Shown piece by piece: positions 1 through 64,000 of a DNA stretch of 64,000 nucleotides. Both the position numbers and the translations under genes were made by a program. The stretch spans positions 102,819,942-102,883,941 of the forward strand of contig NC_090380.1 in assembly GCF_036365525.1 (NCBI RefSeq), in the 5' to 3' direction. Position 1 is the first letter of the stretch. Every line of letters begins with the position of its first letter. This DNA comes from Heterodontus francisci (Eukaryota). The notes below the pieces were generated by a model. That model saw only the letters and a program-made list of their open reading frames with translations, was not told where the DNA came from and did no database searches.

Positions 1-103
1 TGGGTTGGCTGGCTGAGGGGCAACTGCAAGGAAACTCGCAGAATGGCAGGGGTGGGCACACGAATGCTGCCCTGATGAGAGAAAACAGTAGGTTCATCTC
101 CAC

Positions 104-1418
104 TTGGAGAGGCAGGGATTAATCAAGGATAGTCAGCATGGCTTTGTCCGGGGGAGATCATGCCTAACAAACTTGAATGAGTTTTTTGAGGAAGTGACTA
201 GATGTGTAGATGAGGGTAAAGCAGTAGATGTAGTTTACATGGACTTCAGTAAGACTTTTGATAAGGTCCCGCATGGGAGATTGGTTAAGAAGGTAAGAGT
301 CCATGGGATCCAGGACAATTTGGCAAATTGGATCCAAAATTAGCTTAGTGGCAGGAGGCAGAGGGTGATGGTGGAGGGTTGTTTTTGTGATTGGAAGCCT
401 GTGACCAGTGGTGTACCGCAGGGATCGGTGCAGGGACCCTTGCTGTTTGTATTGTACATTAATGATTTAGACCTGTATATAGGAGGTGTGATCAGTAATT
501 TTGCAGATGACACGAAAGTTGGTGGTGTCGTAAATAGTGAGGAGGAAAGCCTTAGATTACAGGACGATATAGATGGGCTGTTAAGATGGGCGGAGCAGTG
601 GCAAATGGAATTTAATCCTGAGAAGTGTGAGGTGATGCATTTTGGGAGGACCAACAAGGCAAGGGAATATACAATGGATGGTAGGACCCTAGGAATTAGA
701 GAGTCAGAGGGACCTTGGTGTACTTGTCCATAGATCACTGAAGGCAGTAGCACAGGTAGATAAGGTGGTTAGGAAGGCATATGGGATACTTGCCTTTATT
801 AGCCGAGGCATCGAATATAAGAGCAGGGAGGTTATGATGGAGCTGTACAAAACGCTAGTTAGGCCACAGCTGGAGTACTGTGTACAGTTCTGGTCACCAC
901 ACTATAGAAAGGATGTGATTGCACTGGAGAGGGTGTGGAGGAGATTCACCAGGATGTTGCCTGGGCTGGAGCATTTCAGCTATGAAGAGAGACTGAAAAG
1001 GTTAGGGTTGTTTTCCTTAGAGCAGAGAAGGCTGAGGGGGGACCTGATTGAGGTGTACAAAATTATGAAGGGCATTGATAGAATAGATAGGAAGAAACGT
1101 TTTCCCTTAGCGGAGGGATCAATAACCAGGGGGCATAGATTTAAGGTAAGGGGCAGGAGGTTTAGAGGGGATTTGAGGAAAAAGTTTTTCACCCAGAGGG
1201 TGGTTGGAATCTGGGAACGCACTGCCTGAAGAGGTGGTAGAGGCAGGAAACCTAACGACATTTAAGATGTATTTAAATGAGCACTTGAAACACCATAGCA
1301 TACAAGGCTACGGACCAAGTGCTGGAAAATGGGATTAGAATAGATAGCTGCTTGATGGTTGGCATGGACACGGTGGGCTGAAGGGCCTGTTTCTGTGCTG
1401 TATAACTCTATGACTCTA
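104..1418 (+). mobile_element. CR1 LINE, 5'-truncated ORF2 (RT and C-terminus), decayed
   Basis: SQHGF..SCLTNL, DFSKTFDKVPH, GVPQGS, FADDTK, LEYCVQFWSPHY, with stops and frameshifts; 3' tail gggcctgtttctgtgctgtataactctatgactct. Confidence 0.95.
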
Positions 1419-1938
1419 AGACTGTATGCTCCACAGAGCCACTGCCACTCCCCGGTGGCAGCAGCTCACCAATCCTGGTAATCTGCTCGAGCACGGATTG
1501 CTGAACTGCTGCAAGGGCCTTTGAGTACTGAAATCTACAGCCATGATGGCAGCAGTCAGAGCCTTCATGGCAGCAAGCATGGATCTCATGACCTCCATTG
1601 GAGTTTCCATGGCAGCAGTGAGTGGAAGTGTTGCAGCGGAATCTGAGATAACAGTCACCAGATGCTGCATCACGACTGAGCCTGCTAGTGTTGTCATGGA
1701 GTTGGCCATCACTTCCATGGTGGAAAAGATGGACTCCGTGCTATGTGCAATTCGCTGTGCCACATTGGAGCTAATTCCTCCATGCTCCTAGCCAGTGGAG
1801 GCTGTCTGGCTGTGTAAGATTTAGGTTTGGGAGGCACAGAAGGAGGTCGAAACTAATAAGTAATTTCAAAGTGGTTTATTAAGAAGCAATGGTTTAAATA
1901 TAATGAATATAAAAAAGTAGTAATTTAAATATGATGAT

Positions 1939-2272
1939 GCGGCACAGTGGCGCAGTGGTTAACATCACAGCCTCATAGCTCCAGTGACCCAGGTTCGGTT
2001 CTGGGTACTGCCTGTGCAGAATTTGCAAGTTCTCCCTGTGACCACGTGGGTTTCCGCCGGGTGCTCCGGTTTCCTCCCACAGCCAAAGACTTGCAGGTTG
2101 ATAGGTAAATTGTTCATTGTAAATTGCCCTGAGTGTAGGTAGGTGGTAGGAGAATGGTGCGGATGTGGTAGGGAATATGGGATTAATGTATGATTAGTAT
2201 AAATGGGCGGTTGTTGGTCGGCACAGACTCGGTGGGCCGAAGGGCCTGTTTCAGTGCTGTATCTCTCTCTCT
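1939..2272 (+). mobile_element. HE1-type V-SINE
   Basis: tRNA-like head (TGGCGCAGTGG ... GGTTCG), V-domain core gggtttcc..gggtgctccggtttcctcccaca, and CR1-derived tail gggccgaagggcctgtttcagtgctgtatctct. Confidence 0.9.
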
Positions 2273-2366
2273 ATGGTTAATTAATAAGCTAAATAGATAG
2301 AAGAGATATACAAGCTGTGAAAGATGATTTTGCAGTTGATTACTGCTGCTGGAAGAACAGTCTTTT

Positions 2367-2375
2367 CTCTCTCTC

Positions 2376-2410
<35 letters not shown>
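2367..2410. repeat. (CT)n microsatellite
   Basis: Read directly; explains the ERERER ORF at 2281..2502. Confidence 0.95.
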
Positions 2411-3564
2411 GTCTTTTCGCCTTCTCCAGTTAGCCGAGGTGTCAGGAAGCTCTCTATCTTCTGCCAGACGGGGCTGCTGTCGTTTCTCCTCTGAATATTC
2501 ATTGATATACCTTATTTTTGGGGCTGGGAGTTCACCTTATGTCAGTCAATAGTTTGAACCCTTCTAACCAATGAATAGAGGACAGGTACCCCAGGTGTCA
2601 GAGGTCACCTCCTCGTTGTCCATCATTCTGCCCCCGCCCCCCCCAAAAGTCACCTGTCACCTTATCTCGTACTTGGTATTGTTTGTAAACTTCGGCCAGA
2701 CACTTGTCTAGAGATGGTTCGAGGCTCTATCTAATCAGCTTTAGGAATGTCTTGTTTCAGAGTCTGTGTTAGAGTTATGTCCTTGGCACAGATAACAGGC
2801 CTTCGCTGTCCTAGCTGCCTGCTATAGAATCTTTCTTAATAAGAAAGAGAGAACTATTTCTTTAAGAATTCTATATTAATTCTAAATATGAGAAGTATCA
2901 GTTATTAAAGGACCCATTTCTTACAGCTGGCCTGCTTATGCACCAAGCATCTTGATGTGGATCATCATCTATGCCACCCCATCAAAGTCCTCATCTGAAT
3001 CTCCTGTCACAGAACGCATCTGCGACCTTGGCCCCGGTGAGCTGATACATGAGCTATCTTTTCCCTCTGGGCCTGGCAGCAGCCCACGTGAGCTCGGTGA
3101 CTCACCATGTGCAGATCCAGATTCTACACTGGTGTCTAAGAAATGCACAGTGCCAATATCTGAGCTAGTGGCTGTAAGTGTCAGATCAAGTGGTGTGGTC
3201 TTCATCAGTGGTGTGGTCTTACTCACTCTTCCTCCTGGCTGTGCTATTGTTGGGCAGGCAGCAGTTCTTGGGTATCTAAAAGCATAACATCAGAAGGGAG
3301 GGTTTAGGTAAAGGAAGGGTGAGTGGGGTGTAAAGCAAGATGTCCATGGTCACATCATTGACAGCTTGCACATCATGCCAGGTGGCAGGATGAGGGTGGG
3401 CCGGAGTTGAGAAGGGGCATAAAGCAGTAACTTGCTGTAAGATTTGGCCCGGGAGTCACAGATTACCCAAAAGGAGGTCAAAGTCATAGGTGGTTTTAAA
3501 GCAGTTTATTAAGAAGCAATAATTTAGATAGAATACATAAGCTAAATAGATAGAAAAGACATAC

Positions 3565-4234
3565 GACCCATAACAGGTGAGAATGGTTTACCAGTCCTGG
3601 ATTGGTCGAATGTATGGGGGAAGTAGAGGGATGCTGATCCCCATAGCTGGCAGCAGCAGTCCCCTCAGAGCAGTTTATTGGTCCCAATTGGATGAATATG
3701 GGGGAGATATGCGTGGAAAGTTCTTTACGCAGAGGGTGGTGGGTGCCTGGAACGCGTTGCCAGCGGAGGTGGTAGACGCGGGCACGATAGCGTCTTTTAA
3801 GATGTATCTAGACAGATAAATGAATGGGCAGGAAGCAAAGAGATACAGACCCTTAGAAAATAAGCGACAGGTTTAGATAGAGGATTTGGATCGGCGCAGG
3901 CTTGGAGGGCCGAAGGACCTGTTCCTGTGCTGTAATTTTCTATGTTCTTTGAATAGTTGGATGAAGCAGAGTAATGCTGAGATCTGTCATGATTGTATGT
4001 ATGGGCTTGAGTATTAGAGAATATATGGTACTTAGAAGGGAAACTGAAAGTAGTTTTGTGCTTTGGGGAAAACACCTGGCCAGGGCATTATTGTAACGTC
4101 AGACAAGCATATGCTGCAGTAGTGAGCACAGTGAACAGAACGCTTCAGAAGTCTCTAATAAAACACTTGTTAAATCTTTGTTAAAGTTAGATTTATGATT
4201 TCAAGTGTGAATCATTTCAGCTTGGGATGTGACA
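3565..4234 (+). mobile_element. LTR-like insertion (5' end degraded) containing a young CR1 3' fragment at ~3700-3950
   Basis: Interrupts the host LTR; AATAAA at ~4157 and a ...TGTGACA end. The CR1 piece DMRGKFFTQRVVGAWNALP is nearly identical to 37400-38090 and 44707-45257. Confidence 0.5.
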
Positions 4235-4523
4235 AGCTCTGTAGCTGACGGTCGCAGTCTCCTCTGCTCTCTGTCTTCTTGAGATAACCAAGGGGTTACG
4301 CCGGAGCCAGCTTGGATCCACCCCAGAAAGTTCTCCTTTATCCTATTGTCTTCTTGAGCTAACCGAGGTTATAGGCCAAAGCCAGCATGGATCTACGTTG
4401 GAAAGCTCTTTTCTGTCTACAGTGGTTTTTTTCCCTCCCGACAGCCTGTTTATATGCCTTATTGCTAGGGCGCTGGTGGGTGTCTCATGCCAATCACCTA
4501 TTCAATTATCCATTTAGTAAGGG

Positions 4524-7500
4524 GAGGTGGTGGCGTAGTGGTATTGTCATTGAACTAGTAACCCAGAGACCCAGGGTATTGCTCTGGGGTCATGGGTTCG
4601 AATCCCACCACGGCAGAAGGTGGAATTTGAATTCAATTAGTAAAAAAAAAAAAGTCTGGAATTAAAAACTAATCTAATGATGGCATGAAACCATTGTCGA
4701 TTGTTGTAAAAACCCATCTGGTTCATTAATGTCCTTTAGGGAAGGAAATCTGCTGTCCTTGTCTACATGCGGCTCCAGACTCACAGCAAGTTTGACTCTT
4801 ACATGCCCTCTGAAAGGGCCTATCATGCCACTCCGTTGTATATAATGGCTATGAAGTCAATAAGGAATGAAACCCGGATGGACCACCCGGCATCGACCTA
4901 GGCACCGGAAACCACAATGGCAAACCCAGCCCAGTCAACCCTGCAAAGTCCTCCTTACTAACATCTGGGGGCTTGTGCCAAAGTTGGGAGAGCTGTCCCA
5001 CAGACTAGTCAACCAGCAGCCTGACATAGTCATACTCACGGAATCATACCTCCTAGACACTGCCATCATCCCCGGTTCTGTCCCGTCCCATTGGCAGGAC
5101 AGAGCCAATGAGGTGGTGTCACAGTGGTATACAGTCAAGAGGGAGTTACCCTGAGTCCTCAACATTGACTCCGGACCACATGGAGTCTCATGGCATCAGG
5201 CCAAACATGGGCAAGGAAACCTCCTGCTGATTACCACCTACTGCCCGGGCCCCCACCTCAGCAGACGAATCAGTATGCCTCCATGTTGAACAGCACTTGG
5301 AGGAAGCATTGAGGGTGGTAAGGGCACAGAATGTACTCTGGGTGGGGGACTTCAACTTTCATCACCAAGAGTGACTTGGTAGCACCACTCTTGACCGAGT
5401 CCGAAAGAACATAGCTGCTAGACTGGGTCTGTGGCATGTGGTGAGGGAACCAACAAGAGGGAAAAATATACTTGACCATGCATCTGCCCATAACCGTATT
5501 GGTAGGAGTGACCACCGCACAGTCCTTGTGGAGACAAAGTCCCATCTTCACATTGAGGATACCCTCCATCGTGTTGTGCGACAATACCACCGTGCTAAAT
5601 AGGATAAATTTTGAACAGCTCTAGGAATGCAAAACTGAGCATCCATGAGGTGCTGTGGGCCATCAGCAGCAGCAGAATTGTATTCAACCACAATCCGTAA
5701 CCTGATGGCCCAGCATATCCCTCACTCTACCATTACCATCAAGCCGGGTGACCAACCTTGGTTCAATGAAGAGTGAAGGAGGGCATGTCAAAATGAGGTG
5801 CAAACCTGTGAAGCTACAACCCAGGGCTACATGCATGCCAAACAGCAGAAGCAGCTTGCGACAGACAGAGCTAAGTGAGCCCATAACCAATGGATCAGAT
5901 CTAAGCTCTGCAGTTCTGCCATATCCAGTCGTGAATGGCGGTAGACAATTAACTGGAGGAGGTGGCTCCACAAATATCCCCATCCTCAATGATGAGGGAG
6001 CCCAGCACATCAGTGCAAAAGATAAGGCTGAAGCATTTGCAACAATCTTCAGCCAGAAGTGCCGAGTTGATGATCCATCTCGGCCTCCTCCTGAAGTCCT
6101 CAGCATCACAGATGCCAGTCTTCAGCCAATTCGATTCATTCCACGTGATATCAAGAAACGACTGAAGGCACTGGATACTGCAAAGGCTATGGGCCCTGAC
6201 AACATTCCAGCAATAGTACTGCAGACCTGTGCTCCAGAACTTGCCGCGCCCCTAGCCAAGCTGTTCCAGTACAGCTACAACACTGGCATCTACCCAGCAA
6301 TGTGAAAAATTGCCCAGGTATCTCCTGTACATGAAAAGCAGGACAAATCCGACCCAGCCAATTAGTGTCCCATCAGTCTACTCTCAATCATCAGCAAAGT
6401 GATGGAAGATGTTGTCAACAGTGCTATCAAGCAACTCTTGCTTAGCAATAACCTGCTACCTGACGCTCAGTTTGGGCTCTGCCAGGACCACTGAGCTCCA
6501 GACCTCATTGCAGCCTTGGTTCAAACATGGACAAAAGAGCTGAACTCCAGAGGTGAGGTGAGAGTGACTGCCTTTGTCATCAAGACAGCATTTGACCGAG
6601 TATGGCATCAAGGAGTCCGAGTAAAACTGGAGTCGATGGGAATCGGGGGGAAAATTCTCCCCTGGTTGGAGTCATACCTAGGAAGATGGTTGTGGTTGTT
6701 GCAGGTCAATCATCTGAGCTCCAGGACATCACTGCAGTAGTTCCTCAGGGCAGTGTCCAATCCTTTCCTGCTGCTTCATCAATGACCTTCCTTCAATCAT
6801 AAGATCAGAAGTGGAGATGTTTGCTGATAGCACAATGTTCAGCACCGTTCGCAACTCCTCAGATACTGAAGCAGTCCGTGTAGAAATGCAACAAGACCCG
6901 GACAATATCCGGGCTGATAAGTGGCAAGTAACATTCGTGCCACACAAGTGCCAGGCAATGACCATCTCCAACAAGAGAGAATCTAACCATCTCCCATTGA
7001 CATTCAATGACATTACCATTGCTGAACCCCCCACTATCAACATCCTAGGGGTTACCATTGACCAGAAACTGAACTGGAGTAGCCATATAAATACCGTGGC
7101 TACAAGAGCAGGTCAGAGGCTAGGAATCCTGGCTCCCCAAAGCCTGTCCACTATCTACAAGACACAAGTCAGGAGTGTGATGGAATACTCTCCACTTGCC
7201 TGGATGGGTGCAGCTGCAACAACATTTAAGAAGCTCGACACCATCCAGGACAAATCAGCTTGCTTGATTGTCACTTCATCCACAAATATTCACTCCCTCC
7301 ACCACCGACGCACAGTGGCAGCAATGTGTACCATCTACAAGATGCACTGCAGCAACAACCAAGGCTCCTTAGACAGCAACTTCCAAACCCACGACCTCTA
7401 CCACCTAGAAGGACACGGGCAGCAGATACATGGGAACACCACCACCTGCAAGTTGCCCTCCAAGCCACACATGATCCTGACGTGGAAATATATCGCCGTT

Positions 7501-8751
7501 CTGTGGGATTGGAATTCCTTCCCCACCCCCTCAACTGGACTTTAAATCTGGACTTTATGAAATATGGGGAAAAACCCCAACCCCCACTGACACTACTACT
7601 GTGGATAAAAGCCAAATCTCAACACAAAACAGAGAGGCAGGCTGCAATCCAAGGGGTCAATTTCAAACATTTCAACATCACAACAGAACTGATACTGTTA
7701 AAGGACTGGAATTTGGGATATTATCATAACAGTGACACAGGATAACTGCCATCATGTAACCCAATTATGTAATTGGGGCGGCCATTGTTACAACTAACCG
7801 GCTCCAGACCATAGCAATCACTCCTGTCAAGGCAGGAGAGAAACCTTTTTATGTATATCAGCTCTGGAGCCTGGAATACCTCACCTTGGTGGAATTCATT
7901 ATTCTCGGTTATAGAAATAACATCAGCACTGAGTGGATCTGTCTGGACGAGGCAGGTAACAAATGAAAGAGATTAAAATGTGCTAAGCGCTGACCATCCA
8001 GCAGGATGGCTTCAGGAGCTGCGTTTATGATATTTCGATAAGGATCATCATAAAAAGAACAAGATCGAAGGGTTTGGCAGTGCAGTCAAGAAGAAGGGTC
8101 AGGAAAGGTTAGCCTGGCTCATGGACCTGCAGATCCTCAACGGAAGGGCCAACCGCGTGGAGGATTGTAAGTTATCAGCCACGTCCAAGGGGTATTTGGG
8201 GCTGAGAGTTTAAAGCAATTTTAAGTGTAACAACTAAATTCTGGGAGGGTTTGGGTTTTGAATTGAGTGAGTTTGGGACAGAAACGTGGGGCTTTGCCTG
8301 TGGCTTTTTGAAAAAGGTTTATCTTAAGTCGTGGTGACTTGTGTGTTTGGGTGGGAGCCGAGGTTAAATCGTGGAGGGATTTAAATCGGAATAACCAATC
8401 AAGGTGTCATGTGATGTCCTTTAAATTAGTTTAGAGGTCTTTGTATCAGGGTGTTAGGAGGGTTTTTATAAACAAGTTTGTGGTTCAGCCCAACCCTGTG
8501 TTTGTGCAATTTGTCCTTTATAAAATCATAAAAGACAAGAACCATCAGCAAGGGGAGAAATGGGTTCCTTCACTGTCACTGGGTCAAAATCCTGGAAATA
8601 CCTTCCTAACAGCACTGTGGGTGTACCTATCCCACAAGGACTGTAGCGGTTCAAAAAGGCAGCTCACCACCACCTTCTCAAGGGCAATTAGGGATGGGCA
8701 ATAAATGCTGGCCTAGCCAGTGACACCCACATCCCAGGAACAAATTTAAAA
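4524..8751 (+). mobile_element. Apparently full-length CR1-group LINE with tRNA-like 5' head and a single decayed EN-RT ORF (no ORF1)
   Basis: A box TGGCGTAGTGG 4531-41, B box GGTTCGAATCC 4595-4605. APE N-terminus VLLTNIWGL..PDIVILTESYL from ~4945, then GDFN, RT motifs AFDRVWH, PQGSV, MFAD, and C-term QVRSVMEY. 3' tail gggcaattagggatgggcaataaatgctggcc. AAGGG repeated at 4519-23 and 8752-56. Confidence 0.85.
7502..8563. mobile_element. Unclassified ~1.06-kb LTR-like insertion in the LINE 3' end
   Basis: The LINE resumes exactly after it; GTTC duplicated at 7498-7501 and 8564-8567; begins TGTGGG but lacks a terminal CA; no coding similarity. Confidence 0.55.
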
Positions 8752-9077
8752 AAGGGACAGATATCCAAGGTAGATCCCTCCTATTTCTGTCTGAAGCCCA
8801 TGAAGCCATCTCGTGGCTTACATCCCGTTAACCTTTACTCAAGACAGTTGGTTTAGATATGGGTCATGAGTTCCCACCTTATCAGGCTGAGGAATGTCTT
8901 GCACATAGCCAGTTCTAGAGTCATGTCCTTGGCAGAGATAACAGGCCTACGCTGTTCTGTGCCTGTCAGCCCAGCAAGCTGCTATAGAATCTTAATAATA
9001 GAGAGCTATTTCTCTAATATTCAATTAATTTCTTAAGCTATTATAAGGTTATTAGATAGCCATTTCTTACAATACCA

Positions 9078-9424
9078 CCACCTCTGCACCAGAAGAGATC
9101 CCAATGATTCAAGTAGCTGAAGGCCTCCCGCCAACACCAGCTCTTTAGCCACTCATTCATTTGCCTTATCCTCCTATTCTTACCCACACTAGCACGTGGC
9201 ACAGGGAGTAAGCCTGAGGTTACAACCCTGGAGGTCCTGCTTTTTATCTTTCTGCCTAACTCCCTATATTTACTTTGCAGGACCTCATCTCTCTTCCTGC
9301 CTATGCCGTTAGTGCTAATATGGACCACGACCTCTGGCTGCTCACCCTCCCCTTTCAGAATGTCCTGCAGCCGCTCCGAAACATCGTTGACCCTAGCACC
9401 AGGGAGGCAACATACCATCCTGGG
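9078..9424 (-). mobile_element. CR1 ORF1 (SGNH esterase) fragment
   Basis: MVCCLPGARV..VVVHISTNGIG..VVTSGLLPVP..HWDLFW. Confidence 0.9.
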
Positions 9425-9825
9425 CTGCCCGCCTCGATAGGAATGGGTGTGGACAGATCATGAATCATGATCTCCATGACCGAAAACAGTCGTGAGTCAA
9501 TTTTTAGCCGAAGATATATCAATAAAATAACTTTCACTATCTATCTGTCTGTCTTGCACTCAGCACATGTCCATCACACATAAAATGTTGTTTGGTTCAA
9601 ACATCTTCGGAACAACTCAAAGAAACATTTGCTTCACTGTCTGAGGCATTTAAATTTCTTTCAGAAACCATAATATTTCCCTCCACCATCCCAATAGCTT
9701 AATTTCAGCCTCATGATGAGCAAAAGGTTTTTTTTTAAAGCATTAAAACTTATTTTGTTTTAAATGTAACTTTCTCTTGCTTAAGGTTAAAAAAAAACAT
9801 TTTTCTCTTTGAACTAAAAATCAGT

Positions 9826-10715
9826 TTAAGCAAAGCTGAGGTCCTGTATCAGCCTGCACCCCAGGAAGAATATAGACCACCAAGCATTGTCATCGAGGGA
9901 ACCAAGCTGAGTGCAGTTAAACAATTTACCTATTTGGGGAGTGTCATCTCGTTTGATGCCACCATAGATAGGGAAGTGGACAATAGGCTTCCAAAAGCAA
10001 ACAGTACATTTGGCAGACTCTACAAATGAGTGGAGTAACACCAGCCTCAGAGCACAGACCAAACTCAAAGTGTACAAAGCCATAGTCCTCACCATCCTTC
10101 TGTATGACGGTGAGTCATGGGTCCTATACCGCCATCATGTACGCCTTCTAGAGCGCTTCCATCAGCGCTGCCTCCACAGCATCCTCATGATCGCTGGCAG
10201 GACCTCATCACAAACATTGAAGTCCTGGAAACAGCCAACATCACCAGCATTGTGACCATCCTCCTGCAAAGCCAACTGCGTTGGGCAGGTCACGTTGTCT
10301 GGATGGACGACAGTTGCCTGCCCAAGATCATGTTGTATGGAGAGCTGACCACTGGTAAAAGTAACAGAGGAGCCCCATGCAAATGTTTCAAGGACTCCCT
10401 GAAGAAGTCCCTCTCTCTGTGTCACATCGACCATTGCCAGTGTGAAGCGCGGGCCATAGATCATGATGCCTGGAGAAGCTACATCAAGAGGGCTACAGAC
10501 ACCTTTGAGACTGAGCGAAGAACTAGCATGTGAAAGAGAAAAGGAGGAGAAGGATAGATCTAATTGTCCCCAGCGGCAACTACACCTTCACTTGTACCCG
10601 CTGTGGGAGAATCTGCGGTCATGGATAGGCCTGACTAGCCACCAGCAGGTCTGCAATCAATTGAGTACAACCTTCCTAAAACCTTCGTCTGTGAAGGAAT
10701 GCCAAGAAAGAAGGT
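9826..10715 (+). mobile_element. RTE-clade LINE, 3' fragment
   Basis: YLGSVIS, TKLKVYKAIVLTILLYDGESW, LERFHQRCL, QLRWAGHV..LPKIMLYGEL, a C-terminal CxxC..IGLTSH zinc-finger remnant, and a short 3' UTR ending gccaagaaagaag. Confidence 0.9.
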
Positions 10716-10804
10716 AAAAATAATTATTAAATGCAGAGCAATGCTACTATCAACTTGTCACAGGCACCACTTTGAATGTGGGAATGATCGGAGTGTCAGG
10801 GATC

Positions 10805-10893
10805 TCCACAGATGCTGCCAGACCTGCTGAGTATTTCCAGCATTTTCTGTTTTTATTTCCGATTTCCAGCATCTGCAGTATTTCGCTTTTATT
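10805..10893 (+). mobile_element. Penelope-like element 3' end fragment
   Basis: ctccacagatgctgccagacctgctgagtatttccagcatttt...gcttttatt, the same tail as the GIY-YIG-bearing copy at 36797-37400. Confidence 0.8.
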
Positions 10894-10993
10894 ACTTCAC
10901 CAGATCTGTTGGCAGGGGGTTGAATTTTATGCAGCCAGTGAGGGTCCTGATGCTGGGCATAAAAGGCGTGGGGAACCCTGCTTAGGCCATTCT

Positions 10994-11398
10994 GGTGACA
11001 GTGGTGTTGTAGTAATGTCACTGAACTAGTAATCCAGAGACCTAGCCAATGCCCTGCAGACATGGGTTCAAATTCCACCATGGCAGCTGGTGGAATTTAA
11101 ATTCAATTAATGAATTAAAAAAATTTGGAATTGAAAGCTCCTCTCACTAATAGCGTCATGAAACTGTCATCAGTTGTTGTAAAAATGCATCTGGTTCACT
11201 AATGTCCTTTAGGGAAGGAAATCTGCTGTCCTTACCTGGTCTGGCCTACATGTGACTCCAGACCCATAGCAATGTGGTTGACTCTTAACTGCCCTCTGAA
11301 ATGTCCGAGCAAGCCACTCAGTTTTCAAGGGCAATTAGGGATGGGCAACAAATGTTGGCTTTGCCAGCGACGCCCACATCCCATGAAAGAATAAAAGA
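10994..11398 (+). mobile_element. SINE made of the head and body of the 4524 LINE joined to its last ~75 nt
   Basis: Colinear with 4524-4835 (ctggttcactaatgtcctttagggaaggaaatctgctgtcctt), then caagggcaattagggatgggcaa as at 8678-8750. Confidence 0.85.
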
Positions 11399-11887
11399 AT
11401 TATATTTGTCAACACCGCATAGCGATGCGGATAAGATTAATGGGATAAAAATATATTTGTTATGCTAAACACAGACTGATCTATAAGGGAAGCACATTGT
11501 TTGCTGCTGTAGATGAAGAAGATATAAGAAAAAGGGTATTTACATTCATCGTCATCTTTTCCTTTTTACTGAAGTGGTGTGTTGAATCACTGTGCCCTGT
11601 GACTTCTTAACAAGAGGGTGCATACCTGCAATTAATTCTAGAGAGATTACTAGGAATCTTTTCAAGCAAAGCATTATTAGAAGATGGAAGGCTTTATCAG
11701 AAGTGACTGCTGAAGCTGAGTGAATCATAAAGAGGGGATTAAATAAACACTTAAAAATAGAGCATCATTAGATAGATGAGGTGGGTTGCAGTGATCCACA
11801 AAGATCCACAATTGTCCCGATCATTCTATTGTTGGCTACAGGTTATCATCAATCATGGCCTAAATAACCATTCTGGGCTGCTCTTAG

Positions 11888-12336
11888 CCATGGCTCAGTT
11901 GATAGCCCTTTCACTGCTAAGTCAGAAGATTGTGGGTTTGAGTCCCATTCCAGAGACTTGAGCACAAAATCTTAAGTGGATACATCAATGTAATAGTGAG
12001 GGAGTGCTGCTGTGTTGGAGGAGCTGTCTTTTAGATGCGATGTTAGACCAAGACCTGTCTGCCCTCTCAGCTGGATATAAAAGATCCCAGCGCACTATTC
12101 GAAGAAGAGCAGGGGAGTTCTTTCTGGTGTTTTAGTCATTATTTATCCCTAAATCAACTAAAACAGATTATCCTGTCATCACATCACTTTTTTGGGACCT
12201 TGCCTTGCACAAATTGGCTGCCACATTTCCCTACATTTACAACAGTGACTACATTTCAAAAGTACTCATTAGACTGAAGCACTTTGTCACGTCTGGAGAT
12301 TGTGAAAGGCACTATATAAATTACATTCCTTCTTTT
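11888..12336 (+). mobile_element. SacSINE1-like DeuSINE
   Basis: tRNA-like head, Deu-domain-like core (aaaagatccca..gcactattcgaagaagagcaggggagtt), and L2-type tail (gtgaaaggcactatataaat). Confidence 0.75.
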
Positions 12337-13629
12337 TACTGCCTTACAAATCTGGTTCTCTCTAACAAACCCATGAAGGCATCCTTAGAGTCTGGAGAGT
12401 GCATTATACTGACTTAGTTTGACCCAATAGGTTGTAGTTAGGAGCCATCTGCCAGGAGAATACTGAACAGCTGTCACAGCATATGAAGAAATGCTGTGGA
12501 GAAACAGTGGAATAATCTGAAAGGCACAGGACAGATTTAACCCTCATGATGGCAAGTGTACACCATGTTTCCACATTATTTGAGTTGCTAGAGCATCATA
12601 AGGCTCAGAGGAATCCTAAGTACATTGTTTTCAACATTCCACTTTCTACCTTATTTCAGCCCTGAGGAAGGAACTTCCAACTATTGTAACGTGTAGTCAA
12701 AATCTCGGGTTTTATCCAAGATGAGCACTCCATCTCCAAGATATGTGTATGGGTGAATGAAAGTCTCATGTGAACTTATCTCTTACTGTCATTTATCCTA
12801 TTTGGTGTTTGCATCAATAATGTGTTGGATGGCATCATGCAGAGTCTGTTCCAGGCATTTCTGAAAATATTGTTGCACTCCTGTTCACAGAAGCTGTTGA
12901 CTGAGAAATCCAGCTGCACAGCACCTGTATGCCTGGTGCTAAACTGCCTCCCAAGTCTCCAGTATGGCGGGCAGTAAGTGCACACTTATCGTAAGCCAGA
13001 AATGCGCCACTTGCCAGTATGGCAAAAGCTAAAAAAAAAAAAATTTTTGGAACAACCGTTTGCATCTGTAAATAAGGCACCTAATGCCTATTTGAAGTCA
13101 AAATCACTTGGTTTGGCCCGAGGCACCAGTTGCTCTCAGGAAAACCAGGTCAACAGGGTAAGTTTAAAGGAAATATTTACTTGGATTTGGAGTGCTTCTC
13201 CTGAACCTACCAGCCACTGCTTCTCCACATTCCTTGCCCCCAATCCACTTGGATACATGTGGGCCCCATTGGTGGGATCCTGGGCCGGGGATAGTGGTAA
13301 TTTGTAGAGATTGGCTCCTCCTTGCTTAGGAGGGCCATGGGGACCATAGCTGGTGTCCACCAAGGTGAACTTGAGCAAGCTATTCCCTATAGGTGGGCAT
13401 GTGCTGAAACTTCTGGCCACTGTGGACAAATGGGAAGCAGAGATTCAGCCTGATGTGTACCTGTCTGCCCCATGATAATTATATGCCCTACCTCCCACTA
13501 ACCCAGATAACGACAGTGAGGTGATCACTGGAGGGCACCATTGGGCAAATGCAACTTCTGGGATTGTGACCTGTGGAAATTCAGCACTATACACCACAAA
13601 CAATCAAACACCACATATATTGAAACACT

Positions 13630-13775
13630 GAATAAAATTGGATAAATATTTGAAGAAGAAAAATCTTGCAGTGCTATTGGGAAAGAGCAGAGGAGTGGGA
13701 TTAATTGGATAGCTCTACCAAAGAGCTGGCACAAGCACGATGGGCTGAATGGCCTTCTCCTGTGCTGTTTCATAG
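13630..13775 (+). mobile_element. Old CR1 3' tail fragment
   Basis: aaagagctggcacaagcacgatgggctgaatggccttctcctgtgctg. Confidence 0.7.
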
Positions 13776-14700
13776 TATGCTAATATGAAAGATATTTGCC
13801 TTTATCTGTCTTTATTTTGTTTTGCCATTCCGCAATTGTAAATACATTCAGATAAGCCAAGCAATCGGGCAGAACACTGGCAAATGAAATTCAACCCTGA
13901 CAAATGTAAAACATTGTACGTGAGGTGAAAAAATATGAGATGTGAGTATGCACTGGATAGTGTAGTCTGTCAGGGAGAGGATCAGGGCAGCTTGAGTTAT
14001 GGAAATCTTCCAAGTGCAAGAGCTAAGTGTGAAGATAAAATCATCTTTGGAATAACGTTTAAATTGCCGATTCATTTGAAACTAGCTGGTTGAAATCGCA
14101 TTGTGTGGTATTAATAACTAATAGGTTGGCTTGCATGTATGAAATTCCTCCATCTGCTATTTAAATAGAGGTCTTAACCTTTATAAATCAAAATCTGGTT
14201 GATGCATCTGTTAAAATAATGGACAGAAGAATGTATTTTAGCGCACTTTTTAATTCAATAGGATTAACTCATTTGTTACTAATATTTCACATTGCGAGTT
14301 CAAAGCTAATCCTTAAATCTCTACACTAAAGTCACCATGTTCAGCCTAGTGCAAGTGCTCTACACGAATCACAACCTTGCTAATTAGTGAAGCAGGCAGC
14401 AAAATGTCATCTTAATCTCTTTTGCACGCAATAGGGTTGCTTTCCCTGTCTCCTCGTTGTCAATCTGAAAGGCAATCGTTTTCCGGCCTTTACTTTTTCT
14501 GTGCTTGAGATGCTAAACCTAGGATGCATGGTGGGCACACACTCTGACTTTTTTTTAATAGGACATGGCTGACTTTGAACTTTTTGTGTCCTTCAGTAAA
14601 TTCAGACTTCCATCAAGCATCAAAGAAGAAGGCTTGCTCCAGTACTTCAAAACTGACTTCCAAGTCAGCAGTCTGGTGCTTTATAAAAATATATGTGAGG

Positions 14701-17700
14701 GAACGACATAGGTAAAAAAAAGGATGAGGTCCTAAAAGCAGAATATAGGGAGCTAGGAAGTAAGTTGAAAAGTAGGACCTCCAAGGTAGTGATCTCAGGA
14801 TTACTACAAGTGCCATGTGCTAGTCCGAGTAGAAATAGCAGGATATATCGGATGAATACATGGCTGAAGAGATGGTGTGAGGGGGAGGGTTTTAGATTCC
14901 TGCGCATTGGGACCGGTTCTGGGGGAGGTGGGACCAGTACAAACTGGATGGGTTACACCTGGGCAGTACCGGGACTGATGTCATAGGGGGAATATTTGCT
15001 AGAGTGGTTGGGGAGGGTTTAAACTAAAATGGCAGGGGGATGGGAACCTTTGCGAGGAGTCAGAGGAGGGGGGAATCAAAGACAAGAACAAAAGACAGGA
15101 AGGGGAAGAAGAAAAGTGATAGGCAGAGAAATCAAGGGCCAGAATTAAACAGGGCCACAGTGAAAAATATTGGGAAGAGGACAAGTAATTTTAAAAAGCC
15201 AAGCCTGAAGGCTTTGTGCCTTAACGCGCGGAGCATTCACAGTAAAGTGGATGAATTAATCACGCAAATAGATGTAAACGGGTATGATATAGTTGGGATT
15301 ACAGAGACATGGCTGCAAGGTGACCAGGGATGGGAAATGAAGATCCAGGGATATTCAGTATTTAGGAAGGACAGACAAAAAGCAAAAGGTGGTGGAGTTG
15401 CATTGCTGGTTAAAGAGGAAATTACCGCAATAGTGAGGAAAGATATTAGCTCTGACAATGTGGAATCTGTATGGGTAAATAGAGAAACACTAAGGGGCAA
15501 AAAACGTTAGTGAGGATTGTATATAGACCCCTAAACTGTAGTGCTGATGTTGGGAATGGCATTAAACAGGAAATTAGAGATGCATGCGATAAAGGAACAT
15601 CTGTAATTATGGGTGACTTTCATCTGCATAAAGATTGGGCAAATCAAATTAGTTACAATACCATAGAGGAGGAATTCTTGGAGTGTGTACGGGATGGTTT
15701 TCTGGACCAATACGTTGAGGAACCAACTAGAGAACAGGCCATCCTGGACTGGGCATTGTGTAATGACAGAGGAATAATTGACAATCTAGTGGTGTGAGAC
15801 CCCTTGGGGATGAGCAACCATAATATGATAGAATTCTTCATCAAGATGGAGAATGACGTAGTTGATTCTAAGACAAGTGTCCTGAATGGAATGGAAACTA
15901 CGAAGGTATGAGGCACAAGTTGGCCATGACGGATTGGGAAACATTACTTAAAGGGATGATGGTGGATAGGCAAAGGCAAACATTTAAAGAGCGCACGGAT
16001 GAACTGCAACAATTGCTTATCCCTGTCTGGCGCAAAAGTAAAACGGGAAAGGTAGTCAAACCATCGCTTACAAGGGAAATTAGAGACAGCATTAGATCCA
16101 AGGAAGAGGCATATAAATTTGCCAGGAAAAAACAACAGACCTGAGGATTGGGAGCAGTTTAGAATTCAGCAAAGGAGGACCAAGGGATTGATTAAGAAGC
16201 AGAAAATTGAGTCACAGAGCAAGCTTGCGGGGAACATAAAAATTGACTGTTAAAGTTTCTATAGGTATGTGAAGAGAAAAAGATGGGTGAAGACAAATGT
16301 AGGTCCCTTACAGTCAGAAACAGGGGAATTTATTATGGGGAATAAAGAAATGGCTGACCAATTAAATGCATACTTTGGTTCTGTCTTCACAAAGGAGGAC
16401 AGAAATATCATACCAGAAATGTTGGGGAACGCAGGGCTTAGTGAGCGAGAGGAACTGAAAGAAATCAGTATTAGTAAAGAAATGGTGTTGGGGAAATTGA
16501 TGGGATTGAAGGCCGATAAATCCCCAGGGCCTGATGGTATGCATCCCAGAGTACTTAAGGAAGTGGCCCGAGAAATAGTGGATGCATTGGTGGTCATCTT
16601 CCAAGATTCTATAGACTCTGGAACAGTTCCTACCGATTGGAGGGTAGCTAATGTAACCCCACTATTTAAAAAGGGAGGTAGAGAGAAAACAGGGAATTAT
16701 AGACCAGTCAGTCTGACGTCAGTAGTGGGGAAAATTCTAGAGTCCATCATCAAAGATTTTATGGCAGACCACTTAGAGAACAATGGTAGAATCGGGCAGA
16801 GTCAGCATGGATTTACAAAAGGAAAATCATGCTTGACAAATCTACTAGAATTCTTGGAGGATGTAACTAGTAGAGTTGATGAGGGAAAGCCAGTGGATGC
16901 GGTTTATTTGGACTTTCAGAAGGCTTTCGACAAAGTCCAAGATAAGAGATTAGAGTGTAAAATTAAAGCGCATGGGATTGGGGGTGGTGTATTGCGATGG
17001 ATAGAAAATTGGTTGGCAGACAGGAAACAAAGAGTAGGAATAAATGGGTCTTTTTCCGAATGGCAGGCAGTCACTAGTGGGGTACCGCAGGGATCATTGC
17101 TGGGATCTCAGCTATTCACAATATATATTAATGATTTAGATGAGGGAACTAAATGTAACATCTCCAAATTTGCAGATGACACAAAACTGGGTGGGAGGGT
17201 GAGTTGTGAGGAGGATGCAGAGAGGCTTCAGGGTGATTTGGACAAGTTGAATGAGTGGGCTAATGCATGGCAGATGCAGTATAATGTGGATAAATGTGAG
17301 GTTATCTACTTTGGTAGCAAAAACAGATTATCATCTGAATGGCTATAAACTGAGAGAGGGGAATATGCAACGAGGCCTGGGTGTTCTCATACACCTGTCG
17401 CTGAAGGTAAGCATGCAGTTGCAACAGGCGGTGAAAAGGGCAAATAGTATGTTGGCCTTCATAGCGAGAAGATTCGAGTACAGGAGCAGGGATGTCTTGT
17501 TGCAATTATACAGGGCCTTGGTGAAACCACACCTGGAATATTGTGTGCAGTTTTGATCTCCTTTTCTGAGGAAGGATGTTCTAGCTATAGAGAGAGTGCA
17601 GCGAAGGTTTACCAGACTGATTCCTGGGATGGCGGGACTGACGTATGAGGAGAGATTGAGTCGGTTAGGATTATATTCGCTGGAGTTCAGAAGAATGGGG

Positions 17701-18100
17701 GGGGAATCTCATAGAAACCTATAAAATTCTAAAAGGACTTGACAGGGTAGATGCAGGAAGGATGTTCCCGATGGTGGGGGAGTCCAGAACCAGGAGTCAT
17801 GGTCTAAGGATACAGGGTAAACCTTTCAGGACTGAGATGAGGAGAAATTTCTTCACCCAGAGAGTGGTGAGCCTGTGGAATTCGCTATCACAGATTCAGT
17901 TGAGGCCAAAACATTGTATGTTTTCAAGAAGGAGTTAGATATAGCTCTTGGGTCTAAAGGGATCAAAGGGTATGGGGCGAAAGCCAGAACAGGTTACTGA
18001 GTTGGATGATCAGCCATGATCATAATGAATGGCGGAGCAGGCTTGAAGGGTTGAATGGTCTACTCCTGCTCCTATTTTCTATGTTTCTATGTTTCCATGT
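14701..18100 (+). mobile_element. CR1 LINE (end of ORF1 plus disrupted ORF2); arm A of an inverted pair
   Basis: SKVVISGLL; CLNARSI..GITETWL (APE); RPVSLTS, QHGF, PQGS, FADDTK; tail ctattttctatgtttctatgttt. Confidence 0.95.
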
Positions 18101-18154
18101 AAAATCAGGGGAAGTTCAATATATATCCCCCAATTAATTTTCCCAAAATATATT

Positions 18155-19105
18155 GGACGGTATATTGTGCTCTCCGGTGGCGAGTTTGGATGCGGGAAGG
18201 GCATTTAATCGGGTGGGTGGAGACCCCGCCACCTTCCTCCATCCCGATTAAACCCATGGCGTGAAACGCCTTCAGCGCCCTTCTCACCCTATTGCCAGTT
18301 GAGGCCCGTAAAGGGCAATTAATGCTCAATTAAGGGCCTCTTCTTGCTGCCGTTATTGGTTTTAGCAGGATTGCTTGCTGGCTTCCAGTGTGGGTCCTAC
18401 TTTCAAAGGCACTGAATGACTGATCAAAGGACCTGGTATTGGAAAGGGGTTCCACTGAGAGCCACTCTTCTGTCCTTCCTGCCGACACCCCTACACTCCT
18501 TCCTCCGTGACTCCCACCCTGTGAGGCACAGTGGCGCTGTGGTTAGCACCGCAGCCTCACAGCTCCAGCGACCCAGGTTCAATTCTGGGTACTGCCTGTG
18601 TGGAGTTTGCAAGTTCTCCCTGTGTCTGCGTGGGTTGTCTCCGGGTGCTCCGGTTTCCTCCCACGTGCCAAAGACTTGCTGGTTGATAGGTAAATTGGCT
18701 ATTATAAATTGCCCCTAGTGTGGGTAGGTGGTAGGGAAATATAGGGAAAGGTGGGGATGTGGTAAGAGTATGGAATTAGTGTAGGATTAGTATAAATGGG
18801 TGGTTGATGGTTGGCACAGACTCGGTGGGCCGAAGGCCCTGTTTCAGTGCTGTATCTCTAAATAAATAAAAATAATAAAAACCTGCCCGCCATCACTTAC
18901 CTGTGGCCTCTGATTGGCTGGGAGCTCTTTGCAGAAGGAACTTCCTGCCCTGGAGGTCCTGATCCCAGGAAAGGCCTGTCAGTGACCTCTCAGGTGCCTG
19001 ATTGGCTCGTGATACAGCAGGTTTTCTCCAAAGGAGGCAATGCAGATTTCTCACCAGCTCTCCAGCTGATGGCTGAGACCCCAAGCACTTCCATAAAATT
19101 CCCCT
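18155..19105. mobile_element. GC-rich non-autonomous DNA-transposon-like repeat (Harbinger-type MITE?), interrupted by HE1
   Basis: Shares the internal palindrome gaggccc.taa..ggc.attaat...ttaagggcctc with 34357-34975; ends cataaaattcccc. Confidence 0.4.
18523..18880 (+). mobile_element. HE1-type V-SINE
   Basis: Near-identical to the other four HE1 copies. Confidence 0.9.
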
Positions 19106-19106
19106 C

Positions 19107-19930
19107 ATTATCTGTTACTATCTCATTGCTGTTTGTGGGAGCTTGCTGTGCATAAATTGGCTCCTGTGTTTCCCTACATTGCAACAGTGACTACAGTTCA
19201 AAAGTACTTAAATGGCTCTGAAGCACTTTGGAACAGCCCGAGGTCATGAAGACGTTACAGAAATGGAAGTGTTTCTATCTAATAAAAATAGTAATGAAGT
19301 AAGGAAGCATGCATTTAACATGACATGTCACTCTGCTTCCCTCTTGTACTATGTGTAGTCACACACCATGTTCTTTCTCCTGTGCTAGTATTACATGATG
19401 CTCCTGAAAGCAGCAGATACAGAGGATTTCTGAGAGGTCTGCTGAAGACATATTTGTATCACCTACATTGACATGGTGGGGATGTCACAGCCGAAGACAA
19501 TTGCTGAGAAAGAGACATGGCTGTATGAGGGAGTTTTAGTAGATCACAAATCAAACAGAAGGCAGCAAACAGAAAGTAATGAAGGTGAACAAGGTAAAAG
19601 GGACAAATAGAAATCCTGTCAGAGAGAAGAGCAGAACTTCTTCAAGAAGAGGTCATTCTGTTTTTGATGGTATTGGTTGAGGGAGTAATCTTGAACAAGA
19701 GATTGAAGAACTTCCTACACTGCTTCAAATAATTGCACGAGAATTGTGAGCATCTGTCTGAAACTGATCATGCTTTTATGTCTTAGCTGTCTTACCTTCC
19801 ATTTTGCCTCACTCCTTCAGTACTGCACTGAATGACAGTTCAGTATATGCTCAGGTCTTGGAATGAGATTTGAGCACATGATGCTTGGACTCAAAGGTGA
19901 GAGTCCTACCAACTGAGTCAAACTGATACT
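19107..19930. mobile_element. Two SacSINE1-like fragments (19107-19275 on +, ~19640-19930 on -)
   Basis: cattgctgtttgtgggagcttgctgtgcataaattggct; reverse head ...cagtactgcactg..gctcaggtcttggaatgag. Confidence 0.6.
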
Positions 19931-20520
19931 TAATGCCATAAAGTTAATGCTATAAAAATTTATTTTGCTGAGCTCAAAGTCTTAATCAATTCATTGCTGC
20001 AGAATGTTGAAGTCACATAATAGTTACGGAAAGAACTATGGATATCATTCACATTTAATAATGCTCCAACAATTCATCTCATCATAGAGAAAATGAAGCA
20101 AAACCAGGGGCCATAAATATAAAGCTGTCACTAACAAATCCAACAGCGAATTCAGGAGAGACTTCTTTATCCGGACAGTGGTTAGAATAGGAAATTTGCT
20201 ACCACAAGGAGCAGTTAGGTGAATAGCATATTCAGGGAAGCTAGATATACACAGGAGGGAGAAGGGAATAGAAGGTTATTAATAAGATTAGATGAAACGG
20301 GGTAGGAGAAGGGTCACATGGAGCATAAACACCAGCATGGATCAGTAGGGCCCAAGTACCTGTTTCTATGCTGTAAATTCCACGTAATTCTACATTATGA
20401 AGCCAGCATATCACCATCCAGGTGAAGAACATTTTACAGGGTGGAGGTGGTAGGGGGTGGTGTTTGATGGAGAAGGGAACAGCCAGAAGCTGTGGCCCAT
20501 ACCAGAACCAATCAGTTAGG

Positions 20521-23500
20521 AAACATAGAAAATAGGAACAGGAGTAGGCCATTCAGCCCTTCGAGCCTGCTCCGTCATTCATTATGATCATGGCTGTTCA
20601 TTCAACTCAGTAGGCTGTTCTGGCTTTCGCCCCATACCCTTTGATCCCTTTAGACCCAAGAGCTATATCTAACTCCTTCTTGAAAACATACAATGTTTTG
20701 GCCTCAACTGAATCTGTGATAGCGAATTCCACAGGCTCACCACTCTCTGGGTGAAGAAATTTCTCCTCATCTCAGTCCTGAAAGGTTTACCCTGTATCCT
20801 TAGACCATGACCCCTGGTTCTGGATTCCCCCACCATCGGGAACATCATTCCTCCATCTACCCTGTCAAGTCCTGTTAGAATTTTATAGGTTTCTATGAGA
20901 TGCCCCCTCACACTTCTGAACTCCAGCAAATATAATCCTAACCGACTCAATCTCTCCTCATACGTCAGTCCCGCCATCCCAGGAATTAGTCTGGTACACC
21001 TTCGCTGCACTCCCTCTATAGCAAGAGCATCCTTCCTCAGATAAGGAGATCAAAACTGCACACAATATTCCAGGTGTGGCTTCACCAAGGCCCTGTATAA
21101 TTGCAGCAAGACATCCCTGCTTCTGTACTCGAATCCTCTTGCTATGAAGGCCAACATACCATTTGCCCTTTTCACCGCCTGTTGCAACTGCATGCTTACC
21201 TTCAGCGACAGGTGTACGAGAACACCCAGGTCTCGTTGCATATTCCCCTCTCTCAGTTTATAGCCGTTCAGATAATAATCTGTTTTTGCAACCAAAGTGG
21301 ATAACCTCACATTTATCCATCTTATACTGTATCTGCCATGCATTAGCCCACTCACTCAACTTGTTCAAATCACCCTGAAGCCTCTCTGCTTCCTCCTCAC
21401 AACTCACCCTCCTACCCAGTTTTGTGTCATCTGCAAATTTGGAGATATTACATTTAGTTCCCTCATCTAAATCATTAATGTATATTGTGAATAGCTGAGA
21501 TCCTAGCACCGATCCCTGCGGTACCCCACTAGTCACTGCCTGTCATTCGGAAAAAGACCCATTTATTCCTACTCTTTGTTTCCTGTCCGCCAACCAATTT
21601 TCTATCCATCACAATACACCACCCCCAATCCCATGCGCTTTAATTTTACACGCTAATCTCTTGTGTGGGACTTTGTCGAAAGCCTTCTGAAAGTCCAAAT
21701 AAACCACATCCACTGGCTTCCCCTCATCAACTCTACTAGTTACATCCTCCAAGAATTCTAGTAGATTTGTCAAGCATGATTTTCCTTTTGTAAATCCATG
21801 CTGACTCTGCCCGAATCTACCACTGTCCTCCAAGTGCTCTGCTATAAAATCTTTGATAATGGACTCTAGAATTTTCACCACTACCGACGTCAGGCTGACA
21901 GATCTATAATTCCCTGTTTTCTCTCTACCTCCCTTTTTAAATAGTGGGGCTACATTAGCTACCCTCCAATCGGGAGGAACTGTTCCAGAGTCTATAGAAT
22001 CTTGGAAGATGATCACCAATGCATCCAATATTTCTAGGACCACTTCCTTAAGTACTCTGGGATGCATACCATCAGGCCCTGGGGATTTATCGGCCTTCAA
22101 TCCCATCAATTTCCCCAACACCATTTCTGTACTAATACTGATTTCTTTCAGTTCCTCTCTCTCACTAAGCCCTGCGTTCCCCAACATTTCTGGTATGATA
22201 TTTGTGTCCTCCTTTGTGAAGACAGAACCAAAATATGCATTTAGTTGGTCAGCCATTTCTTTATTCCCCATAATAAATTCCCCTGTTTCTGAATATAAGG
22301 GACCTACATTTGTCTTCACAAATCTTTTTCTCTTCACATACCTATAGAAACTTTTACAGTCAGTTTTTATGTTCCCCACAAGCTTGCTCTCGTACTCTTT
22401 TTTCCCCTTCTTAATCAATCCCTTGGTCCTCCTTTGCTGAATTCTAAACTGCTCCCAATCCTCAGGTCTGTTTTTTTCTGGCAAATTTATATGCCTCTTC
22501 CTTGGATCTATTGCTCTCTCTAATTTCCCTTATAAGCCATGGTTTGGCTACCTTTCCCATTTTACTTCTGCACCAGAAAGGGATAAACAATTGTTGCAGT
22601 TCATCCATGCGCTCTTTAAATGTTTGCCATTGCCTATCCACCATCATCCCCTTAACTAACGTTTCCCAATCCATCTTCGCCAACTCGCGCCTCATACCTT
22701 CGTAGTTTCCTTTACTAAGATTCAGGACCCTAGTCTCAGAATCAACTACGTCATTCTCCATCTTGATGAAGAATTCTATCATATTATGGTTGCTCATCCC
22801 CAAGGGGTCTCACACCACCAGATTGTCAATTATTCCTCTGTCATTACACAATACCCAGTCTCGGATGGCCTTTTCTCTAGTTAGTTTCTCAACGTTTTGG
22901 TCCAGAAAACCATCCCGTATACACTCCAAGAATTCCTCCTCTATGGTATTGTGACTAATTTGATTTGCCCAATCTATATGCCGATGAAAGTCACCCATAA
23001 TTACAGATGTTCCTTTATCGCATGCGACTCTAGTTTCCTGTTTAATGCCATTCCCAACATCACCACTACAGTTTGGGGGTCTATATACAAGTCCCACTAA
23101 CGTTTTTTGCCTCTTATTGGTTTTCAGCTCTACCCATACAGATTCCACATCGTCAGAGCTAATATCTTTCCTCACTATTGCGGTAATTTCCTCTTTAACC
23201 AGCAATGCAACTCCACCACCTTTTGCTTTTTGTCTGTCCTTCCTAAATACTGAATACCCCTGGATGTCCATCCCTGGTCACCTTGCAGCCATGTCTCTGT
23301 AATCCCGACTATATCATACCCGTTTACATCTATTTGCGCCATTAATTCATCCACTTTATTGCGAATGCTCCGCGCATTAAGGCACAACGGCTTAAGGCTT
23401 GTCTTTTTAACATTACTTGTCCCCTTCCCACTATTTTTCACTGTGGCCCTGTTTGATTCTGGCCCTTTTGCCTATCACTTTTCTTCTTCCCCTTACAGTC

Positions 23501-24331
23501 TTTTGTTCTTGTCTTTGATCTCCCCTCCTCTGACTCCTTGCAAAGGTTTCCATCCCCCTGCCATTTTAGTTTAAACCCTCCCCAACCACTCTAGCAAATA
23601 CTCCCCCTATGACATCAGTCCCAGTCCTGCCCAGGTGTAACCTGTCCAGTGTGTACTGGTCCCACCTCTCCCAGAACCGGTCCCAATGTCCCAGGAATCT
23701 AAAACCCTCCCCTTCACACCATCTCTTCAGCCACGTATTCATCCAATATATCCTGCTATTTCTACTCTGACTAGCACGTAGCACTGGTAGTAATCCTGAG
23801 ATCACTACTTTTGAGGTCTTATTTTTCAACTTACTTCCTAGCTCCCTATATTCTGCTTTTAGGACCTCATCCTTTTTTATTACCTATGTCGTTTGTACCA
23901 ATGTGTACCACGACCACTGGCGGTTCACCCTCCCCCTTCAGAATGTCCTGTAACCGCTCTGAGACATCCTTAACCCTAGCACCAGGGAGGCAACATACCA
24001 TCCTGGAGTCTCTTTTGCGGCCACAGAAACGCCTATCTATTCCCCTTACAATTGAATCCCCTATAATTATTGCATTCCCACACTGTTTACTCCTTCCCAG
24101 CGCAGCAGAGCCAACCATGGTGCAATGAATTGGGCTGTTGCTGCTTTCCCCTGAGAGGCCATTCCCCCCAACAGTATCCAAAGCAGTATATCTGTTTTGC
24201 AGCGGAATAGCCACAGGAGATTCCTTAACTGCCTGCCTAGTCCTCTTGCTCTGCCTGGTGGTCACCCATTCCCTTCCTGCCTGTGGATTCTGAGCCTGCG
24301 GTGTGACCGCCTCTCTATATGTGCTATCCAC
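20521..24331 (-). mobile_element. CR1 LINE (ORF1 esterase plus disrupted ORF2); arm B of the inverted pair
   Basis: IIIGDSIVRG..CCLPGARV..HIGTND (SGNH/GDSL blocks); APE and RT fragments nearly identical to 14701-18100. Confidence 0.95.
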
Positions 24332-26342
24332 GAAAGACAGCACCTCCAGCAGTGCAGCACTCCCTCAGTACTGGATGGGATTGTCAGCCAAGGTGTACCA
24401 CGGCATATGAAATTTGTACTTTTCAGGTAAGCAGCAGTAATAATGAAATTTTGCTTAAAAACAAAGCACCCACTGAAGTATCAATATTAAGGCTGTGCTT
24501 TCTCCCTGCCATCCTTCTCCTGGCATCTCCTGGAACTGACAGAGATAGTGGTGGCAAGCAGGAAAATCTGGAAAATTCTCTGGGTGTTTAAGTGTGGTAG
24601 GTGGCGACGCTACAACTGGTGACAGGGGAAAGAATATAATTTTGGGTTGGGAATCTCCGGTAGGCCTCACCATCCGATTCTCCCTTCTTTTCCACTTCTT
24701 TCTCAGCAGATTATGGTGGGAATAGTGGAGGGATTTTCAGCCTAACATCCCCAAGGAACCAACCATTCAACCTATTGTCATACTAGAATGAGGTTGTGAA
24801 GCCATTCGGACATGGGCATTACAGACATTTGCTGAAAACAATGCACTCTTGCAGCCTAATTCCTTGGTGGTTGTCACACATCATTAGGACATTCATATTC
24901 CAATAGACTTTCTGTTGCACAGCTGCCAGAATGGTCACTAAGTTTTCAGGAAAGTGTGTTTTCCACTAGTGCATCCTGGAACTGACCCAATTGTCATGGA
25001 GAGGGGTGGATGGGGGGCCAGTGGTTGAGGTTCAGGTGGTGTCCAGTGCTGCTGTCGTGAGGCTCAGGCCTTATTATTGCGGCGTCGAGGAGCTGTCGGT
25101 TCCAACTGGATGCCTTGCTGTAGTTCGCCAGCCCAGTGAAAGTGTGAAATTAACTGGCTCCCCGACTTAGTTGGCAGGTCTGGCCATGAGTGGGAGGCGA
25201 TTCAGGAGGGGCCTCGGACTAGCTGGCAGCAGGTCAGGATGTTTATGTGGGTCCAGGAGGAGAAGGCGGGCTGCTCCTGGGAGCGATAAAGAAAACATTT
25301 AAAAGCTTCCCGGGCCTAGTTTTGAGCAGTTGCCAGTCAGTTTCTTCAAGGACCACAGGTTAGTCTGCTCAATACCTGTACAAATAGAGCGGAACGAGCG
25401 AGGGGCATGTTCCTTCTATTTGTATCCACAAATTGCAATCAGACTTCTATATCTGGCCTAGGAACCCTATTTGCATATTTAAGCAGCCTCCCACCTGTTG
25501 CGGACGGGCGGTTTTGCTCACCTATTTGTGGGCTCAGTGAGTAGGTGGGCACCGATGAGGTAGCCAAGGTACTCAATCTGATTTTCAGTGCTTTGATGCC
25601 CATTTTTCGGGTGCTAAACAAGCAGCCAGCTATTGAAATTCATGGCGTTGAAGAGAGGCGTTTGTGGCTTTATTAATGCAACAATGAGGCACTCCTGAAA
25701 CTGAGTTATGCAAAGCTCAATAACTAAGTACACAAGGAGCGATCGGTAAAATATGCCCTTCTCTGCAGATGCTGAGCCATTTCAGCTACTATTATTGTGC
25801 ACCCTGCAGCTGGATTAACAAACTTTCCTAATGTTTGCACTGGTTAAATGACCCATTGCTTGAGAAGCATTAAAAGTTGATTATCGTGGGCAATCCGTGA
25901 AATCTGCTATTTATTTCTTAACCAGGAGCACAACTGTATCCTTGGGAATCATGCATTTCCCTGGATTTCATTGGTGTATTGTTAATCTCCATGCAAACAG
26001 AAAAAGGCATTTTACCCATTTATCAAAACATTATGAATTTCAGCACAAGATTGTATTTAACCTTAGGGAGGGGCTGAAGCAATGCTATTGATACTATGTA
26101 CAGACGCCTGCTATGTACTTCATAGGTAGCTGGTTAAATATTAAACCTTGATTTGGTTTCTGCAGACTTTAGCCTTCAATTTAGTTACAAAAGTAATTCT
26201 GGTTTGATATGAGGCAGTAACCAGATTCATTTTCTTTGTGTCTTCAGAGAAGCCGATTAACTTGCTGTTTCTCGGAAATCTTTCTTAGTAACAAGGTTCA
26301 TTTTTCTTTCGTTGTCCAACATTTCCATTTGTTTCTTTTTAG

Positions 26343-26546
26343 ATCCACTTCGTCTATTTAGCGGCCTTTTCACACATTGAATGTTTTCTAAAAAGGCTTT
26401 CATCCGAGACTTTTGGTTGACTACAGCTCACTGCAATATTGAAAGAACACTGGAAAGTTCTTCAGTCATTTACTGGAACATTGTGCTGACACTTCAAAGA
26501 CGATTGAGAAAATGAAAGTTCCTGCCTAGTAAGGCCCACCGAACAG
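26343..26546 (+). other. Candidate non-coding 5' UTR exon (or first exon) of the IGSF5-like gene
   Basis: Lies in one of few repeat-free blocks (~25650-26850). Strong donor CAG|GTATGA at 26546/7; acceptor gtttctttttag ending 26342 (another at 26247). No long ORF. Inference only. Confidence 0.25.
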
Positions 26547-26869
26547 GTATGAGGTACATTTAATTTTTAAACAATAGCCACTAGTTTGGAAGGCAATCAA
26601 CTCTTAAAAATAAAAATGGATTTCTGCCACGCAAAACAAGGCCACAGGAGAATATCATCAGCTTAAGATAAAAATAATATGGCAGGAATAATCCAGGCTG
26701 GTTTATCTATAATGGCAACTGGTCACAGAAGGGTTCGTTTGCATCAAAGTGATAGACACTTCAATAATGATAAATATGCTACGGAAAACTGTTTATCAGT
26801 GAAAGATAAGTATTACAGAGAGAGATTGTGCTTATTATTGCCCACTTTTTGGATACTGAGTGGCCTCAG

Positions 26870-27548
26870 AGCTGCAAAATGGCACCCGTGCCTTGTGCAC
26901 ACAGATGTGGGGTGAATTGCTCAAGATGCTACATTGGTGAGGCTGATAATGAATGTCCACTGGAATGCAGAGTGGGTAGATCGTGCAACATTGAGTTGAC
27001 GTCAGAGCTGTCTCCAAGGAGTTCAATGCTCCAGCTAACGCCCTCTTTTAAGCTCTCACAGCTGAACACACATTCAGTAGCAGGAAGGACTCCCCGCTCG
27101 TGCTATTTAAAGGGATCATCAACTACACACAGGTTAGCTGCTGGTTGATTTCTTCCGGCTGTTGTTATGATCGTACTAGTATTTGGTGCATTGCATAGTT
27201 CTTTCAAGTTGCAAAAGTCTTTGGGGAACGGTGTGGCAGGTGCTGAAGGACTTTTTGCTAACTTCAAGCGTCCTGCACAAATCTGTTGCTCCCAGACATG
27301 GGTGCACCAGTTGACATTCCACTTGGAATACAGCATAAGTTGGAGAATGAACAGAGGTCACGTAGAGCAGGAGAAAGTTGCTGGAAGAGGGAGGAGGAGG
27401 GAGAGGGAAAGAAGGGCTCTCCACAGAAGGCCATATCTCCTCAGGGTGTTCAGTGAGCAACTCTCTTACCTGAACCTCAGCAATGAGCATTGTGTGAGAT
27501 GTCTGCGCTTCAGTAATGGCATTCTCACTGAAATCGGCCACCTGCTGA
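26870..27548 (+). mobile_element. PIF/Harbinger remnant with HARBI1-like transposase N-terminus
   Basis: RRPYLLRVFSEQLSYLNLSNEHCVRCLRFSNGILTEIGHLL matches the R-P-Y..R-V..Y-L-x-L-S-x-E-x-C-x-R-x-L-R-F pattern; cut off at 27549 by CR1. Confidence 0.65.
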
Positions 27549-27580
27549 TAGAGTCATAGAGTTATACAGCACAGAAACAG

Positions 27581-30500
27581 GAGGCAGTCACACTCCTTAG
27601 ACTAGGGACAACATTAGAGATGGTCAATGGTAAGGAACAGGAGGGTGTGACTGTGAGTGAGGCAGGTAAGAGGAATCAGCATGGAGTAATGGAGGAGCCT
27701 CAGCCTCTGACCTTGTCCAAAAGGTATGAGGTCCTTGTTACCTGTGTGGATGAAGAGAAGGACTGCAAGGTGGATGAGCAGACTGAGCATGGCACCATGG
27801 TAAAAGATGCCATTCCAGTGGAGGAATGAAGAGAAATATGGTAATGATAGGAGACAGTATAGTCAGGGAGATAGATACTGTTCTCTGTAGCCTCGATTGG
27901 GAGCTGTGACAGCTGTATTACCTGCCCGGTGCCGGGGTTAAGGAGAGGAACCTGGAGTGGGAAGGGCAGGATCCAGTTGTTGTGGTCCATGTGGGAACCA
28001 TTGACATAGGTAGAACCAGAAATGATGTTCTGCTTAGAGAATTTGAGGAGTTAGGGTCCAAACTAAAACGCAAAACATCAAAGGTGATCATCTCTGGATT
28101 GTTACCTGAGCCACGCGCAAATTGTCACAGGGTCAAGCAGATTAGAGAATTAAACGCGTAGCTCAAGGTGTGGTGTGGGAAGAAGGGGTTTTGATTCTTG
28201 GGACACTGGCATCAGTACTCAGGGAAGAGGGAGCTATTCCATTGAGATGGGCTTCACTTGAACCGGGCTGGAACCAGTGTCCTAGTCAATCGCATAACGA
28301 GGGCTATGGACAGGGCTTTAAACTAACAGAGGGTGGGGGTGGGGTGGGTAGGGTTTGGGTAAAGGGAAATTTAGAAATCCAAAGAGAGAGGTTAGGGCAT
28401 CGGAGTAGGATAGTGATGTGGATAACTCCCAACAGAATGGGGCAGGAAGGGACAGAGAGTTTAACAAAAATTGTACATTGACAAATAAGGAATAGAGGTA
28501 AAAAATGAAATTAAACTTCCTTTATCTGAATGCACGAAGCATCTGTAATAAGATAGATGAACTAGAGGCACGAATAGAGGTAAAGGATGAAAATCTAAAT
28601 GCCATTACTGAGACATGGTTACAAGGAGATCAGGTTGGGAAATGAATATTCCGGGGTACACAATATTTTGGAGAGACAGACAGAATGGCAAAGGAGGAGG
28701 GGTAGCTCTGATAGTAAAGGATGGCATAAGGACATTAATAAGAAGGGATCTGGCCTCAGAAGATCATGAAGTAGAATCAGTTTGGGTGGAAATTAGGAAT
28801 AGCAGGAGTCATAAAACACTGGTCTGAGTAGTTTACAGACCCCCTAACAGTAGTTATATTATTGGACAGAATATTAAACAGGAAATTATTGGAGCATGTA
28901 AAAAAGTAATGTATTAATTGTGGGGGATTTTAATCTTCATATAGACTGGGACAATCAAAGTGGCAACAGTGGACTGGAAGATGAATTTGTAGAATGCTTT
29001 CATGACTGTTTCTTGGAGCAATACATTGTAGACCAACTAGGGATAAAGCTATCTTATTTATTTATTTTTTATTTAGAGATACAGCACTGAAACAGGCCCT
29101 TCAGCCCACCAACTCTGTGCCAACCATCAACCACCCATTTATACTAATCCTACACTAATTCCATATTCCTATCACATCCCCACCTGTCCCTATATTCTCC
29201 TACCACCTACCTATACTAGGGGCAATTTATAATGGCCAATTTACCTATCAACCTGCAAGTCTTTTGGCTGTGGGAGGAAACCGGAGTACCTGGCGAAAAC
29301 CCACGCAGACACAGGGAGAACTTGCAAACTCCACACAGGCAGTACCCAGAATTGAACCCGGGTCCCTGGAGCTGTGAGGCTGCGGTGCTAACCACTGCGC
29401 CACTGTGTCACCCAGTATTGTGTAATGAAGCAGAATTAATAAGCAATGTCATAGTAAAAGATCCACTGGGAAAAAGTGATCATAATACCATTGAATTTCA
29501 TGTTAAGTTTGAAAGTGACACATTTCAATCACAAACGAGAATCTTAAACTTAAACAAAGCCAACTATGAAGATATGAGGGGAGAACTGGCTAAGGTTAAT
29601 TGGGTAAATAGACTAAAAGGTATGGCGGTAAATGAACAGTGGGAAACATTTAAAGAAACAATTTAAAGGGTTCAACAAAAGTACATTCCGTTCAAAAACA
29701 AAAACTCGTCAAGAAGGACCCATCCGTGGCTCACTCAGGAAGTTAAGGAGAGAATGAGACTAAAAGAAGAGGCTTAGAATGTTGCAAAAAATAGTAGCAA
29801 GTCTGAGGATTGGGAATGTTTCCGAAACCAGCAAAAGGCCACCAAAAATTGATAAAAAGGGAAAAGATAGAATATGAGTGTAAACTAGCCAGCAATATAA
29901 AAACAGATTGTAAGAGCTTTTATAAGTACATTAAAAGGAGAGTAGCTAAAGTAGACATTGGTCTCTTAGAGGCAGAGACAGGAGAAATCATCATGGGGAA
30001 TAAGGAAATGGCAGAGGTACTGACCAAATATTTTGTGTCTGTCTTCACAGTAGACTAGTTCCAGAAATAGGCAGTAAACTAGGGATTAAAAGCAGTGAGG
30101 AAACTAAGGATATTGATATCAGCCGAGAAAAAGTATTGGAGAAACTTGAGGTACTAAAATCTGACAAGTCCCCGGGACCAGATGTCCTACATCCTAGGTT
30201 CTAAAAGAGATGGCTGCATAGATAGTGGATGCGCTGGCTATGATTTTCCAGAATTCCGCAGATTCAGGAATGGTCCCATCAGATTAGAAGTTGGCAAATG
30301 TTACACCGCTTTTCAAGAAAGGAGGTAGAAAGAAAACAGAGAACTACAGGCCAGTTAGCCTCAGTCGTTGGGAAGATGCTGGGAACTATTAGAAACATAG
30401 AACGTAGAAAAATAGGAGCAGGAGTAGGCCATTCGGCCCTTTGAGCCTGCTCTGCCATTCAATACGATCATGGCTGATATTATTAAAGAAGTTTTAACAT

Positions 30501-31812
30501 TGCACTTGGAAAAGCATAGTATGATTTGAACAAGTCAGCATGGTTTTACTGAAGGGAATTCCTGTTTGATAAATTTATTAGTTTTTGAGGATGTAACTAG
30601 TAGGGTAGATAAAGGGGAACCAGTGGATGTAGTATACCTCGATTTTCAAAAGGCATTCAATAAGGTGCCACATAAAAGATAATAGGCAAGATAAGGGCTC
30701 ATGGTGCTGGGGGTAATATATTAAAGTGGATAGAGGATTGATTAACAGACAGGAAGCAGAGAGTGGGCATAAATGGGGTATTTTCAAGTTGGCAGGCTGT
30801 GAATAGTGGGGTGCCGCAAGCATCAGTGCTGGGGCCTTAGCTATTTACACTCTATATTAATAACTGGGATGAAGAGACAGAGAGTAATGTATCTAAGTTT
30901 GCTGATGATACAAAGCTTGGTGGAAAGGTAAGCTGCGGGGAGGACGCAGAGAGGCTGCCAGGAGATATAGACAAGTTAAGCGAGTGGGCAACAAGATGGC
31001 AAATGAAGTATAATGTAGGGAAGTGTGAAGTTATTCATTTTGGTCATACAAATAGAAAAGCAGAATTTTTTTAAAAGGTGTGAAACTGGTAAGTGTTGAT
31101 GTTGAGAGAGACTTGGGGGTAATCGTACAAGGAATGCACACAGTTAACATGCAGGTGCAGCAGGTTATTAGGAAGGCAAATGGCATGTTGGCCTTTATTG
31201 CAAGGGAATTGGAGTACAGGAATAAAGAAGTCTTCCTAAAATTGTACAGAGTTTTGGTGACACCCTGCCTGGAATACTGTGTGGAGTTTTGGTCTCCACA
31301 TTTAAGAAAGGATATACTTGCACTGGAAGCGATACAGCAAAGATTTACTAAATTGGTCCCTGGGATGTGGGGATTGTCCTATGATGAGAGGCTGAGTAAA
31401 TTGGGCCTATATCCTCTAGAGTTTAGAACAATGAGAGGCGATCTAATTGAGACATACAAATTCTGAAAGGGCTTGATAGGGTAGAAGCTGAGAGATTGTT
31501 CCTACTGGTCGGGGAATCTAGAACACGGGGGCACAGTCTCAGGATAAGGGGCCGATCATTCAGGACTGAGATGAGGAGAAATTACTCCACTCAAAGGGTT
31601 GTGAATCTTTAGAATACTCTACCCCAGAGGCTTGTGGATGCTCCATCATTTAAGGCCGGGATAGATAGATTTCTGGTCTCGCAGGGGGTTAAGGGACATG
31701 GGGAGCGGGCAGAAAAACGGAATTGTAGCCCAATATCAGCCATGATCGTATTGAATAACAGAGCAGGCTTGATGGGCCATATGGTCTACTTCTGCTCCTA
31801 TTTCTTGTGTTC
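27581..31812 (+). mobile_element. CR1 LINE, near full-length, heavily decayed, with nested HE1 and a short inverted CR1 tail (30390-30478)
   Basis: ORF1 GDS..HVGT, ORF2 LNARSI, RT and 3' tail all colinear. Confidence 0.92.
29054..29412 (-). mobile_element. HE1-type V-SINE
   Basis: Reverse complement of the HE1 consensus with a (TAAA)n tail. Confidence 0.9.
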
Positions 31813-32149
31813 TTGGTTGTTGTGTCTTCAGGCCTTGACTCCTGGTTTGACCTCCATGACTATCTGCTCCTACTGCCTTTTGAACTTGTGTCTGGAGATG
31901 CAGGACATCTCTCTACCTTTTCAGCTTCTCGACCAAGGCCTCCAGGGCAGCATCAAAAATCTTTGGAGTCTGCTCTCTCCCATGTTGTGTCATTCTTCAA
32001 TGTTTCCCACGTCAAATTCACATCCTGCATGACTGCCTGTACCTGTTCCAATCACAATGCACTTCCTCTTTAAGAGGTGCAGGCTAGCTTTAACTGGTTC
32101 TTGCCCCCTGCTGATAAGTTCAGCCTGTCAACAGTGTAGTTACAGAATC

Positions 32150-32790
32150 GCTGAATTAATAAATTGTTACGGCACAGAAGGAGGCCATTTGAGCCATTGT
32201 GCCTGTGCTGGCTGTCCAAAAGAGTAGTTTACCTAGTGCCACTCCCCGGCCTTCTCCCTCACATTTTTCCTTGTCAGATAACAATCCAATTGAATGCCTC
32301 AATTGAACCTGCCTTCACCACACTCTCAGGCAGTGCATTCCAGATCCTAACCACTCGCTGCATGAAAAGTTTTTGCCTCATGTTGCCATTGCTTCTTTTG
32401 CCAATTACCTTAAACCTGTGCCCTCTTGTTCACGATTCTTCCAGCAATGGGAACAGTTTCTCCCTCTCTACTCTCTCCAGACTCCTCATGATTTTGGACA
32501 CCTCCATAAAAATCTCCTCTCAACCTTCTTTTCTCCAAAGAAAACAGTCCCAACTTCTCCAATCTATCCACATAACTGAAGTTCTTCATCCCTGGAACCA
32601 TTCTCGTGAACCTTTTCTGCACTCTCTCGAATGCCTTCACATCTCTTCCGAAGTGTGGCGCCCAGAACTGGACACAATACTCCAGTTGAGACCGACCCAG
32701 TGTTCCATACAAGTTTAACTTTTGCTCTTGTACTTTATGCCCCTATTAATGAAGCCTAGGATGCTGTATGCTCTATTAACTGTGCTCTCA
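32150..32790 (-). mobile_element. CR1 3' fragment
   Basis: QLEYCVQFWAPHF..RVQKRFTRMVPG; same subfamily as 35666-36330. Confidence 0.9.
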
Positions 32791-32904
32791 ACCCTAGATG
32801 TTGAAATCATTGCAATGAGCAGCCAGCACAAAGTTGGTTGCCATCAACGGGCATGGGATAATCGCACATTGCGATCCACATGCCTGTTTTCAGGTCAATC
32901 AAAT

Positions 32905-33278
32905 ATAGCCCCCAATTACTCCAGTGCTTTCCTGGCTAGCCTCTTATCCTTCAGCTCTTCCAAAACTCAGCTGCCCATGCTCTACATGCACCAAGTCCTG
33001 CCCACCCATCCAATTTAAAGTTCTCCTACTTGTGTTTAAATCGATTCATAGGCTTGCTCCCTTCCCATTCCTGTGACCTCTGCTGGCCCTACAACTCCCT
33101 CCGGAGTATCCATTCTTTTGCTTTCCATCTGTTGTGGATTTCTCCTTTCTTTGCTTCACCATCGGGGGCCATGCCTTCAGCTGCCTTAGTCTCATTCTCT
33201 GGAATTCTGCCTCTATCTCTCCACCTTTCTTCCATTAAGGCCCTCCTTAAAGCCTACCTCTTTCACTAAGATTTTTGT
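32905..33278 (+). mobile_element. L2 LINE 3' ORF2 fragment (old)
   Basis: FKVLLLVFK, LWNS and KALLKAYLF remnants. Confidence 0.65.
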
Positions 33279-33289
33279 TATTCGTCCTT

Positions 33290-34335
33290 GTGATGTGAGC
33301 ATCGCTGGCAAGGCCAACATTTGTTGCCCATCCCTTTTTGACCTTCAGAAGCTAGTGGTGAGCCACCTTCTTGAACTATTGTAGTCCATCTGGTATAGGT
33401 GCACCCACAGTGCTGTTAGGGAGGGAGTTCCATTCATAAGGTCAGAAGTGGGATGTTTGCTAACGTTCAGCACCATTCGTGACTCCTCAGATACTGAAGC
33501 TGTCTGTGTCCAGATGAAGCAACACCTGGACTTGGGCTGATAAGTGGCAAGTAACATTGGCACCACACAAGTGCCAGGCAATGACCATCTCAAACAAGAG
33601 CGAATCTAACCATCTCCCCTTGATGTTCAATGACATTACCATCACTGAATCCCCCACTATCAACATCCTGGGAGTTACCATTGACCAGAAACTGAACTGA
33701 ACCAGCCACATAAATACTGTGGCTAGAAGAGAAGGGCAGAAGCTAGGAATTCAGTGGTGAGCCACTAACCTCCTATCTCCCAGCGTCTATCCACCATCTA
33801 CAAGGTACAAGTCAGGAGTGTGATGGAATACTCTTCACTTGCTTGGATGGGTGCAGCTCCAACAACACTCAAGAAGCTCGATGCCATCGAGGAAAAAGCA
33901 GCCTGCTTGATTGGCACCCCATCCACCACCCTCAACATTCACTCCCTTCACCACCAATGCACAGTGACAGCAGTGTGTACCATCTACAAGATGCACTGCA
34001 GCAACTCACCTAGGCTCCTTCAACAGCACCTTCCAATCCCGCGACCTCTACAACCTAGCAGGACAAGGCAGAAGATGCTTGGGAACATCACCACCTGCAA
34101 ACTATGAACAAATAAAAAAAGAATGATCCAGCGACAGTGAAGGAACAGTGATATAGTTCCAAGTCAGGATGGTATATGGTTTGGAGGGGTACTTGCAGGT
34201 GGTGGTATACCCATGCATTTGCTGCCCTTGTTCTTCTAGGTGGTAGAGGTTGTGGGTTTGGAAGGTGCTGTTGAAGGAGGCTTGGTGAGTTGCTGCCATG
34301 CATCTTGTAGATGATACACACAGCTGCCACTGTAC
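33290..34335. mobile_element. Two fragments of the 4524-type LINE: a - copy (33290-33432 plus 34125-34335) split by a + copy (~33433-34122)
   Basis: DKWQVT..KCQAMTIS and MEYSSLAWMGAAPTTLKKLD on +; tail and 3' region on -. Confidence 0.85.
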
Positions 34336-34356
34336 TGGTGGTCATTGAATCATACG

Positions 34357-34975
34357 GTTGGATTCTATGGGCCCCCTGAGGTGGGGTTGGAGACGGGGAG
34401 GCCCATAGAATTGTGACAGGAGTTAGGAGGATGGAGGGCCTGTTGCCTCCCCGTTGTCAAGTGATTTTTGTTGGGGGATGGAATAGGTTGACTACGGCCT
34501 TCCTGCCCAGTGGCCAATTGAGGCCCTTAAGCGGCTTATTAATGGTTACATAAGGGCTTCTTACCCCCCACTGCTGGTATTTAACCAACGGCGGGGCATA
34601 TCTCCGCCATGCTGGGAGGTCACTCAGTAATATGAGGTGCCCTACCTGCTTGGCGGGGGTGGGGGTCCCTCCTCCATGGTCACTCTGTGGCCCAAGGAGG
34701 ACCCCTACCGGGAAAGACTCCACCTCCCTGGACCCCCCCCTCCATCCTGTCCCTGCACTACACGCCCACCCTGCCACTCCCCCTCGCCAGGGCCTTCTGG
34801 GCTGGCCCTTGCAACCTCACCTCACTTAACCTAAGGTCCAGGGTTCCAGTGCAGGGCTTGGCTCCAAGGCCTCTGCAGTATCAGCAGTGGTCACTGCTCC
34901 CAGTGGCGCTGCCAATACTGCTTAGCTGCTGTTTTTTGATTGGGCCAAATTTGCCACTCTGCCACCTCCCCTGTA
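34357..34975. mobile_element. GC-rich non-autonomous repeat related to 18155-19105
   Basis: tggccaattgaggcccttaagcggcttattaatggttacataagggcttc palindrome. Confidence 0.4.
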
Positions 34976-34979
34976 TCTA

Positions 34980-36330
34980 GGAAACATTGCAAGATTATGG
35001 CAAGACCTTCCACTATCTTCCTTTAACAACCTGATGCAAGCTATGTGGATCAGGTGACTTATCCACTCTAAGCATAGCCAGCCTTTCCAGTATATCCTGC
35101 CTATCAATTTTCACCCGATCCATTACCTCTACCTTCTCCACTTCCACTGATATTTTTTCAGCTTCCTCCTTCTTAGTAAACACTGATACATAGTGCTCAT
35201 TAAATATTCTAGCCTTGCCCTGCGCTTCTAAGCATATATTATCCTTTTTGTCCCTAATAGCCCCCACCCTACCTCTTGCTACCCGCTTACTATTTACATG
35301 CTGGTAGAAGATTTTGGGGTTCCATTTATATTGACTGCCATTCTATTCTCATATTCTCTCTTTGCCAGACTTGCTTACTTCTTCACTTCCTCTTTCAACT
35401 TATTGAATTTGGCCTGGTTCTCGCTTGAAGAATTCACCTGATATGCATCATATACACTTTCTTTTTTGATTCATCATAATCTCTATCTCCCTCATCATCC
35501 AAGGAGCCCTGTTTTTGGTTCCCCTACCTTTTACCCTTGTTGTAATGTATCTAGCCTGCATCTGAAACATCTCCTCCTTAAAGATCACCCATTGTTCCAT
35601 TATAGTTTTTCCTGTCAGTCCTTGGCTCCATTTTACCCTGATTAGATCCCCTCTCATCCTATTGAATCATAGAAATGTTACAGCACAGAAGGAGGCCATT
35701 CAGCCCGTCATGTCTGTGCCAGCTCTCCGAAAGAGCTGTTTACCTAGTGCTACTCCCCCACCTTCTCCCCGTAACCCTGCACATTCTTCCTTTTCAACTA
35801 ACTATTCAATTCCCTCTTGAATGCCTCGATTGAACCTGCCTCCACCACACTCTCAGGCAGTGCATTCCAGATCCTAACCACTCGCTGCGTGAAAATGTTT
35901 TTCCTCATGTTGCCATCGCTTCTTTTGCTAATTACGTTAAATCTGTGCCCTCTTGTTCTCAATCCCTCCACTAAAGGGAACAGTTTTTCCCTATCTATCC
36001 TGTCTAGACCCCTCACGATTTTGAACACCTCTATTAAATCTCCTCTCAACCTTGTCTTCTCCAAAGAAAACAGTCCCAACTTCTCCAATCTATCCACGTA
36101 ACTGAAGTTCCTCATCCCTGGAACCGTTCTCGTGAATCTTTTCTGCACTCTCTCTAATGCCTTCACATCTTTTCTAAAGTGTGGCACCGGGAACTGGACA
36201 CAATACTCCAGTTGAGATTGAAACTGTGTTCTATACAAGTTTAACATCACTGCCTTGCTTTTGTACTCTATGCCCCTATGAATGAAGCCAAGAGTACTGT
36301 ATGCTCTATTAACTGCTCTCTCAACCTGTC
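34980..36330 (-). mobile_element. Two CR1 fragments (internal ORF2 34980-35665; 3' end 35666-36330)
   Basis: YVSVFTK..LRVDKSP; QLEYCVQF..FTQRVVRIWNALP. Confidence 0.88.
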
Positions 36331-36671
36331 ATTTGTGGCATAGCAACTCTAGTTGCCAGGAATGCTGAACACTCTTCATGTACAGTGTTGCTGTTATGGA
36401 AAGGGAGTGGATTTACATTTTAATTTCTCCATTGGTGCTATTGCAAGCTCCCAAGACCAGCAGCAGTGATTCTCCTTCCCAGCAATAATGAAAAACAAAC
36501 TGGGAGTTGTCACTGATGTCACCTGTTACAGGCTAGAAGGAGCCTGTTGCATGAAAGTTAAGGGCCATGGTGACCTTGACAGCTACAGCAGCGTTGCCCA
36601 TGCTGTACTTTGTTGCTCCAGTTGTGGCTGCTACAGGTAATGCAGCTTGTTGATGGACTACTTGTTGAAGT

Positions 36672-36735
36672 AACTGTTTGGCAATGTATTTTTACAGATT
36701 TTTATGAATAAAGTATATTTTGGAAATTAAAAAAA
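36672..36735 (+). mobile_element. 64-bp Tx1 3'-end micro-insertion with 12-bp TSD
   Basis: tttttacagatttttatgaataaagtatattttggaaa matches the Tx1 ends at 52213 and 56212; ACTTGTTGAAGT at 36660-71 and 36736-47. Confidence 0.85.
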
Positions 36736-36796
36736 ACTTGTTGAAGTTCAGGCACCTGACGTGTTGCTCCACTGTGAGATTGAAGTATGAGAATCC

Positions 36797-37400
36797 AAAA
36801 ATAAAATACTGCGGGTGCTGGAACACTGAAATAAAAACAGAAAATGCTGGAAATACTCAGCGTGTACAGAGGCAGGAAAGCAGGGAGGGGAGGAAATAAG
36901 GAAAAGGGAAGGTCTGTGTCGGGTGGAAGACAGGAGGGATTACATGACAAAAGGAATTATGGTGCAAGACAAAAGAGCAGTGGCAATGGGACAAGTAATG
37001 AAACAAAGGATGTGTCTAGAGGAGGTGTTAATGGGAAAGTGCTGAATTATTACCAATAGCTCCTATCAAAAACCAACAAAAAAGAAAAATGGGGGCAGGG
37101 GTTGCGATCTGAAATTGTCGAACTCCATGTTGAGTTCAGGGGCTGTAAAGTGCCAAATTGAAAGATAAGTTGCTGTTCCTTGAGCTCGCTGTTGCACTTC
37201 ATTGGAACACTGCAAGAAGTCGAGGGCAGAGAGGTCAGCACGAGAGCAAGGTGGAGAATTAAAATCACAGGTGACCGGAAACTCGGGGTCACGCTTGCAA
37301 ACTACATGGAGGTGTTCCGCAAAGCAGTGACCCAATCTGCTTTTGGTCTCCCCAGTGTAGAGGAGACCACATTGTGAGCAATGACTATGACACTGGTAAA
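36797..37400 (-). mobile_element. Penelope-like element, GIY-YIG endonuclease remnant plus 3' end
   Basis: CSQCGLLYTGETKSRLGHCFAEHL..PVTCDFNS..LKEQQLIFQFGTLQP. Confidence 0.88.
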
Positions 37401-38090
37401 CAAAGAACAAAGAACAAAGATAATTACAGCACAGGAACAGGCCCTTCAGCCCTCCAAGCCTGCGCCGATCCAGATCCTCTCTCTAAACATGTCGCCTATT
37501 TTCTAAGGGTCTGTATCTCTTTACTTCCTGCCCATTCATGTATCTGTCTAGATGCATCTTAAAAGACGCCATCATGCCCGCATCTACCACCTCCGCTGGC
37601 AACGCGTTCCAGGCACCCACCACCCTCTGCGTAAAGAACTTTCCACGCATATCCCCCTTAAACTTTTCCCCTTTCACTTTGAACTCGTGTCCTCTAGTAA
37701 TTGAATCCCCCACCCTGGGAAAAAGCCTCTTGCTATCCACCCTGTCTATACCTCTCATGATTTTGTACACCTCAATCAGGTCCCCCCTCAACCTCCGTCT
37801 TTTTAATGAAAATAATCCTAATCTACTCAACCTCTCTTCATAGCTAGCGCCCTCCATACCAGGCAACATCCTGGTGAACCTCCTCTGCACCCTCTCCAAA
37901 GCATCCACATCCTTTTGGTAATGTGGCGACCAGAACTGCACGCAGTATTCCAAATGTGGCCGAACCAAAGTCCTATACAACTGTAACATGACCTGCCAAC
38001 CCTTGTACTCAATACCCCGTCCGATGAAGGAAAGCATGCCGTATGCCTTCTTGACCACTCTATTGACCTGCGTTGCCACCTTCAGGGAAC
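37400..38090 (-). mobile_element. Young CR1 3' fragment
   Basis: Uninterrupted ~200-aa ORF2 C-terminus; tail (tctttgt)n; near-identical to 44707-45257 and 3700-3950. Confidence 0.95.
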
Positions 38091-38906
38091 TGTGTCCGCT
38101 TCCTTGGCAAAGACAGGTTAAAGTGCTCATTTAGTACCTTAGCCATGCCTTCTGCTTCCATGTGTAGGCCTCACTTTGATCCCTAATCAGCTCCACCCCT
38201 CCTCTTACTGCCCTTTACTACTTATTGAATAACCAACAGCCTATAAGAACAAACCAGTAACTAACCTGTATGGATTGGATGTGCCCTTTAAATAGCACTG
38301 CTACAGGATCCTTACTGTCAGTTAGTGCCACAATTGGCTGAGTGAGTTTATCACAGGATTAGAGAGGCACTGGGAACGATTTTCACTAGAGTGCTACAAC
38401 AAGCATAAAACCCTCATTCAAATATTATAATGAGCATTATTAAGAATTTCGGTACACAATGGAGGAGACTGATCCGATATGGCAGCTGTGTACTTCTGGT
38501 GCGGAATTAGTATGTGTATGCCGCCAGTCATATTGGATTCCAATGGGCCTGATTTGCACCATAAAATGGTGTAGCATGATCGATATTCTAGGACTTTGTT
38601 ACTTCCTTGTCTCTATCCAATTTCTATTGCTGACAGACTTGCTGAGATACTGGTATGCACTGTTCAATACTTGCCTGCCACTCTGAGAGATGTGATTCAT
38701 CTTGTTAATTTAACATTTGGCCATGCATGAATAGAACGGAGTATTTCTCTTTCATTTTCTCTGTTGCAGAAATGGACCAGCAAGGAATTGTTAGCCTTCC
38801 AGCATTGACAATTGAGTGTTAGTGAAAGTTATTATTATAGTTCTTTCAATAATCTAGATTTTTCTTATTTCAGCCACGACCTTTGAGATGAGACTTCTTG
38901 TACATC

Positions 38907-38952
38907 ATGGGAACTGTCAGAACAATTCTGAAGTTATTTAGCATATCTTTGG
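38907..38952 (+). CDS. IGSF5: IGSF5/JAM4-like gene, signal-peptide exon (exon probably starts at 38874)
   Basis: Acceptor ttttcttatttcag (AG 38872-73); strong Kozak atcATGg at 38907; MGTVRTILKLFSISL then phase-1 donor G|GTGAGT at 38952/3. Splices in frame to 49262 to give MGTVRTILKLFSISLGMCLSA-RIIEGP, a plausible signal peptide. Confidence 0.72.
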
Positions 38953-39294
38953 GTGAGTAAACTACATAATAGTGAGCACTTTACAATAAGATGTAACTGT
39001 AGTGAAAACTTGTTTTATATTTATATTTCTACTCTCCCATCTGATTTTCTCCCTCTTTCCTCCAGTCATGCCCTCCAATTCCCCCTGCCCCCACCCCCAC
39101 CCCCACCCCCACCCCTACTAAGTAACTGTTTTTCAGATGTGACTCTAGATAGTGAATGCCAGCAGCTTGCGTTAGAGGAGGGCATCAGAGCTGAGTTCAA
39201 ACCTGTCCACGCATGTGCCATTTAAACAGGAATCATTGGGCATTGATCCGAATTGAGATCCCTGTTGATTTTCCCTTCCCTACTCCAGGACAGT

Positions 39295-39640
39295 AAAGAA
39301 AGGAAAGAACTTGCATTTATACAGAGTTTTTCACAACTTCAGAATCTGCCAAAGTTCTTTACAGCCAATGAACTGCTTTTGAAGTGTAGTCACTGTTGTA
39401 ATGTAGGAAATGCAGCAGCCAATTTGCATGTAGCGCGATCCCACAAACAGCAATAGGATAATGATGAGATAATCTGATTTAGTGACGTTGGGTGAGGGAT
39501 AAATATTGGTCATGACATTGGGCCATAACTCCCCTGCTCTTCTTCAAATAGTGGCATGGGATCTGCTATGCTCACTGAGAGTTTGACACTTCAGTTGAAA
39601 GACGACAGCACCTCTGATACTGCAGAACTCCCTCAGTACA
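39295..39640 (-). mobile_element. SacSINE1-like DeuSINE
   Basis: Reverse complement of the 11888-12336 family. Confidence 0.75.
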
Positions 39641-39876
39641 GCTTAGGGCGCTGACTTAAAATGCAATATTATGCAAAGCACCTGGAATTGTATTTTTAAA
39701 TTATATGAGTATTTGTATAAATTTGGCTGCTGATATCGAAGATGCAAAATTTCAACCCTCAGAACTTTAGTCTGAAAATTCAGGCCAATGAGTTACAGGA
39801 GAACTTTTTTGAACAATCAGTAGATGCATGTCCTCTGCTAGCCTTCCAGAAACTGGATACATTTTATTACTCTTTA

Positions 39877-40232
39877 CACAGTGGCTCAGTGGTTAGCACC
39901 GCAGCCTCACAGCTCCAGCGACCCGGGTTCAATTCTGGGTACTGCCTGTGTGGAGATTGCAAGTTCTCCCTGTGTCTGCGTGGGTTTCCTCCGGGTGCTC
40001 CGGTTTCCTCCCACAGCCAAAAGACTTGCAGGTTGGTAGGTAAATTGGCCATTATAAATTGCCCCTAGTATAGGTAGGTGGTAGGGAAATATAGGGACAG
40101 GTGGGGATGTGGTAGGAATATGGGATTAGTATAAATGTATAGAGCGTAAGATTAGTATAAATGGGTGGTTGATGGTCGGCACAGACTCGGTGGGCTAAAG
40201 AGCCTGTTTCAGTGCTGTATCTCTGAACTAAA
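39877..40232 (+). mobile_element. HE1-type V-SINE
   Basis: Same as the other HE1 copies. Confidence 0.9.
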
Positions 40233-40364
40233 ATGGATTGTCAGGCTTCAGATGTATACTTTTGCTTTGTATTGCCAATGATCAGACTTGTAACAGCCAA
40301 GTGGACTGTCAGCTATGCAGACCAGCTATGCAGACCAGTAAATGGCAAAGAAATTCAGATTCAA

Positions 40365-40860
40365 GAACATAAGAAATAGGAGCAGGAGTAGACATATGGT
40401 CCCTTGAGACTGCCCTGCTATTGAATACAATCATGGTTGATATTCTGCCTCAACTCCACTTTCTTGTCCACTTCCCATATCCTTTGATTCCCTGGGACAG
40501 CAACAATCCGTTCATCCCGGCCTTGAATATACTCAATGATGGAATATCCACAACCCTCTGGGGAACAGCATTCTCATAATTCACAACCTTCTGAGGGAAG
40601 AAATTTCTCCTCATCCCAGTTCTAGATGATTGACTCCTTATCCTGAGACTGTGCCCCCATGTTCTAGATTCCCTAGCCGGGGGAAACAGTCTCTCAATAT
40701 CTACCCTGTAAACCACCTCAAAGTCTTGTATGTTTCAATAAGATCACCTCTCATTCTCCTAAACTCCAGAGAGTATAGGCCCAATTTACTCAGCCTCTTA
40801 TCATAGGACAACCCTCTCATTCCAGGAACCATCTAGTGACCCTTCGCTGTACCACCTCCA
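40365..40860 (-). mobile_element. CR1 3' fragment
   Basis: ERLFP..ESRTWGHSLRIR..MRRNFF; tail aagaacataagaaatagg. Confidence 0.88.
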
Positions 40861-41059
40861 AGTATATTCAGGCAGACTGGCTGCTATTAGATGCAAAGCC
40901 ATCTCAAACAATTGGCAGGCATTGGAGGTATGGCTACCAATGGACTAGTACACTCCATCCCAACAGGCCAACAGGTCTACACCTGCCCTAAGTAAACATA
41001 GGCCTAACACTGGATTATCAGAAAACAAAGCAGCCATGTTCCCACCCCCTCCCCAGATA

Positions 41060-41275
41060 CTGTGTAACTCGGTGGGTTCGTCACTGGCCTTTCGGCTCTC
41101 ATCTGAGTCAACATCCAGTTTAGACTGATGAGATGAAAGTCTCTATAACCTGGCTGTTAGGGCCCTATGTGAACTAAACGTTGACTGCCTCAACCTAGTG
41201 ATTATAGGTCTGTGGCTCTTAAATGGCTATGTCACTCTGACAGATCTAAGAGTACATTGGCGGAGGGTGTGGGTT
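41060..41275 (+). mobile_element. Decayed LF-SINE-related element (tentative)
   Basis: cactggcctttc..atccag..gaaagtc..ggctgttagggccctatgtgaa..acattggcggagggtgtggg resembles remembered LF-SINE blocks in the same order. Confidence 0.4.
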
Positions 41276-41907
41276 GAGGGGGATGGTGGTGGGGATTATT
41301 AGCCAAAAGAATGTACGGGTTTGGGTTGGGTGGAGATGTTAAAATCTTAAAAATTAGATTCTCATCTCGCCTGCCTCCAACCAGTCCATTTCTGGCCTTA
41401 TCTCAGGCGAGAAGATGGGATGGACGACCAACCTATTCCAAGGAGGAGGGTTGCCATTTTAAATAGGCCCAAAAAGAAAGAAAAAGAAGAGCCTCATTGT
41501 CATTCAGCTTTTCAAATTTAACTGTTGTCGGTTGGGTTTTCCAAGCTACTGAGAACTTGGCAGATATATCCAGGCAAGGCCTTGGCAGATCCAGGAAGTC
41601 AGTGCCTTATACCTACCTCCTGGATCCAGTGTGCCTGCCTGAGGGACCCCTTACGAGGTCACTTCCCCCAAACCTCCCCACCAAAGCCCCCATTCCCCCC
41701 CTCCTCAAACACCCCCACTGGGGACTCTGATAGTCCCCATCTGACCTCCCACCACACTAGGCCTCCAACCTCGCCCCCAGGCTTCCGATCCACACCACCC
41801 CTGTACAAGGCTTCTGATCTCTACTCTAACCACCCACAGGCCTCTGATCTGCCCCAGGCCTCTGTTCCCTCCCAAGGCCTCCAGCCTCCCCAACAGACTT
41901 CTGATTC

Positions 41908-42180
41908 AATAAAAGCAAAATACTGCAGATGCTGGAAATCTGAAATAAAAACAAGAAATGCTGGAACCACTCAGCAGGTCTGGCAGCATCTGTGAAAAGA
42001 GAAGCAGAGTTAACGTTTCGGCTCAGTGACCCTTCTTCGGAACTGACAAATATTAGAAAAGTCACAGGTTATAAGCAAGTGAGGTGGGGGTGGGGCAAGA
42101 GATAACAAAGGAGAAGGTGTAGATTGGACAAGGCCACATAGTCGACCAAAAGGTCATGGAGCAAAGGCAAACAATATGTT
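41908..42180 (-). mobile_element. Penelope-like 3' fragment with 13-bp TSD
   Basis: AGACTTCTGATTC at 41895-907 and 42181-93; contains the hammerhead-like motif. Confidence 0.85.
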
Positions 42181-42844
42181 AGACTTCTGATTCTCCTTCT
42201 TGCGACTGATTGCTTCCCCCCTCCGCTTCCCAGGATCAACCCCCTCTTACCCCATGGAAATACCCCTGAAATCGAAGCCCCCACCACCCTCCTGGATTGA
42301 CCACAGCTTAGACTTCATCCATCACCCCCAACTAAAACAGGCTCGAACGTACCAGGTCCTGTGTCCTCCACCAACCGGTTCCCTGTCCAACTGGAAGCCA
42401 AGCCTATTAATCAAGGCGGCTTACAGGAAGCGAACCAATTGATGATGTGCAGTTAAAACTCCAGGGCGTGCCGGGAATCCTGACTTGCGGTTTCCCTTTT
42501 CCGACACACTTGCTCCTGGCGGATAAAAATAAGTAAATGTCCAGGCCTTGGTCTGGGAAATGACCACAAACACCACACTAGAGCAACAAAAGGTGTCCTT
42601 CTGAGATTGGGATTAGACACATTGTTGGCACAGAGAATATGGAGCTTTGCTCTGCAACTCTCTGTGCTAAATCTGACTTGGAAGTGCCTGATGCTGACTG
42701 GGAAATAGGAAGAATTATTCATTTCCATAAAATCAAAATAAATATGAACATCCAACTTTCATCTCCGATTTAACACTAAAGATTCAGACTTTGACACCAC
42801 AACAAAAATTCTCAATTGGAAAAGTCAACTTTAATGGTTATGTA

Positions 42845-43780
42845 AGAACGTAAAAAAGTAGGAGTAGGCCATTCTGTCCCTCAACCCTACTCCATCATTC
42901 AATACGATCATGGCTGATCTTCCACCTCAGTTACACCTTCCCGCACTATCCCCATCTCCCTTGTTTCCCTTCTGCTGAGACTGTGACCTCTAATTCTAGA
43001 CTCCCCAGCCAGGGGAAACATCCTCCCGGCATCTACCCTGTCAAGTTCCTTAAGGATTTTATGTTTCAATGAGATCACCTCTCATTCTTCTACATTTTGG
43101 AGAATATAGGCCTAGTCTACTCAATCTCTCCTCAAAAAACAATCCCCTCATTTCAGAAAAATGCCTAGTGAAACTTGGTTGCATTTTCTCCAATGGAAGT
43201 ATATCTTTCTTCAGGTAGGGAGACCAAACTGTACACATTACTCCATTTTCAGCCCTGTATGGATGCTGGCCACCGGCCAGTGTGCCAGTTTCCTGGCATG
43301 ATCCCGCCCCTGGGCCATTTTCCTGGAGGCAGGATGGTGGTCGGCAGGGGCCAATGAATGGGAATTGATGGCCTTTTAAGACCTATTGTCAGAGGCCAAC
43401 TGGAATTTTCCAGTAAGCTTGCGGACCCCCTGCAGTTTCAGGGACCAGGCCAACTACCTGGAGGTGGTCTCCCAGTGGCAAACAGGGGGACCAGCTTCAA
43501 GAGCCCGCCTGCCATTTCTTAAGTGGACTGTGAGCCTGCCCTCTAGTCACTGATTGTCCAGTTCAGGGAAAATCACTGCTGCGTGACTGTATCCCACACA
43601 CTGTGGGGTCGTGACATCCATTTGACCTTGATGCTGGGATCCCAATCCAAACCCAAAGTCCTGCCGCAGCTGTTGGCTCACCAAGAAGCTATATAATTGC
43701 AGTCAGAATTCTTTACTCTTATACTCCAATATCTTTGTAATACAGGTTAACATACCATTTGCTTTCCTAATTGCTTGTTG
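42845..43780 (-). mobile_element. CR1 3' fragment split by an unclassified GC-rich insertion (~43255-43670)
   Basis: Tail aagaacgtaaaaaagtaggagtaggcc; CR1 resumes at taccatttgctttcctaatt. Confidence 0.75.
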
Positions 43781-43789
43781 TACCAGAAC

Positions 43790-46700
43790 AAAGCAACAGA
43801 CAGAAATCAGTCAGCTGCTACAGAAGGAAGAGCAAATGGGTTGACAAAAAAAGCTATCCAGCTACTATTGCAGTGCATGCCAGCCAATATTGGGTCTATA
43901 TTCATCCAACAGCACTGGCAGGCATTGCAGACCAGAGACAGAGCGAGAGAAAGAAGAACAGGGTGGGAGCAGAGGTTTAAAAAGTGCGCCAAAAGCACAG
44001 AGTCGGAGACTGAAGATAGAGCGAGAGAGAAAGGAGCACGGCGGGAGCAGAGCAGGGAAAAATTGAAACGTGACATCAGAGTGACGTCACAATCAATAGT
44101 GAGAGCAGGGAAACAGAGAGCCGCCGGGGTGAGTATACAGGTAAGCTTTTAATTTAATTTAATTTAGTTTAAATCAAACATCACAGGCAAGCAGGTAGGT
44201 GATTGGTTTGGGAAGAAGCCACCTGTTTTGTAAGTATCTGGTAAGTGATTAAGGCCCATTCTAATCCTAATGTTTAAAATAGTAAAGGAACTAGTATGCT
44301 AGTGGTAAGCTTAATAAAATATATAAAAAAAGGAAAATAAAATAAATAATTGAATAAAATAATTAAATCATTAATTAAAACACATTAAGGATGGCAGGAC
44401 AGGTGATGTGTCACGGCTACAGCATGTGGGAGCTCCTGGATGCCAGTGTGATCCAGGACAAACAGTAAGTGTTTGCAGCTCGAAGAGCTTCGGCTCAGAG
44501 TCATTGAACTGGAGTCCGAGCTGCAGACACTGCGACACATCAGGGAGGGGGAAAGATACCTGGACATTTTGTACCAGGAGGCAGTCACACTCCTTAGGAT
44601 AGGGTCTTCTGATTTGGTCAGTGGTCAGGGACAGGAGATGTGGCTGCAGCTGAAGCAGGTAAGGGGACCTAGAGGGCAGGAGTGCAGGAGCCTCAGCCTT
44701 TGTGATTGTTCAGTTGCAGTGCAGTTCTGGTCGCCACATTACCAAAAGGATGTAGATGCTTTGGAGAGGGTGCAGAGGAGGTTCACCAGGATGTTGCCTG
44801 GTATGGAGGGCGCTAGCTATGAAGAGAGGTTGAGTAGATTAGGATTATTTTCATTAGAAAGACGGAGGTTGAGGGGGGACCTGATTGAGGTGTACAAAAT
44901 CATGAGAGGTATAGACAGGGTGGATAGCAAGAAGCTTTTTCTCAGAGTGGGGGATTCAATTACTAGGGGTCACGAGTTCAAAGTGAGAGGGGAAAAGTTT
45001 AGGGGGGATATGCGTGGAAAGTTCTTTACGCAGCGGGTGGTGGGTGCCTGGAACGCGTTGCCAGCGGAGGTGGTAGACGTGGGCACGATAGCGTCTTTTA
45101 AGATGTATCTAAACAGATACATGAATGGGCAGGAAGCAAAGAGGTACAGACCCTTAGAAAATAGGCAACAGGTTTAGATAGAGGATCTGGATCGGCGCAG
45201 GCTTGGAGGGCCGAAGGGCCTGTTCCTGTGCTGTAATTTTCTTTGTTCTTTGTTCTTCAACAGGTTTGAGGTTCTTTCAGCTCGTTTGGATGAGAATGGG
45301 GGCTGCAGGGTGGATGAGCAACCTGACCATGACACCATGGTACAGGAAGCCATTCAAGTGGAGGGAGAAAAAAGGAATGTAGTGGTAGTAGGGGGAAAGT
45401 ATAGTTAGGGGGAATGACACTGTTCTCTGCAGCAAAGAGCAAGAGTCCAGGTGGCTGTGTTGCCTGCCCGGTGCCAGGGTTCGGGACATCTGCACAGGGC
45501 TGGTGATAAATTTACAGTGGGAGCGGGAGGATCCAGTCATCGTGGTCCATGTAGGTACCAACGACATAGGCAGGACAAGGAAAGAGGTTCTGCATAGTCA
45601 GCATCAGGAACTAGGCGGCAAATTAAGAAGCAGAACCTCAAAGGTAATAATCTCTGGATTATTACTTGAGCCACGTGCAAATTGGCATAGTGCAAATAAG
45701 ATCAGAGAAATACATGCATGGCTTGAAGACTTGTGTGGTAGAAGTGAGTTCCGGTTCATGGGGCACTAGCACTAGTACTGGGGAAAATGGTGGCTGTGCT
45801 GTTGGGACGGTCTACGCCTGAATTGTGCTGGTGCCGGTGTTCTAGCGAGCTGCATAACTAGGGAAGTAGAGAGGGTTTTAAACTGAATCGTGGGTCAAGG
45901 GAACAAATTTGGGAAGATATGGTAAATCAAGGAGTAGAGACAAGGCAAGAGAGAAAGGCATTAATATGGGAAATGATAAACAGACTGTGACAGGAAGGGA
46001 CAGAGCGTACAAATTTAAGAGTAAATCAACAGATAGAGGCTAGAGGTTACAAAAATAATAAAAGGACAAAACTAAAGGCTCTGTATCTGAATGCACGTGG
46101 CAATTGAAACAACAGAGATGAACTGAGAGTGCAAATAGAAATAAATAAGTACAATCTGATAGCCATTACAGACTTGTCTGCAGGATGACATAGATTGGGA
46201 CCTGAATACTGAAGGGCGCATGGCACTTAGGAAGGGCAGGAAGCTATGAAAAGGTGGAGGGGTAGCTCTGTTAATTAATGATGGTATTAGCGCAATAGAG
46301 AGGGATGACCTAGGTTCAGGAAACCAGGATGTAGATACAGTTTGGGTAAAGATGAGAAATTGTAAAGTCAAGAAGTCACTTGTGGGTGTGGTGTACAGGC
46401 CACCTAACATTAACCACACTGCAGGACAGGGTATAAAGGAAGAAATAATGGCAGCTTGTCAGAATATAAAAAACAGCAAAGAATTACTAAAGGAATGATA
46501 GCGAACGTAAAATTAGAGTACGAGAGAAAGCTAGCTAGAAATTTAAAGACAGATAGTAAGAATTTCTATAGATATTTTAAAAAGAAAAGAGTTAACAAAG
46601 TGAGTGTTGGTCTTATAAAAAGTGAGTCTGGGGAATTAATAATGAATAATAAAGACATGGCAGATGAATTAAACAGATATTTTGCATCGGTCTTCACTAT

Positions 46701-48365
46701 TGAGGATACCAGTACCATCACAGTATTAGTTGTAAGTCAGGAAATGGAAGGGAGGGAGGAACTCAAGAAAATGACAATCACCAGGGAAGTGGTACTGAAC
46801 AAATTGTTGGAACTGTGAGCTGACAAGTCCCCGGGTCCTGATGGACTTCATCCTAGGGTGTTAAAAGAAGTGGCTAGTGAGATAGTTGCTGCATTAGTTT
46901 TAATTTTCCAAAATTCCCTAGATTCGGGGAAGGTTCTGTCAGATTGGAAAATAGCAAATTTAACTCCTTTATTCAAAAAGGAAGGGAGACAGAGAACAGG
47001 AAACGACAGGCCAGTTAGCTTAACATCTGTCTTAGGGAAAATGTTAGAAGCTATTATTAAAGACGGTATCGCAGGGCATCTAGAAAAATTCAAGGTAATC
47101 AGGCAGAGTCAACATGGTTTTGTGAAAGGGAAATCATGTTTAACCAATTTATTGGAGTTCTTTGAGGGAGCTACATGTGCTGTGGCTAAAGGGGAACCGG
47201 TGGATGTATTGTACTTAAGATTTCCAGAAGGCATTTGATAAGGTGCCACATCAAAGGTTATTTAAGAAAATAAAAGCTCATAGTGTAGCGGGTGACATAT
47301 TGGCATGGACAGAAGATTGGCTAGCTAACAGGAAACAGAGAGTAGGCATAAATGAGTCATTTTCTGTTAGGCACAGTGTAACGAGTGATGTGCCACAACC
47401 TTTTGCCATTTATATAAATGACGTAGATGAAGAGACTGAAGGTATGGTTGCTAAACTTGCTGATGATACAAAGATAGGTAGGAAAGTAACTTGTGAAGAG
47501 GACATCAGGGATATAGATAGGTTAAGTGAATGGGCAAAGACCTGGCAAATGGAGTATATTGAGGGAAAGTGGGAAATTGCCCACTTTGGCAGGAAGAATA
47601 AAAAAGAAGCATATTATCTAAATGGTGAGAAGTTGCAGAGCTCTGAGATGCAGAGGGATCTGGGTGTCCTAGAGCATGAATTGCAAAAGGTTAGTATGCA
47701 GGTACAGCATGTAATTAGGAAAGCTAATAGAATGTTATGAATGCGAGGGGAATTGAATACAAAATAAGGGAGGTTGTGCTTCAGCTATACAGGACATTGG
47801 TGAGACCACATCTGGAGTACTGTGTACTGTATTGGTCTCCTTGCTTAAGGAAGGATGTAAATGCATTAGAGGCAGTACAGAGAAGGTTTACTAGACTAAT
47901 ACCTGGAATGGCAGGCTGTCTTTTCAGAAAAGATTGGACAGGCTTTGCTTATATCTGCTGGAATTTAGAAGAGTAAGAGGCGACTTGATTGAAACATATT
48001 AGATCCTGAGGGGTTTTGACAGGGTGGATGTGGAAAGGATGTTTCCCCTTGTGGGAGCATGTAGAACTAGGGGTCACTGTTTAAAAATAAGGGGTTTCCC
48101 ATTTAAGACAGAGCTGAGGAGAAATTTTTTCTCTCAGAGGGTCATGAGTCTTTGGAATTCTCTTCCTCAAAAGGTGGTGGAAGCAGAGTCTTTGAAGTTT
48201 TTTAAGGCGGAGGTAGATAGATTCTTGATAAGCAAGGGGGTGGAGGGTTATCGGGGGTAGGTGGAAGTGTGGAATAATCAGTTCAGCCATGAACTTATTG
48301 AATGGCTGAGCAGGCTCGAAGGGCCGAGTGGCCTACTCCTGCTCCTAATTCATAAGCTCGTATGC
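43790..48365 (+). mobile_element. Near full-length CR1 (5' UTR, ORF1 with Cys motif, leucine zipper and esterase, ORF2), decayed, internal deletion at ~46460
   Basis: MAGQVMC..SKCLQLEELRLRVIELESELQTL; VVHVGTNDIG; RPVSLTS, QHGF, LADDTK; tail at ~48350. Confidence 0.92.
44707..45257 (+). mobile_element. Young CR1 3' fragment nested in ORF1 of the 43790 CR1
   Basis: Explains the chimeric ORF 44473..45177; host resumes caacaggtttgaggtt. Confidence 0.92.
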
Positions 48366-49261
48366 TTGTGTTCCTACAATTAGACTACCATGAACCCAAC
48401 AGACTTTTTGGGGTCTTTTTCATAAAGATATTGTGGATGTGGAGAGAGTTATATTGTCTATATGTGGGTTGACTTTTTTTTAAAAACAGAGCATACCAAC
48501 CTGAGCCAATCTGGACAGAGCCATATTCCGATTTTTTTTCTTATTGCTAAATATCTAAGTCATCCCAATTGTGACTGGCATTTCAAATGTGGTGATTTTC
48601 AGCCTGTATCTCTCCTGCACAGCCATAACATCACTTGTTATTTCCAAGGTGACATTGTGCGCACATTTTACCCAGATGTTCCCTGTCTGCCATCCTGGGT
48701 AAGGACAAGTAAGAGGTGTCGCCAATCCAGGCCATGGCCCCGATTCCTGACAACATGTGCCTGAGGGCTGCAGCGACCTTAGCAGCGGCCCAAACTTGGA
48801 ATCCTCTTCACAGACGGGTTCTTGCCACCTCCGGCAATATTGAAATGAGGCCCAAGGATCAGGAGAGCATCTGGCCTCAACATTCAGACACAAGGGCTGT
48901 GAACTGTGTCCACACACCCTGTGCACCAAAAACTGGCTATAGCCCAATTTCCATGCCATGTGTGAATTAGTTTGAGGCAGACTTTTTTTTAAAAAGAAAA
49001 CAATCTCACTTATCCCATACTAAGCTGCACTACACAGGAGGCACACAGCAGAGTCCTGCTTAGACTCACATCCCATTTGAAGTCTTTAACATACCGAATC
49101 CAAATGCTGTGTCCTCCCAGTGATGCAAATGTATGAGTACAACACTACTATGTAGCACTCGAAAGCCAAGAGGCTTTTCATTGCCAAGTTTCTCCTTCAA
49201 GGCACAATTAATTGCTCAGCTCAATGTTACTTTTATCTAATATCAACTATTTTCCTTTTAG

Positions 49262-49576
49262 GTATGTGTTTATCTGCCAGAATCATAGAAGGTCCTAAAA
49301 CTGCCTTCGTTTTGCTTAACACCGATGCTACATTCAACTGCACAGTGTCTCGGCCTTGGTCTATTATTATCTGGATAATGAATAAGACACCTGTCCTTAC
49401 TGTAGTACAAGATGGACCAGTGATTACAGACCCTCAGTTTGGACAACGCAATTATACAACTGGAAATACATTTACTTCAGAACTTATCATCTCAGCAGTG
49501 ACCTTGAAAAACAATGCGACTGTGATGTGCAGTCTCCAAACCGATGGAAGTCAACAGGCAGATTTGTTTGTGCAAG
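49262..49576 (+). CDS. IGSF5: IGSF5/JAM4-like gene, first Ig domain exon
   Basis: Acceptor ttttcctttta g|, donor CAAG|GTCAGT, phase 1-1. IIEGP..ATFNCTVSRPWSIIIW..PVITDPQF..GNTFTSELII..VMCSLQ closely resembles mammalian IGSF5 D1 as I recall it (IIEGPQN..ARFNCTVSQGWKLIMW..PIITNDRF..NFTSEMII..CSLQ). Ig Cys-Trp-Cys core present. Confidence 0.9.
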
Positions 49577-49721
49577 GTCAGTGTATTTCTTTATTTAAAA
49601 ATCAGGGACTTAAGTTATGGGGAGAGGATAGGGATGGTGGGATTGTTCTCCTTAGAGCAGAGAAGGTTAAGAGGAGATTTGATAGAGATGTTCAAAATTA
49701 TTAATTTGATAGAGTAGATAG

Positions 49722-50644
49722 TGTCATGCTGGGCCCCCAACTGCCAAGAATGAGGCATATTAATTTCGCCATTTGGACATTAAATTTCAAATTGTTGCTG
49801 GGAAGAAGAGAAGGCCTGTTACAAAGGCTGCCAGACTTTGATGGAGGACATTTACATACCAATAGGGACAAGAGAGGTTACTTCCTTTAACCAATTTAAC
49901 CCATGATGGACTTTGAGCACCAGACATTGAAGGTGAGGGAGCTCAAATTTCAGGATGATGGCTGGGATAGCCGAATCCACAAACAGATGTGGTCAGTCCA
50001 GCTGGTCACGTGACTAGCCTGCTTGGCAACCTGGTTTTTCTGAATTGTACAAACAGTTTGAACTCAAAGTGTGTCTGTTTGCTCCTGGACTGAAAACCTC
50101 TCTTGGCTGGCTCACCACAGCCTCTCCTGTCTGCTCCCAACTTTTTCTCACGAAACTCCAAATTCACTGAAGACACATGAACCCCAAGACAGAAAAGTCT
50201 CCTACAGTGAAGAAGGTTTAAGAAGAATACTGGGCCCCAACAAAAAGCAAGATCTACCTATAATCAAGGACTCTCCAGTGAACTCAAAGAACCATAACAA
50301 AAACCCTCTTCAGAGATTGCGTCAAACTTTTCCACTTTATTTCTTCTGATCTGTTCGGTCTCTATCTGCATGTGTGTATCGCGTATGCATGCGAGCGTGG
50401 GGCGCGTCATGTATCCATAGGCGTGAACTGAATTAGAGTTTAAGTTTAATTTCAATAAATTTCAACCTTTCTTCTTTAAACCTAAGAAAACCTGTTTGTG
50501 CTGGTTTCTTTGCCTTATAATTGGAGAGTGGTGAACAAGGATTCACCAAGGGGGAGCTAAAAACACAGTGTGTTTAAAATAAAACCCTGTTACAGTAAGA
50601 CCAGGTGAAGGCTGAAAGGGAACCCTAGACACCAGGTCATAACA
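49722..50644 (+). mobile_element. Solo LTR inside an old CR1 fragment (49600-50955)
   Basis: TGTCATG...CATAACA ends; near-TSD ATAG/ATAA; AATAAA at ~50454; CR1 is continuous across it. Confidence 0.85.
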
Positions 50645-50964
50645 ATAACGAGAAACTGTTCCCACTAGTTGGTGACCATGGGACACAGATATAACATAAT
50701 TAGCAAAATGTGAAGGAGGAGGTGAGGAATTCTTTAACACAGCAAGTTGTTATGATCTGGAATGCACTACCTGAAAGGTTGTTACAAGCAGATTCAATAA
50801 TAATTTTCAAAAGAGAATGTAAGTGTGCTTGAAAAGGAAACATTTGCAGCGCTCTGGGAAAGAGAAGGGGCGAGGGACTAAGTGGTTAGTTCTTTTAAAG
50901 AGCTGGCACAGACATGATGAGGCAAATTGTCTCCTTCTGTGCTGTATAATTCTGTAATTATTGC

Positions 50965-51210
50965 TTCATTTTGTATCGCACTATCATCCCTTGTGTGATT
51001 TAATCACTCCTGCCTTTCAGCCTATCACTGAGCTTCCCTTTTGTTCTTTCCCCCTCCCCATTTCCCTGTCCCTGTAATTATTAAAAAGCTGTCACATCTC
51101 TTTTTTCTTGTTCTGTCGAGAGTTCATCAACCTGAAGTGTTAACTGTTTCTCTCCCCACTGATGCTGTCTGACTTGCTGAGTAGTTTCTGCATCTTCTTT
51201 GTTTATTTAG
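50965..51210 (+). mobile_element. Old Penelope-like 3' fragment
   Basis: gttaactgtttctctccccactgatgctgtctgacttgctgagta. Confidence 0.7.
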
Positions 51211-51799
51211 CAATTTCTGTTACATCTTCAGTTCTTTTAAAAGTTTTCACCCTCACTGCCCTATTCTTACCTTACCTGGAAGCCTATTTTATAGCTAATA
51301 ATGGAGATAGTGCATAGAAACTGAGGGGAGTCTGTGGCCAGAAGTGTTCAGGAGAGGATGTCGCACCAACTTTGTGTCAAGTTTCATATTTCAGGCCCCA
51401 CTTTGACTTTGTGACCGGCACATAGCCCAAATGTGAGGTGAGGAACAAACCGCTATTTCATCCACTAGATCAGAGGCTTCAAGTACGAGATGAGAAGAAA
51501 ATGAAAAGGGTGGGAGTAGGGGCAGGGGATTCAAAAGATTATCTGAAAGATCAAAGGAAATGCATCTCTCCAGCTTTTCATACTATCCAATTATGGAAGT
51601 GAAGGCTATCCTTTCAATCTTCTCCTTTGTTTGCTGTTCTTTTCATCTTGTGGGCTTTGATTTTGTGTGTATTCAGTTCTTTACCTGCTTCAGGCACATG
51701 AGGAGTATTTTCATCCTGTTTAGCCCATTTTGATTCATCTCCCTCTCCGCCCCCACATACATTCACAACCATCCATTAGCCAGGAGAGTGGATGGACAT

Positions 51800-51945
51800 T
51801 CAGCTGTATTTAACTTTACAACAAACACGTGGTAAAACATTCAGGGTGCTTCACAGGCACGCCATTAATCAAAACTTGACACCGAGCCACATAAGGAGCT
51901 ATTAGGACAGATGACCATAGATTTAGTTAAAGAGATAGCTTTTAA
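51800..51945 (-). mobile_element. L2 3' end fragment
   Basis: gcttcacagg..ttgacaccgagccacataaggag..gacagatgacca. Confidence 0.6.
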
Positions 51946-52104
51946 GTATTGTTTACCATTATTGCTCTGCAAATCAGTACAAAGCATTCATCCAGCTCCT
52001 TTTAAAATGCGTTTATTTGGTACAACTTTATCTATGGCCAATAAAAGCAGAAAATGCTGGAAATACTCAGCAGGTCTGGCAGCATCTGTGGAGAGAGAAA
52101 CAGA

Positions 52105-52139
52105 GTTAACGTTTCAGGTCAGTGACCTTTCATCAGAAC
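52105..52139 (-). ncRNA. Minimal type-I hammerhead ribozyme motif in a Penelope fragment (52040-52140)
   Basis: GUU-CUGAUGA-A-AGGUC-ACU-GACCU-GAA-ACGU-U-AAC: conserved core, stem II, palindromic stem III, 3-bp stem I. Confidence 0.7.
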
Positions 52140-54043
52140 AGTACTTAGTCTGATGGCACAGTCGTAGGGCCACAGTTCCTTGCCTTTGGTCCTCCATAGC
52201 CAGTGATGTACTTTTTTTCCCAAAAATATACTTTATTTATAAAAATCTGTAAAAATAAAATTACAAAACCGTTCCAATTTGACATTCCAGAAAGTGCAAA
52301 AGAAATAAGTTTCCTTCGATACAGAAAGTGAGTCGCCTCACAACCTTTCCATTCCATTTGCATTACACAGCAAAACCATAGTTTGGTGCATACAGCCCGA
52401 GGGGTTTTCACGGTTACCAGCCCCTCGGTATACTAGGCAGGAGGGCCATACACAGTGGCCTTCCCCCATTGAGCCTTTGCGGCAGCTGGCCCAAGCTTGA
52501 GTACTCCAGCACATCGTCCTGGACCTTGGAATGTGCCAGTCTGCAACACTCGGTTGTGGACAACTTTTTGCGCTGGAAGACCAGCAAGTTACAGGCAGAC
52601 CAAAGTGCGTCCTTCACTGAGCTGATGGTCCTCCAGCAACAATTGATGCTTATCTCGGTGTGTGTCCCTGGTAACAGACCGTAGAGCACAGACTCCTGCG
52701 CTACGGAGCTGCTCGAGATGAACCTCGATAAAAACCACTGCATCTCTTTCCACACCTGCTTTGCAAAGGCACATTCCAGAAGGAGGTGGGCAACTGTCTC
52801 TTCCCCACCACAGCCACCTGGGGGGCAGCATGCGGAGTCGGTGAGATTCCAGGCGTGCAGGAAGGATCTGACAGAGAGGGCCCTTCTCACCACCAGCCAA
52901 GCTACGTCTCGGTGCTTGTTTGAAAGTTCTGGTGATGAGGCATTCTGCCAAATGACTTTGACGGTCTGCTCGGGGAACCGTCCGACAGAATCCACCATTC
53001 TACTTTTCCCGTAGGGCCTTGAGGACATTCCGTGTAGACCACTGCCAGATGGACTTGCGGTCAAAGATGTTTTTTTGCACAAACTTTTCCACGAAGGATA
53101 GGTGGTACGGCACTGTCCAACTGGATGGAGCATTCTGCGGCAATGTGGCCAGGCCCATCCTTCATAACAGATAGAACCTCAGCACGTAGTGACACTTGGT
53201 GTTTGCGTACTGGGGCTCTACGCACAGCTGGATGCAGCCGCACACAAAAGTGGTCATCAGGATGAGGATGATGCTGGGTACATTTTTTCCCTCTTTATCT
53301 AGAGGTTTGAACATCGTGTCCCTGCAGATACGATCCATTTTGCATCGCCAGATAAAGTGGAAAATGGCTCGGGTGACCACCACGGCACAGGAGTGGGTAT
53401 GGGCTAGACCTGCGCCATGTACAGTAACAACGTGAGCGCCTTGCACCTGATAACCAGGTTCTTATCCACAATGGAGAGAGATCGCTGATCCCACATGCTC
53501 AGTTTATGTTTAACCATGGCTATATGCTCCTTCTAGGTTTTGGCACACACCCTCGTCCCTCCAAACCATATCCCCAGCATCTTCAGGTAGTCTGACCTGA
53601 TGGTGAAGGGAACAACGGATCGGTCAGCCCAGTTCCCAAAGAACATGGCCTCGCTCTTGACGCAATTTACTTTGGCTCCTGAGGCCAGTTCGAACTGGTC
53701 GCGGATGCTCATCAGACTGTGAATGGACAGCGGATCCGAGCAGAAGACGGCGACATTGTCCATGTACAGGGAGGCTTTTATCTGAGTGCCTCCGCTGCCT
53801 GGGATTGTCACCCCTCTTATGCTCGCATCCTTCCTAATGGACGCAGCAAAGGGTTCGATACAGCAAGACAAACAAGACAGGGGAGAGAGGACAGCCCTGT
53901 CTGACTCCAGATTGGATCGGGAAACTTTCTGATTCCCACCCATTGATTGAGAGCGCGCTACTAATGTTTGTGTAGAGCAGTTTGATCCAATTGCAGATTC
54001 CCTCCCCAAACCCCATTTTGGAGAGCACGTCCATCATGTATGT

Positions 54044-54398
54044 TTAGTTTAGTTTAGTTTAGAGATACAGCACTGAAACAGGCCCTTCGGCCCACCGAGT
54101 CTGTGCCGACCATCAACCACCCATTTATACTAATCCTACACTAATCCCACATTCCTACCACATCCCCACCTATCCCTATATTTCCCTACCACCTACTTAT
54201 ACTGGGGGCAATTTATAATGGCCAATTTACCTACCAACCTGCAAGTCTTTTGGCTTGTGGGAGGAAACCGGAGCACCCGGAGGAAACCCACGCAGACACA
54301 GGGAGAACTTGCAAACTCCACACAGACAGTACCCAGAATTGAACCCGGGTCGCTGGAGCTGTGAGGCTGCGGTGCTAACCACTGCGCCACTGTGCCGC
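54044..54398 (-). mobile_element. HE1-type V-SINE nested in Tx1
   Basis: (TAAAC)n tail and HE1 body. Confidence 0.9.
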
Positions 54399-54836
54399 CA
54401 CTGTGTGCAATATCCTGTCAAATGCCTTCTCCTGGTCCAGGCTGATGAGACAGGTGTCCACCTCCCTGTCCCGTACATAGGCGATTATTTCCCTGAGTAG
54501 TGCGAGACTATCAGAGATCTTCCTGTCAGGTACAGTGCAGGTCTGATCGGGGTGAATCACTAACTCCAGAGCAGACTTAACCTGACTGGTGATGAATGTG
54601 GACAGAATCTTGTAGTCTTCATTAAGCAGTGAGATGGGCCGCCAATTTCTGATTTCTGCCCTCTCTCCCTTCCGCTTGTAGATGAGGGTGATGATGCCTT
54701 TCCTCATGGATTCTGACACGCTGCCGGCCACAAGCATACTCTCGTACACTTCCAGCAGGTCTAGGCTGGTGCAGTCCGATTGAGTTGAATACAACTCAAC
54801 GGGTAAGCTGTCGCTTCTGGGAGTTTTACTCGTCTC

Positions 54837-55795
54837 ACAGAATCACAGAATAATACAGTGCGGAAGAGGCCCTTTGGCCCATCGAGTCTGCACTGATGCA
54901 TTAAAACACCTGACCTGTCTACCTAATCCCATTTGCCAGCACTTGGCCCATAACCTTGAATGTTATGACGTGCCAAGTGCTCATCCAGGTACTTTTTAAA
55001 GGATGTGAGGCAACCCGCCTCTACCACCCTCCCAGGCAGGGCATTCCAGACTGTCACCACCCTCTGGGTAAAAAAGTTCTTCCTCAAATCCCCCTTAAAC
55101 GTCCCGCCCCTCACCTTAAACTTGTGACCCCTCGTAACTGACCCTTCAACTAAGGGGAACAGCTGCTCCCTATCCACCCTGTCCCTGCCCCTCATAATCT
55201 TGTACACTTCAATCAGGTCACCCCTCGGTCTTCTCTGCTCCAGCGAAAACAACCCAAGCCTATCCAACCTCTCTTCAGAGCTTAAATGTTCCATCCCAGG
55301 CAACATCCTGGTGAATCGCCTCTGCACCCCCTCCAATGCAATCACATCCTTCCTAAAATATGGTGACCAGAATTGCATACAGTACTCCAGCTGTGGCCTT
55401 ACCAAAGTTCTGTACAACTCCAACATGACCTCCCTGCTTTTGTAATCTATGCCTCGATTGATAAAGGCAAGTGTCCCATATGCCTTTTTCACCACTCTAT
55501 TAACCTGCCCTTCTGCCTTCAGAGATCTATGGACAAGCACACCAAGGTCCCTTTGTTCCTCGGAACTTCCCAGTGTCAGGCCATTCATTGAATACTTCTG
55601 TGTCACATTACTCCTTCCAAACACTTTTCAGCGTTAAATTCCATCGGCCACTTTTCTGCGCATTTGACCATCCCGTCTATATCTTCCTGTAACCTAAGAC
55701 ACTCCACCTCACTGTTAACCACTCGGCCAATCTTTGTGTCATCCGCGAACTTACTGATCCTACCCCCCACATAGTCATCTATGTCGTTTATATAA
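54837..55795 (-). mobile_element. CR1 3' fragment nested in Tx1
   Basis: 233-aa ORF2 C-terminus; TCTC repeated at both junctions. Confidence 0.92.
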
Positions 55796-56934
55796 ATATA
55801 TCTCGATGGACCTGACGGCCTTTGTCAGCACATCCAGAGTTAGCGGTTTGTCCAGACTCTCGCGTATTGTCATCTAAGACCTCCGTGATAGATGACAGAA
55901 AAGACAGGGAGGCCGTGGGCTTCACGTCGTACAGCCCAGCATAAAAGGACTTGCTAATCCTTAGTATGTCAGACTGCGATGATGTTACTGAGCCATCCTT
56001 GTCCTTCAGGCTGCTGATCACAGAGCTCTCTGTGTGGTACCTTTTGGAAAAAGAAATGCGAGCATGTCCCATTCTGCTCAACGGAGCGGACTCTAGACCA
56101 GAAGATGAACTTGGAGGCCTCCGTGGCAAAGAGCGAGGCCTGATGGCTCTTCACCTCTTGGAGGTCCTCCTTGACCTCGACCCCCATCGATTGCAGCCGG
56201 AGCTGCAATTCCTTTTCCAAAATATACTTTATTCATAAAAATCTGTAAAAAATACATTACAAAAGAGTTCAAAACAGCACCAAGTCGACAATACGAAGAG
56301 TGCAAAGGAGATCAGTTTCCTTCGATACAGGAGTGAGTTGCCTCACAACCCTTCCATTTCATTTTACATGCCATGCATATTTTGCAGTAAACCCATATTT
56401 TCTGGATACAGCCCAAGGGGTTTTCCATGGATCCAGCCCCTCAGTTCAGCTTGTTGGGAGGACATTACACAGTGATCTTTCCCCATTGAGCCTTTGCCGT
56501 GGCTGCCCCAAGCTTTAATGCGTCCCTCAGCACATAGTCCTGGACCTTGGAATGTGCCAGTCTGCAACATTCGGTCGTGGACAACACTTTGCACTGGAAG
56601 TCCAGCAAGTTTCGGGCAGACCAAAGGGCTTCTTTCACCGAATTGATGGTCCTCCAGCAGCAGTTGATGTTTATCTCGGTGTGCGATCCTGGGAAAAGCC
56701 CGTAGAGCACAGACTCCTGTGTTACGGAGCTGCTTGGGATGAACCTCGACAAAAACCACTGCATCTCTTTCCACACCTGCTTTGCAAAGACACATTCCAG
56801 AAGGAGGTGGGCAACTGTCTCTTCCCCACCACAACAGTGATGTACTCCACCACCAAAACCTATTTGGGAAGACCTGACTTCACAGCATTATGGGCAGAGG
56901 CCTGAGAGTAGGATGTTTACCTACACTTCAGAGT

Positions 56935-57355
56935 AAGCTGGTGTAAGGTTGTTACTAGACTAATAATGATCCAGAGAATATGAGTTCAAATGCCACCATG
57001 GCAGGTTAGGGATTTGAATTCAGCTTATAAAAATATCAGAAAATAAAAAGCATGCATCAGTAAAAGTGACCACAAAGCTGGTAGATTGTTGTAACAACCC
57101 GACTAGTCATTAATGCCCTTTAGGGAAGGACATCTTCTGTCCTTACCTGGTCTGGGCCTATAGATGTCTCCAGTCTACATCAAAGTGGTTGACACTTAAT
57201 TACTATCTGAAGTGGTCTAGCATAGTCAGTCAGTTGTTTTCAGATGCTGCTAGTGGTTCAAGAAGAAGACTCACCAACACTTTCTCAAGGTAACTAGGGA
57301 TGAACAATAAATGCCAGCCTTGTCAGTGATGCCCAGACCCTGTGAAGGAATAATA
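56935..57355 (+). mobile_element. Older SINE derivative of the 4524-type LINE with a longer LINE tail
   Basis: taatgccctttagggaagga..ccttacctggtctgg, then ggttcaagaagaagactcaccaacactttctcaaggtaactagggatgaacaataaatgc. Confidence 0.75.
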
Positions 57356-57554
57356 GAAAATACACTCCTGCATGTGTAAGTAGGGTGACGGGTGGAAGAA
57401 ATTCAGTGGCAAGAAAATAATAAGAAAGGATAAATCAAGCCCTTAAGCTAATTTTAGAATAGTTTTAATTCAAGCATGCTCAGAAAAATAGTGGCAAATT
57501 TATCACTGATAAAACATTGTATAAAACTAAACCTCTGCTACTCTTGTGCCACAG

Positions 57555-57854
57555 TTGATGGAATGGTATCTTTTGCAAGCACGATCTCATCTGTGGTGTT
57601 AAACCATAGCACAGACATCATCTGTAAGGCTGAAGGCTGGAATCCTGTACCAACTGTCAGCTGGACAATAAACGAAACAGTTGTGGATTCAAAAATGTAC
57701 ACCACCACCTTTCAAGCATCTTCGGGACATCTCTACAATGCCCTGAGCACCTTAAATCTCACACTTAGTGCCAGTGCTAAAGTTGTGTGCCTGGCCACCA
57801 TAAAGGTTCTTCCTCAGCCTAAAACTGCTGCACTTATCATCACTGTGAGACAAC
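57555..57854 (+). CDS. IGSF5: IGSF5/JAM4-like gene, second (C2-type) Ig domain exon
   Basis: Acceptor ctcttgtgccacag|, donor CAAC|GTAAGT, phase 1-1, 300 nt. VDGMVSF..DIICKAEGWNPVPTVSW..NALSTLNLT..VVCLATIK..AALIITVRQ has the C-x-A-x-G-W-x-P-x-P-x-V-S-W motif and a second Cys. Confidence 0.9.
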
Positions 57855-57954
57855 GTAAGTATAGTGCCTTATATATGTAAGTCAAATTAGGTTTGTTTAG
57901 TACTGTGAGTTATTGTTTGGTCACAGTGTCAAAATCTAGATTAAACCAAGGTTG

Positions 57955-58340
57955 TGTGAGGTTTCTCTTGATGGTTCACTAGGTAAATATCAGTGCAGTG
58001 TGCAACTGAGCCATGTAAAACAGGAACATCCCAAAGTTGTGCCCTGGCAAATGCTGAATTTACCTAATGTTGGCGAGAGTGCCACTACCATTAGACATAG
58101 AGGCCCCAAGCGAAGGAGGAGAAAAATATTAATTGTCCTTTGACTCCTACTGAAATGTACGTGTGGATGTCAAGTGAGGACAGTGTTAGGTTCAGGTGTG
58201 ATCCCATTTATAACCAAATCTCCTGCTACTATTCACTGCCTGAACTCTCAAACAAGGAATGGTCCTCTCGGAGAGGTGGATGAGCACCAGCCACAAAGCC
58301 ATCCTGAGCATGAGTCTTCGGGGACAGAGACGAGAAAATT
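57955..58340 (+). mobile_element. AmnSINE2-like old SINE (tentative)
   Basis: ctgagccat..caggaa..gctga..gtgtggatgtcaagtgaggacag..gtgtgat..cactcactg-like blocks in the remembered consensus order. Confidence 0.5.
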
Positions 58341-59113
58341 CCAAATCTTCATTTGAACTTTGGATGTATTCACAGTGGATTAACTACTTTGAAGTAACCA
58401 TTATGCCTAATCACATGACAGGGATGATGTGATACATCTTAGTAATGGCAGTACTCAGGCTGTTGTCATATCACATGACCTGAAGGAAAATATTAACCAT
58501 AATATTATTAGGAGAACCACTCCACTCTTATGAAATAAAAGAAACTGCATGTAAAAGCTACAGCTTCTAGTAAAGATGAGATCTTTGATGTTTATATTTT
58601 GAATGTTTTCATATCTAATTTTCAAATGTTTGGCAGACTTTATTAGGTTGCTTTGCACTACCGGAAACTGCGAAGGTTAATTAATGCAAAAGAAGGTACA
58701 GGACTGAAAACAGATCAGTACAGTCCATCAGGCTGGTCTAAAGGTCCAGACAGTATAAAATACTCTTCCAACATTCATAACCTCTCAATTACTTCACTCA
58801 CCAAATATCTATCCAGCTCCCTGTTGAATTTATCAACACAATCTGTCCTCATTACTGCCACAACAACACCCTATTAAATCAGCTGCTATGAATTGGGTGC
58901 TTTTCCGTGATTTTTATGCTAGTGTGTTTCTGGTACACAGACAAGTTACACAATACTGATGCATTGGAAACTCTCATCTTTCAGGATTAGTATTGCTTCT
59001 CCATTTCCCACCTCTCAAACTGATTGTTCATATTTAATAACTATTTGCTAATCCTTCAATAAATTTTATTCACAAAAAAAGGGTTACTTAGAGATCAACA
59101 TTAAAATGAATCA

Positions 59114-59210
59114 AAAACAAGAAATGCTGGATTCACTCAGCAGGTCTGGCAGCATCTGTGGAAAGAGAAGCAGAGTTAACGTTTCGGGTCAGTGACCCTT
59201 CTTCGGAACT
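59114..59210 (-). mobile_element. 97-bp Penelope mini-insertion (hammerhead motif plus tail) with 15-bp TSD
   Basis: CATTAAAATGAATCA at 59099-113 and 59211-25. Confidence 0.9.
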
Positions 59211-59454
59211 CATTAAAATGAATCAGTGCAGTCTGTTAGAATATGTCAAATAGTCTACATGATGTGGATAATAGTAACAACTGTGCCCCCTGAAGGAGCT
59301 GGTGATGGGAACATCAACATGTAAACCTGATCGAAACTTGTCAACATGCAGTAAAAGATTATGCTATTGAGTTAACAATTTATTCGCTTTCTAAATATTG
59401 CTAATGTTATGATATATTTTGACCGATAGATAAAGTAAAAGAAAAAGATACATA

Positions 59455-60112
59455 AACAAAAGACTTGCATTTATTTAGTGCCTTTCACAACCACAGGACA
59501 TCCCAAAGCACTTTATAGCCAATGAAGTACTTTTGCAATATAATCACTGTGCAATTTGGAAACGCAGCAGTTAATTTGCACACAGCAAGCTCCCACAAAC
59601 AGCAATATGATAATAGCCAGTTAATTTGTTTTCGTGATGGTGGTTGAGGGACAATTGATGGCCAGAATACTGGGGATAACTCCCCTGCTTTTCTTCCAAA
59701 TAGTGGCAGCAGATCTTCTACAGCCACCTGACAGAGCTTTGATTTAACATCTCACCCAAACAACAGCACCTCTGACAGGGCAGCCCTCCCTCAGTACTAG
59801 AGTATCAAGCCTAGATTTTTGTGCTCAAGTCCTGGAGTGGTACTTGACTCAGAGGCAAAAGTGTTGCCAACTGAACCAAAGCTGACACATCAATATCAGC
59901 TAGGATCTTGGAAATCTCTTTCCATTCTGACCACCCCAAAGTCACTAAGATACTGAGAGATGAGTATCATAAATGTAATATTTTGTGACAGCTGTATCAT
60001 AAAAAGACAGAAAGACTTCCATTTACATAGTGCTTTTTATGACCTCAGGACATGCCAAAGCACTTTATAGCCAATGAAGTATTTTTGAAGTGTAATCATT
60101 GTTGTAATGTAG
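59455..60112 (-). mobile_element. SacSINE1-like copy (59455-59890) and 3' fragment (60005-60112)
   Basis: gacttgcatttatttagtgcctttcac..cacagcaagctcccacaaacagcaat..aactcccctgct. Confidence 0.75.
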
Positions 60113-60229
60113 GTGTGTAAAGGACAAAGGATTTTCTGATGTTCTTTATTATGGCTTATATTAAACTGAATTATTTCTCATGAATCTATAGTAAGAGAGC
60201 TCTTCCATTAACTCCATGGATAAGTAACT

Positions 60230-60540
60230 GCCAGGAGAATCTAGAAAATGGGGGCAGAGCCTCAGGATGAGGGGCTGAACATTTAGGACTGAGATGAGGA
60301 GAAATTTCTTCACTCGGACTGTAGTGAATCTTTGGAATTCTCTACCGCAGAGGGTGGTGAATGCTCCATTGTTGAACATATTTAAGGCTGAGACAGACTG
60401 ATGTTTGGTCTCTCAGGGATATGGGGAGAGGACGGGAAAGTAGAGTTGAAGCCAAAGATCAGCCATGATCTTATTGAATGGCGGTGCAGGCTTGAGGGGC
60501 CGTATGGTCTACTCCTGCTCCTATTTCTTATGTTCTTATG
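60230..60540 (+). mobile_element. CR1 3' fragment
   Basis: aggactgagatgaggagaaatttcttcact..ctatttcttatgttcttatg. Confidence 0.88.
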
Positions 60541-60870
60541 ACAAGAAGGCTCAAGGTTCTATTTGATAGTCTGTGCTGAGTTAACTGATCTCAGATGGGT
60601 ATTGATGGGGGTGCAAACAATTGACCTCAATTTCCCTCGGGCAGGGAAGGTAAAAGCCAGTCAGGCCATCCTAATTGCTATCACTGTTTGTCAAGTGCAT
60701 AGATGTCGACATTGGGTGATAACAGGGTCAGACTCAGTCATTACAGCCTCAGAGTTAAACAGGCTCACATAAGAATTAGATCTTGGTTGAGATACGGGCG
60801 GGAAGCCAGTGCCCAGGAAACTATACCCCAGCTAGAGTCAACACTCCCAGGTGAGATAGGGAGAGAATTA
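60541..60870 (+). mobile_element. AmnSINE2-like old SINE (tentative)
   Basis: gtctgtgctgagttaactgatctcag..acaattgacctca..aggctcacat. Confidence 0.5.
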
Positions 60871-61041
60871 AATCTTCACTTGAATGCCATTCTACTGCTT
60901 TATGACATTGCCTTGAATCAAATCCTTGTAGCTCCTTGCCGTTTATCTATCACCAGTCTATATATTGCACATTTTTGAGAAATGTCGTGGTGCTTGGGTT
61001 ATCAGCTATTGACTAATTTTTTTAAGTGTTTGACTTTACAG

Positions 61042-61158
61042 CCAGTCAGGATCGGACCTGGTTAATTATTGCTATTGTGGTGCCTATTGCTGCAGTTCTC
61101 CTGCTTATAATACTCATCATAGTGATCGCATTCTGCATAAAACGAATCAAACACTCTG
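61042..61158 (+). CDS. IGSF5: IGSF5/JAM4-like gene, transmembrane exon (not in ORF track)
   Basis: Acceptor tttgactttacag|, donor CTG|GTCAGT, 117 nt, phase 1-1. (P)SQDRTW-LIIAIVVPIAAVLLLIILIIVIAFCI-KRIKHS is a hydrophobic span followed by a basic stop-transfer. Confidence 0.88.
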
Positions 61159-61368
61159 GTCAGTAACATTTTTCCATTAATCCTTTCAATGCTGATGTAC
61201 ATATTTATTTACAATTTTAAGTTTTTTATTGCAATTGTTTTTTGGTTGCAACATATATTAAATTCGCAAGGTAAACATACCTAGTGGATTAAAGTATTCA
61301 GTGAGCTTTACTGTGTTGCCGGTAACTCTGCAGTCTGATTCCAGGTAATGCTGGGCTCTGTGTTAGCA

Positions 61369-61685
61369 TCATAGAGTCATTAGAGTCATTTATTTACAGC
61401 AATGAAGAAAGACATACGGCCCATTGAGTCCATTCTGGCTTTCCATGGAGCTATCCAATCAGTCCCACTCCCCTGCTCGAACCCCTAGCCCAACAAGTCT
61501 ATTTCCTTCAAGTGGCCATCCAATTTACTTTTGAAGTCATTGATTGTCTCTGCTTCCACCATCCTTATGGGCAGTAAGTTCCAGGTCATTACCTGGATAA
61601 AAAAGTTCTTCCTCATATTCCCCCTGCATCTCTTGCCCAAAACCTTCAATCTGTCTCCCCTGCACCTTGTACCATTAGTTAATGG
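61369..61685 (-). mobile_element. CR1 3' fragment
   Basis: MRKNFFIQ..WNLLP..VEAETI. Confidence 0.85.
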
Positions 61686-62370
61686 TGTCACAAAAATATG
61701 TTATGTTGAATGATGGCAGGATGCCAGTGTGATCCAGGGCAAACACTCTGCAGTAAGTGTTTGCGGCTCGAAGAGCTTCGGCTCAGAATCATTGAACTGG
61801 AGTCCGAGCTGCAGACACTGTGACACGTCAGGGAGGAGCAAAGTTACCTGGACAGTTTGTACCAGGAAGCGGTCACATCCCTTAGAATAGGGTCTCCTGA
61901 TTTGGTCAGTGGTCAGGGACAGGAGAGTGTGGCTGCAGCTGAGTAAGGGGACACAAAGGGCAGGAGTGCAGGAGCCTTAGCCTTTGCAATTATCCAACAG
62001 GTTTGAGGTTCTTTCAGTTGGTTTGGATGAGAATGGGGACTGCAGGCTGGATGAGCAACCTGACCATGGCACCATGGTACATGAAGCCATTCAAGTGGAG
62101 GGAGCAAACATGAATGTAGTGGTAGTAGGGGGATTGACACTGTTCTCAGCAGCAATGAGCGAGAGTCCAGAAGGCTGTGTTGCCTGCCCGGTTCTAGGGT
62201 TCGGGACACCTGCTCAGGGCTGGAGAGGAGCTTACAGTAGGAGGGGGAGGATCCAGTCGTCATGGTCCATGTAGGTACCAACGACATAGGCAGGACAAGG
62301 AAAGAGGTTCTGCATAGTCAGTAGGAGGAACTAGGTGCCAAATTAAGAAGCAGAACCTCAAAGGTAATAA

Positions 62371-63159
62371 AAACAAGAAATGCTGGAAATACTCAGCAGG
62401 TCTGGCAGCATCTGTGGAGAGAGAAGCAGAGTTTACGTTTCAGGTCAGTGACCTATCTTCAGAACTGACAAATATTAGAAATGTAAAAGATTTTAAGCAA
62501 GTAACGTGGGGGGTGGGGCAAGAGATAACAAAAGAGGTGTTGATAGGACAAGGTCACAGAGAATAATTTACCAGAAGGTCATGGAACAAAGGCAAACGAT
62601 ATATTAATGGTGTTCTGAAAGACAAAGCGTTCGACAGAGAAGATGTGAATGTAAAGCACAAAGCACTCCAAGCACAAATATTAAAAAACAATTTAAAAAA
62701 CAGAAATGGTGGGTAGACACAGTAGAAACAAACTAACTAAACTAAAAAAAAAATAAAATAAAATAACCAAATAAAAATTCATACCCTCTGTCCTAACGCT
62801 TTGTCTTTCAGCACACTATTAACATACCATTTGCCTTTGTTCCATGACCTTCTGGTCAGTTATTCTCTGACTTTGTCCTATCAACACCGTCTCCTTTGTT
62901 ATCTCTTGCCCCACCCCCCGCTTTACTTGCTTAAAATCGTTTACATTTCTAATATTTGTCAGTTCTGAAGAAGGGTCACTGACTTGAAATGTTAACTCTG
63001 CTTCTCTCTCCACAGTTGCTGCCAGACCTGCTGAGTATTTCCAGCATTTCTTGTTTTTATTACCTTTGAGGGTCTGCTTCTTAATTTGGCGCCTAGTTCC
63101 TTTTCCAGCATTTCTTGTTTTTATTTCAGATTTCCAGCATCTGCAATATTTTGCTTTTA
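62371..63159. mobile_element. Penelope-like inverted (fold-back) insertion with 14-bp TSD
   Basis: CTCAAAGGTAATAA at 62357-70 and 63160-73; inverted arms ~62327-62650 and ~62777-63101. Confidence 0.88.
62961..62997 (+). ncRNA. Penelope hammerhead motif, partly decayed
   Basis: AGUU-CUGAAGA-A-GGGUC-ACU-GACUU-GAA-AUGU-U-AACU. Confidence 0.55.
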
Positions 63160-64000
63160 CTCAAAGGTAATAATCTCTGGATTATTACCCGAGCCACGTG
63201 CAAATTGGCATAGGGCAAATAAGATTAGAGAAATGAATGCATGGCTCAAAGACTGGTGTGGTAGAAATGGGTTCCAGTTTGTGGGGCATTGGCACCAGTA
63301 CTGAGGAAAGTGGTGACTATACCGTTGGGACGGTCTACACCTGAATCGTGCTGGGGCTAGTGTTCTAGTGAGCTGCATAACTAGGGAAGGAGAGAGGATT
63401 TTGAGCTGAATAGTGGGGAAAAGGGGTCAAATTTGAGAAAGTTTGGTAAATCAAGGAGTAGAGATAAGGCAAGAGAGAAAAGTATTAATATGGGAAATGA
63501 TAAACAGACTGTGACTGGAACGGACAGCGTGTATAAATCTAAGAATAAATCAACAGATAAGGCTAGAGGTTACAAAAATAATAAAAGGACAAAACTAAAC
63601 ACTCTGTTTCTGAATGCACGTGGCATTCGAAACAAAACAGATGAACTGAGAGTGCGCATAGAAATAAATAAGTACAATCTGATAGCCATTACAGAGACAT
63701 GGCTGCAGGATGGTTTGGGACCTGAATATTGAAGGGTACATGGCACTTAGGAAGGACAGGAAGCTAGGAAAAGCTGGAGGGGTGGCTCTGTTAATTAATG
63801 ATGATAGTAGAGCAATAGAGAGGGATGACCTAAGTTCAGGAAACCAGGATGTAGAAGGCAAAAAGTCACTTGTGGAGTGGTGTACAGGCCACCTAACATT
63901 AACCACACTGTAGGTTGGGGTATAAAGGAAAAAATAATGGCAGCTTGTCAGATAATCATGGGGGATTTTAATCTACATGGACTATAATATGGGAAAGTGT

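What the first reader, a model, noticed from the sequence alone, without database searches (positions are those of the whole stretch)
4524..8751. A LINE that looks built for RNA polymerase III: tRNA-like head, no ORF1, almost no T-runs
Seen: the element opens with a tRNA-like head (A box 4531-41, B box 4595-4605), has a ~350-nt leader, then goes straight into an APE-endonuclease/RT frame with no room for ORF1. Head and tail are bracketed by a short AAGGG duplication, and the interrupted host LTR rejoins across it, so head plus LINE appear to be one insertion. Scanning the ~3.2-kb sense strand (nested insert excluded), I find only one T4 (5609-12, TTTTG, possibly CpG decay of TTTCG) and no T5. 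A4+ runs are frequent, and neighbouring CR1s have many T4-T7 runs. Known: T4+ terminates vertebrate Pol III, and CR1-group LINEs normally use Pol II and usually carry ORF1. Inference: this is an autonomous SINE-LINE hybrid transcribed as a multi-kb Pol III mRNA, which would need cap-independent translation through the leader. I cannot check whether the family has already been described.
Basis: partly seen in the sequence, partly recalled or inferred. Interest (0 to 1): 0.85.

Follow-up and report, generated by a model that had tools for sequence, protein, structure and literature searches.

The report
Shark LINE with SINE-type tRNA head
This is a dead copy of a very abundant shark jumping gene that encodes its own copying enzyme yet starts with the tRNA-like promoter module of short SINEs and avoids runs of T, which hints, without proving it, that RNA polymerase III can transcribe a protein-coding element.

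Summary
Window 4524-8751 is one insertion: 5-bp duplication AAGGG, and the host repeat is continuous across it. It consists of a tRNA-like head with exact A and B boxes, a SINE-type body, a single APE-RT ORF without ORF1, and a 3' tail shared with the SINE. The copy is dead (stops, frameshifts, a 1.06-kb nested insert).

The fusion is not a chance juxtaposition. The plain SINE at 11001-11387 equals this element minus 4838-8674. Four whale-shark gene models read from the SINE body, through the same junction, into the endonuclease. Two of them start at an ATG inside the shared body.

T-run avoidance is real but modest on one copy. There is one T4 in 3.17 kb, and it coincides with a decay-made stop codon. 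T3+ runs number 9 against 15.6 under synonymous-codon permutation (P 0.003). A, C and G runs are normal. Neighbouring CR1s have 3.9 T4+ per kb.

Pol III transcription is untested.

The scan has already flagged this architecture on other DNA of the same genome. I found no paper describing a tRNA-headed LINE. ORF1-less L2 LINEs are already known.

The parts
4519..4523 (+). Left copy of the 5-bp target-site duplication AAGGG
   Evidence: Sequence. The empty-site paralog at 2402-2925 has a single copy.
4524..4612 (+). tRNA-derived head with A box 4531-4541 and B box 4595-4605, a Pol III type-2 promoter layout with 53 nt between the boxes
   Evidence: tRNA detectors do not call it. Homologous to the SINE heads at 11001 and 56980.
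4613..4837 (+). A-rich linker (A12 at 4642-4653) plus the conserved SINE-type body. Everything up to 4837 is shared with the plain SINE.
   Evidence: Contigs of four organisms cover it deeply.
4815..4817 (+). Position of the family's likely start codon (AGG in this copy, ATG in the SINE copy and in the whale-shark models), in frame with the endonuclease once the extra base at 4873 is allowed for
   Evidence: P0003 begins MAEQA... and P0158 begins MAQQATQLY..., against the window translation RAYHATPLY. The 1-nt difference at 4873 is seen in 40 contigs of run X1.
4838..7501 (+). LINE-only part of the ORF: N-terminal leader, APE endonuclease (from about 4945), linker and reverse transcriptase. 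It is broken by at least 8 stops and at least 3 frameshifts.
   Evidence: tblastn to P0009, P0033, P0039 and P0044. Pfam domains of those proteins. Weak RVT_1 matches on window pieces.
5609..5612 (+). The only T4 on the sense strand. It is TTT followed by the T of an in-frame TGA stop that aligns to Lys/Arg in relatives, so it is probably decay after insertion.
7502..8564 (.). Nested insertion of an unrelated repeat, flanked by GTTC. It is not part of the element.
   Evidence: Most family contigs join 7497-7501 to 8564-8573. Its depth is high only in organism A.
8565..8691 (+). C-terminal end of the ORF, with the natural stop TAG at 8689-8691
   Evidence: Translation. It aligns to the last 40 residues or so of P0009, P0044 and P0039.
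8675..8751 (+). 3' tail shared with the SINE (88% identity to 11322-11387). It contains a hairpin at about 8691-8735 and the only AATAAA, at 8700. It is the presumed recognition site for the reverse transcriptase.
8752..8756 (+). Right copy of the target-site duplication AAGGG
11001..11387 (+). Plain SINE of the same family: head, body and tail, equal to this element with 4838-8674 deleted

Best explanation
Window 4524-8751 is a dead, full-length copy of an abundant elasmobranch LINE family with a single ORF (APE-RT) and no ORF1. The family's canonical 5' end is a SINE-type module: a tRNA-derived head with intact A and B boxes, then a conserved body.

The ORF starts inside that body and stops inside the 3' tail. 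The partner SINE is simply the same unit with the ORF deleted, from codon 8 to about 75 nt before the 3' end.

Most likely mechanism (inferred): TFIIIC/TFIIIB assemble on the internal A and B boxes, and RNA polymerase III starts at the first base of the element and reads all 3.2 kb. The sense strand has been kept free of T-run terminators to allow this. The encoded reverse transcriptase recognises the full-length RNA through the 3' hairpin tail, exactly as it recognises the SINE RNA, and copies it by target-primed reverse transcription. Because the promoter is internal, every full-length copy carries it along.

The protein could come from the same uncapped RNA at low efficiency, or from rarer Pol II read-through transcripts. 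A stringent, tail-recognising reverse transcriptase can act in trans, so either source would do.

Shown: the anatomy, the single insertion, the recurrence of the body-ORF junction, and the T-specific run avoidance. Inferred: Pol III transcription, the source of the protein, and that the head is present on most full-length copies.
For: Single insertion with a TSD and a continuous host repeat.

The first base of the element lies 7 nt upstream of the A box, which is where tRNA-type Pol III units and SINE copies begin.

Both boxes still match the consensus exactly in a copy that has at least 8 stops.

The SINE at 11001-11387 equals this element minus 4838-8674.

Whale-shark models P0003, P0158, P0162 and P0001 read from the body through the junction into APE. 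At least 40 contigs of run X1, and 9-19 contigs in each of three other organisms, cover position 4873 between body and APE.

T-runs: one T4 against 5.5 expected from composition (P 0.026). There are 0.3 T4+ per kb here against 3.9 per kb in eight other LINE stretches of the window. Under synonymous-codon permutation T3+ is 9 against 15.6 (P 0.003) and T4+ is 1 against 3.4 (P 0.09), while A, C and G runs sit at 0.93-1.03 of expectation for 3-mers. The same-family fragment at 33530-34068 has 0 T3+. The lone T4 overlaps a decay-made stop.

Precedent: in human cells Pol III-made retrotransposition templates need ORF2p only, whereas Pol II-made ones also need ORF1p (PMC2666806).

Leads, not evidence: at least 10 other notes of this scan report the same 3.1-3.3-kb architecture elsewhere in this genome.
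Against: There is no transcript evidence of any kind. My one reads call used assembled contigs only, which cannot show RNA starts.

I verified the head joined to the ORF in this one copy only. The whale-shark proteins prove body-to-ORF continuity, not head-to-ORF continuity.

On one decayed copy the T4 deficit is weak: first-order Markov P 0.19, second-order P 0.58. Two neighbouring canonical CR1s also show mild T4 deficits, with ratio about 0.5.

Natural Pol III products are under about 0.7 kb, and reviews treat Pol III processivity as the limit on SINE length (PMC10886601). Uncapped Pol III RNA is a poor mRNA, and the leader shows no special structure.

ORF1-less L2 LINEs driven by Pol II are known (PMC3880073), so the lack of ORF1 needs no Pol III explanation.
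Confidence: 0.5

Rival explanations
1. This is an ordinary Pol II-transcribed, ORF1-less L2/CR1-type LINE whose 5' UTR happens to derive from, or to have donated, a SINE head and body. The head is a passenger, or it acts as a Pol II promoter, enhancer or boundary element. The shortage of T-runs reflects codon context, RNA-stability or RNA-binding-protein constraints rather than Pol III termination.
For: LINEs are generally Pol II units (PMC10886601, PMC2666806). ORF1-less L2 elements are mobile (PMC3880073). The T4 deficit is not significant under Markov nulls. Two canonical CR1s nearby also have T4+ ratios of about 0.5. The single AATAAA lies 50 nt from the 3' end, as in a Pol II polyadenylation unit.
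Against: A Pol II start would have to coincide with tRNA position +1 for the head to be inherited intact. The A and B boxes remain exact in a copy riddled with stops. The T3+ depletion is T-specific and stronger than in any neighbour: ratio 0.58 against 0.82-1.09.
Confidence: 0.25
2. The master LINE has the body as its 5' UTR but no head. Head-bearing copies such as this one are recurrent by-products, made when the reverse transcriptase switches template, or RNAs recombine, within the body that the LINE RNA shares with the far more abundant SINE RNA.
For: The body and the tail are shared by SINE and LINE, so homology-guided switching is possible. Small-RNA/LINE chimeras made in one retrotransposition event are well documented for L1 (bioRxiv 10.1101/2025.02.02.635956). 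The whale-shark proteins show only body-to-ORF continuity. The body bin is 3-12 times deeper than the head bin.
Against: It does not explain T-run avoidance along the ORF. Unverified notes of this scan report many head-bearing copies of 3.1-3.3 kb and no headless full-length ones.
Confidence: 0.12
3. The tRNA-like head is an RNA-processing signal. RNase P cuts host or read-through Pol II co-transcripts at the head's 5' end and so defines the element's exact 5' terminus, much as the R2 ribozyme does.
For: The head keeps a terminal stem and a T-arm. R2 sets its 5' end by self-cleavage from a co-transcript (PMC3414825). The element begins at the tRNA-like +1 position.
Against: The cloverleaf is too degenerate for ARAGORN or the Rfam tRNA model. 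This reading does not predict T-run avoidance, nor conservation of the A box as such.
Confidence: 0.06
4. This is a chance juxtaposition at this locus of an independent SINE insertion and a 5'-truncated LINE insertion.
For: Both families are extremely abundant.
Against: No SINE tail lies between body and ORF. One TSD brackets the whole unit. The same junction occurs in whale-shark copies. The SINE is the exact deletion form of this element.
Confidence: 0.02

Closest known systems
SINE/LINE pairs with a shared 3' tail (UnaSINE1/UnaL2, HE1/HER1, SacSINE1 with a CR1-4_DR-like LINE; table in PMC3747384)
   Same: A tRNA-headed SINE and a stringent-type LINE share the 3' hairpin tail that the LINE's reverse transcriptase recognises. 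They are very abundant in fishes and sharks.
   Different: Here the LINE also shares the SINE's head and body, its start codon and its stop codon. In the described pairs only the tail is shared. From memory, the body looks like the shark Deu-type SINE rather than the V-SINE HE1. I could not test that, because no Repbase or Dfam library was available.
SINEs built from the 5' and 3' parts of LINEs: bipartite LINE derivatives, Bov-tA/Bov-A/Bov-B, RIME/ingi (Kojima 2018, PMC5786205)
   Same: The SINE middle corresponds to the LINE 5' part and the SINE tail to the LINE 3' part, related by internal deletion.
   Different: That survey found only RTE and Vingi clades contributing 5' parts. In that model the autonomous LINE has no small-RNA head and is a Pol II unit. 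Here the coding element itself carries the head.
ORF1-less single-ORF L2-clade LINEs (ZfL2-2, UnaL2; PMC3880073, PMC4176376)
   Same: Compact elements with one APE-RT ORF and stringent recognition of the 3' tail. The family's contig consensus ends in TGAATGAAT followed by an A-run, which from memory is L2-like.
   Different: No tRNA-like head or Pol III promoter is described for those elements. In the assays they are driven by Pol II promoters.
TRIMp3 elements (Cassandra, Helenus, Ajax; PMC10886601)
   Same: Retroelements other than SINEs that carry a tRNA- or 5S-derived Pol III promoter as their own promoter.
   Different: They are LTR elements, non-coding, 0.3-1.3 kb long and non-autonomous. 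The element here encodes its own enzyme and is 3.2 kb long.
Small-RNA/L1 chimeric insertions (U6/L1, tRNA/L1; bioRxiv 10.1101/2025.02.02.635956)
   Same: A Pol III RNA sequence fused 5' of LINE sequence within one TSD.
   Different: Those are one-off, dead-on-arrival events with variable junctions, often with antisense tRNA halves. Here the junction is fixed, in sense, in frame with the ORF, and recurs across copies and species.

Membership tests
APE-type non-LTR retrotransposon (LINE), CR1/L2 group | One polypeptide with an N-terminal APE endonuclease and a central reverse transcriptase | tested here: met
   Colinear tblastn to residues 17-891 of four 941-983-aa proteims that carry Exo_endo_phos and RVT_1. 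C-terminal match. Only weak RVT_1 matches on the broken window pieces.
APE-type non-LTR retrotransposon (LINE), CR1/L2 group | ORF1 upstream of ORF2 (typical of CR1; absent in some L2) | tested here: not met
   Only 291 nt lie upstream of the start position and they hold no ORF. Canonical CR1s in the same window have a GDSL-lipase-type ORF1.
APE-type non-LTR retrotransposon (LINE), CR1/L2 group | Clade placement by RT phylogeny against labelled reference elements | not testable with these tools
   No Repbase or Dfam reference set was available. The nearest full-length proteins (35-46% identity) are unnamed.
tRNA-derived SINE (SINE2) | Internal Pol III promoter: A and B boxes in a tRNA-related 5' head | tested here: met
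   Exact consensus boxes, 53 nt apart. 77% identity to the in-window SINE head.
tRNA-derived SINE (SINE2) | Short (about 100-700 bp) and non-coding | tested here: not met
   The element is 3165 nt without the nested insert and encodes APE-RT.
tRNA-derived SINE (SINE2) | 3' tail shared with a partner LINE | tested here: met
   8675-8740 matches 11322-11387 at 88% identity.
One-off small-RNA/LINE chimera (U6/L1 type) | A junction unique to one insertion, with the LINE part 5'-truncated at an arbitrary point | tested here: not met
   The same junction, in frame, is present in whale-shark models P0003 and P0158. P0162 and P0001 carry the body upstream of APE. The SINE deletion breakpoint lies exactly at 4837.
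Pol III transcription unit | No T4+ terminator between the start and the intended 3' end | tested here: met
   There is one T4 in 3165 nt and it overlaps a decay-made stop. The depletion is T-specific. The statistical weight on one copy is modest.
Pol III transcription unit | Transcripts made by Pol III: 5'-triphosphate ends, ML-60218 sensitivity, Pol III/TFIIIC occupancy | not testable with these tools
   Only assembled contigs were available to read laying. No ChIP or 5'-end data.
Bipartite LINE-derived SINE model (Kojima 2018) | The SINE middle and tail match the 5' and 3' parts of one LINE | tested here: met
Bipartite LINE-derived SINE model (Kojima 2018) | The autonomous partner lacks the small-RNA head | tested here: not met
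   This full-length copy carries the head inside the same TSD. I did not verify frequency across the genome.

The most novel reading that the evidence does not exclude
An autonomous, protein-coding non-LTR retrotransposon family of elasmobranchs uses a tRNA-derived internal promoter. RNA polymerase III transcribes it over 3.2 kb, and its ORF has been purged of oligo-T terminators. Its SINE partner is the deletion form of the same transcription unit. That would make it the first Pol III-driven LINE and the longest natural Pol III transcript, one that serves as a retrotransposition template and possibly as an mRNA.
Probability: 0.45. Interest if true: 0.92.

Novelty: new variant of a known kind. 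Interest (0 to 1): 0.74.

Why it matters
Current accounts divide the roles cleanly. LINEs are coding, Pol II-transcribed and autonomous. SINEs are non-coding, Pol III-transcribed and parasitic, with their length capped by Pol III.

A LINE that carries the SINE promoter module, with its start and stop codons inside the parts shared with the SINE, blurs that division. It gives a concrete route by which SINEs arise: deletion of the ORF from a Pol III-competent LINE.

If Pol III does read it, three points follow:
- Pol III can make multi-kb templates in vivo.
- The experimental rule that Pol III templates need no ORF1p (PMC2666806) would explain why this family has no ORF1.
- The huge expansion of this family in shark genomes could reflect escape from Pol II-directed silencing.

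It is directly testable with ChIP, polymerase inhibitors and 5'-end chemistry.

Tried and rejected

2. The search for related loci in metagenome, genome and viral contigs found no relative. Shark DNA is not in those collections.

3. Read laying used Logan contigs only. The tables were truncated to the best-supported rows, so loose ends at the head/body/ORF junctions could not be read. The depth dip in bin 4762-4915 is explained by local deletions in this copy: position 4789 has depth 1.2k and position 4873 has 8.8k. It is not absence of that region in the family.

4. A search limited to P0003 residues 1-48 found only P0003 itself.

5. A full-text search for a 19-mer of the SINE body gave no paper. 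Nishihara 2006 is not held, so the Deu-domain identity of the body stays a recollection.

6. I first suspected HE1/HER1. I rejected it from memory of the HE1 V-domain; this is not tested.

7. The Markov (order 1-3) nulls for T4 are partly circular, because they inherit the TT/TTT deficit. I replaced them with codon-permutation and neighbour controls.

8. Leader folding gave z +0.42, so there is no support for a structured IRES-like leader. This is a weak test on a decayed copy.

I built no consensus and no repaired ORF.
Full report
WHAT IS THERE

The stretch 4524-8751 opens with a tRNA-derived head. The A box TGGCGTAGTGG lies at 4531-4541 and the B box GGTTCGAATCC at 4595-4605, with 53 nt between them. 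The two boxes together, at tRNA-like spacing, occur once in the 64-kb window and never in 300 shuffles. The B box alone is no better than chance.

ARAGORN and Rfam do not recognise a tRNA and find only the T-arm. The head folds with a 7-bp terminal stem, z -2.2. It is therefore a SINE-type, degenerate tRNA derivative and not a tRNA gene.

An A-rich linker and a conserved body follow. Positions 4530-4837 are 77% identical to a plain SINE at 11001-11323. That SINE continues directly into a 66-nt tail that matches 8675-8740 at 88%. So the SINE equals this element with 4838-8674 removed.

THE CODING PART

From about 4924 to 7377 the sequence is colinear with residues 17-891 of 941-983-aa proteins that carry Exo_endo_phos and RVT_1 domains. 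After a nested 1.06-kb insert (7502-8564), which most family contigs skip, the frame resumes. It aligns to the last 40 residues or so of those proteins and stops at TAG 8689-8691.

The copy is dead. It has at least 8 in-frame stops and at least 3 frameshifts.

There is no space for an ORF1. Canonical CR1s in the same window do have a GDSL-lipase-type ORF1 directly upstream of ORF2. Lack of ORF1 is not unprecedented, though: ZfL2-2 of the L2 clade lacks ORF1p and is still mobile (PMC3880073).

ONE INSERTION

AAGGG flanks both ends (4519-4523 and 8752-8756). When the flanks are joined, they align colinearly across the junction to a paralogous repeat at 2402-2925, which has a single copy of the duplicated motif. 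The right flank matches it at 69% identity, and the left flank alone gives z 5.2 against shuffles. Support is moderate but consistent.

NOT A CHANCE FUSION

A search with the N-terminal piece found whale-shark (Rhincodon typus, EukProt) gene models.

- P0003 begins MAEQAISVVPIATKSQRNETEW.
- P0158 begins MAQQATQLYQSLQSLKEMKPGG.

These N-termini are translations of the end of the SINE body (ATGGCC.AGCAAGCCACTCAGTT, window 4815-4837). They run straight through the 4837|4838 junction into the endonuclease. The window reads RAYHATPLYIMAMKSIRNET there. P0162 and P0001 carry more upstream body sequence in front of the same endonuclease.

This copy has one extra base at 4873, compared with 40 contigs of run X1 and 9-19 contigs in each of three other organisms. 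Allowing for that base puts the ATG of the body in frame with the endonuclease.

So the ORF most likely starts inside the part shared with the SINE and, as shown above, also stops inside the shared tail. The SINE is the ORF-deleted form of the same unit.

Contigs of four coded organisms cover the LINE and the SINE at enormous depth, so the family is widespread in related species.

Other notes of this scan, including four follow-ups, report the same 3.1-3.3-kb head-plus-ORF architecture on other pieces of this genome. I treat those as leads, not as support.

T-RUNS

The 3165-nt sense strand has one T4, no T5 and 15 A4+ runs. Base composition predicts 5.5 T4+ (P 0.026). First- and second-order Markov nulls give 3.1 and 1.4 (P 0.19 and 0.58), but they inherit the TT/TTT deficit itself.

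Better controls:

1. Eight other LINE coding stretches in the window have 43 T4+ in 11.1 kb, 1.4 times the composition expectation. This family has 0.18 times.
2. I permuted synonymous codons over 2025 in-frame nt, keeping protein and codon usage. That gives T3+ 15.6 against 9 observed (P 0.003) and T4+ 3.4 against 1 observed (P 0.09). A, C and G 3-mer runs sit at 0.93-1.03 of expectation. Neighbours have T3+ ratios of 0.82-1.09.
3. The single T4 (5609-5612) is TTT followed by an in-frame TGA that aligns with Lys/Arg of relatives, so it most likely arose by decay after insertion.

The avoidance is thus T-specific, strand-specific and beyond codon usage. On one decayed copy its weight is moderate. 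Two canonical CR1s also show a mild T4 deficit.

HOW IT MOST LIKELY WORKS

The element begins 7 nt before the A box, where tRNA-type Pol III units and SINE copies begin. It keeps perfect A and B boxes despite heavy decay elsewhere, avoids the Pol III terminator along its sense strand, and ends in the hairpin tail that the SINE also uses.

The simplest reading is that Pol III, recruited by the internal promoter, makes the full-length RNA. The encoded reverse transcriptase binds the 3' tail and copies that RNA by target-primed reverse transcription, and the promoter travels with every full-length copy.

Human-cell experiments show that Pol III-made templates need ORF2p only, while Pol II-made ones also need ORF1p (PMC2666806). 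That would fit the missing ORF1.

How the protein is made is open. It could be inefficient translation of uncapped RNA. The leader shows no special fold (z +0.42). Alternatively, rare Pol II read-through transcripts could supply protein in trans. All of this paragraph is inference; no transcript data were available.

RIVALS

- A Pol II LINE with a SINE-derived 5' UTR as a passenger (0.25).
- A headless master, with heads acquired repeatedly by template switching in the shared body (0.12).
- The head as an RNase P processing signal, analogous to the R2 ribozyme (PMC3414825) (0.06).
- Chance juxtaposition (0.02), effectively excluded.

COMPARISON WITH THE LITERATURE

Shared-tail SINE/LINE pairs are classical (PMC3747384). 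SINE bodies derived from LINE 5' parts were reported only for RTE and Vingi clades, and with headless Pol II partners (PMC5786205). Pol III promoters on non-SINE retroelements are known only for short non-coding TRIMs, and that paper states that LINEs are Pol II units and that Pol III limits element length (PMC10886601). Small-RNA/L1 chimeras are one-off events (bioRxiv 10.1101/2025.02.02.635956).

Eight full-text searches found no description of a LINE with a tRNA-derived head. Repbase and Dfam could not be searched, so prior description there cannot be excluded.

VERDICT

- The hybrid architecture is a family trait, at least for the body-ORF junction.
- T-run avoidance is real but modest on this copy.
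- Pol III transcription is a reasonable but untested inference.
- The scan has found this family before on other DNA of the same genome.

Noticed in passing
window 11001-11387: A plain SINE (head, body, 66-nt tail) that equals the studied element minus 4838-8674. Its A and B boxes are decayed.
   Followed up: yes
window 7502-8564: A 1.06-kb nested repeat flanked by GTTC. Contig depth is 4-11k in organism A but only 0.1-2.5k in organisms B-D, so it looks like a lineage-enriched repeat family of unknown type.
   Followed up: partly
window 33280-34333: Same-family LINE fragments in opposite orientations. The equivalent of 6794-7451 lies on the + strand, and the equivalents of 7312-7501 and 8593-8745 on the - strand. 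This looks like an inversion or twin-priming-type rearrangement, or a nested pair.
   Followed up: no
window 14716-18087 and 20520-23878: An inverted pair of canonical CR1 copies, 89-97% complementary. Each has the end of a GDSL-lipase-type ORF1 directly upstream of ORF2. I used them as the T-run and ORF1 control. They show a mild T4 deficit (ratio about 0.5).
   Followed up: partly
window 9044-9418 (-): A 125-aa ORF fragment with a Lipase_GDSL_2 match (E 6e-8). It is a CR1 ORF1 remnant next to the right flank of the host repeat.
   Followed up: partly
window 4272-4334 and 4347-4409: A 63-bp tandem duplication (76% identity) inside the host repeat, just upstream of the insertion.
   Followed up: no
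window 8700-8705: The only AATAAA in the 3.17-kb sense strand lies 50 nt before the 3' end, inside the tail shared with the SINE. Many family contigs end in GAATAAAAAAAA. This could matter for polyadenylation of Pol III or Pol II transcripts.
   Followed up: no
window 56980-57144: A third, more diverged SINE fragment (72% identity to 4592-4760) that covers only the B-box region and the body.
   Followed up: no
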